Shown here piece by piece: positions 1-64,000 of a stretch of 64,000 bases of DNA; position 1 is the first letter of the stretch, and each line of letters begins with the position of its first letter. Source of the DNA: Candidatus Latescibacterota bacterium (GTDB lineage: Bacteria; Latescibacterota; UBA2968; GCA-2709665); NCBI GenBank assembly GCA_965226795.1, contig CBDDDZ010000005.1:256001-320000 (forward strand), given 5' to 3'. A program made the translations under genes and the position numbers. The notes below the pieces were generated by a model that did no database searches, was not told where the DNA came from, and saw nothing but the letters and a program-made list of their open reading frames with translations.

Positions 1-610
1 CGTGGAGGCGCGCGGTATTCCACCTGGGATCTGTCGAAGGCCGATGCCGATACGCCGCGTTATGATAAACCCGTGACCGCCGAGGAGAACTGGGAACGGG
101 TGACGTTCTTCCTGGAGCGCGTGATTCCCGTTGCGGAGGCGTGCAAGGTGCGCATGGCGTGTCATCCCTGCGATCCCTGGCTGCCGCCGGGATACAAGGG
201 CGTGGACCGCGTCCTGGGCGGGGCGGAGGGTTTCAAGCATTTTATAGACATCTGTCCCAGTCCCTATCACGGCCTGAATCTCTGCCTGGGCTGCATGGCC
301 GAAAGCGTGGAGGATCCTGCCCGGGAGGTGCCCGATATCATCCGATATTTCGGTGAACGAAAGAAGATCCATCTGATCCACTTTCGTAATATCTTCGGCG
401 GACGCAACAAGTTCCAGGAGGTCTGGCCCGACGAGGGCGACATGAATATGTTCACGCTGATGCAGGCGCTGAAAGAAGTCGGGTATCCGCACATGGTGGT
501 GCCGGACCACGCGCCAGGCCACAGCGCGCCCGGGCAGCTTCGAACAGGCGTTCGCCTTCCAGTTCGGCTATATCAAGGCGATGATGCAGGCGGTGTTCTC
601 GGCTGCGTGA
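1..610 (+). CDS. uxuA: Mannonate dehydratase (UxuA family), 5'-truncated by the window edge, with an apparent +1 frameshift near 531-535
   Basis: Frame 1 is open from base 1 (RGGARYSTWD...EENWERVTFFLERVIPVAE...HPCDP...GLNLCLG...IHFRN...PDHAP). The typical C-terminus FEQAFAFQFGYIKAMMQAV* is in frame 2 and ends at TGA 608-610. Confidence 0.85.
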
Positions 611-722
611 GGACGGGCGGATATCTGCAGGTCCGACCGGAACATACGATACGTCCCGCCAGTGCAGCATCGGGATGTCGTTGGTCGTTCGAGGCAGACC
701 GTGTACCCGTGGAGTCGTGACG

Positions 723-1061
723 ATGTTTGATACGAGTGTATTCGATCGGGCTCTGGAGAAACGGAGAGAGAAGCGAAACCGGGAGAGAGCGGAATGTCTG
801 CGTTCCGTTACCGAAACCCTGCATTGGATCCGGAACCAATACGACATTGGCGAGGCTTATGTTACGGGGTCGCTTCTGGTTGAACACAGGTGGAAACAGA
901 CTTCCGACGTCGATGTGGCTGTTGGCGGCTGCTCGGGGTCGGTCCTCGACGTGATGAAGGCGTTGGAAGATGCCACGGGCAGGGTTGTGGACGTCATTGA
1001 TCTTGACACGCATCCGTTTCCGGAAACGATCAAGGAAAAGGGCTGGAAGGTATATGGATGA
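723..1061 (+). CDS. mntA: Minimal nucleotidyltransferase (MNT) antitoxin
   Basis: GS-x11-DVD motif (GSLLVEHRWKQTSDVD), C-terminal VDVIDL, 112 aa; overlaps the downstream HEPN gene by 8 nt. Confidence 0.8.
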   Translation: MFDTSVFDRALEKRREKRNRERAECLRSVTETLHWIRNQYDIGEAYVTGSLLVEHRWKQTSDVDVAVGGCSGSVLDVMKALEDATGRVVDVIDLDTHPFPETIKEKGWKVYG

Positions 1062-1515
1062 AGCCAGGATCGCCATCCTGAAGGCGGAAATCGATTCACG
1101 CGAGCGTGACATCGACCGCATTTGCGAACGGATCGAACAGCGCGCAGGAATTTTTCGCGAAACGGCCGAGAGTGTCGACAGTATGGCCTATCAGATCCAC
1201 AACCTCTATTCCGCTTTCGAGCAGCTGTTCGAGACAGTTGTCCATTTCTTCGAGAACCGGCTCGAAGAGGAGAGGTATCATATAGACCTTTTGCGACGAA
1301 TGCGCCTCGAAATCGAAGGCATCAGGCCTGCTCTGGTATCCGATGGCGCCTTTGATCTGCTGGATGAACTGCGCAGGTTCCGGCATTTTTTCAGGCACGC
1401 GTACACGGCCGAATTGAACCCTGATACGTTGGACGATCTTCTCGGCAAGGTCCGTCGCCTGAGAGAGATTCACTGGCAGGACGTAGAAGAATTCATGGAG
1501 CGGATCAGGCCATAG
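1054..1515 (+). CDS. hepT: HEPN (DUF86/HepT-like) ribonuclease toxin
   Basis: RX4HXY motif (RHFFRHAY); helical ~153 aa protein translationally coupled to the MNT gene. Confidence 0.8.
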   Translation: MDEARIAILKAEIDSRERDIDRICERIEQRAGIFRETAESVDSMAYQIHNLYSAFEQLFETVVHFFENRLEEERYHIDLLRRMRLEIEGIRPALVSDGAFDLLDELRRFRHFFRHAYTAELNPDTLDDLLGKVRRLREIHWQDVEEFMERIRP

Positions 1516-1684
1516 GAAAAACGCGGTTTGTGGCCGCCGGCCTGTGCTTGAGGCACCCAGGTTTCCGATCTGCCAGTCCGGTGAATAGGCCATACGCGAG
1601 ATCGGAAGCCACCTGGTTTCCACGGTTCCCGCAGACGATGCGGTCGAACATATTGAAAAACCGGTAAGTGGAAGGCGTTGTAAA

Positions 1685-2509
1685 ATGGAGGGTAAGGTAA
1701 ATCTGTTTTCTCTGCAAGGGCGCGTCGCTCTGGTGACGGGAGCCGGACGGGGGATCGGGCATGGTGTCGCGAAGGGCCTGGCGGCGCACGGCGCCCGGTG
1801 TGTCTGCGCGGCGAGGACCCGTTCGCAACTGGACGAAACCGTGGCGGCGATCGAAGCGGCAGGAGGCGACGCCCTGGCTGTGGAAATGGATATGGCTGAC
1901 CTGGACTCCGTCAAGCGGGGGGTGGAGACAACCTGCGCGCACTATGGGCAACTGGACATTCTGGTGAATAACGCCGGGATGAATATCCGGGAGCCGCTGG
2001 ACGCGGTTACCGAGGAACATTACGATCGGATTATGGCAGTGAATCTGAAGGGACTTTATTTCCTGACACAGTTGGCCGCCAAACTCATGATGCCTCGAAA
2101 GCAGGGCAAAGTCATCAATATCGGCTCCCTGACCACCGGAATCGCGCTGCACGGCGTGTCGGTCTATACCGCCACCAAGGGGGCCGTGGGTCAGCTGACG
2201 AAGGCGCAGGCGCTCGAACTGGGACCCCACAATATCCAGGTGAATGCGATCTGCCCCGGATTTATTCTGACGCCTCTGACGGAAAAACTCTGGTCCGACC
2301 CGGCGATGCGGGCATGGGGCGAAGGCCGGACCCCCGCCGGGCGGCTGGGCATCCCGGACGACCTTGTGGGAACCGCCGTGTTTCTGGCGTCCGCCGCTTC
2401 GGATTACGTAACGGGCCAGCACATCTACGTGGACGGCGGATTCATGGCGGGCGAGACGTGGCCGCTGCCCCCGAAGGCGAGTGTTCTGTCCCGAAAAAAG
2501 GTTGCCTGA
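1685..2509 (+). CDS. SDR family oxidoreductase (gluconate 5-dehydrogenase/KduD-like)
   Basis: TGAGRGIG, NNAG, YTATK (YxxxK), VNAICPG motifs. Confidence 0.9.
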   Translation: MEGKVNLFSLQGRVALVTGAGRGIGHGVAKGLAAHGARCVCAARTRSQLDETVAAIEAAGGDALAVEMDMADLDSVKRGVETTCAHYGQLDILVNNAGMNIREPLDAVTEEHYDRIMAVNLKGLYFLTQLAAKLMMPRKQGKVINIGSLTTGIALHGVSVYTATKGAVGQLTKAQALELGPHNIQVNAICPGFILTPLTEKLWSDPAMRAWGEGRTPAGRLGIPDDLVGTAVFLASAASDYVTGQHIYVDGGFMAGETWPLPPKASVLSRKKVA

Positions 2510-2515
2510 ATTCGG

Positions 2516-2611
2516 CCGCCGAGTCGCCGGTCTCGCAAGGCGCCTGAGCGCAGGCGACCTGCGTAAGGTCTGCGAGCGAAGGCAACGTAGCGAGACGTGA
2601 TGAATCGGCGG
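2516..2611. repeat. Nested palindromic intergenic element related to the interior of the MITE at 26535
   Basis: Stems CCGCCGA/TCGGCGG, GTCTCGC/GCGAGAC and GACCT/AGGTC; shares CAAGGCGC...GAGCG...CAACG(C/T)AG with ~26590-26645. Confidence 0.5.
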
Positions 2612-2661
2612 GAGAATGGTGAGATATTTTCGGGACAGGACACCAAATAAGGCGCACGTCG

Positions 2662-3258
2662 ATGGATGCAGACAGGATCGAACAACAGATCGCTTTCGTT
2701 ACCGAGATCGACAGGTTGAAGCAGGTGCTCCGGCGGACTTATCTGATCGACGGCAAACGCCGGGAGAACGACGCGGAACATTCATGGCACCTGGCGGTGA
2801 TGGCCGTGCTGCTTTCGGAGTACGCGCGGGAAGAACCGGATCTGCTGAAGGTCGTGAAAATGCTTTTGTTTCACGACGTCGTTGAGATCGACGCTGGCGA
2901 CACCTCGCTTTACGACGAGGCGGGACACGCCGATAAAACCGAGAGGGAGCGCCGCGCCGCCGAGCGGATTTTCAATCTGCTGCCGGCCGATTTGGCCAGG
3001 GATGTGTTTGCGTTGTGGGAGGAGTTTGAAGCTCGTGAGACTCCGGAGGCGAAGTACGCGCAAGCCCTGGACAGGCTACAGCCGATCCTGCTGAACTACG
3101 GATCAGGCGGGATCGCATGGCGGGAGCACGACATCAGTTCGGAGCAGGTAATTGCTCGAAATCGGCATATCGAAGCGGGATCGCCGGCCCTGTGGACGTA
3201 CGTCCGGGAGTTGATCGACCGGGCTGAGAAACAGGGGTATCTGGCATCGGAGGCCTGA
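2662..3258 (+). CDS. HD domain phosphohydrolase (HD_3 family)
   Basis: RENDAEHSWH, LFHDVVEIDAGD, ALDRLQP motifs. Confidence 0.9.
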   Translation: MDADRIEQQIAFVTEIDRLKQVLRRTYLIDGKRRENDAEHSWHLAVMAVLLSEYAREEPDLLKVVKMLLFHDVVEIDAGDTSLYDEAGHADKTERERRAAERIFNLLPADLARDVFALWEEFEARETPEAKYAQALDRLQPILLNYGSGGIAWREHDISSEQVIARNRHIEAGSPALWTYVRELIDRAEKQGYLASEA

Positions 3259-3304
3259 TCCACGCGTGGGCAGTGCGGACCGGGTTTAACAGGAGGTTCG
3301 GGTT

Positions 3305-4366
3305 ATGGCACAACAACAGGCGGAATCGATGTGGTTTTACGTGGGTGGCGCCGGTATCTCGGTCTACCGTCTGGATCTTTCCAGCGGGGATCTGGCGCAT
3401 GTGAGTACGGTATCGGACGTGAAGAATCCTTCATTTCAGGCCATCCATCCGACGAACGGGTTCCTTTATTCGGTGGCGGAGGTACAGGAGGGCGGGGCGT
3501 TACACGCGTTCGCCATCAATCCGGCCACGGGAGCGTTGCGTTCGCTGAACCACCAGTCGTGTACGGGCGCAGGGCCGTGCCACGTCAGCGTAGACGCAAC
3601 CGGAAGCGTGGCGCTCGTGGCGAATTATTCGAGCGGGGGTGTGGCGGCGCTGCCCATCCGGGAGGACGGGAGCCTGGGCGAGGCCACTTCCGTTTTTCAG
3701 CACGAGGGTTCCAGCACGCATCCGGGCCGGCAACAGGGACCGCACGCACATTCAATTACGATCGATCCGGGAAATCGATACGCCGTGTCAGCGGATCTCG
3801 GAATCGACAAGGTACTGGTCTATCGGCTGGATCCGGAAAACGGGACGATAACGCCGAACGACCCACCGTGGGTGGACGTTCAGGCGGGCGCGGGTCCCAG
3901 ACATTTCGCGTTCCACCCGAACCGGAAATACGCCTACCTGATCAATGAACTTGACAATACGGCCGTGGCATACGCCTATAACGAAAGCCGGGGGGTTCTG
4001 GAGACCGTTCAGGTGATTTCCACGCTGCCCGGGGACTTTACGGATACCAGTTATTGCGCGGATATACACGTGTCGCCCGACGGGCGTTTCGTGTATGGTA
4101 CCAACCGCGGGCACGACAGTATCGTGATTTTCAAAGTCGACGCGGCGACAGGCAAGCTCTCGTTCGTGGACTTCGAGTCGACCCGCGGCGAGTTCCCGAG
4201 AAATTTCGCGCTGGACCCCTCCGGGCAGTTCCTGTTCGCCGCCAACCAGAATACGGACAATATCTTCACGTATCGAATCGATGCGCGTACCGGCAGGCTC
4301 ACGCCGACGGGGCAGGAGGTCCGGACGCCGCAACCGGTCTGCATCAACATGATTCCCGCCGCATAG
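3305..4366 (+). CDS. pgl: 6-phosphogluconolactonase-family lactonase (beta-propeller)
   Basis: GPCHVSVD, ANYSSG, RQQGPHAH, GAGPRH, NRGHDSI, PRNFALDP motifs. Confidence 0.9.
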   Translation: MAQQQAESMWFYVGGAGISVYRLDLSSGDLAHVSTVSDVKNPSFQAIHPTNGFLYSVAEVQEGGALHAFAINPATGALRSLNHQSCTGAGPCHVSVDATGSVALVANYSSGGVAALPIREDGSLGEATSVFQHEGSSTHPGRQQGPHAHSITIDPGNRYAVSADLGIDKVLVYRLDPENGTITPNDPPWVDVQAGAGPRHFAFHPNRKYAYLINELDNTAVAYAYNESRGVLETVQVISTLPGDFTDTSYCADIHVSPDGRFVYGTNRGHDSIVIFKVDAATGKLSFVDFESTRGEFPRNFALDPSGQFLFAANQNTDNIFTYRIDARTGRLTPTGQEVRTPQPVCINMIPAA

Positions 4367-4478
4367 GACTGAGCGGTCTCCCGCCGGCTCCGAACCCGCT
4401 TCCATCCCGATCACATTGATCCCGGCCGGCAACGATTGCCGATTATGCGCCGCTCCGCTCGGCGCGGGACAACTGCGG

Positions 4479-4526
4479 ACGCCCGGAAATGCCGATCGAA
4501 AGACCACGGCGGCGGGCGTTTTTTTT
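4479..4526 (+). terminator. Possible intrinsic terminator
   Basis: ACGCCCG/CGGGCGT stem with an inner GCCG/CGGC stem, followed by a T run, just before the RBS of the next gene. Confidence 0.4.
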
Positions 4527-4542
4527 GGAGCAACGACAGGCA

Positions 4543-6108
4543 ATGAACATCGGCACGTTGCTGACGAAATCCGCGCGAACGTTTCCGCAGAATCTGGCCG
4601 TGGCGTGCGGCTCCAGGCGATGGACCTATGCCCGGTTCAACGAACGCGCGAACCGGTTGGCGCACGCGTTTCGCAGGCTTGGCGTCCGTCCGGGTGACCA
4701 TGTGGCCATCCTCATGCACAATCTCCCCGAAATGCTGGAATCCATGTTCGCCTGTTTCAAGCTCGGCGCCGCGGCCGTGCCGATCAATTTCCGCCTGCAT
4801 CCCAACGAATTCGCTTTTGTCATCGATCATTCGGAATCTGAAGTGGTTGTTATTTCCTCCGAATTCAACGCGCCGATTTCGCAGATCAAGGATCGCTTGC
4901 CGCGGGTTCGGCAGGTTGTCACTATTGCGGAAGCGCAAGGGGACATGCTGCACTATGAAACATTGATTCGCGCCGAACGCGCCGCGTTCGACGACGTGGA
5001 CGTGGATCCCGACGACGTGGCATGGGTGTTCTACACGTCCGGAACAACGGATCAGCCTAAAGGGGCATTGCTGACACACCGTAGTCTGCTGGCGATGACG
5101 ATGAACTTTTACGCGGACATCTGCCAGGGCTTGGGACCCGACGACGTGGCCCTGCACGCGGCCCCACTGTCGCACGGCAGCGGCCTCTATGCCCTGCCAA
5201 ACGTGGGCAAGGCCGCGGCCAATATTATTCCGGAAACTGTTTCATTTGATCCCGACCAGGTCCTCGAGGCAATCGAAGAGTACCGGGTCACCAATTTGTT
5301 CGCCGCGCCGACCATGGTTAAGCGCCTGGTGGAAAGTCCGGCGCTGCACCGGTACGACCTTCGATCGTTGAAAACCCTCAACTACGGCGGCGGACCGATG
5401 CTGGCCGAAGACCTCCGGGTTGCGATCGAAAAGCTGGGGCCTTGCCTCGTGCAGCTGTACGGCCAGGGCGAGTCTCCGATGACGATCACCTGCCTGCCCC
5501 ACCGGGACCACGTTCCGGATGGTACGCCGGAGCAGATAAAAAGACTCAGTTCGGTGGGGTTTGCACGCACCGACGTGGAGGTCAGAATCCTGGACGACGA
5601 AGGCTACGAACTTCCGGCCGGAGCCATCGGCCAGATCGTAACGCGGTCGGACCTGGTCATGAAGGGATACTGGCGGAATCCCGACGCTACCGCGGCCGCT
5701 CTGAAAGACGGCTGGCTTCACACAGGCGATGTGGGGTACATGGACGAAGATGGCTACGTTTTTCTCCTGGATCGCTCCAAGGACCTGATCATCAGCGGCG
5801 GCGAGAATATCTACCCGCGCGAGATTGAAGAGGTGCTCGTACGACACCCGGCCGTATTCGAGGTCGCGGTCATCGGTGTGCCGCATCCGGAGTGGGGCGA
5901 GGCCGTCAAGGCCGTCGTGGTTCCGAAACCCGGGTGCGACGTGTCCGGCGAGGAACTGATCGACTTCTGCAAGGGCCGAATCGCGAGTTTCAAGAAACCG
6001 GGATCGGTGGATTTTGTCGAGGAATTGCCGAAGAACAACTACGGCAAGATCGTGAAGAACCTGATAAGGGCGCCGTATTGGGGCGGCAGGGCGAGCAGGG
6101 TGATCTGA
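4543..6108 (+). CDS. Acyl-CoA synthetase (AMP-binding, class I adenylate-forming)
   Basis: YTSGTTDQPKG, YGQGE, GWLHTGD, SGGENIYPREIE, C-terminal GK motif. Confidence 0.9.
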   Translation: MNIGTLLTKSARTFPQNLAVACGSRRWTYARFNERANRLAHAFRRLGVRPGDHVAILMHNLPEMLESMFACFKLGAAAVPINFRLHPNEFAFVIDHSESEVVVISSEFNAPISQIKDRLPRVRQVVTIAEAQGDMLHYETLIRAERAAFDDVDVDPDDVAWVFYTSGTTDQPKGALLTHRSLLAMTMNFYADICQGLGPDDVALHAAPLSHGSGLYALPNVGKAAANIIPETVSFDPDQVLEAIEEYRVTNLFAAPTMVKRLVESPALHRYDLRSLKTLNYGGGPMLAEDLRVAIEKLGPCLVQLYGQGESPMTITCLPHRDHVPDGTPEQIKRLSSVGFARTDVEVRILDDEGYELPAGAIGQIVTRSDLVMKGYWRNPDATAAALKDGWLHTGDVGYMDEDGYVFLLDRSKDLIISGGENIYPREIEEVLVRHPAVFEVAVIGVPHPEWGEAVKAVVVPKPGCDVSGEELIDFCKGRIASFKKPGSVDFVEELPKNNYGKIVKNLIRAPYWGGRASRVI

Positions 6109-6214
6109 CGGATAGTCTTGATGCTTACGGGATATTGCCAGGGCCGGGAAGCGTCACTTCCCTTTGTTCCCGCGCTCTCCGGTCGAAACGAAACGGGTGC
6201 CGAGGCGATATACG

Positions 6215-7480
6215 ATGGATAAGAAACGCAAACTCGGGCGGGGCGTTGCCATGGTGGGCGCCGGCATGTCGGAGTTCGGCATGTTCGAAGAAAGAGATTC
6301 CAGGGATCTCTTCGTCGATGCCTTTCGTGGCATGATCGCATCGGTGGACAAAGGGTTGGACCCCGGCGACATCGACGCTCTCTATATCGGTAATTTCACG
6401 AACGACTTCTTTGTGCATCAATCCCATTGGGGCGCCATTCTCGTCGACGCGCTGGGCCTGGTTCCCGCACCGGCGACCCGCACCGAGGGCGCATGCGCCT
6501 CCAGCGCAATCGCCTTCCGCGAGGGCGTCTTTGCAATCGCGTCGGGATTTTACGACATGGTTCTGGTCGGCGGCGTGGAGGACATGTCAAAGCGCTCCAC
6601 GGCCGATGTGGCGGAGGGTTTGGCGTCGGCAGCGGTACCCTACGAGCGGAAATCGGGCTTTACCTTTCCCGGGGTGTTCGGTGCGATCGCGACGGCGTAT
6701 TTTCACAAGTACGGCGCAAGCCGCGAGCACCTGATGAACGTGACCATCAAAAGCCACGAGAACGCGCCGCTGAATCCGAAAGCGCAATTCCGGGCCTCAG
6801 TCGCTGATTTAATGAAAGCGAAGGTGGAGCGCGCCAGGGCAAGCGGCGCGACCGTGCCTGAATGGACGGACGAAAAAGACTTCCTGCGCGACCCCCGGGT
6901 CAACCCGCCGGTCGCCTGGCCGATGCACCTGTTCGATTGTTGTCCCATCAGCGACGGCGCCGGCTGTATCCTGCTGGTCGGCGAAGAAATCGCCAGGCAT
7001 TTTACCGACGATCCGCTATACGTGGTGGGCCTTGGCCAGGGCAGCGGCAGGGGGCTCCACGCGGCGCCCGAGCTGACCAGTTTCGAGGCCACCCGCCAGG
7101 CCGCCCGGGAAGCCTATGCCATGTCGGATCTTGGCCCCGCGGACATACAGTTCGCCGAGGTGCACGATTGTTTTTCCATCGCGGAGATTATCCACATCGA
7201 GGACCTCGGCTTCTTCAGCCCGGGGGAAGGTTGCAGGGCCGTCGGTGAAGGCGCGACCCGGCTGCACGGACCGAAGCCGATTAACACATCGGGCGGTCTG
7301 AAGTGCAAGGGGCACCCCGTGGGGGCGACCGGCGTCGCACAGTTGATCGAGGTATGGGAACAACTGCGGCAACAGGCCGGCGGCAGGCAGGTGCCGAGCG
7401 GTGATTTGCGCCTGGGTGCGGCCCACAACCTGGGCGGCACCGGTGGTACGAGCACGTTTACGATTCTCGAGAGGCGATAG
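6215..7480 (+). CDS. Thiolase family protein (SCP-x/archaeal-type)
   Basis: EGACASS catalytic Cys, EVHDCF, GHPVGATG, HNLGG motifs. Confidence 0.9.
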   Translation: MDKKRKLGRGVAMVGAGMSEFGMFEERDSRDLFVDAFRGMIASVDKGLDPGDIDALYIGNFTNDFFVHQSHWGAILVDALGLVPAPATRTEGACASSAIAFREGVFAIASGFYDMVLVGGVEDMSKRSTADVAEGLASAAVPYERKSGFTFPGVFGAIATAYFHKYGASREHLMNVTIKSHENAPLNPKAQFRASVADLMKAKVERARASGATVPEWTDEKDFLRDPRVNPPVAWPMHLFDCCPISDGAGCILLVGEEIARHFTDDPLYVVGLGQGSGRGLHAAPELTSFEATRQAAREAYAMSDLGPADIQFAEVHDCFSIAEIIHIEDLGFFSPGEGCRAVGEGATRLHGPKPINTSGGLKCKGHPVGATGVAQLIEVWEQLRQQAGGRQVPSGDLRLGAAHNLGGTGGTSTFTILERR

Positions 7481-7483
7481 GCG

Positions 7484-7900
7484 GTGGGAAAGCGACCGAT
7501 CAGCGATTACTGGTTCGAAGCATTCCTCCGTGAAGAAAAACTGACGGGGTCGACGTGTCCGCGGTGCGGCGCCTTGTACGTGCCGCCAAGGTCCATATGT
7601 ATAAACTGTTACAATGCGGGAATGCAATGGCGCCGGATGACGGGCGCCGGCAAGCTGGTCGCCTTTACATGCATATCCATTGGCCCGCCTGCCATGCAGG
7701 AGGAGGGCTTCGACAGGGACAATCCGTATTGCACGGGGGTTGTCCAACTGGACGAAAGCCCCAGAATCGTCGCCCGCATAGAGGGTTTCGACACACGGAA
7801 TCCGGAATCCATCGAGATTGGCGCACCCTTGACCGCGATCTACCTGCATCGAGGCAGCGGCGAGGATCGCACGACGCAACTGGCCTTTCAACCAGCGTGA
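7484..7900 (+). CDS. DUF35 Zn-ribbon/OB-fold protein (thiolase partner)
   Basis: CPRC...PPRSICINC zinc ribbon followed by an OB fold; directly after the thiolase gene. Confidence 0.9.
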   Translation: MGKRPISDYWFEAFLREEKLTGSTCPRCGALYVPPRSICINCYNAGMQWRRMTGAGKLVAFTCISIGPPAMQEEGFDRDNPYCTGVVQLDESPRIVARIEGFDTRNPESIEIGAPLTAIYLHRGSGEDRTTQLAFQPA

Positions 7901-8122
7901 GGGCGCGAGCGATGATGCCTGTCAATGGACGGGAAACGATTGCGGCGGGTGACGTGCGTGATTATATTTACGCGCTTGCCTGTCCTCGCCGAGAAAACGT
8001 CGAGCGTGTCATCCAGCGACGTGTTATGGTGCGGTTCCGGGAGGGGTAGTCAGATCGGCTGACGCCCCTGTTTCAACGGCAGGTTCCAATCCCGGATCCG
8101 GCAAAAAAGGAGACCTTCGGAT

Positions 8123-9976
8123 ATGAGTCGGACCCTTAAAGATCTGATGAACGAGAGCTTCGCAAAGCACGCGGATCGGACGGCGGTGCGCGTTCTGAGG
8201 CAGTCCGATCAGCGGGGCGAACGGGGATTGCGCTACGTTCCGATGACCTACGCGCAGCTCCGTGAGCAGCGGGACCGGCTGGCTTCCGGGCTCGCCCGCG
8301 CCGGTTTTGCAAAAGGCGACCGCGTGGGGGTACTTACGGACGGCGGTCTGGAGCCGGTGCTGATTTTCCTGGCGGCGGATATGCTGGGTCTGTCTTCGGT
8401 GCCGCTCTGCAATAAGCTGCCCGACGATATTCTGAAGTACAAAATCGACCATTCAGGCCTCGGGGTGCTGTTCCTGGACAGCAAAAGCCGGGAACAGGTG
8501 GAGCGGGTACTGCCGCGCCTGTCGAAATCACCGAAACTGATATTGACCGAGGGCCACTCCAAAGAGATCGGGTCATTTTTCGCCCTGGTGAAGGATGGAG
8601 GGGAGGCGCCTCCTCCGGACGTGGAGATCCACCCGGACGACGAGTCAAAGGTGGTCTACACCTCGGGTTCGTCGGGTCTGCCTAAGGGAGTGGTGCAGAC
8701 CCATCTGAATCTGGTGGATAACGTAAGGTCGGTGTGGGACGGGATATCCCGTCGCGAACAGCCCGTTCTGTTCAAGTCCGCGCCGGATTACCATACGATG
8801 GGCATCCTGAATATCTACTATCCCCTTGTCAAGGGCTGGACACTGGATCTTGCGCGTTCGCCCGATCGGGTGCTGGTGGACATTCGTTATTCCGAACCTC
8901 ATGGCTTCCTGACCGTGCCCCTGATTCTCGACAAGGTGTACGGAAACGTCCGCAAGGAGATAGACGCAGGCGGCGTAAAGGGCAGGCTGGTGGCGCGCGC
9001 GGTTCGGGCCAAGGCAAACATCTCGAGGGGCACGGCTTCCATCTCGGACCGGGCGGTACACGGATTGATCGGACGGAAGGTGGTGGCGAAGATCAAGGAG
9101 AAACTGTCCCAGCGCATGGGCGGCCGGCTGGAACTGCTGATCATAGGCTCCGCCAAGGCGGACCCCGAGGCACTGGATTTTTTCCAGGACGTGCTGGATA
9201 TCGCCTCGCTTGAAGGATACGGGACGACCGAGTGCTGCCCGCTGATTGCGGTGAATACGCTGGACGCTCAGAAGACAGGTACCGTGGGAAGGCCGCTGCT
9301 GGAGGTGAAGCTGATTGCGGAAGACGGTGAAGAAGTGGGGTCCGGCGATCCGGCCACGCAGACCTACACCGAAAGCCAGGGAAGGGAAGGAGAGCTCTGG
9401 GTGCACGGTTCCCACGTGATGCGGAAATATCTGAATGATCCCGATCGCACCGCCCGGACGCTGGTGAAGGACGAGTCCGGAAAAACGTGGTACCGGACGG
9501 GCGATCTGTTCAGTATGGATGGGGACGGGTATCTGACGTTTCGAGGACGCCTGGGACGGCAGTTCAAATTGAGCAACGGTGAGTTTGTGAATCCCGAGTT
9601 GCTCGAACGGATATACGCCCGGGTTCCGCTGGTGGAGCACGTGATGGTCTGGGGCGATCAGAGCGGGTCCTTTCCCATGCCGGTTGTCACGATAAATGTA
9701 GAGGAGGCGCGGACGTTGACTGATTTACCCGATCTTCCCGAAGACGATGACGCCGTACGCCGGCATTCGGGTGTGGCCGAACGGTTGCGGGAACTCCTGT
9801 TGAACGAGGCGACCGCCGCCGGCCTGCCCAGTCACGAGCGTCCGCAGCGGGTACTGGTGCTGCCCGACGCGCTCAGCGAGGAGACGGGTACGCTGACGCG
9901 GGGTTTGAAGAAAGTGGTCCCGGGGGCGATTCTGGAGCGGTACCGGGACAGCGTAGAGGCGGCGTACACAAGTTAA
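8123..9976 (+). CDS. Long-chain acyl-CoA synthetase (FadD-like AMP-binding protein)
   Basis: YTSGSSGLPKG, EGYGTTE, WYRTGD, KLSNGEFV motifs. Confidence 0.85.
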   Translation: MSRTLKDLMNESFAKHADRTAVRVLRQSDQRGERGLRYVPMTYAQLREQRDRLASGLARAGFAKGDRVGVLTDGGLEPVLIFLAADMLGLSSVPLCNKLPDDILKYKIDHSGLGVLFLDSKSREQVERVLPRLSKSPKLILTEGHSKEIGSFFALVKDGGEAPPPDVEIHPDDESKVVYTSGSSGLPKGVVQTHLNLVDNVRSVWDGISRREQPVLFKSAPDYHTMGILNIYYPLVKGWTLDLARSPDRVLVDIRYSEPHGFLTVPLILDKVYGNVRKEIDAGGVKGRLVARAVRAKANISRGTASISDRAVHGLIGRKVVAKIKEKLSQRMGGRLELLIIGSAKADPEALDFFQDVLDIASLEGYGTTECCPLIAVNTLDAQKTGTVGRPLLEVKLIAEDGEEVGSGDPATQTYTESQGREGELWVHGSHVMRKYLNDPDRTARTLVKDESGKTWYRTGDLFSMDGDGYLTFRGRLGRQFKLSNGEFVNPELLERIYARVPLVEHVMVWGDQSGSFPMPVVTINVEEARTLTDLPDLPEDDDAVRRHSGVAERLRELLLNEATAAGLPSHERPQRVLVLPDALSEETGTLTRGLKKVVPGAILERYRDSVEAAYTS

Positions 9977-10048
9977 AGTCACCGCGCGAAGCCCTGGTCC
10001 GGCGCTCGGGATCGCGCGGCCGGTGAATTCGCAAAGAGGAGAAATCGC

Positions 10049-11092
10049 ATGCCGGTTTTTTCTGCAGCCGAACTGCGTCGAATAGGGCGTGAGATCTACG
10101 AACGGGCCGGCGCCACGTCCGAGGAAGCGGAAACGGTCGCGGGGCAACTCGTGGAATCCAGCCTGTCGGGTCACGACTCGCATGGCGTACAACGCCTGCC
10201 GCAGTACGTTGCGGGAGTGGCATCCGGACAGATTGTTCCGGGCGCCGCGGTCGAAGTGGAACGGGAGACACCCGCAACGGCGGTGTTGAACGGGAACTGG
10301 GGGTTCGGACATGTGACCGCGGTGGCTGCAATGAAAGTGGCCATCCGCAAGGCCCGCGAGGCCTCGGTGGGGCTGGTCTCGGTCCACCGGTGCAACCACG
10401 TCGGCCGGCTTGGCGCTTTTCCGCCGCTGGCTGCCGAAGCCGGCATGATCGGGATGCTGGCGAATAACGGACACGGGGCCGATCTGGCGATGCCCCCGTC
10501 GGGCGGCATCGGGCGGGTACTGCCCGCGAATTGCCTCGCCGTCGCGTGTCCATCGGCGGGGGAATTTCCAGTTGCCCTGGATATTACCACCGCGGTGGCG
10601 GCAGGCGGCAAGGTTCGCGTGACACTGGCGAAGGGTGAACGGATGCCGGACGGTTGGATGATCGATCACGAAGGCTATCCGACAAACGATCCCGGGGTGT
10701 ATCTGTCGGAACCGAAAGGTGCGCTGCTGCCGTTCGGCGGTCCCGTGGCGCACAAGGGATACGGGCTGGCCTTCGTGATCGACATTCTCTCGGGCGCGCT
10801 CTCGCCGGCCGGATGTTCCCGCAGGGACTCTAAGGTGACGGGAAACGCGCTGTTTGTGCAGGCCATCAATATTGAGGCGTTTCAGCCGCTCGACGCGTTC
10901 AAGGCTGAGGTAAAGCGATTCGTCGACTACGTGAAAGCGGCCGAACCGGCGCCGGGGTCGCACGAGGTGCTGGTGCCGGGTGAGAGGTCGTGGCGGACCA
11001 GGAAGGAACGTTCGAAGTCCGGCATTCCCGTTCCCGACCCCACCTGGGAGCAGATTGTGGAGACCGGGCGGAAGGTGGGCCTCGAACTGTAA
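10049..11092 (+). CDS. Ldh_2 family (type 2 malate/lactate/hydroxyacid) dehydrogenase
   Basis: GHDSHG, NHVGRLG, LLPFGG..HKGYGL, VLVPGE motifs. Confidence 0.9.
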   Translation: MPVFSAAELRRIGREIYERAGATSEEAETVAGQLVESSLSGHDSHGVQRLPQYVAGVASGQIVPGAAVEVERETPATAVLNGNWGFGHVTAVAAMKVAIRKAREASVGLVSVHRCNHVGRLGAFPPLAAEAGMIGMLANNGHGADLAMPPSGGIGRVLPANCLAVACPSAGEFPVALDITTAVAAGGKVRVTLAKGERMPDGWMIDHEGYPTNDPGVYLSEPKGALLPFGGPVAHKGYGLAFVIDILSGALSPAGCSRRDSKVTGNALFVQAINIEAFQPLDAFKAEVKRFVDYVKAAEPAPGSHEVLVPGERSWRTRKERSKSGIPVPDPTWEQIVETGRKVGLEL

Positions 11093-11179
11093 CGGGTCGC
11101 AGACCGGCGGGTCCGTCAAACGGGAAATTTTCGTTGCCTTGTATGACCATTTGAGGATTTCCGAGGGAGGTTGTCGGAA

Positions 11180-12514
11180 ATGTCAGACGAGATTCGAGCC
11201 AGAGCCGAGGGCGCACGGGCCGCGGCATTGCAGTTGAGCCACGCGTCCGAGGGGGAACGCAACGCGGCGCTGGAGGCGATCGCTCGGGGTCTGGAGGCCG
11301 GCGCGGGCGCCATTCTGGAGGCGAACAGGCGGGATCTCAAGGCAGCGGACGTCCTGCTGGCCGAAGGCAGGTTGACAGGCGCGCTGGTGGGGCGGCTGAA
11401 GGTGGATAAGGTCAAGTTGCACAATGAAATCGTCCCGGGAGTGCTCAGCGTGAAGGCCCAGAAGGATCCCATTGGCCGGACGCTGGCGGCGACGGAGATG
11501 GACCAGGGGTTGAACCTCTATAAAGTATCGGTACCGATCGGCGTGGTGGGAATCGTGTTCGAATCACGGCCGGACGCGCTGGTGCAGATTGCCACGCTTT
11601 GCCTGAAGTCGGGCAATGCGGTGCTGTTGAAGGGCGGCAGCGAGGCGTTTCATACCAATCGCGCGCTGGCGAACGTCCTCGTTGCGTCGACACGCGGGTT
11701 GCCCGGAATTCCGGACGGGTGGATGCATCTGATGGAGGCGCGGGAGGACGTGCAGGCCATACTGGATCTGCACCATCTGATCGATCTGATTATCCCCCGG
11801 GGCGGCAACGCGCTTGTCCAGTATATTATGCAGAATACCAGGATTCCGGTGATGGGGCATGCCGACGGTATCTGCCACGTGTACGTGCACGCGATGGCGG
11901 ATCTCGAGAAGGCGAAGCGGATCTGTCTGGATGCCAAGACCCAGTATCCCTCGGCATGCAACGCGGCGGAGACGTTGCTTGTAGACAGGGAAATCGCGGG
12001 AGAATTTCTGCCGGAAATGGTGGGGATATACCAGCGGAACAGCGTCGATGTGCGGGGGGACGATCTGACGCGAACGCTGGCAGGAGGCGCGCTGGCACCG
12101 GCGACGGAGGAGGATTGGGGAACGGAATACCTCGACATGGTGATCTCTGTCAAAGTGGTAAACGGCGTTCGGGAGGCGGTCGAGCATATCAACCGCTACG
12201 GCAGCCACCACACCGATGCGATTGTGACGGAAGACAGGGTGGCGGCGTCCAGGTTCCTGCGCGAAGTGGATTCCGCGTCCGCGTTGCACAACGCGTCGAC
12301 CCGGTTTGCGGATGGATTTCGTTTCGGTCTGGGCGCGGAGGTGGGCATCAGCACCAACCGATTGCATAGCCGGGGGCCTGTCGGCCTCGAGGGTCTGGTG
12401 ATCTATAAATACATCATTGAGGGGAACGGGCAGATTGCGGACGATTATCTTGGAGAAGACGCAAAAGCGTTCACCCATCGACCCCTCGCCGAGACGTGGA
12501 CTCCCCACAGCTGA
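11180..12514 (+). CDS. proA: Gamma-glutamyl phosphate reductase
   Basis: FESRPD, LKGGSEA, IPRGG, SACNAAETLL, NASTRFADG, HSRGPVGLEGL motifs. Confidence 0.95.
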   Translation: MSDEIRARAEGARAAALQLSHASEGERNAALEAIARGLEAGAGAILEANRRDLKAADVLLAEGRLTGALVGRLKVDKVKLHNEIVPGVLSVKAQKDPIGRTLAATEMDQGLNLYKVSVPIGVVGIVFESRPDALVQIATLCLKSGNAVLLKGGSEAFHTNRALANVLVASTRGLPGIPDGWMHLMEAREDVQAILDLHHLIDLIIPRGGNALVQYIMQNTRIPVMGHADGICHVYVHAMADLEKAKRICLDAKTQYPSACNAAETLLVDREIAGEFLPEMVGIYQRNSVDVRGDDLTRTLAGGALAPATEEDWGTEYLDMVISVKVVNGVREAVEHINRYGSHHTDAIVTEDRVAASRFLREVDSASALHNASTRFADGFRFGLGAEVGISTNRLHSRGPVGLEGLVIYKYIIEGNGQIADDYLGEDAKAFTHRPLAETWTPHS

Positions 12515-12523
12515 GGATTTTCT

Positions 12524-15415
12524 ATGAAATACGCATTGCGGTTACCGGTCGTGTTGAGTCTCACCCTGTTCGGCGCCTGTGCGTCCTCGCAAAAGGCGGC
12601 CCCGCCGCAACCACCCGCGCCTCCCCCTGCGCCGAAGTTGCCGGTGGATCCGAATCTGACGATTGGCAGGCTGCAGAACGGAATCCGATATTTTATCCGT
12701 GAGAACCAGCGGCCGGAAAATCGCGCTGAATTGCGCCTGGTGGTGAATGCGGGTTCGATTCTGGAAGACGAGGATCAGCAGGGGCTGGCTCATTTTGTGG
12801 AGCATATGGCGTTCAACGGAACCCGGAATTTTCCCAAGCAGGACCTGGTGAATTACCTGGAGTCGATTGGCATGCGTTTCGGGCCGGACCTGAATGCATA
12901 CACGAGCTTCGACGAAACCGTGTATATGCTCCAGGTGCCCACCGATAGCGCGCAGGTTGTCACGCAGGCGTTCCGGATTCTGGAGGATTGGGCGTCGGGC
13001 GTTCTCTTTGAATCGGAGGAGATCGACAAGGAGAGAGGGGTGGTGATCGAGGAATGGCGGCTGGGTCAGGGCGCGGGCGCCCGGCTGCGGGACAAGCAGT
13101 TTCCAATACTGCTCAAGGGGTCTCGGTACGCGGAGCGCCTGCCCATTGGGAAAAAAGCTGTGCTGGATACGTTCAAACACGAGGCGGCGAAGCGGTTTTA
13201 TCGGGATTGGTACCGCCCGGACCTGATGGCCGTCATTGCGGTGGGCGATTTCGAGACGGAATGGATCGAAGGATTGATTCAGGAACATTTCGCGCGGATT
13301 CCTCCAGCAAGCCAGCCCAGAAAACGGACGCTGTATCCGGTGCCGGGGCACGAAGAGACCCTGTTCGCGATTGCTACCGATCCGGAGGCGACGCGGACGA
13401 CTATTTCAATCTACTATAAGCAACCCTTGCGCCAACAGGATTCGGCTGAGGCTTACAGACAGAATATTGTCGAGTCCCTGTACAACAGGATGCTGAACGC
13501 GCGGCTGCATGAATCGACCAAGAAACCCGATGCGCCTTACATGTTCGCGTTCTCCAGCCAGGGTCGTTTTATCCGCACGCGCGAGTTCTATACGCTGGGG
13601 GCAGGTGTGAGAGAGGGTGGCATCCAGCGGGGCCTGGAGGCCGTACTCACGGAGGCCAGGAGGGTGCGCCTGCACGGGTTCACGCAGTCGGAACTCGACC
13701 GCGAGAAGACCGGGGCGCTCCGTTCAATGGAACGGGCGAACGCGGAGCGCGACAAGGTGCGGTCCCGCAGGTTCGCATCGGAGTATATCCGGCATTTCCT
13801 GACGGGTGAGCCGATTCCCGGCATCGCGTATGAGTACAAATTGTATCAGGAGATGGTGCCCGGTATCGAACTGGCCGAGGTGAACCGCCTTGCGGGCGAG
13901 TGGATTACGGACCGAGAACGCGTCGTGCTGGTCGACGGTCCGGGGAAGCCAGACGTGACAATGCCGACCGAAGAAGATCTGACGGCGGTAATCGGGCGCG
14001 TCAACGAGAAGGAGATCGAGCCATACGAAGACGCGGTCTCGGGCCGCCCGCTGATCGAAACGCCGCCGCCGCCCGCCGAAATCGTCTCGCAGAAAGAGAT
14101 AGCCGACCTGGGCGTGACCGAATGGACGCTGGCGAACGGTGTGCGCATTGTGCTCAAACCGACCGACTTCAAGAACGATGAAGTGCTGTTTACGGCATTC
14201 AGCCCGGGCGGGCATGGGCTGGTGTCGGACCAGGATTATCTTGCGGCGGCGACGGCAACGTCGGTGATTCGCGAGGGCGGCCTGGGGACGTTCGATGCGA
14301 TCGGCTTGCAGAAGAAACTGGCTGGAAAAGTGGTGAACGTATCGCCCTGGATCCAGGAACTGCGGGAAGGCGTTCAGGGCAGCGCCTCCTTGAAGGATCT
14401 GGAGACGATGTTTCAACTCATCTACCTGACGTTTACTTCGCCTCGAAAGGACCCTGAGGCGTTTCTGGCCTACGTGCAGCGCATCCGCGGATCGCTGGAA
14501 AACCGCAGCGCCAGCCCGGCGGCGGCATTCGGCGATACGATTCAGGTAACGTTGTCGCAGTACCACCACCGCGCGCGGGTCTGGTCGGAAGCGCTGCTGG
14601 AAGAATTGAATCTCGAGCGCTCTTTCGAGATTTACAAGGATCGGTTTGCCGACGCGAGCGATTTCATATTCTTTTTTGTGGGCAACATCGATCCGGATCG
14701 CATCCGTCCCCTCGTACAGACTTACCTGGGCGGGCTGCCGGCGACCAGGCGAAGTGAAACCTGGCGTGACGTGGGTATACGGCCCCCGCGGGGGGTTATA
14801 GAAAAAACCGTCCATAAGGGCCTGGAACCCAAGAGCAACAATCGAATCGTCTTCACCGGACCATTCGAGTGGAGCCGCAGGAACAGTTACAACCTGGGGT
14901 CGATGACCGACGTCCTCCGCATCAAACTGCGCGAGGTCCTGCGGGAGGAAATGGGGGGCACCTACGGCGTGAGTGTGGGCGTGTCCACCTCTCTCTATCC
15001 TGAGCAGCGGTACAGTATCCGGATCGGTTTCGGCTGCGCGCCCGACAGCGTCGAGCAGCTCACCCGGGCGGTTTTCGCCCAGATCGACAGCCTCAAGCGG
15101 TTCGGCGCAGCGGACACCGATATAGAGAAAGTCCAGGAGGCGGACCGCCGCGGGCGGGAAGCGGCGTTGAAGGAAAATGGATTCTGGCGTAGGACCCTTT
15201 CGTCCAACTATTGGCTGGGACTGGATCCGGTTTCGATACTGGCGTACGACGATCTGGTGAACGGTCTGACTTCCGACATTATCCGGGAGGCGGCACAGAA
15301 GCATTTCGATACGGGGAATTACGCGCGTTTCGTGCTCTACCCCGAAAAGAAAAATGGCGAACCTCAGGACGGGTCAGGTGATCCTCCGGACGCGACAAAT
15401 GGCTCAGATCGCTGA
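12524..15415 (+). CDS. M16 family zinc peptidase (PqqL-like), probable lipoprotein
   Basis: HFVEH (HxxEH), NAYTSFDETVY, signal peptide with LFGAC lipobox and Pro-rich linker; two M16 halves. Confidence 0.9.
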   Translation: MKYALRLPVVLSLTLFGACASSQKAAPPQPPAPPPAPKLPVDPNLTIGRLQNGIRYFIRENQRPENRAELRLVVNAGSILEDEDQQGLAHFVEHMAFNGTRNFPKQDLVNYLESIGMRFGPDLNAYTSFDETVYMLQVPTDSAQVVTQAFRILEDWASGVLFESEEIDKERGVVIEEWRLGQGAGARLRDKQFPILLKGSRYAERLPIGKKAVLDTFKHEAAKRFYRDWYRPDLMAVIAVGDFETEWIEGLIQEHFARIPPASQPRKRTLYPVPGHEETLFAIATDPEATRTTISIYYKQPLRQQDSAEAYRQNIVESLYNRMLNARLHESTKKPDAPYMFAFSSQGRFIRTREFYTLGAGVREGGIQRGLEAVLTEARRVRLHGFTQSELDREKTGALRSMERANAERDKVRSRRFASEYIRHFLTGEPIPGIAYEYKLYQEMVPGIELAEVNRLAGEWITDRERVVLVDGPGKPDVTMPTEEDLTAVIGRVNEKEIEPYEDAVSGRPLIETPPPPAEIVSQKEIADLGVTEWTLANGVRIVLKPTDFKNDEVLFTAFSPGGHGLVSDQDYLAAATATSVIREGGLGTFDAIGLQKKLAGKVVNVSPWIQELREGVQGSASLKDLETMFQLIYLTFTSPRKDPEAFLAYVQRIRGSLENRSASPAAAFGDTIQVTLSQYHHRARVWSEALLEELNLERSFEIYKDRFADASDFIFFFVGNIDPDRIRPLVQTYLGGLPATRRSETWRDVGIRPPRGVIEKTVHKGLEPKSNNRIVFTGPFEWSRRNSYNLGSMTDVLRIKLREVLREEMGGTYGVSVGVSTSLYPEQRYSIRIGFGCAPDSVEQLTRAVFAQIDSLKRFGAADTDIEKVQEADRRGREAALKENGFWRRTLSSNYWLGLDPVSILAYDDLVNGLTSDIIREAAQKHFDTGNYARFVLYPEKKNGEPQDGSGDPPDATNGSDR

Positions 15416-15563
15416 GGTTGAAAAGCAGTTCCGCCGGGGCAGGCTCAACGACCGGAATCCGGAAGGCAATTGTACTCAATGAAGAACAGCGGAGTCCCGG
15501 CATGTCCGGATGCCGGGACTCCGCTTTAGTGTGATACGGAGATACACGTTCGAGGGGCAAAAT

Positions 15564-16598
15564 ATGGCGAGGTTCGAACGGGCGGCGGACGTCAGGACAG
15601 GTGTGGTCGGATACGGTGCGGCCTTCGAAATGGGCCGGCGCCACCTGTCGGATATGCGAAAAGCGGGAATGACGCCCTGCGCGGTGGCCGAGACGGATCC
15701 GGCGCGGCTGGCCGCGGCAGAGACGGATTTCCCGGGAATCGAACAATATCGCTCCGTTTCGGAGATGTTGAGTAAATCGGACGTAAATCTGGTGGTGCTG
15801 ATTACGCCGCACAACACCCATGCGAAGCTGGCCCTGCAGTGTTTGCGGGCGGGCCGGCACGTGATCAGCGAGAAGCCGTTCGCCATTACGACCGCTGAAT
15901 GCGACGCCATGATCCGGGAGGCCGGGGCGCGAGACCTCCTGCTTTCCGCGTACCATAACCGGCACTGGGACGGCTGTGTTCTGGAAGCGCTGAAACATCT
16001 CCACGAGGAGAAGGCAATCGGCGAGATCTATCGCGTCGACGCGCGAATCGGCGGATACGGTCACCCGGGAGACTGGTGGCGGAGCAGCCGGTCGGTTTCC
16101 GGGGGCATCATGTACGATTGGGGGGTGCACCTGCTGGAGTACGCGCTCCAGATCATACCCGCGGACGTCGTCGAGGTCGCGGGGTTTGCAAAGACCGGCT
16201 TCTGGGCGGAAGAGACGCCGTGGAAGGACGATACGAACGAGGACGTGGCGTGCGCGGTGGTAAGGTTCGACAACGGCGCGTGGCTGAGTCTGACGGTGTC
16301 TTCGCTCGAGGCGAATCCCAGGCCGGGACAATTGGAGATCTCAGGTACCGGAGGCAGTTATGTCTTTGACGGACGCACTTACGAAATGATCCGGCAACTG
16401 GGAGAGCAGCGGGTGGTTACGAAGGGCGCCAATATGACCAGCCAATGGGAAGCATACTACGAGAACGTCGCCGAGCATCTGACGGGCGGCAAAGCGCTGG
16501 TCATTACCCCCGAATGGGCCAGGAGGCCGATACACATTCTGGACCTTGCCGCGAAAAGCGCAAAGCGGGGAAGGGCGATCAGAGCCAGATACAAATGA
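15564..16598 (+). CDS. Gfo/Idh/MocA oxidoreductase
   Basis: GVVGYG, SEKP, GGIMYDWGVH motifs. Confidence 0.9.
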   Translation: MARFERAADVRTGVVGYGAAFEMGRRHLSDMRKAGMTPCAVAETDPARLAAAETDFPGIEQYRSVSEMLSKSDVNLVVLITPHNTHAKLALQCLRAGRHVISEKPFAITTAECDAMIREAGARDLLLSAYHNRHWDGCVLEALKHLHEEKAIGEIYRVDARIGGYGHPGDWWRSSRSVSGGIMYDWGVHLLEYALQIIPADVVEVAGFAKTGFWAEETPWKDDTNEDVACAVVRFDNGAWLSLTVSSLEANPRPGQLEISGTGGSYVFDGRTYEMIRQLGEQRVVTKGANMTSQWEAYYENVAEHLTGGKALVITPEWARRPIHILDLAAKSAKRGRAIRARYK

Positions 16599-16608
16599 GG
16601 GGATTGAA

Positions 16609-17931
16609 ATGAAGAAGGATACACGGAATTCACATAGCATCGCGCCGCCGGTGCATCCTCCCCCCGACGTCACCAGAATGCAGGGTTACGCTTCCCGGCT
16701 GAGCGCATCGCCCGACGACAATATCGCGTTCCGGATGACAACAATCGCCCGGTCCTACGTCGTGGCGTTCAAGCGCGTGGGAAAAACCGCCGCGGGAATC
16801 GGTGAGTTGAACGGGCTGCGAGGGAGGATGCAGGCCTGCCCCGGGAATGCTTGGGAGAACGGCTGCGATTGGGAGTCGGATTTCTACTGGATCGTGCCTG
16901 AAGAGACGCGGTCGTGGATCTATACGGCGGATTTCATGGACGAAAGGGGCGTGAAGTTCCACGTTCCGTTCGTTATCAAACCCCGTTTCCATCTGAAGGG
17001 CGACGTGGCCGTACTGGCATCCACAAACACCTGGCACGCGTATAACGGATGGGGCGGCCGGTCGGCCTACAGCGAGCCGCAGCCCAGGACCCTGAGCCTG
17101 GATCGCCCCATGCCCACGGCATCCCCCGAAGGCGAGGGCCGAAGCCATCTGTTGAGGGCCGAGATGTGGATTCTGGACTGGATGGAGGAAAGCGGTTATG
17201 CGGTGGACGTATATTCGGACATCGACTTGCATCGGGGATGGGATTGGCTGGCGGATTACAGCGCTCTCGTGATCAATACGCACAGTGAGTACTGGTCGGA
17301 GCCGATGCGAAACCACCTGGACGCCTATCTGGATGCGGGCGGGTGCCTGCTGTATCTTTCGGGAAATGGCGTTTACTGGAAGGTGACCTGGGATTCCACC
17401 TGCCGGATCATGGAAATCCGCAAAGACGGCAAGCCGCATTACCAGAATGGCGAGGACGGCGGGCTGTGGCGAAACCTGGGCCGGCCCGAGCATGCCGTGC
17501 TGGGGGTGGGATATCTACGGCCGGGATATATGACGTTTGCACCATACAAGGTCGAAGCCGCGTCTCACTGGGTATTTGAAGGCCTCGGACTGGACAACGG
17601 AGATCTGATCGGCGAAAAGGGTGTCAACGGCGGCGCGGCAAGCGGCTGGGAGGCGGATCAGGTACGGGAGCATTGGTCTCCGGAGAATATCACGGTGCTG
17701 GCAATGGGAATCAATCCGGAAGATTATATGCGAGACGGAGAATCGGCGGTCTATCCGAACGAAGAGTACGATTGGGACGGCTCGGGAGGCGCCCATATGA
17801 CCTATTACGACCATCCCGGTGGAGGCGGGGTGTTCTCGGTGGGGTCGATCGCCTTTGGCGGCAGCCTGATCGCGGACGGGTTCCTGCAGGGGACCGTGAG
17901 AAATGTGCTGGATCGGTTTCTCCGCCGATAA
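16609..17931 (+). CDS. N,N-dimethylformamidase beta-subunit-like protein
   Basis: STNTWHAYNGWGG, LSLDRP, HSEYWS, LSGNGVYW, GWEAD, VFSVGSI motifs. Confidence 0.8.
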   Translation: MKKDTRNSHSIAPPVHPPPDVTRMQGYASRLSASPDDNIAFRMTTIARSYVVAFKRVGKTAAGIGELNGLRGRMQACPGNAWENGCDWESDFYWIVPEETRSWIYTADFMDERGVKFHVPFVIKPRFHLKGDVAVLASTNTWHAYNGWGGRSAYSEPQPRTLSLDRPMPTASPEGEGRSHLLRAEMWILDWMEESGYAVDVYSDIDLHRGWDWLADYSALVINTHSEYWSEPMRNHLDAYLDAGGCLLYLSGNGVYWKVTWDSTCRIMEIRKDGKPHYQNGEDGGLWRNLGRPEHAVLGVGYLRPGYMTFAPYKVEAASHWVFEGLGLDNGDLIGEKGVNGGAASGWEADQVREHWSPENITVLAMGINPEDYMRDGESAVYPNEEYDWDGSGGAHMTYYDHPGGGGVFSVGSIAFGGSLIADGFLQGTVRNVLDRFLRR

Positions 17932-17947
17932 AATAAGGGACGAATCA

Positions 17948-18835
17948 ATGGCTGACGGACGGATGGCCGCATGCTACGATCTGCACCTGCACACGTACTG
18001 GAGCTATGATGCTCTTGCGCGGCCGGAGAACCATTTCAAACGCGCCCGGGAACTCGGGGTCGCCTGCTTCGCCATTACGGACCACCACGTGCTGGATTCG
18101 CTTCCGGAGGTACTGGAGATCTCGCAGCGCTACCCCGAGGTGCGTGTGGTGCCATCGGCCGAATTGACGATGACAACGTCGATTGGATCCGTAGATCTTC
18201 TGTGTTACGGTTTTCCCGCGGAACTGCCCTCTGCGATGAAACAGGTGCTTGAAGCGTATCACCGCTGGCAACGTGACTACGGCGCCGCGATTTCAGCAGG
18301 CCTGATGGCTCTGGGATACGGGTTTTCCGACGAGGACCGGCTGGATCTACTGAGGTCCTATCGGCCAGAGAAGACGATCGAGGTGCAGGGAAATACTCAC
18401 GTGAAGGGCGGCGTGATCCAGCAGTACTGCGTGGCGCGGGGATTCATCGACCGGATCGAGGACTACGGAGATCTGATGTCGCGAGCGGGTGCAGCGACGC
18501 GGTTTCCGCCTTATCCCCACGCGAAGGATGCGATGCCGGCCGTCAAGGAAGCGGGCGCGCTGGTGGCGATCGCGCATCCGTTCGGCTATTTCAGGGAAGA
18601 CAACGTGGAACGGATGGACGCGCTTCGCACAGAGTGCTCGCTGGACGGGATCGAATGCGCCCATCCCGGCGTGCCGCCGGCGTTCACGGCGAAATACCGG
18701 GAATATTGCGAACGTCACGGGCTGTTCTCCACGGGCGGATCCGATTGCCATACCGATGAGGACGTGGAGAGGGGTTTCGCGGGGCACGGAGGCCCCGACG
18801 AGTGGCTGGACGAATTCCTGGAACGGTTGGACTGA
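17948..18835 (+). CDS. PHP domain metallo-phosphoesterase
   Basis: DLHLHT..SYD, ITDHH, AHP, TGGSDCH motifs. Confidence 0.9.
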   Translation: MADGRMAACYDLHLHTYWSYDALARPENHFKRARELGVACFAITDHHVLDSLPEVLEISQRYPEVRVVPSAELTMTTSIGSVDLLCYGFPAELPSAMKQVLEAYHRWQRDYGAAISAGLMALGYGFSDEDRLDLLRSYRPEKTIEVQGNTHVKGGVIQQYCVARGFIDRIEDYGDLMSRAGAATRFPPYPHAKDAMPAVKEAGALVAIAHPFGYFREDNVERMDALRTECSLDGIECAHPGVPPAFTAKYREYCERHGLFSTGGSDCHTDEDVERGFAGHGGPDEWLDEFLERLD

Positions 18836-18916
18836 CGAGCGGCTGGCAAGATTGTTGAAAACGGCCGGTCGGAGCAAACCTGTTCAAAAAAACCGCCGGT
18901 GCAGAGGTTTTATCAT

Positions 18917-18942
18917 GGGACCGAGGGCATCCTGCCCTCGAA
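18917..18942 (+). repeat. REP-like palindrome, GGGA(C/G)CGAGGGC..GCCCTCG family, copy 1
   Basis: GGGACCGAGGGCATCCTGCCCTCGAA; near-identical copy at 20765 and a variant at 57691. Confidence 0.7.
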
Positions 18943-19079
18943 AACCGTTTGACGACCAGGACGCCTGCCTCTAAGGCGAAAAACGAAGGGGAGGTGGTTG
19001 ATTTTCTCACGTCTTCCCTCTTGCTTCCAACCGATTCATTGGCGAAAAAAAAAGAAGGTTTACCGCGAGTGTTGATACA

Positions 19080-20711
19080 ATGAAAGCCTCAGATCTTTTC
19101 GTAAAGGCCCTCGAGGCCGAGGGCGTGGAATTTATCTTCGCCATCCCCGGCGAGGAGAACCTGGACCTGCTCGAGTCGCTTCGCAATTCGAGCATTCGCG
19201 TCATTCTCACCCGGCACGAGCAGGCGGCGGGCTTCATGGCCGCTACGTACGGCCGCCTCACCGGCAAGACCGGGGTGTGCATGTCCACCCTTGGTCCCGG
19301 GGCGACGAATTTCGTAACCGCGGCGGCGTACGCCCAGCTGGGTGGCATGCCGCTGCTGATGATCACGGGGCAGAAGCCCATCAAGTCGAGCAAACAGGGA
19401 CACTTCCAGATCGTGGACGTGGTTGAGATGATGCGCCCCCTCACGAAGTACACCACCCGAATTGTCAGCGGTGCGACCATTCCGCCGCGAGTGCGGGAGG
19501 CGTTCCGCGTGGCGGAAGAGGAGCGACCCGGGGCCGTGCACCTGGAGTTGCCCGAGGACATCGCCGCGGAAGAGGCGGTAGCGCATCTTTTTCCCAGGGA
19601 TCGGGTCCGGCGCCCGGTGGCGGAGGCCAAGGCGGTCTCCCGGGCCGTCGCCAGGATCCAGGATGCTCGCCGGCCGTTGCTGCTGGTGGGTGCAGGAGCC
19701 AATCGCAAGCGAACGTCAAATATGCTGGCCCGGTTCATAGACATCACGGGCATACCCTGGTTCAACACTCAAATGGGCAAGGGCGTGGTGGACGAGCGCC
19801 ATCCGCTGTACCTGGGGAACGCGGCAATGTCTTCCGGCGATGCCATTCATTGCGCCATCGAGCGGGCCGATCTGATTATCAACGTGGGCCACGACGTGGT
19901 GGAGAAGCCGCCTTTTCTGATGCAGGATGGGGGCCTTCATGTAATCCACGTCAACTTCTCCTCCGCCGAGGTCGATCCCGTGTACTTTCCGCAACTCGAG
20001 GTGATCGGCGACATCGGCAACAGCCTGTGGCAGATCTGCCAGCGGATCGAACCCCAGCCCCACTGGTCGTTCGACTACTTCATTCGAGTGAAGGAGTGGG
20101 CCGACAGGAAGTTGGCCGCCGGAGATGATGACGACCGCTTTCCGGTACTGCCGCAGCGGCTGGTGGCCGACGTTCGGCGCGTGCTGCCCGACGACGGCCT
20201 GATCGCCCTCGATAACGGCGTCTACAAGATCTGGTTCGCGCTCAACTACCGCGCCCACCAGCCGAATACCGTGTTGCTGGACAACGCCCTGGCAACCATG
20301 GGCGCCGGTCTTCCCTCCGCCATGGCGGCCAGCCTGCTTTACCCGGATCGCGAGGTGGTGGCGATCTGCGGCGATGGCGGCTTTATGATGAACTCACAGG
20401 AGTTGGAGACCGCGGTGCGCCTGGGCCTCAATCTGGTGGTGCTGGTTCTTCGGGATAACGCCTACGGAATGATCAAGTGGAAGCAGGCCCACATGGGCCT
20501 GGCCGATTTCGGGCTGGATTACGGGAATCCCGATTTCGTGCGCTACGCCGAAAGCTACGGCGCCGCGGGGCACAGGGTGGAACGGACGGATCAACTGGCG
20601 GGATTGCTCAAAGGGTGCCTCGAGTCCGGTGGCGTACACCTGATCGAAGTGCCCGTGGATTATTCCGAAAACCACCAACTGTTGGACGGACAACTGGTGT
20701 GTCCCCTGTAA
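19080..20711 (+). CDS. Acetolactate synthase-like TPP-dependent enzyme (large subunit)
   Basis: PGEEN, TRHEQAA, GPGATN, and the GDGGF...N TPP-binding motif. Confidence 0.9.
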   Translation: MKASDLFVKALEAEGVEFIFAIPGEENLDLLESLRNSSIRVILTRHEQAAGFMAATYGRLTGKTGVCMSTLGPGATNFVTAAAYAQLGGMPLLMITGQKPIKSSKQGHFQIVDVVEMMRPLTKYTTRIVSGATIPPRVREAFRVAEEERPGAVHLELPEDIAAEEAVAHLFPRDRVRRPVAEAKAVSRAVARIQDARRPLLLVGAGANRKRTSNMLARFIDITGIPWFNTQMGKGVVDERHPLYLGNAAMSSGDAIHCAIERADLIINVGHDVVEKPPFLMQDGGLHVIHVNFSSAEVDPVYFPQLEVIGDIGNSLWQICQRIEPQPHWSFDYFIRVKEWADRKLAAGDDDDRFPVLPQRLVADVRRVLPDDGLIALDNGVYKIWFALNYRAHQPNTVLLDNALATMGAGLPSAMAASLLYPDREVVAICGDGGFMMNSQELETAVRLGLNLVVLVLRDNAYGMIKWKQAHMGLADFGLDYGNPDFVRYAESYGAAGHRVERTDQLAGLLKGCLESGGVHLIEVPVDYSENHQLLDGQLVCPL

Positions 20712-20764
20712 TGGACTCGGTTTCGCTTTGGACGGTCGTATTCTCGCCAACAGGGTATCCCCAC

Positions 20765-20790
20765 GGGACCGAGGGCATCCCGCCCTCGAA
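20765..20790 (+). repeat. REP-like palindrome, copy 2
   Basis: GGGACCGAGGGCATCCCGCCCTCGAA, one mismatch to the 18917 copy. Confidence 0.7.
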
Positions 20791-20947
20791 GCGGGAACGA
20801 CAGCTACTTGCCAATCAACCCAACGCCGTCATCTACGACTTGCGAATCGGGTTTCCGACCATGTATCGAATCGGGGCCACGGACGCCCTTCCGAAGTCCA
20901 CCATAGCCGGATATTCACAGTGAAATCTCCCCAGGGAGTACACATTA

Positions 20948-22816
20948 ATGAAGCCATTCTCAGAAGATCTGCTCGCGAAACTGAATAACGCAACGGTGGC
21001 GCCGCCAGAGACAAGGCCGCGAGTCCTGCTGGGCGCGGAGGAGGTGTCGGAGGTTCGAGACCGGGCGAGCGCGACACCGGGGTTTGTGGACAAGCTTGTC
21101 GTGTCGGCCAGAGAAGCTTCCGGCAGTGAGGATCTTTTCGGCGACGCCCCGGAGCTTCCGTACTTCTGCCAGACGCCGCTCCGGTCTCTGGCAAACGCTG
21201 CCTTTATTCTTGAGGATGAGGTGTTCGCGGCCAGGGCGCTGGCGGGCGTGGAGGTGATGTTCTCATTTCCGCCTGAGGAGTGGGTGGCGCGTCCTCACCG
21301 CCCCATGCGATGTGACCACGCCATGCTGAACGTGGCATCAGCAATCGGTTTGACGATGGACCTCTGCTCTGAACTCTGGCCGGCTGACGCGGTAGCGTCG
21401 ATCTCCGAGCGAATCAACGCGTATACGGTCGCCCGGTTTCTCGAGACCTGGGAAAAACAGGATGCGCACTGGTCAAGTCCGGACTACCATTGGAACTGGA
21501 AGATCATGTGCTGCGGCGAGATGGGTACGGCTGCAATCGCGTGTGCGGAGGCAATTTCGGATATCGACGCGGTGTTGCGGGCGGCGCTCGAAGGATGTCT
21601 GGACATTCTGGATTTCGTGCCGCCGGAAGGGGACTGGGCGGAGGGCCCCGGTTACTGGCTGGGCACATTAGGTCACGGCGTGAAGTTCGGCGTCGGGCTG
21701 CGTCGGGCAACGGGCGGAGCGGTGAATCTGTTCGAGCATCCGGCATTGCGGGAAACGGGGGACTATATCGTTCACGTGACCGAGCCCGACGGACAGGTGT
21801 ACAATTTCAACGATAACGGGATTTCCCTTGGCCCCAGTCTCGACTACTTGCTGCTGCTGGCAAATCTGAACCGTCGGGGAGACTGGGCGCGAACCGCCCG
21901 GGCCAGCGACCATGCGACGGTGGAGCGTCTTATCTGGGACGATCCATCTCTGGCCGACGCGATTCCGAGCGAGACCTCCCGAAGTTATCCCACAACCGGT
22001 GTGGCGACCATGCGCAGCGGATGGGACGACCAGGCGACCTTTGTGGGCCTCAAATCGGGTTCGAGCGCCGTCGGCCACTCACAGCTCGACGCGAATTCAT
22101 TTGTGGTCACCTCGCGTGGGGAACGGCTGTTGATCGACGAAGGTATCTGGCCGTACGGCCACGCGCTCGGGTTTTTCGACAGCGACGGGGGCGAGCGGTG
22201 GAATTTTGACGGAAACGGGACGATCGGGCACAATACGGTGATGGTCGACGGCGAGGGTCAGCGTTACGGGGCCGACTATCCAGGGAGGATCGTTTCTTTC
22301 GAGCGTGGTAAAGAGGTGGACGTAGCCGTCGGAGACGCGACCGCGGCTTACGGCGGGAAACTGAAACAATATCTGCGCACGCTGGCTTTCTTGAAACCTG
22401 ATGTGGTTCTGGTCTACGACCGGATTTCGTCCGAGGAGCCCCGGCTGCTGGAGTGGTTGTTCCATCACCGGGCCGAGGTGTCGGGCGACGAGCGGCTAAC
22501 CGGGTTCAGGCGGAACGGCGTGACGTTGTCGCTGTCCAGAGTGATTCCGGAACACATGGAATGCTGGCGGATGAGCGACGTGAAGCGGACCAGCATGTAC
22601 ACGGAGTCCAACCAGTATCGACCCCATCGGGTCAGCGTCGAATATCGAAGTTTCGGGCCGTTTCATCCATGCCGGGAAATCGAGGTGTTGTGGGCGATTC
22701 ACGTGGGGGACGCTTCAGATCGACCGGAAGTCGAGGCTTCGGTGGGGGATCGGACGGCGACGGTCCGGGTGGTGTCCGGGGGCGGGAACGAGCGGAGCGT
22801 GACGCTCAGGAAGTAG
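20948..22816 (+). CDS. Heparinase II/III-family polysaccharide lyase-like protein
   Basis: NW...C, GDWAEGPGYW, NFND, RSGWD, HSQLDANSF, HNTVMVDG motifs. Confidence 0.8.
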   Translation: MKPFSEDLLAKLNNATVAPPETRPRVLLGAEEVSEVRDRASATPGFVDKLVVSAREASGSEDLFGDAPELPYFCQTPLRSLANAAFILEDEVFAARALAGVEVMFSFPPEEWVARPHRPMRCDHAMLNVASAIGLTMDLCSELWPADAVASISERINAYTVARFLETWEKQDAHWSSPDYHWNWKIMCCGEMGTAAIACAEAISDIDAVLRAALEGCLDILDFVPPEGDWAEGPGYWLGTLGHGVKFGVGLRRATGGAVNLFEHPALRETGDYIVHVTEPDGQVYNFNDNGISLGPSLDYLLLLANLNRRGDWARTARASDHATVERLIWDDPSLADAIPSETSRSYPTTGVATMRSGWDDQATFVGLKSGSSAVGHSQLDANSFVVTSRGERLLIDEGIWPYGHALGFFDSDGGERWNFDGNGTIGHNTVMVDGEGQRYGADYPGRIVSFERGKEVDVAVGDATAAYGGKLKQYLRTLAFLKPDVVLVYDRISSEEPRLLEWLFHHRAEVSGDERLTGFRRNGVTLSLSRVIPEHMECWRMSDVKRTSMYTESNQYRPHRVSVEYRSFGPFHPCREIEVLWAIHVGDASDRPEVEASVGDRTATVRVVSGGGNERSVTLRK

Positions 22817-22831
22817 CCCGTCGCGCACGGT

Positions 22832-25063
22832 TCAGTTCGATGGCGGCGCTTTGCTCTGCGACGACTGTCTTGAATTTTCGCGCCGTGCGCTCCGTTCCGC
22901 CCTGATTTTTTCAATCAGCCATCCGTATTGCAGGAGTGTCTGGTCGTTGGTCTTTTTCTCCGCAGTAAGCTTTATATATCTGTTCAGGTACCTCGCCCCC
23001 CTTTCCGCCATGCCCACCCGGATCAGGCCCACGTAGGCCCCGGCCGACAGCCCGGAGTCCGCGATCCTGCGAAGTTCCCTCTTCGCGTCCGCGTGTCTGC
23101 CCTCCGCAAGATAGACCTCGCGGAGCAACAGGCGTCCCAGCGCGAAAGCCGGCTTCACCTCCAGGCTGCGCCGGAACGCGCTTTCGGCCCGCTTCCAGGC
23201 CTTCCGATGGTAGGCGACCACGCCGGCATGGACGTATCTGTCCGGCAGTGCCGGGTCTGTCCGGACTTCCGCCTTCCACTGCTCGAGCAGTTCCTGCACG
23301 TTGGCGTTCGTACGTCGGTACACTGCAACACTGGGATGATCGAATCCCGTGATCGTGGGTTCGGCGTCCGCTTCGGAAAACGTGTATCCCAGAATTTCGG
23401 GGGCGACTTTGAACAGCGCGACCCGTTCAAAGCCCAGGCTCTCATCGGCCAGGCGGCGGTAGTAGGTGTGAGCGACCGGGTATCGATGCGGCACCTTCAT
23501 GAACGGTCGCATGCGGTTCTCCTCGATCACGACAATCCATTTGACGCCGGACAACCGGTTTTGTATGAATTCGACGTGTGCCTCGTAGGGCAGGTTGCCG
23601 TCGGCACTGAGAAACCAGGCCGCCTCGTCCAGCCTTTGTTTGTACCGCCCCGCCGGCGCCATCCAGGACGTCGGGTATCCGCCCCGCTCTGCCAGCACAC
23701 GTTCCCCTTCGGGGATATTCCGCTTTATCCATCCGGCGGCTTCGAAACGGCCGCTTGACCGGTAGACGCGGGATGTCGCAATACCGTAGGCAACTGTGGG
23801 AACAACCACAAGCGCTACGGGCAGAGCGTAAACCCACACCTGGTTCAGACGCCGGCGCATCCAACCTGCGGCCTCAACACAGGCCCAGGCACCCATCACC
23901 GCCATCAGCGGTTGCATCGGTGTGGTATAACGGACAGGTTTGGTGTGGAGTCCCGCCACCATAAGGAAGTATGGCGCCAGCCAGGCCAGCAAAACCCACC
24001 ATTTCCTTTCCCGCTTCCAGATGGCCAGTGCGACACCGCACAGCGCCGCGATTTCAAGGGGCGTTCCCAGCGCGTACCGGAATAGATGGGTGATAAAGAA
24101 CAAATAGGGTGTGGTGGAGAAATCGTAGAGTCCCCAGATGCGGATCGTCTGCCCCTTCGCTATCTTCATGCTGGGCAGGAAATTCCTCATGTCTTTCGAA
24201 CTGAAGAATTCTCCTGGCGTGAGCAGGAGGGGTTCGCAGACCACCACAACCGCAACCACGACCGCCCCGCAAAGCAGCGCTCTCGGCGTAACCGCCGGCT
24301 TCAGACGGCGCCAGACCCTTTCGGCCGCCGCCGCCAACCACCGCCACCTGCGGCTGCGTTTACGTTTCCCACGCCGGACTTCGCCGGTCTCCGTCCGTGC
24401 CTGCGCCGGCCAAACGTGTGCCAGCAGAAAAGGCAGGCACAGCATTCCCGCCATCAGCCGCGTTCCTGCAGCCATTCCGCACACAAGCCCGCAGATCAGG
24501 TAGGGACGGGTGCGGTCCGATGGCAGTTTCAGGATGAGGTAGACGCCCAGGGTGATCCAGAACGCAAGGGACACGTCCACGGTGTAGAAGTGGCACTGCT
24601 GGATGTGCCCGGCGCAAAACGCCAGTAGGGTCGCGCTGAGAACGCCGGTCCGGATTCCAGCCAGATGGCGGCCGATGGCGAATACGACCCACACGGTCAG
24701 AATGCCCAGCGTGGCAGAGATCCCCCGACCCACGAGGTGGGTGAATTTCACCGACCTGTTGTCGTCTTTGTCGAACGGTTCAATTCCTGCAACGAAACCT
24801 GCGCCACGAGCCATGACCCACAGAACGTACGCCGGGCCCTTGGCATAGGCCGTGACCGCCCGGGTTATTTCCACGCCCACCAGCCCGGCGCTCTCGACAA
24901 CCGTACGTTCATCGGGATGGAAGGCGTGAAACCTGCCGGTTTCGGGATCGGTTCCCCAGCCTATCCCATAGAACCTCAAAGCTGCCGATGCAATCAGGAT
25001 GAGGATAAGGAGCGCGTATGCGCTCCGATTTTCTTTTAAACTCGACATTGTGGTGTCGGTCAT
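22832..25063 (-). CDS. GT-C fold membrane glycosyltransferase (PMT/ArnT/GT39-like) with a C-terminal TPR-like region
   Basis: LRFYGIGWG..FHPDE, multiple TM segments, HFYTVD, RY..P motif, TPR-like tail (AESAFRRSLEVKP). Confidence 0.8.
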   Translation of the reverse strand: MTDTTMSSLKENRSAYALLILILIASAALRFYGIGWGTDPETGRFHAFHPDERTVVESAGLVGVEITRAVTAYAKGPAYVLWVMARGAGFVAGIEPFDKDDNRSVKFTHLVGRGISATLGILTVWVVFAIGRHLAGIRTGVLSATLLAFCAGHIQQCHFYTVDVSLAFWITLGVYLILKLPSDRTRPYLICGLVCGMAAGTRLMAGMLCLPFLLAHVWPAQARTETGEVRRGKRKRSRRWRWLAAAAERVWRRLKPAVTPRALLCGAVVVAVVVVCEPLLLTPGEFFSSKDMRNFLPSMKIAKGQTIRIWGLYDFSTTPYLFFITHLFRYALGTPLEIAALCGVALAIWKRERKWWVLLAWLAPYFLMVAGLHTKPVRYTTPMQPLMAVMGAWACVEAAGWMRRRLNQVWVYALPVALVVVPTVAYGIATSRVYRSSGRFEAAGWIKRNIPEGERVLAERGGYPTSWMAPAGRYKQRLDEAAWFLSADGNLPYEAHVEFIQNRLSGVKWIVVIEENRMRPFMKVPHRYPVAHTYYRRLADESLGFERVALFKVAPEILGYTFSEADAEPTITGFDHPSVAVYRRTNANVQELLEQWKAEVRTDPALPDRYVHAGVVAYHRKAWKRAESAFRRSLEVKPAFALGRLLLREVYLAEGRHADAKRELRRIADSGLSAGAYVGLIRVGMAERGARYLNRYIKLTAEKKTNDQTLLQYGWLIEKIRAERSARRENSRQSSQSKAPPSN

Positions 25064-25073
25064 CGCGGGCGCC

Positions 25074-25817
25074 TTATCGATATTTGCGGCAGATTTCGAC
25101 CATTCCGAATATGGCGATGACGAAATCGCGAAACCTGATCTTCGATCCGGCCGCGTCGCGCCATTCCGAAAGCGGGACCTCGTACACGATATCCCGCACC
25201 TGTGGTCGTTGCGTGCCCGTTCTGGCGCGCATGAGCCTCGCGATGATTTCGATGTCGAAAATCCATCGGGTAACGAAGGGTTCATGAAACAGGGCCGCCA
25301 GGCCCTGCGTTACCCGGAAGAGTTTCGCGCCGCATTGTGTGTCATAAATGTCGACGCAAAGAAATAAGGAGGCCGTGGTCGCGAACAGCCTGCTCAAAAA
25401 GTGTCTCAACCGGTTCCGCCTGATCGACCTTCCCAAAAGGCGCACCCTTGCGCCGAAGGCCATCTCGATGTCCGGCCTGCCTTCGAGGACGTCGCGGAAC
25501 TCCGGGATGGCGTCCAGCGGTGTCGCGAGGTCCGCATCCCAGAATCCGACGTAGTCGGGGTTGGATTCAAATGCTTTCAGAAATCCGTGCCGTACCGCCT
25601 CGCCCTTGCCGGAATTCACCACGAGGGTATGGACGTCAAAGGATTCGGGATCCGACGCCCGCAGGGTGCGCAGGACCCCGTCTGTGGCATCCGTGCTGCC
25701 GTCGTCGACGAACAGAAACCTGATGCCACGCGACCGCTTGACGAATCCCTGAAACGCCTCAACCGGAAGACGGCCTGCTTCGTTGTAGCACGGGACGACG
25801 ATGATCGTTTCCGACAT
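25074..25817 (-). CDS. GT2 glycosyltransferase (polyprenol-phosphate glycosyl synthase-like)
   Basis: VPCYNEA, VDDGSTD, GKGEAV, DADLATP, DTQCGAKLF motifs. Confidence 0.9.
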   Translation of the reverse strand: MSETIIVVPCYNEAGRLPVEAFQGFVKRSRGIRFLFVDDGSTDATDGVLRTLRASDPESFDVHTLVVNSGKGEAVRHGFLKAFESNPDYVGFWDADLATPLDAIPEFRDVLEGRPDIEMAFGARVRLLGRSIRRNRLRHFLSRLFATTASLFLCVDIYDTQCGAKLFRVTQGLAALFHEPFVTRWIFDIEIIARLMRARTGTQRPQVRDIVYEVPLSEWRDAAGSKIRFRDFVIAIFGMVEICRKYR

Positions 25818-25873
25818 GCGATTTGACTCGTGACGACGTAATGCAGGCAGCAGCAGGAAAGACAATCAACTCA

Positions 25874-25929
25874 CACGAAGCCACAAAGACACAAAGACAA
25901 AACTCAGCTGTCAGCGTACAGCGGTCAGC
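25874..25929 (+). repeat. Short tandem repeats: CACAAAGA octamers followed by TCAGCNN heptamers
   Basis: cacgaagc cacaaaga cacaaaga caaa ... tcagctg tcagcgt acagcgg tcagc. Confidence 0.6.
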
Positions 25930-25949
25930 CCAAAGCGGTACGACCGCTA

Positions 25950-26273
25950 ATCCACGCAGCGTTCCTTCCCTGTCCGCCTAGCGCCCGCACGGCTGTGGAG
26001 TGGGGGGTTTTGTTTTTCCGCGTTATTCCGTTCAGCAACGTCGTTTTGGATAGCCTGCGGCGCCGGCAGGGCAACATCGTACGCATTCTCCATTGCGGCA
26101 GTTCGCGGAAAAACCGGCCCCGTGCCGAACGGCCTGCCTGCGCCGAGCCGTGCTCGGCAGGCAGGCGCCGTTCTTTTTCGTCCTTTTTCTTGGGCGTACA
26201 AGAAAAAGGACGAAAAAAACAAAAAAAGAGAGAAAGGGACATGACCTGACAGGCGCCAAGTACAACCCATCAT
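25950..26273 (-). ncRNA. Candidate structured noncoding element, copy A
   Basis: Reverse complement aligns with 57359-57640 and with 58044-57873(-), with covarying stems and a pseudoknot. Confidence 0.6.
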
Positions 26274-26496
26274 CAGCCGTTTTCGATTGTTACCCCGTAA
26301 CCGGTTCTGCCGTCTCGGCATTCTGGCAAAATATATCGTATGGCGATTCGCGTGTCAATTGAATCACCGGGTGCGGCTGCCGATCGTTTGAGGCGCGTAC
26401 ACCCGCTTCTGCGGGCACGAGATCGGTCCCCGTGGCGCTGTATCACATGGTTTGGGCACGGTGTTTCCGTTCTGGATTCGGGACAACCTGCCGGGC

Positions 26497-26525
26497 TTGA
26501 CAAAGGGATGCGGAGGCCGTAAATT
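26497..26525 (+). promoter_or_regulatory. Sigma70-type promoter upstream of larA
   Basis: TTGACA-17 nt-TAAATT. Confidence 0.55.
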
Positions 26526-26534
26526 TCGGCTGGC

Positions 26535-26700
26535 TAACAGTCCGTTGATAAAGTCGCTCTGCAGGCGAGGCCGAGCCATTGTGACCGAAGACAAGGCGCG
26601 CGACCGAGTCGAATCTGGGGATTCGGGGAGGGAGCGCAACGCAGTAATTCGGGCACAAGAGCCGGCCGCAGCCCGGATGGACTTTTTCAACGGGCTGCTA
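26535..26700. mobile_element. MITE-like element (~166 bp) with terminal inverted repeats
   Basis: Left end TAACAGTCCGTTGATAAAGTC versus reverse complement of the right end TAGCAGCCCGTTGAAAAAGTC (18/21 identical); no transposase. Confidence 0.7.
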
Positions 26701-26748
26701 AGAAGGCGCCGGACAATGGAACCGGAGCCGTCGAAATCGGAGATCCTT

Positions 26749-28033
26749 ATGCTCAGGGACGAACATCGGGTCGACGTAGCGTTTGGTCGCGGCAGCGTGT
26801 CCATCAGCGCCGACCCCGAATTGGCGGAATGGGAGGTGATTCGTCCTTCCTTCGAGGCGGCGATACCGGATCCGAAACGTCGTTTTCGGCAGGCGATCGA
26901 GAAGCCCGTGGAATGCGAGCCGCTCGAAGAGATCGTCTCGCACCGGGACCGGGTGGTCATCGTGACCTCCGACGGTACCCGCGCGGTGCCCAACCGGCAG
27001 TTGATTCCCTGGATTCTTGAGGCTCTGCCAGTGCCCGATGAGAATATCACGGTGTTACTGGGAAACGGGACGCATCGGGCAAACACGGATGAAGAAATCG
27101 CGGGGATGTTCGGCAGCGCGGTCTCCAGGCGGTTGCGGATTCTGAATCATGACGCGTACGACGCATCGAAAAACATGTTTCTGGGCAAGTCCGCCTGTGG
27201 TACGGACGTCTGGCTGGACCGGGCGTATGTAGAAGCGGACAAGCGGATTGTGTTGGGATTTATAGAGCCCCATTTCTTCGCGGGTTTTTCGGGCGGGCCA
27301 AAGGGCGTTGCGCCTGGAGTGGCGGGAATTGAGACGATATATCGGCTGCATCGGTCGGAACTGATTGCCCATCCCATGAGTACATGGGGTGTCCTCGACG
27401 AGAACCCCCTGCAACGGGAAGTCCGCGAAGCGGTCGCGCTTTGCCCGCCGGATTTCCTGGTGAACGTAACGCTGAACGGGGAAAAGGCGATCTCGGCGTT
27501 CTTGCGTGGGAAACTATCTGGCGGCGCATCAACTAGGGTGCGTGTCCGCGAAGGCGTCGTCGATGGCGCCTGTAGAGAAGCCGTTCCGGATCGTACTGAC
27601 TTCGAACAGCGGATACCCCCTGGATCAGAACCTGTACCAGGCCGTCAAGGGCATGTCGGCGGCCGCCCGCATCGTGGAAGATGCCGGGACCGTGCTCGTC
27701 GCGAGCGAGTGCAGCGACGGGGTCCCGGATCACGGAAACTTCGCCGAATTGATGCGCACTGGAGACCGGCCGCGGGACGTCTTGCAGGCGGTACACGACC
27801 GGGAACCCATTCTGGACCAGTGGCAGGCGCAGACCCTGGCGGCCATCCTCGAGCGGATTGAAGTAGGGGTTTATTCCGGTATGGACCGAGCCGATATCGA
27901 GGCATGCAAGCTGGACTCCGTGGCAGATCTGGACGCAACCCTTCGGGAAAAGATCCGGGCGATTGGCGGCGACGCGCGGGTGGCCGTGCTGCCGGATGGC
28001 CCGTTGACAATTCCATATCTATCTGAACCATAA
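26749..28033 (+). pseudogene. larA: Nickel-pincer-dependent lactate racemase family (LarA), split by a +1 frameshift at ~27500-27505 (pseudogene or sequencing error)
   Basis: SDGTRAVP, GTHRA, EPHFFAGFSGGPK in frame 1, continuing in frame 2 as GNYLAAH...YPLDQNLYQAVKG...LPDGPLTIP. Confidence 0.8.
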
Positions 28034-28147
28034 AAAGGATCAACACGATCCAGGGCCGGATGTAAATTCCACACCTGAAGCAAGGCCTTCACACGATTGC
28101 CAATTCAGCGTGGAATGTGAAGAAATCCGCCGGAAAGGGATTTGCAC

Positions 28148-30685
28148 ATGCCGGAACGAGTGGCAATCGGGTTGCGGGTGGTTGAATCTGAGGGCGTTGC
28201 GCGTCGCAATTGGCCGGTAACGAGGGGGGTCCCGATTCCCAGAGGTGCTGTTCAGGATCCGACCGTGTTGGGGGTGAAAGATGCGGACGGCCGCCCGGTA
28301 TCCTCACAGTTCCGCGTGTTGAGTCGGTGGCCGGACGGGAGTTTGAAGTGGGTTCTCACGGACTTCCAGGCGGATGTGCCGCCCGGTGGCAAGTCGTTGT
28401 ATACGGTCTGTCAGAGTGGGGACCGGGTTAAGCCGGCCAATGAAGTGCGCGTTCAGGAAGCCGACGAAAGGTTGATCATCTGTACGGGCCCGCTCCGGTT
28501 CGAGGTGCATCGCCGCCGGTTTTCTCTTGTGGAAAACGTGGCGCTTGGGCGGATGGAGCCGGACGGCGAGTTTACGCCGGAAGAGGAAGTCGCAAGCCTG
28601 GGAGGGGACGCGTGGGTGCGTATCCGCGAGTCGTTTCTGGACGACGAGGGGAAGCGGTACATCTATGGGATGGGCGGCGATTGCCGGGCGTCTCTCGCGG
28701 AGGCCGTGTACGACGTGAGCGTGGAGGAGGCCGGCCCGCTCAGGGCCGTGATCCGGTGTGAAGGCTCATTCGAGGCCGATCTGCCGATGCACCACTATTC
28801 GGGGTATCGGCCGTTTCGTTTCGTGACGCGAATTTACGCCTACGCGGGCCGAACCGAGTTACGCGTGCTGCACACCGTGGTTGCCGCCTGCAATCCGAGA
28901 GAGACGGAAGTGGAGGAAATCGCATTGCGAGTGCCGGTCTCGCTCTCGGGTGCGGTGAATTACCGGATTTCCGCGAGCCGGGAGATCGCCGGTGTGGCGG
29001 CCGCCGGTGAATCGCTGTTGCTTTCTCAGCGCCTCCACAACCATTTTCGTCTGGACCGGCGTCAGGGCCAGGGCACAAGAACACTTGCCGAAGGTGACCG
29101 CACGGAGGGCTGGATCACCTGCGAAGACAGCCGGGTGGGTGTTGGCGTCGGTCTGCGCCATATGCCCGAGGAATATCCGAAAGCACTTGGCGTTTCCGGT
29201 ACCGGCGGTGGGATCGACGTGTATTGCTGGAAGGATCCCGATGGGAAATGCCTTTCTTTAAAGCGGTATTCGGAGGCCGTGGCGTGGGATGAAGGCGAGG
29301 GGGTCTATGCCGATGGTACCGGCACTTCCAAAACGACCGAGTTCTTCGCTTGTTTCTACCGGACGTCGGACAGCGACGGCGTCCCCGGGCGCCTGAGAGG
29401 TTGGCTCCGGGCGCCGCACGTATCCGTGGATCCGGTGTCGATGGCGGAGGGTGAAGCCACGGGCGGGTTTCAACCCTTTGTTGAAGGGCGTTTTCCGAAA
29501 TCCGAGCGGATGATGGCGGCCTTCGTTGATTGGCTGCAGCGGAATATTGAACTGGGCGCCTGGTACGGTTTTCTAGACTGGGGCGACGCGCTGGTGGCGT
29601 GGGATCAGGGCACCGACGACTGGCGATTTTACGGCCGGTGGGGTTGGTGCAACAGCGAGTGGGATCCGCGGCACGGAGTCTGGGTGCAGTACATGCGCAC
29701 AGGCGACCCCCGGCATTTTCTGCTCGGCGAAGCGATGACCCGGCATTCGGTGGACGTCGATACCTGCCACTACCACCCGTTCAGACCCTATATGGTGGGC
29801 GGCTGTTTCCGCCATAGCGTGGACCATTTCGGGGATGAGAGCTGTGCGTCCCACACGTTTCTGGACGGCTGGATGGACTATTACTACCTGACGGGTGACC
29901 TTCGGACGCTGGAGGTGATCCGTGAGGCCGGGGAGTTTCTGTTGCGATACCGGTGGACGGAAGACCCGGCGTTCAGTTTCAGCCTGCGCAGCATTGCCAA
30001 CGCAATGCGCGGTCTGCTTTATGTGTACCAAGTCACGGGCGAGGAGCGGTTCAAGACGCGTGCGCTTGCCGTGTACGAGGCGATTGCGCGGGGTCAGAAT
30101 GACGATGGAAGCTGGCACAAGCGGTTTCAGATCTCCACCGCGGAACGGCTGTCCGATCAGAGGCCGTACGGAATGGCCACGGAGGGCACGACGATGGCCG
30201 TGGAAATGGGCACGGCGGCTCCGTTCACCGACGCCGAGTTTCGCACGTTGAGAGGCGATGCGAAGTCGACTCACCGGGTCCTGCCGGTTTCGGAACTGAA
30301 AGGGTACCAGACCCATTATCTGATGGTGGGGTTGGAACTGTTGCACCGCCTTACGGGTAGGGAAGACGTGGCGAAGGTCTACCTCAGGGCCGTGGACTGG
30401 TTCTGTGGCTATCCGGACGCACTGAATACGGAAAAAGCCATCCAGCAGCGGTACGGTGGCGTCCTGTGCCGGCACCTGGGCTACGCGTACAGGATGACAG
30501 GGAATCGGAAATATCTCGAGATCGGTCAGGCGGTTTTACAGGTCTCGATCGAGGGCCAGGACTGGGGAGACGATCCGAAACGTCACGGGGCGGTCGAAAT
30601 GAGCCCGATGCACATCAGTTTGTTGTTTTTCGGCGTTCCCTATTTTCTCGGTGCGTTGTCCCACGCGGAAATGGGAGAAGAATAA
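28148..30685 (+). CDS. Large carbohydrate-active protein, exo-rhamnogalacturonan lyase (PcRGLX/YetA)-like
   Basis: N-terminal WPVTRGVPIPRG...RWPDGSLKWV, YGFLDWGD, W.NSE, RHSVDVD, alpha/alpha barrel-like C-terminus. Confidence 0.6.
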   Translation: MPERVAIGLRVVESEGVARRNWPVTRGVPIPRGAVQDPTVLGVKDADGRPVSSQFRVLSRWPDGSLKWVLTDFQADVPPGGKSLYTVCQSGDRVKPANEVRVQEADERLIICTGPLRFEVHRRRFSLVENVALGRMEPDGEFTPEEEVASLGGDAWVRIRESFLDDEGKRYIYGMGGDCRASLAEAVYDVSVEEAGPLRAVIRCEGSFEADLPMHHYSGYRPFRFVTRIYAYAGRTELRVLHTVVAACNPRETEVEEIALRVPVSLSGAVNYRISASREIAGVAAAGESLLLSQRLHNHFRLDRRQGQGTRTLAEGDRTEGWITCEDSRVGVGVGLRHMPEEYPKALGVSGTGGGIDVYCWKDPDGKCLSLKRYSEAVAWDEGEGVYADGTGTSKTTEFFACFYRTSDSDGVPGRLRGWLRAPHVSVDPVSMAEGEATGGFQPFVEGRFPKSERMMAAFVDWLQRNIELGAWYGFLDWGDALVAWDQGTDDWRFYGRWGWCNSEWDPRHGVWVQYMRTGDPRHFLLGEAMTRHSVDVDTCHYHPFRPYMVGGCFRHSVDHFGDESCASHTFLDGWMDYYYLTGDLRTLEVIREAGEFLLRYRWTEDPAFSFSLRSIANAMRGLLYVYQVTGEERFKTRALAVYEAIARGQNDDGSWHKRFQISTAERLSDQRPYGMATEGTTMAVEMGTAAPFTDAEFRTLRGDAKSTHRVLPVSELKGYQTHYLMVGLELLHRLTGREDVAKVYLRAVDWFCGYPDALNTEKAIQQRYGGVLCRHLGYAYRMTGNRKYLEIGQAVLQVSIEGQDWGDDPKRHGAVEMSPMHISLLFFGVPYFLGALSHAEMGEE

Positions 30686-30885
30686 CGAAAACTGCGGTGG
30701 AATTCGTGCAGTGTCCGCCCGGCGTCCGATGCAATGGGGATGAGGGTGTACCGTTTGATTGAAAGCCGGGGAATCCCGCTAAACACCGATCCACAGTGGG
30801 TCGGCGGGAACACCGGTCCGGGCGGTCATGCGCCGCGGGAAGCCCGGGAGCGGGCAGACCTCACCAACATAGGGAGGTGGGCAAG

Positions 30886-31974
30886 ATGGAAGGCAGGGCG
30901 CTTGTTCGGGTCGGCATTCTCGGTCAGGGACGCAGCGGTCGGGATATCCATGCGGAGTGGCTGTCACGGTCGCCAGGGAAATATCGGATTGTGGCCGTGT
31001 CGGATCTGCTGCGGGACCGTCGTGACCGCGCGGTACGTGAGTTTGAGTGCGATGCGTATGCTGATTATAAGGAGCTACTGGCGCGGCAGGACCTCGACCT
31101 GATTGTCAACGCGTTGCCCAGCCATCTGCATACACAAAGTACCGTGGAAGCCTTTGGTGCAGGTCATCATGTCGTCTCCGAAAAACCCCTGGCTGCCAGC
31201 ACAAGGGAATTTCGGCGAATGGTGGCGGCGTCCGGGCGGGCAGGCAGGGTGTTCGCACCGTTTCAGCAGTCAAGATACGCGCCGCAATTTCAGCAGATAC
31301 GCAGGGTGATCGATTCCGGCGTGCTGGGGCGAATCGTCCAGATCCGGATTGCGTTCAACGGGTTCGCGCGCCGATGGGACTGGCAGACGCTGCAGGAGTT
31401 CAAAGGCGGTAACCTTCTGAATACGGGGCCGCATCCGATGGACCAGGCCCTGTGTCTGCTGGACTGGAAAAAGCCCGCCGTGCACTGCATCATGGACCGC
31501 ACGAATACGTACGGAGACGCGGAGGATCATGTAAAGGTGCTGTTGCGGCGGAAAGGATCTCCCACGGTCGATCTGGAGATATCCTCCTGCGACGCCTATT
31601 CCGGAGATATGTATCACGTTTACGGTACGCGCGGCGGGCTGACGGGCGGATCCGACGGGATCCGCTGGCGGTTTTTCGATCCCGCGGCGGCGCCGGAACA
31701 GCGGCTCTTGCGGTCTCCGCTTCCGGGACCGAGTTATTGCCGCGAAGAACTGCCCTGGACGGAGAATACGTGGACGCCAAATGAAGTGGAAAAAGATGCG
31801 TTCACGTTTATGTCCAGAGCGTTCTATGATCATTTACATAACGTCCTGCAGAACGGTGCGGCACTGTATATCACGCCAAAGCAGGTCGCCGTGCAGGTGG
31901 CGGTGATGGAGGAATGCCACCGACAGAATCCCCTGTCCAGGTGGCGGCCAAAAGGCTGGAAAAAAGAAAGTTAG
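30886..31974 (+). CDS. Gfo/Idh/MocA oxidoreductase
   Basis: GILGQGRSG, SEKP, RRWDWQT..GGNLLNTGPH motifs. Confidence 0.9.
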   Translation: MEGRALVRVGILGQGRSGRDIHAEWLSRSPGKYRIVAVSDLLRDRRDRAVREFECDAYADYKELLARQDLDLIVNALPSHLHTQSTVEAFGAGHHVVSEKPLAASTREFRRMVAASGRAGRVFAPFQQSRYAPQFQQIRRVIDSGVLGRIVQIRIAFNGFARRWDWQTLQEFKGGNLLNTGPHPMDQALCLLDWKKPAVHCIMDRTNTYGDAEDHVKVLLRRKGSPTVDLEISSCDAYSGDMYHVYGTRGGLTGGSDGIRWRFFDPAAAPEQRLLRSPLPGPSYCREELPWTENTWTPNEVEKDAFTFMSRAFYDHLHNVLQNGAALYITPKQVAVQVAVMEECHRQNPLSRWRPKGWKKES

Positions 31975-31998
31975 TCACGTCGTACAAAGGGGTTCCGT

Positions 31999-33099
31999 AT
32001 GGCGAATACCTATCGAACGGTCCTTGTGGGTTGCGGGGGGATGGGCCGCCAGCATCTGAAAATCCTTCGGGAGTTGCCCGAATTCGAGGTTGCGGGTGTT
32101 TGTGATGTGTTTGCCGAAGCGCTCGAGCAGACAGGAAATACATACGGGGTGTCTTCACGTTTTTCGGACTTTGAGCGGATGTACGACGAAACGCGCCCCG
32201 ATCTCGCCGTTGTGGCCACCCAGACCCGGGGGCATCGCGCGCCGGCCGTGGCCGCGCTGAAGCGAGGCATTTCCGTGCTTTGTGAGAAGCCGATCGCCAT
32301 CGATCCTGCCGAGGCGGACGAGATGGTTGCGGCGGCTTCCGCATCGGGCGCGAAGCTTGCAATTAACCAGCAGAACCACGTGAGCTCGGCGATTCTGAAA
32401 GCCCGGGACATGGTTCGCGGAGGGGAAATCGGGGAGGTCGTGATGGTGCGCGGCCGGAACAAGTGCGGGCGCCGGAGCGGAAACGAGTTTATGGAGATGG
32501 GGACCCACGTGGCCGATATGATGATGCGCTTCGGCGGCGCGCCCGCCTGGTGTTCCGGCACCGTCTATTATCAGGGGCGCCTGGCGGACGTGAACGACAT
32601 TATGGAAGCAAAGGAGATGTCGCCGAATGACCGCGATTCCGGACCGGTAATGGGCGACCGGGCAACGGCGCAGTACGGATTCGAGGGCGGCGTTCTGGGA
32701 GAGATTCACTTTCTGGGATTCACAACGGGCATGGGCGAAAACTACGGCGTGGACGTTATCGGAACCGATGGGCAACTGTCGGTGCGTGCGTCAGGCAGTG
32801 TAGCGGATGCGCTCTGGCGCCTTCCCAGACCGATGGAAGGGTTGCCCGGCGGCCATGGAGGCTGGAAGCCCGTCGTGTCCGGCGAATCGGAGGACGGAAA
32901 CGCCATTGCCAGGATGTACCGCCGCGTGGCGGCAGCGATTGAATCAGGGACGGAACCGCCGTCGAGCGGCGAAGACGGTCGAACGGCTTTCGAGATGATT
33001 CTGGGCATTTATCAGTCACACAGGGAAGGCGGGCGCCGGGTCGCGTTGCCGCTCTCAGATCGTCGGCATCCCCTGGATGCGTGGCGAAGCGAAACTTAA
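31999..33099 (+). CDS. Gfo/Idh/MocA oxidoreductase
   Basis: VGCGGMG, CEKP, EMGTH motifs. Confidence 0.9.
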   Translation: MANTYRTVLVGCGGMGRQHLKILRELPEFEVAGVCDVFAEALEQTGNTYGVSSRFSDFERMYDETRPDLAVVATQTRGHRAPAVAALKRGISVLCEKPIAIDPAEADEMVAAASASGAKLAINQQNHVSSAILKARDMVRGGEIGEVVMVRGRNKCGRRSGNEFMEMGTHVADMMMRFGGAPAWCSGTVYYQGRLADVNDIMEAKEMSPNDRDSGPVMGDRATAQYGFEGGVLGEIHFLGFTTGMGENYGVDVIGTDGQLSVRASGSVADALWRLPRPMEGLPGGHGGWKPVVSGESEDGNAIARMYRRVAAAIESGTEPPSSGEDGRTAFEMILGIYQSHREGGRRVALPLSDRRHPLDAWRSET

Positions 33100-33118
33100 G
33101 ATATGAGTCGGAATAGAC

Positions 33119-34192
33119 ATGCCGATTGCCGATAGCGTCAGGAAGGCCAGGGACGAACTGGATGCCCACGTGCGGGAAACCGTGGCCTGGCATTTCAATC
33201 CGGACACGGGCTGCCCGTTCTGGCTGGAATTCGCGGAGGGGCTGGATTTCGATCCGCGAAGGGAGATCGGCGGATTTTCGGATTTGAAGATTCTGGGACA
33301 CTTTCAGGACGACTGGCTGCGAGGCGGACCCGTACGCCGGTGGATACCCCGAGGAAGCGCAGGGAAGCGGACGTATGTTTTCGAGACCGGCGGATCCACC
33401 GGGGTGCCAAAATACCGGATAAGCCAGGACGACTTCCAGATCGACTATGAGATGTTCAGCAGGCACCTTTCAAACGAGACGTTTCCCAGGGGGGCGGACT
33501 GGCTGATGCTGGGTCCCACGGGACCGAGGCGGCTGCGGCTGGCGGTTGAATATCTGTGCCAGATCCGCGGCGGGATCTGTTTCGTGGTGGACCTGGATCC
33601 CCGGTGGGTGAATAAGCTGATCGTGCGTGGCGCGCTCCAGGAACTGGACCTCTACAAAGCGCACGTGATCGACCAGGCGCTGACCATTTTGCGGGCGAAC
33701 GACAATGTGAAGTGTATGTTTACAACCCCGAAGCTTCTCGAAGCGATCTGCGAAAAGATTTCGTTGGAAAAGGTCGGGATATCGGGGATTTTCTGCGGTG
33801 GGACCGAGATGGACGCGCAATTCAACCGATTCGCCAGGGAGGAATTGGTTCCCGGTATCGATTTCGTGCCCACATACGGAAATACATTGATGGGATTGGC
33901 TTATTCCAAGCCGCTGGAGCCCGCGGACAATTACGCCATTACCTATTATCCGCCGGTGCCCAGGGCGGTTATCGAGTTGGCGGACCCCGAAAATCCTGAC
34001 GAACTGGTGGATTATAACGCCGTTGGCCGGGTGATGTTGACGACGCTGACCCGGGAGTTTTTCATGCCGAGATTTCTGGAACGGGACCAGGGAGAGCGGG
34101 CGGAACCGAGCGAGGCGTTTCCGGTGGACGGGGTACGGAATCTGGGTCTGTTCTCCGAGATGCAGGAGTCGGTCGTCGTCGGGGTTTACTAG
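33119..34192 (+). CDS. Short ANL-superfamily adenylating enzyme (EhpF/LuxE-like)
   Basis: P-loop-like ETGGSTGVPK, PTYGNT, GRVMLTTL..RFLERD; only 357 aa, lacking the C-terminal ANL subdomain. Confidence 0.65.
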   Translation: MPIADSVRKARDELDAHVRETVAWHFNPDTGCPFWLEFAEGLDFDPRREIGGFSDLKILGHFQDDWLRGGPVRRWIPRGSAGKRTYVFETGGSTGVPKYRISQDDFQIDYEMFSRHLSNETFPRGADWLMLGPTGPRRLRLAVEYLCQIRGGICFVVDLDPRWVNKLIVRGALQELDLYKAHVIDQALTILRANDNVKCMFTTPKLLEAICEKISLEKVGISGIFCGGTEMDAQFNRFAREELVPGIDFVPTYGNTLMGLAYSKPLEPADNYAITYYPPVPRAVIELADPENPDELVDYNAVGRVMLTTLTREFFMPRFLERDQGERAEPSEAFPVDGVRNLGLFSEMQESVVVGVY

Positions 34193-34281
34193 GCGGCCCG
34201 CTGCCGCTGTTGTCCAGTGGGGCCGAACGACGGGAACCCCGTCTCGCGTCCGGATTACGGAGAACGCACCAGGAGGATGGC

Positions 34282-35706
34282 GTGACGCATATACCGGTCT
34301 TACGCGCGGGAAAGCCCTATACGAGTCTGGACGTTCAGGAAGTTCCGCACGTCCGGACCGGGGAATCCATGGTCCGGGTCAGCCAGGCGAATCCGGGACT
34401 GATCGCGAGGGATCTCAACGCCGCGCCGGCGAACAAACGGAACCTGGAAGCGTTGAGCGTTTCCGATCTGGTAACCGTAACCCGGAAGGCTGGCGGGTTT
34501 TTCGCGGATGCGGTTCTTCCGCTGGATAAGGAACCTCAATCTCCTGAGGACTACGTCCGGCAGGTTTCGGGGACAACGGGAATACCCGAAGCCCTTTGCC
34601 GGGCGAACATGGGAAAAATCCGGCTGGTTTGCAGCCAGATCGACGAAGTGCTCGGCGGGTTGACGCGTGACCTGGATCTGTCGGTTCTGGATGGGGGGTG
34701 GAACCCTCGTAGCGGTCGGCCATTGAGCTATCTGTGCCAGACCGATGCGCTGGGCGCCGTGTTGCCGAGCAATTCGCCAGGAGTGCATTCGCTCTGGGTT
34801 CCGGCGATTTCACTGAAGGTGCCCCTGGTATTGAAGCCCGGGCGGGAGGATCCCTGGACCCCGTATCGGATTGCACAGGCATTTTTTGCCGCAGGATGCC
34901 CGGTCGAAGCGTTCGGCATCTACCCGACCGCCCACGCCGGCGCCAATGAAATTCTTTTGCGGTGCGGGCGCTCGCTGTTATTCGGCGGAGGGGCCACGGT
35001 GGCGCCGTGGCGCAACGATCCACGGATCTCGATTCACGGCCCCGGCCGGAGCAAGGTGATTCTTGGTGAAGACCTGGTCGACCGCTGGGAAGATTATCTG
35101 GATGTGATCCTCGTTTCGATAACTGCAAACGGCGGGCGGTCGTGCATCAATGCTTCAGGCGTGTGGACGCCAGCGTACGGACGGGAGATTGCCGAGGCGC
35201 TCGCGTGCCGGCTTGCGGGGATCGGAGCCCGGCCGCTCGACGATCCGGAAGCGCAGCTTGCCGCGTTTGCCAATCCCGCGGCCGCGGTTCAGGTTTCAAA
35301 TACGATTGACGTGCACCTGGGAAACGGCGGCGCAAAGGACCTGACAGCGGACTTGCGTCGGAACCGGCTCGAGGAAATAGACGGCCTCACGTTTTTGAAT
35401 CCCACGCTGGTGTGGTGTGAGTCTCCCGAACACCCGCTGGCGAATACGGAGTTCCTGTTCCCTTACGCGAGCGTGGTCGAAGTGCCGCAGTCGGACGTGC
35501 ACAACCGGATCGGGCCGAGCCTGGTGGTGACCGCATTGACGGAAGACGAAGCCCTGATCAGTCAGTTGCTGAGTTCACCTCACGTGGAAAGACTGAACCT
35601 CGGGCCGATTCCCACGAACCGGATTTCCTGGGACCAGCCTCACGAAGGCAATTTGTTCGAACATCTCTACCGGCAGCGGGCCTTTCAGTTCGCGCGGGGA
35701 GCGTAG
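34282..35706 (+). CDS. Aldehyde dehydrogenase-fold protein (acyl-reductase, LuxC/EhpG-like)
   Basis: LPSNSPG, LKPG, NGGRSC (catalytic Cys), EFLFP; HGPG replaces ELGG; AGGAGG RBS before a GTG start. Confidence 0.75.
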   Translation: MTHIPVLRAGKPYTSLDVQEVPHVRTGESMVRVSQANPGLIARDLNAAPANKRNLEALSVSDLVTVTRKAGGFFADAVLPLDKEPQSPEDYVRQVSGTTGIPEALCRANMGKIRLVCSQIDEVLGGLTRDLDLSVLDGGWNPRSGRPLSYLCQTDALGAVLPSNSPGVHSLWVPAISLKVPLVLKPGREDPWTPYRIAQAFFAAGCPVEAFGIYPTAHAGANEILLRCGRSLLFGGGATVAPWRNDPRISIHGPGRSKVILGEDLVDRWEDYLDVILVSITANGGRSCINASGVWTPAYGREIAEALACRLAGIGARPLDDPEAQLAAFANPAAAVQVSNTIDVHLGNGGAKDLTADLRRNRLEEIDGLTFLNPTLVWCESPEHPLANTEFLFPYASVVEVPQSDVHNRIGPSLVVTALTEDEALISQLLSSPHVERLNLGPIPTNRISWDQPHEGNLFEHLYRQRAFQFARGA

Positions 35707-35716
35707 AATCCTTCGG

Positions 35717-36832
35717 ATGGAACCCTTCGACCTTCATCCTGCGCCGCGAGTGATATTCGGGGAAGGCGCACTGGGGCAACTTGGGGACCTGGCGGATGTA
35801 CTGGGTGGAAGGCGGATTCTGCTCGTTACCGATCCCGGAATTGTCAACGCGGGCATCGCGGAAAGGGCATCGGCGCTGCTGCAGCGCGGGAACCGAGACG
35901 CCTTCCTGTTCGACGGGGCTGGCGAAAACCCCACAACGGCACACGTGGACGCGGGGGTGGAGGTTGCCGCGGCGCATGGCGGCATCGGTCTCATTGTGGG
36001 CCTGGGGGGCGGCAGCGCGATGGATTGCGCCAAGGGGATTAATTTCATCCTCACCAATGGCGGGCGGATCGAAGACTACCGGGGAATGGGCAGGGCGGCG
36101 CGCCCGATGTTGCCCTCGATCGGCGTTCCCACAACCGCGGGGACAGGCAGCGAGGCGCAGTCCTACGCGTTGATCGCCAGGGCGGATACTCACGAGAAGA
36201 TGGCTTGCGGAGACCTCAAGGCGAGGTTTCGAGGCGTCATCCTGGATCCCGCGCTCACATCGAGCGTTCCAAGACATGTGGCTGCCGCTTCGGGTATCGA
36301 TGCCATCGCGCATGCTGTGGAGAGTTACGTAAGTACGCGGCGGAACGCGGTGTCGCGCATGTACGCGATGGAGGCGTGGCGGTTGCTCGCATCGGGATTC
36401 GAAGGGGCGTTGGAGCCGACGGCAGGCCCGGACGCCAGGGCCGCCATGCTTCTGGGCGCGCATTTCGCAGGGGCGGCTATCGAGAATGCAATGCTGGGTG
36501 CCGCCCACGCGTGCGCCAATCCGCTGACGGCTCGGTACGGCATCACGCACGGCGTCGCGGTGGGCCTGATGCTTCCGTCAGTGATCCGGTTCAACGGGGA
36601 AACGGATGGGGCGCTCTACGAAGGACTTGGGTTGACGGCCGGGGCGCTCGCCGAGCAGATCGTCCGATTCAGACACACGGCGAATCTGCCCGGACGCCTG
36701 TGTGAACTTGGGGTTGGCCGGGATCGGCTGCCGGAGCTGGCGGCGGAGGCGGCAAACCAGTGGACGGGGACATTCAATCCGCGGCCGGTCCGCGAGGCCG
36801 AATACCTGGCGTTATATGAAGAGGCGTATTGA
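35717..36832 (+). CDS. Iron-containing alcohol dehydrogenase
   Basis: GGGSAMDCAK, PTTAGTGSE, DAIAHAVE, AHACA, HG motifs. Confidence 0.92.
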   Translation: MEPFDLHPAPRVIFGEGALGQLGDLADVLGGRRILLVTDPGIVNAGIAERASALLQRGNRDAFLFDGAGENPTTAHVDAGVEVAAAHGGIGLIVGLGGGSAMDCAKGINFILTNGGRIEDYRGMGRAARPMLPSIGVPTTAGTGSEAQSYALIARADTHEKMACGDLKARFRGVILDPALTSSVPRHVAAASGIDAIAHAVESYVSTRRNAVSRMYAMEAWRLLASGFEGALEPTAGPDARAAMLLGAHFAGAAIENAMLGAAHACANPLTARYGITHGVAVGLMLPSVIRFNGETDGALYEGLGLTAGALAEQIVRFRHTANLPGRLCELGVGRDRLPELAAEAANQWTGTFNPRPVREAEYLALYEEAY

Positions 36833-37973
36833 GTTTCGGGCCTGGCGGCAGACGAGACGCATTGAGGGCGTCTTTCTTTTCTTCTGCCTATTGCACGTAA
36901 TGGTTCCCGTCTGCGTTGCCGGCGAGGCGGCCTGGCCGCGGTTTCGTGGCGACGCACAATCCACCGGACTTGCGCAGGGATCGCTGCCCGATAGCCTGGT
37001 GGTTGTGTGGACCGCCCGCGTACCGGTGGGAATCGAGTCCACGGCGGCGATCTGGCGGGGTACGGTGTATGTGGGCGGGCTGGACGGCAAACTTCATGCA
37101 TTTGATCTGGACGGTGGCGGATTGAAGTGGACGTATACGGCCCGGGGGGAAGTCAAGTCGTCTCCGATGGTTGCCGACGGCGCCGTTTTTTTTGGTGATG
37201 GCGGCGGCGGGTTCCACGCCGTGGAGGCGGGAACGGGGAGAGGGATCTGGATGTTCCGGACAGGGGGGGAGATCATTTCTTCGGCCACGGGGGATGGAGC
37301 CCGGGTGTTGTTTGGATCTTATGACCAGTTCCTTTACTGCCTCGCAACGAAGGACGGTTCGTTGTTGTGGAAATTGGAGACGGGCGGATACGTCCACGGA
37401 ACGCCGGCCCTCGTGGGCGGACGGGCGGTTGTCGCGGGGTGCGACGGTCTGATGCGGTTGGTGAACGTGGCCGATGGGGTTGAAGTCTCAAATGTGGTCG
37501 TGTACGACTACGTCGCGTCGAGTGTCGCGGTGCACAACGGACGCGCCTACCTGGGTAATTTCGGAAGCCAGGTCCTGGGTGTGGATCTGTCGGCGACGAA
37601 GGTCGTGTGGCGGTACGAGCATCCCAGCCGCAAGCATCCTTACTACGCCTCAGCAGCGGTGACCGACACGCGCGTGATCGTGGCCGGGCGAGACAAAATG
37701 GTGCGTGCGCTGAATCCGGACACGGGCGCGTTGTTGTGGATACGCTCGTTCCGTTCTCGCATCGATTCCTCGCCGGTGGTCGCGGGAAATCGTGTTTTTG
37801 TGGGGACAACAGGGGGACGGGTTCTGGCGCTGGATTTAAATACGGGCGAAGAGGAATGGGAATTCGTAACCGGTTCGGAAATCCTGGCCTCGCCCAGCGT
37901 GGCCGGCGGCAGACTCGTGATAGGTGCGACCGACGGGACCCTTTATTGCTTTGGGAGTGAAACGAAAAAATGA
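36816..37973 (+). CDS. Secreted PQQ-binding-like (BamB-type) beta-propeller protein
   Basis: Signal peptide, WPRFRGD, repeated SSP-V..G..LW blades. Confidence 0.85.
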   Translation: MKRRIEFRAWRQTRRIEGVFLFFCLLHVMVPVCVAGEAAWPRFRGDAQSTGLAQGSLPDSLVVVWTARVPVGIESTAAIWRGTVYVGGLDGKLHAFDLDGGGLKWTYTARGEVKSSPMVADGAVFFGDGGGGFHAVEAGTGRGIWMFRTGGEIISSATGDGARVLFGSYDQFLYCLATKDGSLLWKLETGGYVHGTPALVGGRAVVAGCDGLMRLVNVADGVEVSNVVVYDYVASSVAVHNGRAYLGNFGSQVLGVDLSATKVVWRYEHPSRKHPYYASAAVTDTRVIVAGRDKMVRALNPDTGALLWIRSFRSRIDSSPVVAGNRVFVGTTGGRVLALDLNTGEEEWEFVTGSEILASPSVAGGRLVIGATDGTLYCFGSETKK

Positions 37974-39316
37974 CTGAACAAGTTCACGTTCCGGAACCTG
38001 CAACCTCCAGGAAAGATTGGAAGGAAACACAGGTCGGCAGTGTGTTCGTTTCCAACTATCCGCCCTATTCGTTCTGGCAGGATGAGCACAACCAGCAGGT
38101 CGTGGATATGCTGCACACGGCGGATCCGTCGGCGAGGCGGGTGCCGCTTGGTCTGTACCTGCATATCCCATTCTGCAGGAAGCGGTGCAAGTTCTGCTAT
38201 TTCCGGGTGTATACGGATCGCAACAGTTCGGAGATCCAGGTCTATCTGGACGCGCTGGCCAGAGAGGTGGAATATTACGCCGGCCTGCCCAGAATTGCCG
38301 GACGCAGCTTGCAATTCGTCTACTTCGGAGGAGGGACGCCGTCTTATATCAGTGTGAGACACCTGAAGGCGCTGGTGGATCGATTGAAAGCCGTAATGAC
38401 CTGGGACGGCGCCGAAGAGGTGGCGTTCGAGTGCGAACCTGGCACGTTGTCCCGGCCCAAGGTGGACGCCATACGCGAGATCGGCGTGACGCGGTTGAGC
38501 CTGGGATTGGAGAACCTGAATGACGGGATTCTGAGAGAGAACGGCCGCGCGCACGTCGGCAAAGAGATATACGAGGCCATGGGTTGGGTGAAATCACAGG
38601 AATTCGCGCAGGTGAACGTGGACCTGATTTCGGGGATGGTGGGCGAGGCGTGGCAGACTTGGAAGGAAACGGTGCAGGGCACCATTGACCTGGACGCGGA
38701 CAGCGTAACCATCTATCAGATGGAACTTCCGTTCAATACCACGTATTCCAGGTCGATCCTGGATGGGAGAAGACTGAGCGTCGCCGATTGGGAGACGAAG
38801 CGTGCGTGGCATGCCTATGCGATTGACGCGTTCGAGGCCGCGGGCTACGAGACGTCGAGCGCCTATACGCTCGTAAAGAAGGGTCGATTGAAGCGGTTTG
38901 TCTATCGTGACGCGCTCTGGCGCAGCGCGGATCTGATCGGCGCGGGAGTCGCGTCGTTTTCTCACGTGGGCGGGATTCACTTTCAGAATCACACGCAGTG
39001 GGACCCCTATGTCGAGGCCTGCCGGCAGGAGCGGTTGCCGCTGAACAGGTCCTTTGTTCCTACCGACGAGGAGCGTCTGGTTCGCGAGATGATCCTGCAG
39101 CTCAAGCTCGGAAGGATCGAATCCGGATATTTCAAGGAAAAATTCGGCGTGAATATCCTCGAACGGTTCAGCGAGGCCTACCGGAGGCTGAGGAAATTGG
39201 GCATGTTGGATTTCGACGCACGGGAGGTCAGGTTGAGTCGTGAGGGGTTGTTGCGGGTCGACCAGCTGTTGCCGGAGTTCTATCACGAGCGTTATCGCAA
39301 TTCAAGGTACACCTGA
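37970..39316 (+). CDS. HemN-like radical SAM enzyme
   Basis: YLHIPFCRKRCKFC (CxxxCxxC), YFGGGTPS, C-terminal HemN_C-like domain. Confidence 0.88.
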   Translation: MTEQVHVPEPATSRKDWKETQVGSVFVSNYPPYSFWQDEHNQQVVDMLHTADPSARRVPLGLYLHIPFCRKRCKFCYFRVYTDRNSSEIQVYLDALAREVEYYAGLPRIAGRSLQFVYFGGGTPSYISVRHLKALVDRLKAVMTWDGAEEVAFECEPGTLSRPKVDAIREIGVTRLSLGLENLNDGILRENGRAHVGKEIYEAMGWVKSQEFAQVNVDLISGMVGEAWQTWKETVQGTIDLDADSVTIYQMELPFNTTYSRSILDGRRLSVADWETKRAWHAYAIDAFEAAGYETSSAYTLVKKGRLKRFVYRDALWRSADLIGAGVASFSHVGGIHFQNHTQWDPYVEACRQERLPLNRSFVPTDEERLVREMILQLKLGRIESGYFKEKFGVNILERFSEAYRRLRKLGMLDFDAREVRLSREGLLRVDQLLPEFYHERYRNSRYT

Positions 39317-39330
39317 ATCCTGGTCTGGCA

Positions 39331-39544
39331 CCCTGAGCGTGCGGTCCCTTAGCCGGGTCCCTGAGCCGCCCCATGAGCTTGCGGTCCCTGAGCCTGTCGA
39401 AGGGTCGAAGGACTGTCGAAGGGTAGCGAAACGCGGGCGCTTCGACAAGCTCAGCGTACACATTTCGACAAACTCGCTTCGACAAGCTCAACGCACGCAT
39501 TGACCACGCTTCGACACGCTCAGCGTCCACACCTCGACAGACTC
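39331..39544. repeat. Cluster of CCTGAGCCTGTCGAAGG / CTTCGACAAGCTCAG palindromic repeats
   Basis: Multiple CCTGAGC and TTCGACA(A)GCTC units; the core is repeated at 62602-62663. Confidence 0.75.
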
Positions 39545-39616
39545 TCCGCAATGACGGTCCACCGCACGGTCATTCGCGTGGCTGGTGGGTCCGTGCAGGT
39601 CCGAAAAGGAGAACGC

Positions 39617-40837
39617 ATGGTACGTGGAATTGCCGCATTGGCCGCGGTATTGTTCCTGTCTGGCGTCCAATCCGTCCACGCGGACTGGCCGCAGTGGTTG
39701 GGGCCGGATCGGACCGGCGTCTCGCAGGAAACCGGATTTCTGAAGGCCTGGCCGCAGGCCGGCCCGGGTGTTGTCTGGAAGAAGAATCTTGGCGAGGGGT
39801 TTTCGGGGATTTCGGTGGCGAATGGCCGTGTATTCACCATGTTTGCCGCGGGGGCCGATGAGTTTGTCGTCTGTCTGAATGAGGAATCGGGCGCTGAAAT
39901 TTGGCGGGTCAGGACCGGGGGGAGCTTCAAGGAGTGGCAGGGGGGCAACGGACCGCGTTCACAGCCGACGGTAGATGGAGAACGGGTCTATGTCCTTGGC
40001 GCGGAGGGCTGGTTGTACGCGTTGAACGTTGAGAACGGCGAAAGGATATGGGCCGTGGATCTGGTCGACGGTCTGGGCGGCCGGTTCCCACGGTTCGGAT
40101 TTTCGACTTCGCCGCTGGTGGAAGGCGACCTGTTGTTCCTGGAGGCGAATACACCGTCGGGCACATTTCTGGCGATGTACAAGGACAGCGGTAAACTCAA
40201 ATGGGCGTCTCAAAGCGACGTGCCGTCTTATTCATCGCCCATTGTCCTGGATCTCGCGGGCGTGCGGCAGGTGGTCTATTTTTCGGGTGAGGCCGTGGTC
40301 GGGCTTTCACCGGTGGACGGCACCCTCTATTGGCGGTTCCCATGGAGGACGTCGTACGATCTGAATATTGCCACACCCGTTTTTGTACCTCCGGATCAGA
40401 TCTTTATATCGTCGGGCTACGATCATGGCGCAGCTTTACTGCGGATTGAGGCAGGGAGCGGCGGGATAGCGGCCGCCAGAGTTTGGGAGAACCGGCGGAT
40501 GAAGAATCATTTCGGCACATCCGTGTTGATCGGGGACTATATTTATGGATTCGACAATGCCATCCTCAAATGTATCGAGGCCCGGACCGGAAAAGAGCAA
40601 TGGAAGCACCGTGGGTATGGCAAGGGCTCGTTGATCTATGGAGACGGGCATCTCATCATTTTGAGCGACAACGGCAGGCTTGCCCTGGCGTTAGCTTCGC
40701 CTGAAGGATTTCGGGAGAAGGCCGGTGTGCAGGTGCTTACCGGCCGAAGCTGGACTGGGCCAACCCTGGCCAATGGCCGTGTATTTGTGCGGGATATGCG
40801 AAAAATCGTCTGCCTGGATCTCGGGCCGGGCGGATAG
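39617..40837 (+). CDS. Secreted PQQ-binding-like beta-propeller protein
   Basis: Signal peptide, DWPQWLGPDRTG, GPRSQP, YSSP motifs. Confidence 0.85.
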   Translation: MVRGIAALAAVLFLSGVQSVHADWPQWLGPDRTGVSQETGFLKAWPQAGPGVVWKKNLGEGFSGISVANGRVFTMFAAGADEFVVCLNEESGAEIWRVRTGGSFKEWQGGNGPRSQPTVDGERVYVLGAEGWLYALNVENGERIWAVDLVDGLGGRFPRFGFSTSPLVEGDLLFLEANTPSGTFLAMYKDSGKLKWASQSDVPSYSSPIVLDLAGVRQVVYFSGEAVVGLSPVDGTLYWRFPWRTSYDLNIATPVFVPPDQIFISSGYDHGAALLRIEAGSGGIAAARVWENRRMKNHFGTSVLIGDYIYGFDNAILKCIEARTGKEQWKHRGYGKGSLIYGDGHLIILSDNGRLALALASPEGFREKAGVQVLTGRSWTGPTLANGRVFVRDMRKIVCLDLGPGG

Positions 40838-40864
40838 ATTGGAATGTGGAGAGGAAATAGCGTG

Positions 40865-42979
40865 ATGTATATATACCGAACGGGTTTGCTGTCTGCCATC
40901 TTTCTGTGTCTGTTTGGAAACACCCTGTTTGCCGCGGATGATAAGCCCGACAAGGATGGAGAAGAAGACCTTCCCGTCTACGTCGGCGAAGAGATCGTGG
41001 TCACGGAGAGCAAAGAGAAGATTGCCGCGATCAGTTCCGTAGCAAGCAAGGTACCGGTACGACTGAGCGAAATACCCGCCAGCGTCAGCGTGGTCAATCG
41101 AGGATTGTTCGATCATCAGAGCGGTGTTGTTCTGGGCGATGCGCTTCGAAACGTTAGCGGCGTAAACGTCCAGACCGTCTTCGGCGTGACGGACTTTTTC
41201 GTCATTCGAGGATTTGATTCGTTATCCAGCGGGCTCGTGTTGACGGACGGAGCTTCCGAGCCGGAGGCTTCATTCTACAATCTCTACAATGTGGAGAGGG
41301 TGGAAGTACTGAAAGGTCCCGGAGCGTTTCTCTACGGCGGCAATCCACTCTCCGGATCGGTCAATCTGAGCCGCAAGCAGCCCATCTTCAAGAGCATGTT
41401 CCAGGCGAAGGGCGCTTATGGGCCGTTTCGGAATTTTCGAGGTAGCGTAGACGCGGGTTGGGCGGATGCCGCTCGGGGCGTGGCCCTGCGCTTCAACGGG
41501 CTCAGGCAGGTTTCGGACAACTACCGGGACGACAAGAACAGCGGCATCTGGGCTGTGAATCCGGCGGTAACCTGGCGAAACGAGAAGACAACGGCAACGG
41601 CGAATTTTGAATACGTGACCAGCGAATACAGATCGGATTCGGGGTTGCCGGTGGTGGGAGGTCAATTGGCAGGCGTTCCCCGCACGCGTTCCTACCAGTC
41701 TCCATTCGACGTGTCCGATCAGGAGATTTTCCGGGTGAGAGTGGACTTGCGGTCCCGGTTGTCGCCGCGTGTGACGCTGCGGAACAAACTGTATTACACG
41801 GATTTTTCCTGGATCTCCAACGGCACGCTGTTTAACGGTGCATATCCGAACGCGGGCGGGGGTCTTGACCTGATCCGGTCACTCCTGCTGCTTGACGACC
41901 GGCAGAAGGTGCTGGGCAATCAGCTGGAGTTCGTGTTTGCCCTTTCTGCGGGACAGACGAGGCATACGCTGTTGGCGGGCCTGGAGTTGATGCAATGGAA
42001 GGACAGGTTTACACTCGACGTGGCGGCCTTGCCGAATATAGACCTGTATGAACCGGTTGAAACGGCGACGCTGCCATTTTTTATTGTGCCGGGCCAGTCA
42101 CGAGGCGCGGACGCCACGAGCGGGGTGGTTGCGCCTTACGTGGTAGATCGAGTTGTATTCTCAGATTTTTTCCAGGCCTTTGCTGGTGGCCGATTCGATC
42201 GGATCACGTACGAAGATCCTGTAACCGCAACGGCCAGAGAATATCACGAGTGGAGTCCGATGGCGGGCGTCGTATTATCGCCCGAGGACGACCTGTCCTT
42301 CTATGCCAGCGCGGGCCGGGCTTTCGCGCCGCCGTCCAGCCTGGTTGCGGGTCCGAGGGACGTCGAAGCCAGCACGCAATTCGAGTTGGGCGCCAAACGA
42401 TATCTTGTCGACAAAACGCTTCATGCGACTGTTGCGTTCTTCGATCTTCGGAAGTACGGTATCGGAATACCCGATGCGACAGGCGTGACAAAACAGGACG
42501 GCGACCAGCGGTCCCGGGGGATGGAACTGGAACTGATAGCCCGTCCGGTGGGCGCATGCCACGTGTTCCTGTCATACGCGTATTCAGACACCGAACTGAC
42601 GCGGTTCACAGAGATGGTACCGGTGCCCACGGCCACCGGAGTGACGTTCCGGCACGTGGATCGATCCGGCAACAGGCCGGCCTTCTCGCCGCGTCATATT
42701 CTGAATCTTTGGACTGCATTGGCATCCGGTAAAGGGGTCGAGTTCGGGATGGGCGCCCGATACGTTTCGAACCAGTTCATCGCCGAGGACAACCAGTACG
42801 AAATTCTCGGAGTATTGACTCTTGACGCTTCGATATCGTACAGGTACAAGCAGGCGACCATTCGGCTCAATGCCCGGAACCTGACCGATCGCAAGTATGA
42901 AACACGCGGTTTTGGCGCCATGTCGGTGATCCCGGCGTTACCCTTCGGAATCCATAGTGCCGTCCAGGTCGATCTATGA
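40865..42979 (+). CDS. TonB-dependent receptor
   Basis: Signal peptide, EEIVVT TonB box, IRGF, VERVEVLKGP..LYG plug, NLTDRKY near the C-terminus. Confidence 0.92.
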   Translation: MYIYRTGLLSAIFLCLFGNTLFAADDKPDKDGEEDLPVYVGEEIVVTESKEKIAAISSVASKVPVRLSEIPASVSVVNRGLFDHQSGVVLGDALRNVSGVNVQTVFGVTDFFVIRGFDSLSSGLVLTDGASEPEASFYNLYNVERVEVLKGPGAFLYGGNPLSGSVNLSRKQPIFKSMFQAKGAYGPFRNFRGSVDAGWADAARGVALRFNGLRQVSDNYRDDKNSGIWAVNPAVTWRNEKTTATANFEYVTSEYRSDSGLPVVGGQLAGVPRTRSYQSPFDVSDQEIFRVRVDLRSRLSPRVTLRNKLYYTDFSWISNGTLFNGAYPNAGGGLDLIRSLLLLDDRQKVLGNQLEFVFALSAGQTRHTLLAGLELMQWKDRFTLDVAALPNIDLYEPVETATLPFFIVPGQSRGADATSGVVAPYVVDRVVFSDFFQAFAGGRFDRITYEDPVTATAREYHEWSPMAGVVLSPEDDLSFYASAGRAFAPPSSLVAGPRDVEASTQFELGAKRYLVDKTLHATVAFFDLRKYGIGIPDATGVTKQDGDQRSRGMELELIARPVGACHVFLSYAYSDTELTRFTEMVPVPTATGVTFRHVDRSGNRPAFSPRHILNLWTALASGKGVEFGMGARYVSNQFIAEDNQYEILGVLTLDASISYRYKQATIRLNARNLTDRKYETRGFGAMSVIPALPFGIHSAVQVDL

Positions 42980-44253
42980 GTTCTGTTTCCCCGACGCGGG
43001 CCAGGTGCAAGCTGGTCTCATCCCAGGTGAGGCGACTGCGGGAAATGCTTGTTCCGGTCATACGGGACAATGCCTTTTATAGGAAAAAGCTCTTGGGTGC
43101 CGGACTTTCGGATCCAGGAGATATTCGGACCCTGGAGGATTATCGCCGGCTGCCATTCACAACCAAGGATGAATTGTCGGCCGACCAGGACGCCTGCCCG
43201 CCTTATGGGAGCAATCGGACGTTTCCCCTGAAGCATTACATCCGGGTACATCAGACGTCGGGCACAACGGGCAGGTCATTGCGATGGCTGGATACGCCGG
43301 AGAGCTGGGAATGGTTCGCCGGGTGTTGGCGGCAAGTGTATGGCGGAGCCTCGGTGACGCGGGCGGACCGTCTTTTCTTCGCCTTCTCTTTCGGACCGTT
43401 TATCGGGTTCTGGACGGCTCATGAGGGCGCGCGTCTGATCGGAGCGATGGCCATTACCGGCGGATCGATGTCCTCCATCCATCGGCTTCATGCCATCGAA
43501 GAACACCAGGCGACCGTACTTGTCTGCACGCCGACGTACGCGCTGCACCTGGCCGAGGTGGCGCAGGCCGAAGGGATCGACATTGCGAATTCCGGCGTTC
43601 GAACCACGATCCATGCAGGCGAACCGGGGGCGGGTCTGCCGTCGACGCGACGGCGGATCGAGGAGGCCTGGGGCGCCAGGTGTTTCGACCACGCAGGTGC
43701 TACCGAGGTCGGGGCGTGGGGATATGAATGCCAGGCTCAAAACGGCATGCATGTGAACGAAGCCGAATTCATCTGTGAAGTGATCGATCCGGATACGGGC
43801 GCGCATGCTGAAGAGGGAGAACTGGTCCTGACGAACCTGGGGCGGGTGGGGATGCCGGTAATCAGGTATCGCACCGGCGACCGGGTGAAGCTCGCGAAAG
43901 GGACATGTCCGTGCGGGTCCGGGTTTCTCCGTCTTGAAAACGGCGTGATCGGCCGCATCGACGGGGGCCTGATCATCCGGGGTGTCGTTGTCTACCCCAG
44001 CGCCGTCGAAAACGTCGTCCGGACCTACCCTGAAGTGACGGAGTTCGCGGTCGACGTCTACCGCCGGCGCTCGCTGGACGAAATGGAGATTCGCCTGGAA
44101 GTCAGAGGCGAAACGCCGGATTCCGTTGTCGATGCCGTGGCGGAGGAGGCGAGGCGGGTGCTGGGGTTCCGTGTACGGGCTCGGGCGGTGAACAGGAACA
44201 CGTTGCCGAGGTTCGAACTGAAAGCGAATCGCTTCACGGACCATCGGAAATGA
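42976..44253 (+). CDS. Phenylacetate-CoA ligase (PaaK)-like protein
   Basis: LPFTTKDEL, QTSGTTG, AGEPG, GATE, IRYRTGD, LPRFELKA motifs. Confidence 0.85.
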   Translation: MSSVSPTRARCKLVSSQVRRLREMLVPVIRDNAFYRKKLLGAGLSDPGDIRTLEDYRRLPFTTKDELSADQDACPPYGSNRTFPLKHYIRVHQTSGTTGRSLRWLDTPESWEWFAGCWRQVYGGASVTRADRLFFAFSFGPFIGFWTAHEGARLIGAMAITGGSMSSIHRLHAIEEHQATVLVCTPTYALHLAEVAQAEGIDIANSGVRTTIHAGEPGAGLPSTRRRIEEAWGARCFDHAGATEVGAWGYECQAQNGMHVNEAEFICEVIDPDTGAHAEEGELVLTNLGRVGMPVIRYRTGDRVKLAKGTCPCGSGFLRLENGVIGRIDGGLIIRGVVVYPSAVENVVRTYPEVTEFAVDVYRRRSLDEMEIRLEVRGETPDSVVDAVAEEARRVLGFRVRARAVNRNTLPRFELKANRFTDHRK

Positions 44254-44272
44254 GTTCGCGCCGGAAGACGAC

Positions 44273-45532
44273 ATGTTTACAGACCATTACGACGTCATTG
44301 TAATCGGTGGCGGGCCGGCGGGGAGCACGACCGCGGCTCTGGTGGCGGAGTACGGCCACCGTGTGCTGTTGCTCGAGAGAGCGCGATTTCCCCGGTTTCA
44401 GATCGGCGAGTCGTTGATGCCCGGAACCTACTGGTCGTTCGAGCGGCTGGGCGTGCTGGATAAGCTGAGGAACAGCGCGTTTGTGAGGAAATACAGCGTA
44501 CAGTTTTTCGGTGGTACGGGCCGGGGGTCGGCGCCGTTCTATTTCCATCGACACGACCCGCACGAGAGTTCGGTCACGTGGCAGGTCCTGCGAAGCGAGT
44601 TCGACCAGATGATGCTGGAGAATGCCCGGGAGAAAGGGGCGCACGTGGAGCTTGGCGTGGCCGTGAACCAGGTGCATTTCACGGGCGACCGCGCCACGGG
44701 GGTTCTGGCAAAAACCCCCGACGGCGGCGTGAGAGACGTGTCGGCGCGCGTGATTGTGGATGCCACGGGGCGCAGCGCGTTGATTTCCCGCAAACTGAGG
44801 ATCAAGACGGAAGAGCCCGCATTGCGGAAGGCATCCCTGTTTACACATTTTCGAGGCGGATATCGAGACCAGGGGATCGACGAGGGGGCAACGCTGATCC
44901 TGCACACCCGCACGAAAGACGCCTGGTTCTGGTACATTCCGCTGGCCAACGACGTGGTTAGCGTCGGCGTGGTTGGGGACGTCCACCATCTGCTTCAGAA
45001 CCGCGACGGAACCCCGCAGGTAATTTTCGAGGAAGAATTGCAGGAGTGCCGGCCAATGAAAGAACGGCTGGAAGGGGCAGAGCAGATGTTCCCCATGAAA
45101 GTGACCCGTGACTTCTCGTATCGGGCCCGTTCGGTTGCCGGAGAGGGCTGGGTGCTGGTTGGCGATGCATACGGGTTTCTGGATCCCGTATATTCCTCCG
45201 GTGTGTTCCTGGCGCTCAAATCGGGTGAGATGGCGGCTGACGCGATTCATGAGGCGTTCGAAATAGACGATTTCTCGGCGAAGCAACTCGGCAGATGGGG
45301 CGACGAGTTTATTCCCGGAATGGAAGCCATTCGAAAGCTCGTGTATGCATTTTATACGAAAGAATTCAGCTTCAGCCGATTCCTCGAAGCGCATCCCGAG
45401 TGTCTGAACGGTATCGTGGATATTCTGAGCGGCAGGATCTACATCAACGACGTCACACCGATATTCGAACCGATGGGACAGATGTGCAATCTGCCCGAGG
45501 ACGTAACTCATTACGCCGGGTCCGCTGTCTGA
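44273..45532 (+). CDS. Flavin-dependent halogenase family oxidoreductase
   Basis: GGGPAG, FPRFQIGES, FVRK (putative catalytic Lys), WFWYIP (WxWxIP), GDA..FLDPVYSSG motifs. Confidence 0.8.
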   Translation: MFTDHYDVIVIGGGPAGSTTAALVAEYGHRVLLLERARFPRFQIGESLMPGTYWSFERLGVLDKLRNSAFVRKYSVQFFGGTGRGSAPFYFHRHDPHESSVTWQVLRSEFDQMMLENAREKGAHVELGVAVNQVHFTGDRATGVLAKTPDGGVRDVSARVIVDATGRSALISRKLRIKTEEPALRKASLFTHFRGGYRDQGIDEGATLILHTRTKDAWFWYIPLANDVVSVGVVGDVHHLLQNRDGTPQVIFEEELQECRPMKERLEGAEQMFPMKVTRDFSYRARSVAGEGWVLVGDAYGFLDPVYSSGVFLALKSGEMAADAIHEAFEIDDFSAKQLGRWGDEFIPGMEAIRKLVYAFYTKEFSFSRFLEAHPECLNGIVDILSGRIYINDVTPIFEPMGQMCNLPEDVTHYAGSAV

Positions 45533-45738
45533 TCCCGATCGTCAGGTGTATCGAACCGTGGATTGGCCGGAACGGCCGGGTTCCGACGATTCCGGCACGT
45601 GTCCGGCCTTCCGGTCCATGAAGTCTTCGGACGTGTTTGACCGTTGCGGCGTTGTTTCGGCATGCATGCCGCCCCTGGACAATGGCCTCGGGCGACGGCA
45701 TTTCGAATCTCGCGAATGATTTGAAGGCGGATCGTCCA

Positions 45739-47031
45739 ATGCGGGTTGCGCACATCGCCGCTGGCGCGGCCGGGATGTACTGCGGGAGTTGCATTCACGA
45801 CAATACGCTGGCCGCCGCGCTCAAGCGCAAGGGCGTGGATATCGCGCTGATTCCAACCTATACGCCCTTGCGGACCGACGAGCCCGATGCGAGCATCGAC
45901 CGGGTGTTCTACGGTGGAATCAACGTCTATTTACAGCAGAAGTCGAAGCTGTTCCGCCATGCGCCGGATTTTGTCGACCGCCTCCTGAACGGCCGTGTGC
46001 TTTTGAAATCTCTATCGTGGTTCAGCGGTTCGACGCGCGCGGAAGATCTGGGAGCGCTCACCGTTTCCATGCTGAAGGGGAAACTGGGGGCGCAGAAAAA
46101 AGAACTTGGAAAGCTGGTTCGGTGGTTGAGAGACGACCTGCGGCCGGATCTGGTTCATCTGTCCAATTCCATGTTTCTGGGGATGGCGCGCGAGATGAAA
46201 CGGGAACTGGGCGTTCCCATTGTGTGTTCCCTTCAGGGAGAGGATATCTTTCTCGATGCATTGACCGAACCGTATCGTAACGAGGCGTTGGAACTGCTGC
46301 GGGATCGGGCGCGCGACGTCGACGCATTCGTGGCGACCTGCGATTGGTACGCGGATTTCATGGCGGCGTACCTGGACGCGCCGAGGGACCGGATCCACGT
46401 TGTCCGCCTGGGCATCAGCCTCGACGGCCATGGCTCGTGCGGACGGATGTTGCCGGAAGCCCCGTTTACAATCGGGTATATGGCGCGCATTGCACCGGAA
46501 AAGGGGTTGCATCTTCTGGCGGATGCCTTCCGGCGGTTGGCAGGAGAGGTCGGCAAAGAGAATGTGAGGCTCCTGGTGGCGGGATATCTCGGCCGCCGGG
46601 ACAGGACGTATTTTCGGGAGGTCGCCGCGCAGTTGGACGTTCATGGGCTCTCCGACGTATTCGAGTACCGCGGCGAGGTGAACCGGGAGCAGAAGATCGA
46701 ATTCCTGAATAGCATCCACGTTCTGTCGGTGCCGGCGCCGTATCGTGAGCCGAAGGGGCTGTTCGTGCTGGAGGCTCTGGCCAACGGCACGCCGGTGGTT
46801 CAGCCGCGGCACGGGGCGTTTCCTGAGTTGGTGGAACGTACCGGAGGAGGAATCCTGGTCGATCCGGATTCTTCGGCGGCGCTCGCGGCGGGCCTGTCTC
46901 AGATGATGCGGGATGGGGAGACACGTAAGGCATTGGGAAGAGCGGGACGGGCGGCGGTGCACCGGGTGTTCAGCGACGAGTGCATGGCCGGCGCCATGCA
47001 GGATGTTTATAGACATTTCGTTGCGGGATGA
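45739..47031 (+). CDS. Glycosyltransferase family 4
   Basis: RIAPEKG, EPKGLFVLEALANG (Ex7E); N-terminal YCGSC. Confidence 0.88.
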   Translation: MRVAHIAAGAAGMYCGSCIHDNTLAAALKRKGVDIALIPTYTPLRTDEPDASIDRVFYGGINVYLQQKSKLFRHAPDFVDRLLNGRVLLKSLSWFSGSTRAEDLGALTVSMLKGKLGAQKKELGKLVRWLRDDLRPDLVHLSNSMFLGMAREMKRELGVPIVCSLQGEDIFLDALTEPYRNEALELLRDRARDVDAFVATCDWYADFMAAYLDAPRDRIHVVRLGISLDGHGSCGRMLPEAPFTIGYMARIAPEKGLHLLADAFRRLAGEVGKENVRLLVAGYLGRRDRTYFREVAAQLDVHGLSDVFEYRGEVNREQKIEFLNSIHVLSVPAPYREPKGLFVLEALANGTPVVQPRHGAFPELVERTGGGILVDPDSSAALAAGLSQMMRDGETRKALGRAGRAAVHRVFSDECMAGAMQDVYRHFVAG

Positions 47032-47092
47032 TCCGCCCGTTACGGGCGGACGCGACGACGATTCATCAACGGGGTACGAAGGGGAGGATTCT

Positions 47093-47593
47093 ATGCCGGC
47101 CGAACAAGCGTCGTCATCAGGGCTGACGTGGTTGATCTTTGCCGCGATGACAGTGGGGTCGTGGGGATTGTACGGGATTTTACTGCATACCGGGCAGATC
47201 GCAATGGCCGATCCGGTGAACGGGAGGTACAAGGCCTTCCTGCTGGTGGGCGTGGCCTATTTATTGACCGCCGTGATCGGTTCGATGGTTGTTCTCTGGG
47301 TCAACGGTGCGGACTGGTCGTTTCCCGCGCGCGGATTGACATGGTCCCTGCTGGCCGGCACCGTGGGCGCAATCGGCGCCTTCGGCGTGCTTCTCGCCTT
47401 CGGCGCCCGGGGTACCCCTGCCGTGGTGATGTCGATCGTCTTTGCCGGCGCACCTATCGTAAACGCGGTGGTGTCGATGGCCGCGCACCCGCCCGCAGGC
47501 GGATTGAGCGGTCTGAACTGGCAGTTCGTGCTGGGGATCGTGCTGGCGGCGCTGGGCGGGTGTCTGGTTACGCTCTTCAAGCCTGCGTCCTGA
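47093..47593 (+). CDS. Small multi-pass membrane protein (EamA/DMT-like)
   Basis: About 5 hydrophobic helices, WG motif; GGGGAGG RBS. Confidence 0.65.
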   Translation: MPAEQASSSGLTWLIFAAMTVGSWGLYGILLHTGQIAMADPVNGRYKAFLLVGVAYLLTAVIGSMVVLWVNGADWSFPARGLTWSLLAGTVGAIGAFGVLLAFGARGTPAVVMSIVFAGAPIVNAVVSMAAHPPAGGLSGLNWQFVLGIVLAALGGCLVTLFKPAS

Positions 47594-47646
47594 CGGCGGT
47601 TGAGCTGGAGGAAACGGGGGAAGGTTAATCCTCGCGAGGAAGCCCT

Positions 47647-48087
47647 ATGCCATGTGATTTCCGCGCCACGCGCAGAATAGAGTTTTCGGATACGGATATG
47701 GCCGGGATTGTGCATTTTTCCCGGTTCTTTGTTTTTATGGAGGCGGCCGAGCACGCGTTTCTGCGTTCGCTCGGTACCAGCGTGACGGGCGCCCTGGAGG
47801 GGCGGAAAGTCGGGTGGCCCCGGGTGGGCGCGTCGTGCGATTACGTGAATCCCGCCCGATTCGAAGACGTGCTTGATATCAGGATGAAGGTAATCAGAAA
47901 GGGGACGAGTTCCATAACGTACGGATTCGAGTTTCTCCGGGACGGCGTTCCGATAGCCCACGGCCGATTGAGCACGGTGTTCTGCCTGTGCTCCCCCGGG
48001 GAGCCGTTCCGTTCCATACCGATTCCCGATTTTATCGCGGATCAGATCCGGGAAGCGGAGGAGGCGGAGGATGACGCTGAGGGCTGA
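47647..48087 (+). CDS. Acyl-CoA thioesterase (4HBT/YbgC hotdog fold)
   Basis: FSDTDMAGIVHFS motif, PARFED. Confidence 0.9.
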   Translation: MPCDFRATRRIEFSDTDMAGIVHFSRFFVFMEAAEHAFLRSLGTSVTGALEGRKVGWPRVGASCDYVNPARFEDVLDIRMKVIRKGTSSITYGFEFLRDGVPIAHGRLSTVFCLCSPGEPFRSIPIPDFIADQIREAEEAEDDAEG

Positions 48088-48730
48088 GCGGGTATCCAAA
48101 CATTATGGGGACGTGTCCGTTCTCCGGGATGTCTCGTTCGAGATGGCGCGAGGCCAGTCTGCGGCAATTGTCGGGCCCTCGGGATCGGGCAAGAGTACGT
48201 TGCTGCACGTGCTTGGCACGCTGGACCAACCGTCGTCGGGGCGCGTGGAAATAGATGGCCGGGACCCGTACACCCTTCAGGAGAAGGACCTGGCGCGCTT
48301 CCGGAATCGCGGGATCGGATTCGTGTTCCAGGACCATCATCTGCTGCCCCAGTATTCGGTGCTGGAGAACGTCCTGATTCCGACGCTGGCGTTCAGGGAT
48401 GAAGTGAGAGACGCCGCTGAGCGGGCCAGGGCCCTGATCGAACGTGTCGGGCTAGCGCATCGGATAGACCACCGCCCGGCCGCGCTTTCGGGCGGCGAAC
48501 GCCAGCGTGTGGCGGTGGCGCGAGCGCTTGTCAACCGGCCGTCGCTGCTTCTCTGCGACGAGCCGACGGGCAGCCTGGATCGGGCGCGGGCCGATGAAGT
48601 CGGTGATCTGCTTTTCGAAATGCATACCCAGGAGGAAACGATCCTGATCGGGGTCACGCACAGCCTGGAGATGGCCGCACGGTTTGAGCGCCGGCTTGAG
48701 TTGCGGGAGGGAACTTGCGTCGAAGTCTGA
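48071..48730 (+). CDS. ABC transporter ATP-binding protein (LolD/MacB-like)
   Basis: GPSGSGKST, LSGGERQR, DEPTG motifs. Confidence 0.93.
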   Translation: MTLRAERVSKHYGDVSVLRDVSFEMARGQSAAIVGPSGSGKSTLLHVLGTLDQPSSGRVEIDGRDPYTLQEKDLARFRNRGIGFVFQDHHLLPQYSVLENVLIPTLAFRDEVRDAAERARALIERVGLAHRIDHRPAALSGGERQRVAVARALVNRPSLLLCDEPTGSLDRARADEVGDLLFEMHTQEETILIGVTHSLEMAARFERRLELREGTCVEV

Positions 48731-51700
48731 CCTTCTTCTGGCGAATTCATCTGTCCGTGATGCTGGGAGTGGCCGTGGCCACCGCCGTGCTCACCGGCGC
48801 CCTGCTGGTGGGCGATTCGGTCAGGGAGAGCCTGCGGGACCTGACCCTGGACAGGCTGGGCGAAATCGACCATGCGCTCGTTTCGGAACGCTTCTTTCGT
48901 GCGGGTCTTGCACGGGATATTGAGGCGGCGGGGGGCGAATTCACCGTTGTGCCGGCGGTGACCCTCACGGGATCGGCGGTGCATGCGAAAGAGGGGGCGC
49001 GGGCCTCGCGAGTCAGGATTCTGGGTGTCGATTCCCGATTCGAAAATTTGTTCGAAATGGAAATGCCCGACCTCGCCCGCCGCGGGTCCGCGACGCTATT
49101 TGTCGCCAATGAGTCCCTGAGGAGAGAACTGAACGCGCGCGTGGGCGATGCCATCCTGCTTTCATTTGAGCTGCCCGGCGACATCCACCGGGAATCCCTG
49201 TTCGGGCGGGACGAGGTTTCAGAATCGATACAGACCGTACGTGTGCGACTCACGGGTGTGTTGCCCGACCGGGGAATGGGTCGTTTCGGTTTGCGCGCAC
49301 GGCAGGATGTGCCGCTCAATGCGTTTGTGTCGCTACCCGTACTACAGGAAACGCTGGGTTTGCCGGCCCGTGTGAATACGCTCCTGGCTTCGAAGGGGAC
49401 CCATGATGCCGGCGATCCGGGGCCGGGGCTCTCCCGGGCCGCAATGTTGGATGATCTGGGGCTTTCGATGCGGGTGGAAGCCGGTTATTTTGCGGTTGAA
49501 AGCACACAGTTTTTCCTGAAACCCCACGTGGCGGATACGATCCTGGGCCTGGCGGACGGTTGGGGGATGCCGAGACTGGCAATACTGACCTATCTGGCCA
49601 ATACGATCCGGGTAGGGGAGCGCGTATTGCCCTATTCGACGATTGCCGCGATGGACGTGGGGCGTGTCGGGATGCTGCGACTGGCGGATGGGAGCGGAGC
49701 GCCGGTTCCCGGCGAGGGGGAAGTGTTGCTGAATGCCTGGGCGGCGAAGGACCTGCACGCCGTTACCGGCGACGCCGTGGACGTGGTTTATTTCGAAGTC
49801 GGGCCGAAGGAAGCGTTGAAAACGCGGCGCGTCACATTCAGGCTTGCCGGCGTCGTTGCCATGGAAGGATTGGGTGCCGATTCCCTGTTGACACCCGAAT
49901 TTCCGGGTCTGCGCGACGCGGAGGATATGCATGCCTGGGACCCGTCCTTCCCGGTGGATCTGAAGCGAATACGGCCCGTAGACGAAGCCTATTGGGACGC
50001 CTACCGCGCCGCGCCCAAAGCCATCGTGTCGGCTGCGACAGGTCAACGTTTGTGGCGGAGCCGATTCGGTAATCTCACGTCAATCCGGATTGGCCCCCTG
50101 CCCGGAGAAGATGTCCGTGGTTCCGCCGAACGATTTCGGGCAGGTCTGCGCGAGGCGCTCTCGCCGGAAGCAGCGGGGCTGGTATTTCAGCCGGTGAGGG
50201 AACACGGTCTGGCCGCTGCTTCGGGCTCGACGGATTTCAGCTTGCTGTTCAGTGGATTCAGTCTGTTTCTGATTGTATCGGCGGCGTTGCTGGTGGCTCT
50301 GCTTTTCCGGCTTGGCGTGGAACAGCGCGCCGACGAGGTCGGTGTGTTGATGGCGTCGGGTTTTACCGTGGCGGCGATCAGAAGGCGTTTTATGGGTGAG
50401 GCGATCGGGCTGGCCGGTCTTGGGGGCCTGGGGGGGCTTGCGGGAGGATTGGCGTACGGTTGGATCATGATCGCCGGGTTGCGCACCTGGTGGGTCCCGG
50501 CCGTTGGTACCACGGAACTCGCCCTGCATGTGAGCGGGTTCAGTCTGGCGGCGGGATATCTGATTTCACAGCTTGTGGTTCTGTTGTCTATACGAATGAC
50601 GGTCCGCCGATTGGGACGCGTGCCCGTACGCGCGCTCCTGTCGGGGACCCTTTACGAGGAGTCCGCCGATGGTGGGCGCCGGGCAAGGACGTATGCCCTC
50701 GGAAGCCTGGGATTGGCCGCGGCCTGCCTCGCCGGCGCGGCCAACGCGGGCCGGGAGGCGTCGATGGCGCTGTTTTTCGGATGCGGTGCGCTTCTGCTGA
50801 TTTCGGGTCTGGGCCTGCTCTCCATGTGGTTTCGCGGCAGGCAACACGCGACTGCAGTGGGAATCTGGAGAATGGGCGTTCGGAATAGCGCACGAAATCC
50901 GGGGCGGAGTATGCTGTGCGCATCATTGATCGCGTGCGCCTGCTTTGTGGTTGTGGCGGTTGGCGCCCATCGCCGCGCCGATGTCACCGAGGATGCGTTG
51001 AACAGCCGGACGTCGGGTGGAGGAGGGTTTCAGCTCGTCGCCGAAACGGATTCGCCGCTCTATCACGATCTCAACACGGAAGACGGCCGGTTTGAGCTCG
51101 GGTTTTCCAGGGAGGACGCGGATATTCTGGACCGGGCGCGGGTGCTGCCGCTCCGTGTCTTGCCGGGAGAAGACGTGAGTTGTCTGAATCTCTACCAGCC
51201 ACGCCATCCCCGGGTTCTGGGTGTGCCTGAAGCGATGATTCGACGGGGTGGATTCGCGTTTGAACGGTTGTTGGAAGAAGCGGAAGCGCCATGGTCTCTC
51301 TTGATACGGCGCGCGGAGCCGGACGTGATTCCCGCGTTCGGTGACGTGAATTCGGTGACCTGGATCCTGCACAAAAAACTGGGCGACGAAATCCCGATGC
51401 GAACGGATACGGGCGCGATCGTCAGGCTGCGGCTCGTGGGACTGTTGAAGAATAGTATTTTTCAGAGTGAATTGCTGGTATCGGAGCGGAATTTCACCGC
51501 ACATTTCCCGGATGTGGGCGGGTATGGCTATTTTCTGGTCGAGACCGACCGGCCCGGAGAAGTGGGAGCCTTGCTGGAGCGGCGGTTGCAGGACGCCGGT
51601 CTCGATGCGACGTCGACGGCGGCCAGGCTCGCACGTTTCCGGGCGGTGGAGAATACGTACCTGTCCACGTTTCAGACGCTTGGCGGGCTGGGAGTTCTCC

Positions 51701-52035
51701 TGGGCACGTTCGGTCTGGGGATAGTGATGGTGCGGAACGTCGTTGAGCGACGGGCTGAACTCGCGGCGCTGCGGACGATGGGGTTTCGCAGGTGGTTGTT
51801 GTCCGGACTCCTCTTTGTGGAGAACGGATTTCTGATGTCGATGGGCATGGTCATCGGCGGCGTGTCCGCGATGGTTACCACCGTGCCCCATTCTACGGCC
51901 GGCGAACTGCCATGGGGGTCGCTGTTGGGGACCCTCTGCACAATCTTCGGTGCGGGCCTGGCCGCGGGCGCCGTGGGGATCTTTGTCGCGCTCAGAACCC
52001 CGCTGTTGCCGGCGTTGAAGCGGGAAGGCGCCTGA
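48715..52035 (+). CDS. ABC transporter permease (duplicated FtsX/MacB-like)
   Basis: Two FtsX-like TM modules (EQRADEVG..GF; ERRAELA..GF) with large periplasmic domains; TTG start after GGGAGG. Confidence 0.85.
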   Translation: MRRSLTFFWRIHLSVMLGVAVATAVLTGALLVGDSVRESLRDLTLDRLGEIDHALVSERFFRAGLARDIEAAGGEFTVVPAVTLTGSAVHAKEGARASRVRILGVDSRFENLFEMEMPDLARRGSATLFVANESLRRELNARVGDAILLSFELPGDIHRESLFGRDEVSESIQTVRVRLTGVLPDRGMGRFGLRARQDVPLNAFVSLPVLQETLGLPARVNTLLASKGTHDAGDPGPGLSRAAMLDDLGLSMRVEAGYFAVESTQFFLKPHVADTILGLADGWGMPRLAILTYLANTIRVGERVLPYSTIAAMDVGRVGMLRLADGSGAPVPGEGEVLLNAWAAKDLHAVTGDAVDVVYFEVGPKEALKTRRVTFRLAGVVAMEGLGADSLLTPEFPGLRDAEDMHAWDPSFPVDLKRIRPVDEAYWDAYRAAPKAIVSAATGQRLWRSRFGNLTSIRIGPLPGEDVRGSAERFRAGLREALSPEAAGLVFQPVREHGLAAASGSTDFSLLFSGFSLFLIVSAALLVALLFRLGVEQRADEVGVLMASGFTVAAIRRRFMGEAIGLAGLGGLGGLAGGLAYGWIMIAGLRTWWVPAVGTTELALHVSGFSLAAGYLISQLVVLLSIRMTVRRLGRVPVRALLSGTLYEESADGGRRARTYALGSLGLAAACLAGAANAGREASMALFFGCGALLLISGLGLLSMWFRGRQHATAVGIWRMGVRNSARNPGRSMLCASLIACACFVVVAVGAHRRADVTEDALNSRTSGGGGFQLVAETDSPLYHDLNTEDGRFELGFSREDADILDRARVLPLRVLPGEDVSCLNLYQPRHPRVLGVPEAMIRRGGFAFERLLEEAEAPWSLLIRRAEPDVIPAFGDVNSVTWILHKKLGDEIPMRTDTGAIVRLRLVGLLKNSIFQSELLVSERNFTAHFPDVGGYGYFLVETDRPGEVGALLERRLQDAGLDATSTAARLARFRAVENTYLSTFQTLGGLGVLLGTFGLGIVMVRNVVERRAELAALRTMGFRRWLLSGLLFVENGFLMSMGMVIGGVSAMVTTVPHSTAGELPWGSLLGTLCTIFGAGLAAGAVGIFVALRTPLLPALKREGA

Positions 52036-52151
52036 ATTTCGCAAAGGCTCGAGGAGAATTGGATTTCGATTGCGGACGGTTGCGGCGTATATTTGATTGA
52101 AGATTCGGCGATCCAGCCAACGCTGTCTATTCCTGGTGAAAGGAGCACAGA

Positions 52152-53453
52152 ATGAAGACGATATTCCGGGCGTTAGCCGTGTTGTTTCTTTTGATCGTTA
52201 CCGAACAGGCGGCGTCAAATTGGCCGCATTGGCGAGGTCCGAACGGGAATGGGCTGGTCGATGGCGGGAATCCGCCCGTGGAGTGGGGCGAGGGAAAGAA
52301 CATAAGATGGAAGGTTCCGATCCCGGGTCTGGGCCATGCGACGCCAATTGTTTGGGGGGACCGGATATTCGTGCAGACGGCCGTCCCGACCGACAGCGTC
52401 ACGGCGGGTTCCGGCCAGGAAAGGCGCGCGGCGACACCGAATCTGTTTCAGTATAAGGTGCTGGCGCTGGACCGGCGGAATGGAAAAACGGTGTGGGAAA
52501 AGACGGTTCGGGAAGCGCGTCCCCACGAAGGGATGCATCAGACGGCATCATTCGCGTCGAACTCCGGAATAACCGATGGCGAGCATCTTTACGCCTATTT
52601 TGGTTCACAGGGCCTGTACTGTCTGGATATGGACGGCAATTTGAAATGGGAGAAAAACTTTGGCAAATACTGGAGCCGGAACGCTTTTGGCGAGGGTGCT
52701 TCGCCCACGATTTACGACAACACACTGATCATCAACTGGGATCACGAAGGGGATTCGTTCATTGTGGCCCTGGATAAGAAAACGGGCAGGGAACTCTGGC
52801 GAAACGAGCGGGATGAGGTCACCTCCTGGTCCACGCCGCTGGCGGTCGAACATAAGGGAAAACGTCAGATCATCGTGAGCGCGTCAAGGCGCACCCGGGG
52901 TTATGACCTGGAGACCGGGGCGCTGATCTGGGAATGCGGCGGGTTGGGGACGAATGTGATTCCGACACCCGTGCATGCAAATGGGGTGGTCTACGTGACA
53001 AGCGGTCACGGGAGCCCGGCTATGCAGGCGATTTCTCTGGATAGGGCGAAGGGCGATATTTCGGGGTCGGATTCGGTGCTTTGGTCGATTACCCGGGATA
53101 CGCCCTACGTGTCGTCACCGCTGCTTTACGGTCACAGGCTTTTCTTCCTGAAGAATCGACGTGCGATTTTGTCCTGTTACAACGCCAAAACGGGCGAAGC
53201 GTTTTTCGGTCCACAACGCCTGGAGGGGATGGGCAGCATCTACGCGTCGTTGATCGGCGTGAAAGATCGCGTGTATATCGCCGGCCTGGAGGGCACGACG
53301 CTGGTGGTCAAAAACAGCCCCGAATTCGAGATTCTGGCGGCAAACACGTTGGATGAAGGGATTGCGGCCTCGCCGGTGGTGGTGGGCGATGCGCTCTATC
53401 TGAGGGGCAGCAAGCACCTCTATTGTATCGTGGAAGACAGGATGGATCAATAG
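52152..53453 (+). CDS. Secreted PQQ-binding-like beta-propeller protein
   Basis: Signal peptide, NWPHWRGP, GHATPIVWGD, SWSTP, ASPVV motifs. Confidence 0.87.
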   Translation: MKTIFRALAVLFLLIVTEQAASNWPHWRGPNGNGLVDGGNPPVEWGEGKNIRWKVPIPGLGHATPIVWGDRIFVQTAVPTDSVTAGSGQERRAATPNLFQYKVLALDRRNGKTVWEKTVREARPHEGMHQTASFASNSGITDGEHLYAYFGSQGLYCLDMDGNLKWEKNFGKYWSRNAFGEGASPTIYDNTLIINWDHEGDSFIVALDKKTGRELWRNERDEVTSWSTPLAVEHKGKRQIIVSASRRTRGYDLETGALIWECGGLGTNVIPTPVHANGVVYVTSGHGSPAMQAISLDRAKGDISGSDSVLWSITRDTPYVSSPLLYGHRLFFLKNRRAILSCYNAKTGEAFFGPQRLEGMGSIYASLIGVKDRVYIAGLEGTTLVVKNSPEFEILAANTLDEGIAASPVVVGDALYLRGSKHLYCIVEDRMDQ

Positions 53454-53490
53454 AACAGGAACCCGGGACCGAACGGAGAGAGGAGTTTCG

Positions 53491-54489
53491 ATGAACCGGC
53501 TAGCGGGCATGGATCGAGTATTTTGCGTAGCCGTCATTATACTGCTTGGTGCACTTGGGTGTGAGGCGCCGGAGAACGAGCGAGAATCATCCGAATCCGC
53601 ACGACGGTTCCTGAGCGTGGGTACCGCTCCGCCCGGTGGCGCGTTTTTTGTGGTCGGTGGTGCGATCGCCCAGGTTGTGGACGATCACGGGGGCGACCTG
53701 TCCTGGGACGTGAACGCGGAGGCGACCAAGGGGACGCAGGAGAATATCCGCCGGCTCGTGCGCGGGGAGCTGGAATTCGCGCTGGCCAATGCCGCGATTT
53801 CATATTTTGCGGTGCGTGGCGCGGGAGCCTGGGGTGAAAAGCAGGAGATCAACGCCGTGATGACGCTGGCGCCGAATATTGCGCTCTTCATTACGCCGGA
53901 CGGAACGGGGATCCGGGCCATCCCCGATATCAAGGGCAAACGGGTCGTCGTCGGTCCGGCCGGCGCCGGGTTCGAGTACTTCCTCGCGCCGATCCTGGAG
54001 GCGCACGGTGTGACCTACGATGATTTCAGCCCGCTGCACAATACACAGGCGGGGGCCGTGGACATGCTTGCGGACGGATCTGCCGCCGCCGCCTTTCTGG
54101 GCGGCGCCGTGCCCACGGCGTCCATAACCCAGGCGAGCGCTTCTCAGGACGTCCATTTTATCCCCTTCGGAGCCTCTGAGAAAGAGCGCTTGTTTCAGGA
54201 CTATCCTTTCTTCAGCGCCGCGAATATTCCGGCGGACACCTATCGTGGGCAGACCGAAGCCTTCGAAGGCATGAACGTCGGTTCGATGCACCTGGTGACG
54301 CGGGCCGGCCTGGACGAAGAGACCGTCTACCGGTTTACCAGGATCCTTTACGAGAACCGTGCAGACGTGGTCAGGAAGCATCCGGCAGGCAAAGCCATCC
54401 AACCGGGGAATGTGATTCGGGATACGGGCACACCCTTCCATCCCGGGGCGATCAGGTATTACAGGGAAATCGGGATCTGGCCTAACTGA
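53491..54489 (+). CDS. TAXI family TRAP solute-binding protein
   Basis: GTAPPGGAFF, TKGTQENI, PFHPGAIRYY motifs; lipobox ALGC. Confidence 0.9.
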   Translation: MNRLAGMDRVFCVAVIILLGALGCEAPENERESSESARRFLSVGTAPPGGAFFVVGGAIAQVVDDHGGDLSWDVNAEATKGTQENIRRLVRGELEFALANAAISYFAVRGAGAWGEKQEINAVMTLAPNIALFITPDGTGIRAIPDIKGKRVVVGPAGAGFEYFLAPILEAHGVTYDDFSPLHNTQAGAVDMLADGSAAAAFLGGAVPTASITQASASQDVHFIPFGASEKERLFQDYPFFSAANIPADTYRGQTEAFEGMNVGSMHLVTRAGLDEETVYRFTRILYENRADVVRKHPAGKAIQPGNVIRDTGTPFHPGAIRYYREIGIWPN

Positions 54490-54490
54490 T

Positions 54491-56422
54491 ATGCTCGAAT
54501 CATGGCTTTTTCGTATCCTGGCGACCCTGCTGAGTCTTTTTGTCCTGGCTGAGGTCAACTATCCAGGATTGACGCCTCAAGCCCAACTGGCGGTTTTTGC
54601 CATGTTGGGCTTGAGTCTTGTTTTTCTCAAGCACCCGGTGCGTCCTGGTGCCGCCAGTGGAAAATCTCCAGGGACTCTGGATTTTTTCCTCGTTGCGGCT
54701 GTTTTTATTTGTTTCGGCTATGTGCTGGTTCAGACTGAGCCGGTCTTCAGGAACTATTGGTTGGGTGGCCGCAGCCTGGGTAACCGTGCGGGGCTGGAAC
54801 ATCCGCTGGATTGGACAGTCGGGCTGGTCGGCCTCATTCTCGTGCTCGAAGCGACCCGCCGGGCGATCGGCCTCACCCTGCCCCTGCTCTCCCTGGCGTT
54901 TCTCGCCTACGCCGCCTTCGGCCACGCGATGCCGGACTGGCTTTTCCCTCACAGGGGATATGGCTGGGAGCGTATCGTCTCTCAGACCTTTCTGCATTCA
55001 CAGGGCATATTCGGCATCGCGTTGAAAGTGATGTTCACCTACGTGTTTCTCTTCGTTCTGTTCGGCACGACGCTGGATAAGACCGGCGCGACCGCGTACG
55101 TGTTGGATGCCGCGCGCCGGTTTTTTCGGCAGCGCACCGGCGGATCCGCGAAGGTTGCCGTTGTTTCTTCAGGGATGATGGGTTCGCTTTCCGGAAGTGC
55201 GGTCGCGAACACGGCCACGACGGGTACGTTCACGATCCCGATGATGCGTTCGGCCGGATTCCGGCCTGTGGTTGCAGGGGGGATTGAGGCGGCGGCCAGT
55301 TCGGGCGGGGCGCTGGTGCCTCCGATAATGGGCGCCGGCGCTTATATGATGCTGGAGATGGTGGAGCCGGCGGTCTCCTATCTGGAGATAATCAGAGCGG
55401 CGCTCATCCCTGCGGCTTTCTACTATACCGCGCTTCTGCTGATCGTTCACTTCTACGCAAAGCGCATCCGGGTGGACGCAGGGGAAGAAGAAACCTCGAG
55501 TCGCCCGGCGGGAGCCCAGGGCCTTGTCTTCCTGGTGGCTCTTGTGGGCCTGATCCTGCTGATTGTACTCGGGTATACGCCGTTTCGGGCGGTCAGCATC
55601 GCTTTGGTCTGCATGCTCCTGGTGGCCGCATTGTACCGGACGACGCGCGTGGGGCCTCGCGCGCTGTTGCATGCGGTGGAAAGCGCGGCTCACGGCGGCG
55701 TGTCTTTAATCGCGGCCGCTTCCTGTGTGGGAATCATCATCGGGGTGGTGACGCTTACCGGTATCGGCACCAAACTGCCTGGCGCCATTTTATCCCTGGC
55801 GCAGGACAACCTGGTCCTGGCGCTGATACTGCTGATGGTTTCCACCATCATCCTGGGGATGGGTCTGCCATCGGCGGTATGTTATCTCCTGATGGCCACC
55901 CTTGTCGGCCCGGTTCTGGGCGATCTGGGGGTTATACCCCTGGCGGCGCACATGTTTATCTTCTATTTCGGGATGATGTCGATGGTGACGCCTCCGGTGG
56001 CACTGGCCGCCTACACGGCCGCCGCAATTGCAAAGGCGGACATCATGCGAACGGGCTTGGCGGCCTTTCGTTTCGCCCTTGTGGGCTTTGCCCTTCCCTA
56101 TGCTTTCGTTCTGCATCCCGAGTTGCTTCTGGTTTCGCCCGATCTGCCGACCACGTTGATCAACGTTCTCGTTGTCTTTCTGGGAATTTTTCCCCTGGCG
56201 GCCTCCATTTCCGGCCATGGCTTCGCTCCGCTCAATGCGTGGCAACGCGTTGCTCTGCTAGTTGCGGCTCTCGTCCTCTTTCTCACTCCTTCCGGAAGTA
56301 TGCGGGTCTGGATTCAGGGATCCGCCCTGTTGGTTACCGGGATCGTCGCCGTTCTTAACCGTCGGTCCGCCGCGGCTTCGGTTCACAGTCAGGACGAGTG
56401 CGCTGATGCGCCCGACGGCTGA
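54491..56422 (+). CDS. TRAP transporter fused permease (4TM/12TM)
   Basis: SGSAVAN, EAAASSGG..PPIMGA, GMGLP, TPPVALAA motifs. Confidence 0.92.
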   Translation: MLESWLFRILATLLSLFVLAEVNYPGLTPQAQLAVFAMLGLSLVFLKHPVRPGAASGKSPGTLDFFLVAAVFICFGYVLVQTEPVFRNYWLGGRSLGNRAGLEHPLDWTVGLVGLILVLEATRRAIGLTLPLLSLAFLAYAAFGHAMPDWLFPHRGYGWERIVSQTFLHSQGIFGIALKVMFTYVFLFVLFGTTLDKTGATAYVLDAARRFFRQRTGGSAKVAVVSSGMMGSLSGSAVANTATTGTFTIPMMRSAGFRPVVAGGIEAAASSGGALVPPIMGAGAYMMLEMVEPAVSYLEIIRAALIPAAFYYTALLLIVHFYAKRIRVDAGEEETSSRPAGAQGLVFLVALVGLILLIVLGYTPFRAVSIALVCMLLVAALYRTTRVGPRALLHAVESAAHGGVSLIAAASCVGIIIGVVTLTGIGTKLPGAILSLAQDNLVLALILLMVSTIILGMGLPSAVCYLLMATLVGPVLGDLGVIPLAAHMFIFYFGMMSMVTPPVALAAYTAAAIAKADIMRTGLAAFRFALVGFALPYAFVLHPELLLVSPDLPTTLINVLVVFLGIFPLAASISGHGFAPLNAWQRVALLVAALVLFLTPSGSMRVWIQGSALLVTGIVAVLNRRSAAASVHSQDECADAPDG

Positions 56423-56908
56423 GTGATATCCGGCAGCCGTCATCGCTCGCAGGACGTCGTCGGCCCCCCGTGGCGACAAAGTCCCATCCAGAACACAGGC
56501 CTTCAGGATTCCGACGGTTCCCGTAAAAACGACACCTCTATCGAAACAACAACTCCTGGCGGCCCGGTCGTCCGTGGCAACAATACCGCCGCGGGTTTGC
56601 GCGAGGGTTATACACGAGGCTTCGCCGGGGGAGAGAGTCTGCAAGAGTTCCCGGTAGGTATCGCGCTCTTCCGGAGAGAAGCGTTCAACACCGCTCAATC
56701 TCCCGGTCGCAACTGCGGTCTCGACCTCCTGCAAGCCGGAGTAGCCGGCGACAATGCCGTCGGCGATCTCGTCCAGCACCTGCGGCGTGACATGTGCCCG
56801 AAGACCGTAACGGGTAATGACCAGGTCCAGGCGGACGGAAAGGACGAAATTGCTCAGCGTAACCGTATCGAAAAAGAACTGCCGGCCAGGTTCAGGCACG
56901 CGCGGCAT
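56258..56908 (-). CDS. PIN-domain (VapC/DUF3368-like) toxin
   Basis: FDTVTLSNF, LSPGEASCI, ATDDRAAR, GTVGIL motifs; the 3' end overlaps the convergent permease gene. Confidence 0.8.
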   Translation of the reverse strand: MPRVPEPGRQFFFDTVTLSNFVLSVRLDLVITRYGLRAHVTPQVLDEIADGIVAGYSGLQEVETAVATGRLSGVERFSPEERDTYRELLQTLSPGEASCITLAQTRGGIVATDDRAARSCCFDRGVVFTGTVGILKACVLDGTLSPRGADDVLRAMTAAGYHSAVGRISALVLTVNRSRGGPTVKNGDDPGNQQGGSLNPDPHTSGRSEKEDESRN

Positions 56909-57206
56909 CCTCATCGCCGTACACGTTGCGCTGGGGGATGCCCTGCTCTAAAAGCCACGACCTCAGGTGCAAGACGTGCATTCCCATCTCCCTGGCCAGC
57001 TTTCCGAGGCTGATAAACCCACCCTGGTAGGCGGCAAGCGCCTGGCTTTGGCGAAGCGGCAACTCGGCGAATCCAGGCTGGTAACAGGCGGAAATTGCTT
57101 CCCGCACGAGCTGCCCCTTGCTTTTTCGACGGATGTCCGACAGTCTTCTCAGCTTCAGGTCCGTCTCGCTGTCGATCTTGATGTGCAACGTCCTGTCATT
57201 TGCCAT
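56892..57206 (-). CDS. Antitoxin, RHH/CopG domain plus UPF0175 domain
   Basis: N-terminal RHH-like segment (TLHIKID...SKGQLVREAI), C-terminal YQGGFISLGKLAREMG; overlaps the PIN start. Confidence 0.75.
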   Translation of the reverse strand: MANDRTLHIKIDSETDLKLRRLSDIRRKSKGQLVREAISACYQPGFAELPLRQSQALAAYQGGFISLGKLAREMGMHVLHLRSWLLEQGIPQRNVYGDEDAARA

Positions 57207-57234
57207 ATTCGCCTCCTGAAAAGGTGTCTGGTTC

Positions 57235-57270
57235 TTGTATTAATATACAACTTCTTATACAAGATATCAA
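57235..57270 (-). promoter_or_regulatory. Sigma70 promoter with overlapping operator palindrome for the TA operon
   Basis: Minus strand TTGATA-17 nt-TATATT; palindrome TTGTAT-N4-ATACAA (57235-57250) overlaps the -10 box. Confidence 0.65.
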
Positions 57271-57358
57271 GATCGGGTACAATCAGATGCAAGGGCAAAT
57301 AAGTCGATACTTTTTTTGGGTGATCCGCCGGAGGCAGGGCGAAACTGGGGAAAGGCGA

Positions 57359-57640
57359 ATGATGGGTAATTCTCCGGGCCTGTCCGGTCATTTCCTACTG
57401 TCTCTTTAATCTTGTTTTTCTTTCTTATTCGCGTAAGAAAAAGGACCAAAAAGAACCGCGCCGCTCAAACGCCGCGGGGCTGCTTTTCCGCGAATCGCCT
57501 CAGTGGCAGTTACCTGGTTTGGTGGCCTGCTGAAATCGTAGGCATCCATAAACCGTGTTGCTGAATGGATTAGCGCGGAAAAGCCCCTTCCGCGCAGACC
57601 GGGAGGGTGAGAGGTAACAGGGACGGACCGCGGTGAGGAT
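57359..57640 (+). ncRNA. Candidate structured noncoding element, copy B
   Basis: Colinear with the reverse complement of 25950-26273, with compensatory changes in stems. Confidence 0.6.
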
Positions 57641-57690
57641 TTGGGGTTGTACCGCGAACCTACGTTAGCTAACCGTTGAGGGCTTTACCC

Positions 57691-57714
57691 GGGAGCGAGG
57701 GCTTCCAGCCCTCG
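57691..57714 (+). repeat. REP-like palindrome, copy 3
   Basis: GGGAGCGAGGGCTTCCAGCCCTCG. Confidence 0.6.
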
Positions 57715-57733
57715 ACGCACCGTCGTTGCATTT

Positions 57734-57758
57734 GTAGGGGCAACTTTCAAAGTTGCCC
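57734..57758 (+). repeat. GTAG-type REP
   Basis: GTAG-GGGCAACTTTCAAAGTTGCCC hairpin. Confidence 0.7.
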
Positions 57759-57872
57759 ACGTGATAGCGTTGACATCGGCAACTGACATCGCCAGGCCGA
57801 TCGCTGACTGCTGCTCGCGCTCAGAAAGCCACGCAATTTGCGAACGCGGTTCCATTCCAGAGCGCTACCAGA

Positions 57873-58044
57873 GCAGAGCGCGCGGTTCCATCCAGCGCCG
57901 AGGATCGTTGTTCTACGGTGGCTGGCAGGGCAAAGGATCATGTGCCTCCGGGGAGGCAATTCGCGCTGTGCATATGGACGGCCCCGCGCCTGGGGGCGAC
58001 TTTTGGTTCCTTTTGGTCGCTTCAAAAGGAACTCGCCGAAGGCA
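57873..58044 (-). ncRNA. Candidate structured noncoding element, copy C (most diverged)
   Basis: Retains CGCGAA(Y)YGCC, TGCCCTGC and GCTGRAYGGA motifs and all stems, with different stem sequences. Confidence 0.55.
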
Positions 58045-58250
58045 GGGAATTTGGGGAGATATGGATTTTGAAGTTGGTTCTCGGTTTTTGCTTCAAGCTG
58101 ATTACTGACTGCTGATGGCTGACCGCTATTCTCGCCGGAGGCAGGGAATTTGGGGAGAAGTGGAATTGGATTCTGGTTTTTGCCTTTTGCTTCAAGCTGA
58201 CTGCTGAGAGCTGACCGCTGATAGCTGTTTATTCTGATCGCTGACCGCTG
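58032..58250 (+). repeat. Imperfect ~99 bp tandem duplication with GCTGANN heptamer arrays
   Basis: CTCGCCGRAGGCAGGGAATTTGGGGAGA...TTTTGCTTCAAGCTGA...GCTGACCGCT starting at 58032 and again at 58131. Confidence 0.75.
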
Positions 58251-58303
58251 CGCACGCTGTGGTCCTCTTCCGTCTTCGGACTTGCTTCTTGCGTTGGGAA
58301 AAA

Positions 58304-59869
58304 CTACGGCGAGACGCCTCTTTTGTCGGTGGGGCCGAGCAGGGTTCGGAGGCGGTTGCGGGTGAGGGCGATGAAGTTGCAAAGAAAGGGGCGGGTTTCC
58401 CGCGGATCGATGATTTCTTCTACGGCAAAGGCTTCAGCGGAGCGAAATGGAGACGTGAACTGTCTGAGTTCCTCCTCCAGTTCTTTCTCGCGAGCCGCCG
58501 GGTTCTCGGCGTTCGCAATATCCCGCCGGTAGGCGGCGGCAACGCCGCCTTCGATGGGCAGGGAGCCCCACTCTCCGGAGGGCCAGGCAATCTTGAAGTC
58601 CAGGCCGTCTTTGTCGCAGGTGGCCATGCCGGCCATGCCGTAACATTTCCGAATGACCAGCGTGATAATGGGCACCCTGACGCGATGTATCGCGAAGACC
58701 GTCTTCATCCCTTCGCGCAGGGTGGCTTCCTGCTCTGCTGCGGTGCCGATCATGAATCCCGGGATGTCCACGAAAAAGATCAGCGGGATGTGGAAGCAGT
58801 CGCACATTTCGATGAAATGGGTCTGTTTGCGCGCTTCTTTGGCGCCCATGGCGCCCCCGGATACCATGGGGTTGTTGGCGACAATGCCCACCGGTTGGCC
58901 GTTGAGCCGCGCGAGACAGGTGATGAGCGCGCGTCCGAACGTGGGCTGGATTTCAAAGATGGAGCCCTGGTCCATAACCAGTTCCAGCAGGCGGTGCATC
59001 CGGTAGGGGGAGGTGCGTTCACGCGGTAATATGGATAACAGTTCCTCTTCACACCGGTCAACCGGGTCGTCGCTGGCTTCGGAGGGGGGCAGTTCCCATA
59101 CGTTCTGAGGCATGTAGGAGAGAAAACGCCGTATCATGTAAAGGCACTCGCGTTCGGTGTCGACCGCGTTGTCGACGGTGCCGGCCATGTCCACGGCAAT
59201 ATCGGGTCCGCCGAGGTCTTCCTTCGAGACCTCTTCCCCCAGTGCGCGTTTGACGAGGGGCGGCCCACCTGAGAAAATCTGACTCGTACGTCGCACCATA
59301 ACGGACCAGTGCGAGAGAATGGTTCGTCCGGCGGGTCCGCCTGCCGCCGTACCGAGTACGGCGGATATGACGGGGACTTCGCCGAGGAGTTGAACGGAGC
59401 GGCCGAAACTGTTGACCCCAGGGAAGACCGTGTAACCACGTTTTTCAGCGCCTCTCACCGACCCGCCGGCCCCGTCCGCAAGGTTGATGAGCGGAATGAG
59501 ATACGTTGACGCAAGGTCTTCTATAAAGCCGCCCTGTCCGCCCTTTCGCCGGTGCGTGCCGGGGCTGCTGCCTCCCCGAACGGTGAAATCTTCGCCGCCA
59601 ATGGCCACGGGCCTACCATTGATGCGGGCGATGCCCATCACGTAAGGGGCGGGCTGGACGCTGATCAAGTTGCCGGCTTCGTCGTACTCGCCTCTGCCCG
59701 TGAGGCTGCCGACTTCTGTGAATGAGCCGCTGTCCACCAGTGCATCGACGCGTTCCCGAATGGTGAACCTGCCCTGCCCGTGCTGGCGTTCGACGTTCTC
59801 GGACCCGCCCATTTTTCTGGACCAGGACCGACGCGCCTCGAGTTCATCGCTCTCTTTTTGCCAGCTCAT
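58304..59869 (-). CDS. Acyl-CoA carboxylase/decarboxylase carboxyltransferase (beta) subunit
   Basis: RERVDALVD, DFTVRGGS, VDIPGFMIG, RKCYGMA, IIDPRETR motifs; AGGAGG RBS. Confidence 0.9.
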   Translation of the reverse strand: MSWQKESDELEARRSWSRKMGGSENVERQHGQGRFTIRERVDALVDSGSFTEVGSLTGRGEYDEAGNLISVQPAPYVMGIARINGRPVAIGGEDFTVRGGSSPGTHRRKGGQGGFIEDLASTYLIPLINLADGAGGSVRGAEKRGYTVFPGVNSFGRSVQLLGEVPVISAVLGTAAGGPAGRTILSHWSVMVRRTSQIFSGGPPLVKRALGEEVSKEDLGGPDIAVDMAGTVDNAVDTERECLYMIRRFLSYMPQNVWELPPSEASDDPVDRCEEELLSILPRERTSPYRMHRLLELVMDQGSIFEIQPTFGRALITCLARLNGQPVGIVANNPMVSGGAMGAKEARKQTHFIEMCDCFHIPLIFFVDIPGFMIGTAAEQEATLREGMKTVFAIHRVRVPIITLVIRKCYGMAGMATCDKDGLDFKIAWPSGEWGSLPIEGGVAAAYRRDIANAENPAAREKELEEELRQFTSPFRSAEAFAVEEIIDPRETRPFLCNFIALTRNRLRTLLGPTDKRGVSP

Positions 59870-59933
59870 CCGGACCTCCTGTACGACGGGCGATGTTTCG
59901 CCCGCGGCATCTGGTTTGCGCGCTTTTCGCCCG

Positions 59934-61163
59934 TTATCCGCCAGTCCGGCCTGGCGCCGTGTAAATGGTCTCCTGCCGGACCAGCGCGTCAATTTCGTCG
60001 GTTTCGAATCCTGCCACTCGCGTCAGCACTTCCCGGGTGTCAACGCCCACTTCCCTCCCGGCCCAACGCACTTTCCCCGGCGTTTCCGAGAGACTGGGTA
60101 CGACGCCCGGCAACGTGACCGTGCCCAGGACGTCATCCGGCATTTCCAGCAGCATATCTCGCGCTTTGTAATGTTCATCGGCGAAAATGTCCCGCAGCGT
60201 GAAAATCCGCGCGGCGGGTACGTCACTTGAGACCAGCTTCCGCTCCAGCTCTGAAAGCGAGTTCGCCGACGTCCAGTCGGCAATGATATCGTCGATATCG
60301 TCTTCGTACCGGGAGCGGGCGGTCGCTGTTCCAAAGCGATCATCGTCAGCGAGATGCCGGGCGCCCATGCAGGTCGTCAGGCGCTCGAAGGTGGTGTCGT
60401 TGCCGGCGGTGATGTGGATGAAGTCGCCGTCAGCAGTGGGATAGAGGTTGTTTGGCGTGCTGTTTGGCAACCGGGATCCGGTACGGGTGGGGACCGTCCC
60501 AAGCGCGGCGAATGCCGGAACATGGGGTTCCATAAAGCTGAATGCCCCCTCGTACAGCGCCGCGTCGACAACCTGCCCCTTGCCGGTCCGGGTTCTGGAG
60601 AAGAGCGCCATAACGGCGCCGAAAGCGGCGTACAGACCCGTGATACAATCCGTCAGGGAGATGCTAACGCGGCTTGGCGGGCGATCCGGCTCGCCCGTTA
60701 TTTCTCTGAGGCCGCCCACGGCCTCGCTGGTGACGCCGTATCCGGGCCGATGGCGGTAGGGGCCCGTTTGCCCGTACCCGCTGATGCGGACGAGGATGAT
60801 GCCGGGTTGGATCGCGGAGAGGGCGTCGAAACCCAGGTTCCATTCTTCCATTTTTCCCGGCCGGAAGTTTTCAACAACCACGTCGGAGGCTTCCGCCAGT
60901 CGCTTGATGACGACCTGTCCGGCGGGTGTTCTCAGATCGACCGAGATGAGATGTTTGTTGCGCAGGATGCTGGCTGCATAGAGCGACCGGCCCCGGCTGC
61001 GTTTGCCCATCTGGCGCACGGGATCACCCGACGGCGGCTCCACCTTGATGACTTCCGCGCCAAAATCCGCCAGGAGGCGGCCGCAGAACGGACCGGAAAC
61101 GGTGCTGCCCATTTCCAGTACGCGACATCCTGTGAGGGGTCCGGCGTTGGTGGATGGTGCCAT
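59934..61163 (-). CDS. CaiB/BaiF family (class III) CoA-transferase
   Basis: GPFCGRLLADFGAEVIKVEPP, DVVVENFRPG, SGYGQTGP motifs. Confidence 0.92.
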   Translation of the reverse strand: MAPSTNAGPLTGCRVLEMGSTVSGPFCGRLLADFGAEVIKVEPPSGDPVRQMGKRSRGRSLYAASILRNKHLISVDLRTPAGQVVIKRLAEASDVVVENFRPGKMEEWNLGFDALSAIQPGIILVRISGYGQTGPYRHRPGYGVTSEAVGGLREITGEPDRPPSRVSISLTDCITGLYAAFGAVMALFSRTRTGKGQVVDAALYEGAFSFMEPHVPAFAALGTVPTRTGSRLPNSTPNNLYPTADGDFIHITAGNDTTFERLTTCMGARHLADDDRFGTATARSRYEDDIDDIIADWTSANSLSELERKLVSSDVPAARIFTLRDIFADEHYKARDMLLEMPDDVLGTVTLPGVVPSLSETPGKVRWAGREVGVDTREVLTRVAGFETDEIDALVRQETIYTAPGRTGG

Positions 61164-61167
61164 TTTA

Positions 61168-62265
61168 TCAAACGGTCGGGGATGGAATTTCGACACAGAC
61201 GGCGCCCGGTACTTCGACGGGGCTGCCGACAGGCTCAAGGGCGCCGGTGTCCGGGTTGATCCGGAAACAGGTGACCGCGTTGCCGCGTTGATTGGCGGCG
61301 AGGAGATACTTGCCCGCGGGATCGAATTCCAGGTTCCAGGGCCACGCACCGCGCGAGGGTTCATGGCCGAGCGGGGTGAGTTCGCCCGTAGCGGCGTCGA
61401 TCGACATAACCGCGATGCTGTCGTGCCCCCGGTTGGAGCCGTAGAGAAAGCGGCCGGAAGGGTGGACCCGGATGTCGGCGCAGAAGTTCTCGCCGCCGTA
61501 GTCATCGGGCAGGGCGGAGAGAGTCTGGCGTTCAGCGAGGGATCCGGACTCGGCATCGTAGTCGAAGACGACGATGGTGCTGTCGAGTTCGTTGATCACG
61601 TAGGCCCTGCTGCCGTCGGGATGGAAGGCAATGTGCCTGGGTCCCGCACCCGCGCGAGTCGAAACGAACCCCTGCTCGGTCGGCTCGATGGATGCTTCCG
61701 ACGCGTCGAGCCGGTAGCTCATTACTTTGTCGATACCCAGGTCGGCGGCAAACGCGAAACGATGATCGGGTGAGAGAACAATGGAGTGGACGTGCGGGCC
61801 CTCCTGGCGTCCTGCGTCGACGCTGGATCCTTCGTGTCGGACGACCTGGGAAACAGGTTCGAGTTGTCCGTTCTCATCGATCGCAAGTGCTGTCAGGCTG
61901 CCGGATCCGTAGTTTCCGGCAAGCAGACAGCGGTTTGTCCGGTCAACGCTGAGATAACAGGGCAGGTCGCCTCCGGCATGCTGTTCATTGAGCAGCGTAA
62001 GGGCGCCGGATCCGGGATCAATGGAGTACGACTTGATGCAGCCCCCCGGTCTGCCGTCGAATTCGTCCACGGCGCATGCCCCGTACAGGACACGCCCGCC
62101 GGAGTCGGCGGCGAGGAAGAAGGGGTTGTGCACGTCCGGTACCTTCGACACGGCTTCGAGTTCGCCGGACGAGGTATCGAGATTGAGAATGTGCAGGCCT
62201 TCGGTACGATCGTCTGTATAGGTGCCAACGTAGACCGTGACGTGAGCGCCGGATTGATCTGACAT
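61168..62265 (-). CDS. pgl: 6-phosphogluconolactonase-family lactonase (second paralog)
   Basis: YVGTYT, RQEGPHVH, GAGPRH, SNRGHDSI motifs. Confidence 0.88.
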   Translation of the reverse strand: MSDQSGAHVTVYVGTYTDDRTEGLHILNLDTSSGELEAVSKVPDVHNPFFLAADSGGRVLYGACAVDEFDGRPGGCIKSYSIDPGSGALTLLNEQHAGGDLPCYLSVDRTNRCLLAGNYGSGSLTALAIDENGQLEPVSQVVRHEGSSVDAGRQEGPHVHSIVLSPDHRFAFAADLGIDKVMSYRLDASEASIEPTEQGFVSTRAGAGPRHIAFHPDGSRAYVINELDSTIVVFDYDAESGSLAERQTLSALPDDYGGENFCADIRVHPSGRFLYGSNRGHDSIAVMSIDAATGELTPLGHEPSRGAWPWNLEFDPAGKYLLAANQRGNAVTCFRINPDTGALEPVGSPVEVPGAVCVEIPSPTV

Positions 62266-62601
62266 TTTCGGGGCTCCTGTCTCTAAAAGTGATGTATTGG
62301 AAAGCTGTGGCTGGAATGTCGTACGAAACCGTTGTTGCGAGTATCGGTTTGTATTTGATTTAACCAAAATATAGACGGAAAAGGTGCGAGATCAAAATTT
62401 TTCTCACCGATCCACGTGCAGCGATTCGAAATCTACCAGCGACCGGCGTCAACCTGGCTCAAACGCCGCAGCCGCGTTCATCGCACTTCTTGTATTTTCG
62501 CCGCTGCGGATTTATCTTTAGACGCCGGGAGGTACGGTTGTAGAGAACGTCCCAAACAGCTGCTCGGGGACCTGCGGCAACTAAGCCCTGGCCGTAGCCG
62601 C

Positions 62602-62663
62602 TCCCTGAGCCTGTCGAAGGGTCGGCGGAGGGTAGCGAAACGCGGGCATTTCGACAAGCTCAA
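62602..62663. repeat. CCTGAGCCTGTCGAAGG...TTCGACAAGCTCA palindromic repeat
   Basis: Matches 39385-39453, including GGGTAGCGAAACGCGGGC. Confidence 0.75.
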
Positions 62664-62836
62664 TGACCGCGTTTCGACGGTCGCGCAAACTGACAGTTTG
62701 CGCAACTTAATCAAGCGCCTTCACCTCTCCATCATTCCCACCTTGAAGGGGGTCGCAGAAGCCGGGCCGGCAGGCGCCAGGCTGATGCGGTGGGGGAATG
62801 TCCTGGCGCGGCCGAAATCAACATGTGAGGACAGTT

Positions 62837-63682
62837 ATGGATGCGGCGCTTCTTCCGACGACCAACGCGGACGGTCTGCCGGTTGTACCGATGACCGACG
62901 CGCAGAAGTACACCTTCGATCTGAAGGGTTGGATCTGTCTGCCCGATCTGTTCCACGAAGAGCGACTCGACCGGATCCGGCAGCATCAGATGGATTTCCT
63001 TTACCGCCGCGATGCGCTTCCGCCTGAAGAACGGGACAACCACGGCGGGCCGTCGCAGGTGCTTCTGGATCATCCCGCGGTGGTGGGGGTGCTCAACGAA
63101 ATCCTCTCCCATCGCCCGCTGGCGACCGAAGACTGTTACGGGTTTCGATACGACCACACGTACACCAGCCATCGAAAGGCCGGGAACGATAATTTCGGGC
63201 CCCACGGGGGCGGCGCCTATTTTTCTTTCTGCGGCAATTCCCACATCTACCAGATGCTGCCGGGGCGGGTCCATTCGGGCCTGACCCGCGTGGTGTGGGA
63301 ACTCAACGAGGTGGGCGACGGCGACGGGGGAACGATGTTTCTAACCGGCAGTCACAAGGCGGCGTTTCCAAGACCGGAGGAAATCAGCGGCAGGGAGAGT
63401 TCGCTATGGGAGACCTATACCTGCCCCGCGGGATCGGCGGTGATTTTCACCGAGGCCCTCTGCCACTCGGGCACGCTCTGGTCCAACGAGACCCGCGACC
63501 GGCTGACTCTCTTTACCTGTTACAACACGGTTAACGCCAAATGGGGGAAGGGGTGCCCGCCGCCGGAGGTGATCGCCGCGATGCCGCCCAAACGCCAGAC
63601 GCTGTTCCGAGGAGTCTGGCACGGGATGACCGAAGTGCCAAAGATCAACAAGTACTACGACGAGGCCAACCGGGCGGTGTGA
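62837..63682 (+). CDS. Phytanoyl-CoA dioxygenase (PhyH)-like Fe(II)/2OG oxygenase
   Basis: FDLKGW, GGTMFLTGSHK, AGSAVIFTEALCHSG..R motifs. Confidence 0.8.
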   Translation: MDAALLPTTNADGLPVVPMTDAQKYTFDLKGWICLPDLFHEERLDRIRQHQMDFLYRRDALPPEERDNHGGPSQVLLDHPAVVGVLNEILSHRPLATEDCYGFRYDHTYTSHRKAGNDNFGPHGGGAYFSFCGNSHIYQMLPGRVHSGLTRVVWELNEVGDGDGGTMFLTGSHKAAFPRPEEISGRESSLWETYTCPAGSAVIFTEALCHSGTLWSNETRDRLTLFTCYNTVNAKWGKGCPPPEVIAAMPPKRQTLFRGVWHGMTEVPKINKYYDEANRAV

Positions 63683-63782
63683 ACCGGGTATTCTTGTCGG
63701 CTGTGCAAAATGGTGTAACACGGCTTGATGTTCTGTCCCGGAAATGGATCGCCGAAATTCGGCCGACCAGAAGCGGCAAAAA

Positions 63783-63815
63783 CAGCAATCAGCGGTCAGC
63801 TTTCAGCCGTCAGCT
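63783..63815 (+). repeat. TCAGCNN heptamer tandem array
   Basis: cagcaa tcagcgg tcagctt tcagccg tcagct. Confidence 0.65.
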
Positions 63816-63868
63816 AACGGCGGTTTTCGATACGGACCCGCGATCTCAATTCGCGGATGTTGATTTTC

Positions 63869-63892
63869 GTAGGGGCGGTTCGCGAACCGCCC
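63869..63892 (+). repeat. GTAG-type REP
   Basis: GTAGGGGCGGTTCGCGAACCGCCC hairpin. Confidence 0.7.
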
Positions 63893-64000
63893 GCCTTGTG
63901 GCCCTCAGGTTTTATATCTCGGCCACCGGGTGGAGGAGGCGTTGTTCGCAGCGTGAGACGTGTCGCTCACCATCAATCCCGAACGCCAAAACCATGCGTC

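Follow-up and report, generated by a model that had tools for sequence, protein, structure and literature searches.

The systems closest to the repeat described here are the REPs with their BIME and REPIN arrangements, the BoxC/PIT/TM repeats, and the bacterial MITEs together with unassigned repeats of Pseudomonas fluorescens. In the accessible sections of PMC8266576, REPs are described as intergenic, non-autonomous repeats in many mosaic copies, with inverse-oriented units, a variable linker and a GTAG-like tetranucleotide. The element studied here resembles them in these respects and in being scarce near the terminus in this genome, but it is 250-900 nt long and built of several modules, as opposed to the 20-50 nt of a REP, its GYAG box is enclosed in a large loop and has no covarying hairpin, and it ends in a pseudoknot. 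The BoxC/PIT/TM repeats, as the accessible part of PMC4666352 presents them, are likewise intergenic, numerous and without a transposase, and are laid out as a pyrimidine tract, a loop, a purine tract, a linker and a mirror purine tract. On sequence, the element has this three-tract geometry of an intrastrand triplex, and the physical triplex is predicted. However, the TM consensus is G/C-rich whereas the module of our element is A/T-rich (a separate TM-like module occurs in the mosaics), and the triplex of the element would be locked by an extra pseudoknot helix and is one module of a larger whole. MITEs and the P. fluorescens repeats, compared here by their description in part of PMC2718517, are non-coding and polymorphic, with a stem, a variable core and an uneven chromosomal spread; the element shares these features and, unlike them, has no terminal inverted repeats, target duplication or cognate IS of its own. 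No description of this repeat family was found in the literature searched, which mostly excluded subscription journals and supplements.

The window, a stretch of 64,000 nucleotides from a genome of Candidatus Latescibacterota (G000), contains the three copies that the original prediction had described: copy A (25945..26275) and copy B (57330..57650), both of type I, and copy C (57815..58070), of type II. All ends are approximate, and the inferred working strand is plus for A, minus for B and plus for C, opposite to the strand on which the element was first read. The short motifs first listed are present in the expected places and order in A (minus strand), B (plus) and C (minus). C lies tail to tail with B, and the spacer between them (57688..57815) holds a module of 7-mer repeats along with REP-like palindromes, an arrangement shared with other type I/type II composites. 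C is missing at this site in the relative G013. Beside A and C, at 25865-25925 and 58090-58250, lie degenerate 9-mer and 7-mer tandem repeats, which recur in most mosaics and which we presume to be associated with GxxExxY and four-helix-bundle genes. A separate small inverted-repeat element (~165-190 bp) is present at 26510-26703, upstream of a Lar_N gene. Contigs from two runs pass over it, which makes it polymorphic between strains, and a relative of it sits inside a type I 5′ module at C3:577400-577600 of G000. Close to B, the small UPF0175-like gene at 56892-57206 (minus strand; weak Pfam match) is probably an antitoxin with a PIN-like partner downstream, and overlapping divergent promoter-like sites occupy 57242-57283, just upstream of B.

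The family turned out to be far larger than the three copies predicted, since an iterated profile search of the genome returned 112 matches to the core at 85 loci. Of these, 107 were anchored on a conserved box; one truncated core was dropped and one re-typed, leaving 75 type I copies (like A and B) and 31 type II copies (like C) for analysis. Most type I copies are solitary, and 24 have a type II partner tail to tail within 800 nt, like B and C. By rough gene calls, 105 of the 106 analysed cores lie outside called genes and 40 of the 75 type I copies stand behind a gene on the working strand (~46% expected); orientation to neighbouring genes thus has no clear bias, and a role as a 3′-UTR stabiliser was rejected. 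Only 9 of the 112 cores fall within the 46% of the genome around the GC-skew switch, taken here as the terminus. The proposed covariance model (92 cores) and search of relatives placed the core in 44 of the 151 genomes examined from the phylum; these 44 belong to a single order of Ca. Latescibacterota, with matches in 18/18 genomes of its own family, 25/30 of the sister family and 0/102 of twelve other families. A pattern scan gave at least 99 stretches, and the records among the matches listed are Ca. Latescibacterota and MAGs labelled Gemmatimonadota; among the RNA data, one holder of the core is a sponge metagenome. The core pattern had 0 matches in viral contigs and only short, chance-level matches in plasmids. 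A single pattern match in Acidobacteriota (L084) was discarded when the profile gave no match there. Rfam, the first check suggested, gave nothing on the window or on the element by gathering score or by E-value (the E-value search covering B and C), and two weak matches both lie far from the cores.

The long-range stem of the original prediction was borne out. In A, its arms at 26012-26022 and 26104-26114 (overall 26012..26114) close a 70-nt variable loop (26032-26101) with the box GCAGGGCA at 26066..26073 on the plus strand (GYAGGSCA in the family), as indicated by sequence, covariation and fold. In B (57482..57584, minus strand), 57482-57492 pairs with 57574-57584 around a 70-nt loop (57495-57564; box 57523-57530), and in C (57873..57971, plus strand), 57873-57882 pairs with 57962-57971 around a 68-nt loop (57892-57959; box 57925-57932). 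Across 92 copies the ten pairs are 96.2% paired and eight of the ten have changed on both sides; the covariation score was reached by 0 of 500 shuffles, and slid registers drop to 31-58% paired. Compensatory changes separate types I and II at five stem pairs, and three pairs covary within type I. The predicted inner hairpin CCTGC/GCAGG fared differently: it folds in A, B and C only, as do its basal extensions, and over the set of 92, pairing at its five positions reaches 55%, with double changes in two cells. The features common to A and B, a 5′ hairpin and a 3′ tail, exist as described, but they are exchangeable subtype modules outside the conserved core. Type I copies of G000, those at C2:261227 and C5:440445 for example, have extra stem-loop domains downstream of the core, one a shortened echo of it, each ending in the same C-rich direct repeat, so that they drop out by recombination. 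A also carries an optional palindromic insert of 33 nt (26131..26163, no strand assigned), present in some type I copies only, and contigs skip 33 nt here.

Loop length is held while loop sequence varies. Type I loops (n=75) measure 70 (46 copies), 71 (24), 69 (4) or 66 nt (1), and type II loops (n=31) 67 (15), 68 (13) or 69 nt (3). With lengths spread over 66-71 and 67-69, no reading frame is conserved, as first noted, and a coding role was rejected on these variable lengths and on the 0 Pfam families found for two overlapping ORFs tested. Paralogous loops are 57% (type I) and 64% (type II) identical, against 75% and 90% for the 60 nt upstream. The box at the loop centre is invariant, reading GYAG-G(G/C)CA on the working strand with an invariant CT on the opposite one, and the unpaired bases at the loop junctions are invariant too. 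A candidate hairpin after the box is 81% paired with one double change in 92 copies, and does not covary. Real loops fold no better than column-shuffled ones on either strand with RNA or DNA energies (16 tests, |z| <= 1.4), and no variant-specific folding was found. Rare variants among paralogous loops have a flat spectrum over 12 classes, and a diversity-generating retroelement, with its adenine-specific variation, was rejected on this basis. The loops gave no match signal against their own flanks (7.80 vs 7.68 nt), neighbouring genes (7.62 vs 7.55), rRNA/tRNA (8.7 vs 8.5) or the partner loop (0.548 vs 0.543), and genome-wide only a slight excess (13.6 vs 13.1-13.4), in a search that would miss split guides under ~10 nt. 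An IS110 bridge or guide RNA was likewise discarded: loops match neither target nor flank, and PF02371 has 0 matches in G000 (95.9% complete). Their mutual homology shows that the loops are not captured spacers. We infer that the loop is a fixed-length spacer that travels with the element, not a guide.

The most conserved structure is a pseudoknot, which the original prediction missed: the A-rich motif AAAAGGA..AAAAG is indeed present, but it was read as a plain motif. In A (26164..26213, plus strand), sequence and covariation predict a pairing of CGCC at 26166-26169 with the loop (26193-26196) of a hairpin at 26180-26211, and a third strand, TTCTTTTT, at 26171-26178 (plus strand) that would complete a triple helix. 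The pseudoknot and third-strand module of B lies at 57421..57463 (minus strand), its hairpin having lost a few bases relative to the orthologue in G008. In C (57996..58043, plus strand), GCGAC (57996-58000) pairs with GTCGC (58016-58020), next to a third strand at 58001-58004 and a hairpin at 58006-58032; a terminal head, GCC-GAA-GGC, follows at 58035-58043 on the same strand. The middle loop base of this head covaries with 58033, and contigs contain linked variants at 58033 and 58039. An isolated second copy of the type II head is found at 58124..58165 (plus strand).

In the direction first read, the A-rich module consists of a hairpin and, after it, a second purine tract; in metagenomes and in the sister family, GCC-TNC-GGC stands in front of this module. 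This head pattern occurs in at least 122 stretches of metagenome contigs and in two of viral contigs, and the bodies behind the matched heads differ greatly. By these pattern matches, the A-rich module is the end of a repeat superfamily widespread in metagenomes. In 87 distinct heads, taken from 127 pattern matches, there is pairing between the hairpin loop and the bases that follow the second tract (longest Watson-Crick run 3.49, against 2.31 +/- 0.10 for shuffled partners); this tract, on which the pattern imposed a minimum length of four, varies in length with the stem (rho 0.68-0.72), and a G in the purine strand is mostly mirrored in the second tract (positions 3, 4, 5 or 6 by variant). 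Read from this covariation, the head module is an H-type pseudoknot with a matched third strand and a predicted triple helix. We take telomerase RNA and ENE folds to be its nearest likeness, as H-type pseudoknots in which a pyrimidine loop mirrors the purine strand of the second stem, G position included; in keeping with this, the second helix, between hairpin loop and flanking strand, covaries in the 87 heads. Unlike these folds, that of the element belongs to a mobile bacterial repeat and has neither a template nor a poly(A) partner, and an RNA nature is putative. In 83 of 99 metagenome heads listed and in 33 of 33 type II copies, the base that follows CGGCG is paired with the central base of the head loop, a putative tertiary or dimer contact between positions six apart (58033 and 58039 in C). 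The head boundary is sharp in the superfamily, with a flank that is T-biased as read (T in 67 of 99 at -1, heads listed); type I copies have no head and decay gradually on both sides. Pairs of inward-facing heads 270-400 nt apart were also seen in unrelated lineages (L174:1501-1930, L162, L218), so the tail-to-tail layout is not confined to Latescibacterota.

The original prediction probably took the wrong strand, and several asymmetries suggest that the working strand is the opposite one. Non-canonical pairs of the long stem count as G.T on that strand in 38 cells, compared with 9 in the direction of reading (249 of 261 copies were scored), and G.T there extends the pseudoknot helix in 30 vs 4 of 85 heads, although strand-biased deamination could also cause such wobble asymmetry and the copies are not independent. 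Against this call, 82 cells of two short inner helices without compensatory support have G.T as first read, and B is preceded in that direction by a weak promoter-like site. On the working strand, the end of the element runs from the pseudoknot to GCC-GNA-GGC, the head loop being TNC as read, hence GNA, in 61 of 69 copies. According to part of PMC13037366, only GNA loops give a very stable DNA mini-hairpin, the RNA counterpart being much less stable; a GNA loop on the working strand is thus a DNA hallmark and favours DNA. Two features point the other way. On the working strand the head has an A-rich flank, as retroposed elements do, and a pseudoknot with U.A-U-type triples is an RNA-type fold. 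In exact contigs of RNA libraries, which may hold DNA and in which strand, ends and level are invisible, B has a depth of 4.1 vs 5.4-6.4 beside it; A, in contigs that may also hold DNA, has 7.7 vs 7.2 upstream and 31.6 in the next gene. The small-share RNA runs X6 and X9 contain other copies of the element, not the window locus. Of the natures originally offered (ribozyme-like RNA, mobile ncRNA or ssDNA element), the last fits best, and selection on a single-stranded fold is supported by the covarying stem and the pseudoknot.

The copies are embedded in mosaics of a stereotyped kind, alongside REP-like, 7-mer, 9-mer and TM-like modules. The junctions examined contain neither a target-site duplication nor a terminal inverted repeat of the element's own, and identity as a DDE-type MITE was rejected except where a separate 162-bp MITE carries the element. 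This MITE (L012:5135-5296; C3:637135-637296 in G000) is abundant and young, with copies 85-95% alike; at L012, L106 and L081 it has inserted into type II elements and in some cases has a complete type I copy as its cargo. At L106, a 575-bp insertion with a whole type I copy is bounded by inverted repeats of the 162-bp MITE at TAG and has a clean empty site in G000; at L081, G008 has the same MITE where G000 has an empty site.

A co-occurring nuclease, reverse transcriptase or transposase was also to be looked for; no mobile gene recurs beside cores or heads in G000, at the 99 loci of relatives listed or at metagenome loci. Of the 127 longest neighbouring ORFs, 74 were scanned with Pfam and are mostly housekeeping. 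An IS200 gene seen twice is one locus in two assemblies, and candidate autonomous copies were dismissed, as inverted pairs 2-3.6 kb apart enclose ordinary or phage genes. G000 has three Y1 matches, with flanking palindromes of other kinds, and its RAYT gene is flanked by a different palindrome, not by the core; at C2:164316 and C2:170050, the Y1 domains lie inside reading frames of ~1200 aa. Y1 matches occur in four of five relatives, and G009, with many copies, has none; the core is within 1.5 kb at 0 of 12 Y1 loci of relatives. Unlike a REPtron, then, the core was not found flanking a RAYT gene in G000 or at these 12 loci, and only captured RAYT fragments were seen, in G013. Group II intron-like RTs are present in G000 away from the copies, and no RT was found next to any copy.

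The empty sites that were to be looked for exist, and presence and absence between species indicate a mobile element, not a merely decaying repeat, as predicted. All 63 pattern matches of G008 and 38 of the 71 of G013 were compared with G000; among cores with an identifiable orthologous flank, 27/53 (G008) and 18/29 (G013) have no core in the same orientation at the orthologous G000 site, and alignments of filled and empty sites were found. With one mis-anchored copy and one without a coding flank left out, 35 same-site loop pairs are bimodal, 18 differing by 0-8 bases and 17 by 16-36. Among the 17, some probably arose by separate insertion into one gap, and about five retain both tails and are true loop swaps, as at C3:124703 vs L353, where the loop was replaced between orthologous tails; one of them is a swap of half a loop, at C3:522866 vs L331, with the break just after the box. 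Conversely, C3:276169 and L358 have the same loop and different tails on both sides, and B kept its loop (1 base different in G008, 2 in G013) while its frame changed subtype in G013; the loop of C differs by 4 bases in G008. Within G013, identical or near-identical loops occur at several sites.

Where the orthologous loop was retained, 31 of 1243 loop sites (2.5%) are different, compared with 1136 of 6665 adjacent four-fold sites (17%) and 10-20% of sites in element tails. No more than one base differs in 12 of the 35 same-site pairs; other intergenic windows of 70 nt are this similar in 19 of 257 cases. Some loops are identical in three genomes. In about half of the near-identical cases, near-identity continues into spacer repeats for several hundred bases. 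This speaks for recent transfer rather than selection, without settling the matter; we infer transfer of patches between species, and the slow loops would be accounted for just as well by purifying selection. Parts of types I and II have been fused by microhomology, and in G013 fragments of RAYT genes were captured into element tails: at L379:14100-15300, two C-terminal RAYT fragments with their own palindromes are fused into type I tails by microhomology. A dense run of elements surrounds ispE-rplY-pth and rpsF-rpsR-rplI (names read from translations) at L378:2600-14700 in G013 and at L380 in G008, including insertions between ribosomal-protein genes.

We are highly confident that this is a mobile repeat under selection for a single-strand fold. 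The choice of enzyme is far less certain. It is unlikely that the element is a SINE-like retroelement, in which a working-strand RNA with a 3′ triplex pseudoknot would be bound by an RT in trans and copied into A-rich sites, leaving one fixed and one ragged end. The sharp head boundary of the superfamily with its T-biased flank as read, the variable other end, the flat substitution spectrum of paralogous loops and the group II intron-like RTs of G000 all agree with such a scenario, as does the presumed similarity of the pseudoknot and third strand to telomerase and ENE folds. However, no copy adjoins an RT, type I copies lack a head and decay gradually on both sides, the GNA loop is a DNA hallmark, and contigs of RNA libraries cover A and B at the depth of the flanking DNA, a weak argument from contigs only. 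A self-cleaving or self-splicing ribozyme, possibly acting in both polarities as in rolling-circle RNAs with types I and II facing each other, would make sense of the invariant unpaired bases at the loop junctions and of the 24 tail-to-tail pairs. It is very improbable, and this part of the original prediction is not supported: the inner hairpin does not covary, leaving no covarying inner core, the loop is hypervariable between paralogues, Rfam returned no ribozyme even by E-value, most type I copies stand alone, and no circular or strand-switching joint is listed in contigs of the RNA runs examined.

The slow loops could be explained if the element were a domesticated structured RNA or DNA whose loop carries locus-specific information, as a guide, protein ligand or regulatory tag, under purifying selection by the host. 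The 2.5% vs 17% divergence, the excess of near-identical pairs (12/35 vs 19/257), the loops identical in three genomes and a length fixed despite ~40% divergence between paralogues would all follow. Nevertheless, we consider this quite unlikely: the two loops are unlike in 17 of the 35 same-site pairs and numerous sites lack a copy, so that any one loop can be done without; no flank, neighbouring gene, rRNA/tRNA or partner loop is matched by the loops; near-identity reaches into spacer repeats, as recent transfer would give; and there is no orientation bias to neighbouring genes. Nor is it probable that the copies are passive passengers of a mosaic, carried as cargo by DDE-type MITEs and small repeats and kept alike by ordinary gene conversion, with a fold that has no present role. 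The filled and empty MITE sites at L106 and L081 are just such cases, but MITE ends lie on both sides at only a handful of the 85 loci, compensatory stem and pseudoknot changes recur across types, families and unrelated metagenome lineages, and loop length is held.

The explanation that we favour, tentatively and at somewhat less than even odds, is a non-autonomous repeat whose folded ssDNA is recognised by an HUH nuclease in trans, with nicks driving short-patch recombination. On the working strand, the element would consist of variable 5′ modules, the stem with its fixed-length loop and central box, a small hairpin and the pseudoknot with a major-groove third strand, with the GCC-GNA-GGC hairpin last in type II and most relatives. 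This terminal fold may be the recognition end for an enzyme encoded elsewhere, most likely an HUH nuclease of Y1/RAYT type, and a nick would lead to short-patch recombination with the best-matching copy. With a paralogue as partner, frames would be homogenised, loops or tails swapped and neighbouring repeats captured; with an orthologous allele of a related species, near-identical same-site copies would arise and empty sites be filled. In favour of an HUH enzyme, the GYAG box resembles the GTAG foot of REPs, copies lie among REP-like modules, and the junctions examined are free of target-site duplications and of terminal inverted repeats belonging to the element. CT, invariant opposite the box, is given as a TnpA-REP cleavage dinucleotide in the accessible part of PMC8266576. 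Against it, no enzyme is linked to the copies, and the box lacks the covarying hairpin that a REP would need.

How gene-less repeats spread in bacteria is an open question even for REPs. A natural triple-helix pseudoknot in ssDNA, or a bacterial SINE, would each be new if true, and the slow fixed-length loop follows from neither. It is conceivable, if doubtful, that the family belongs to an undescribed class of gene-less mobile elements spanning many phyla, with a common terminal triplex pseudoknot and mini-hairpin for a trans-acting enzyme, which would home between species and exchange a conserved, information-bearing loop cassette of fixed length. In any case, the family offers a testable handle on this question, with a terminal fold that Latescibacterota share with unrelated lineages of gut and environment, a defined working strand, and alleles that occur naturally in filled, empty and swapped form.
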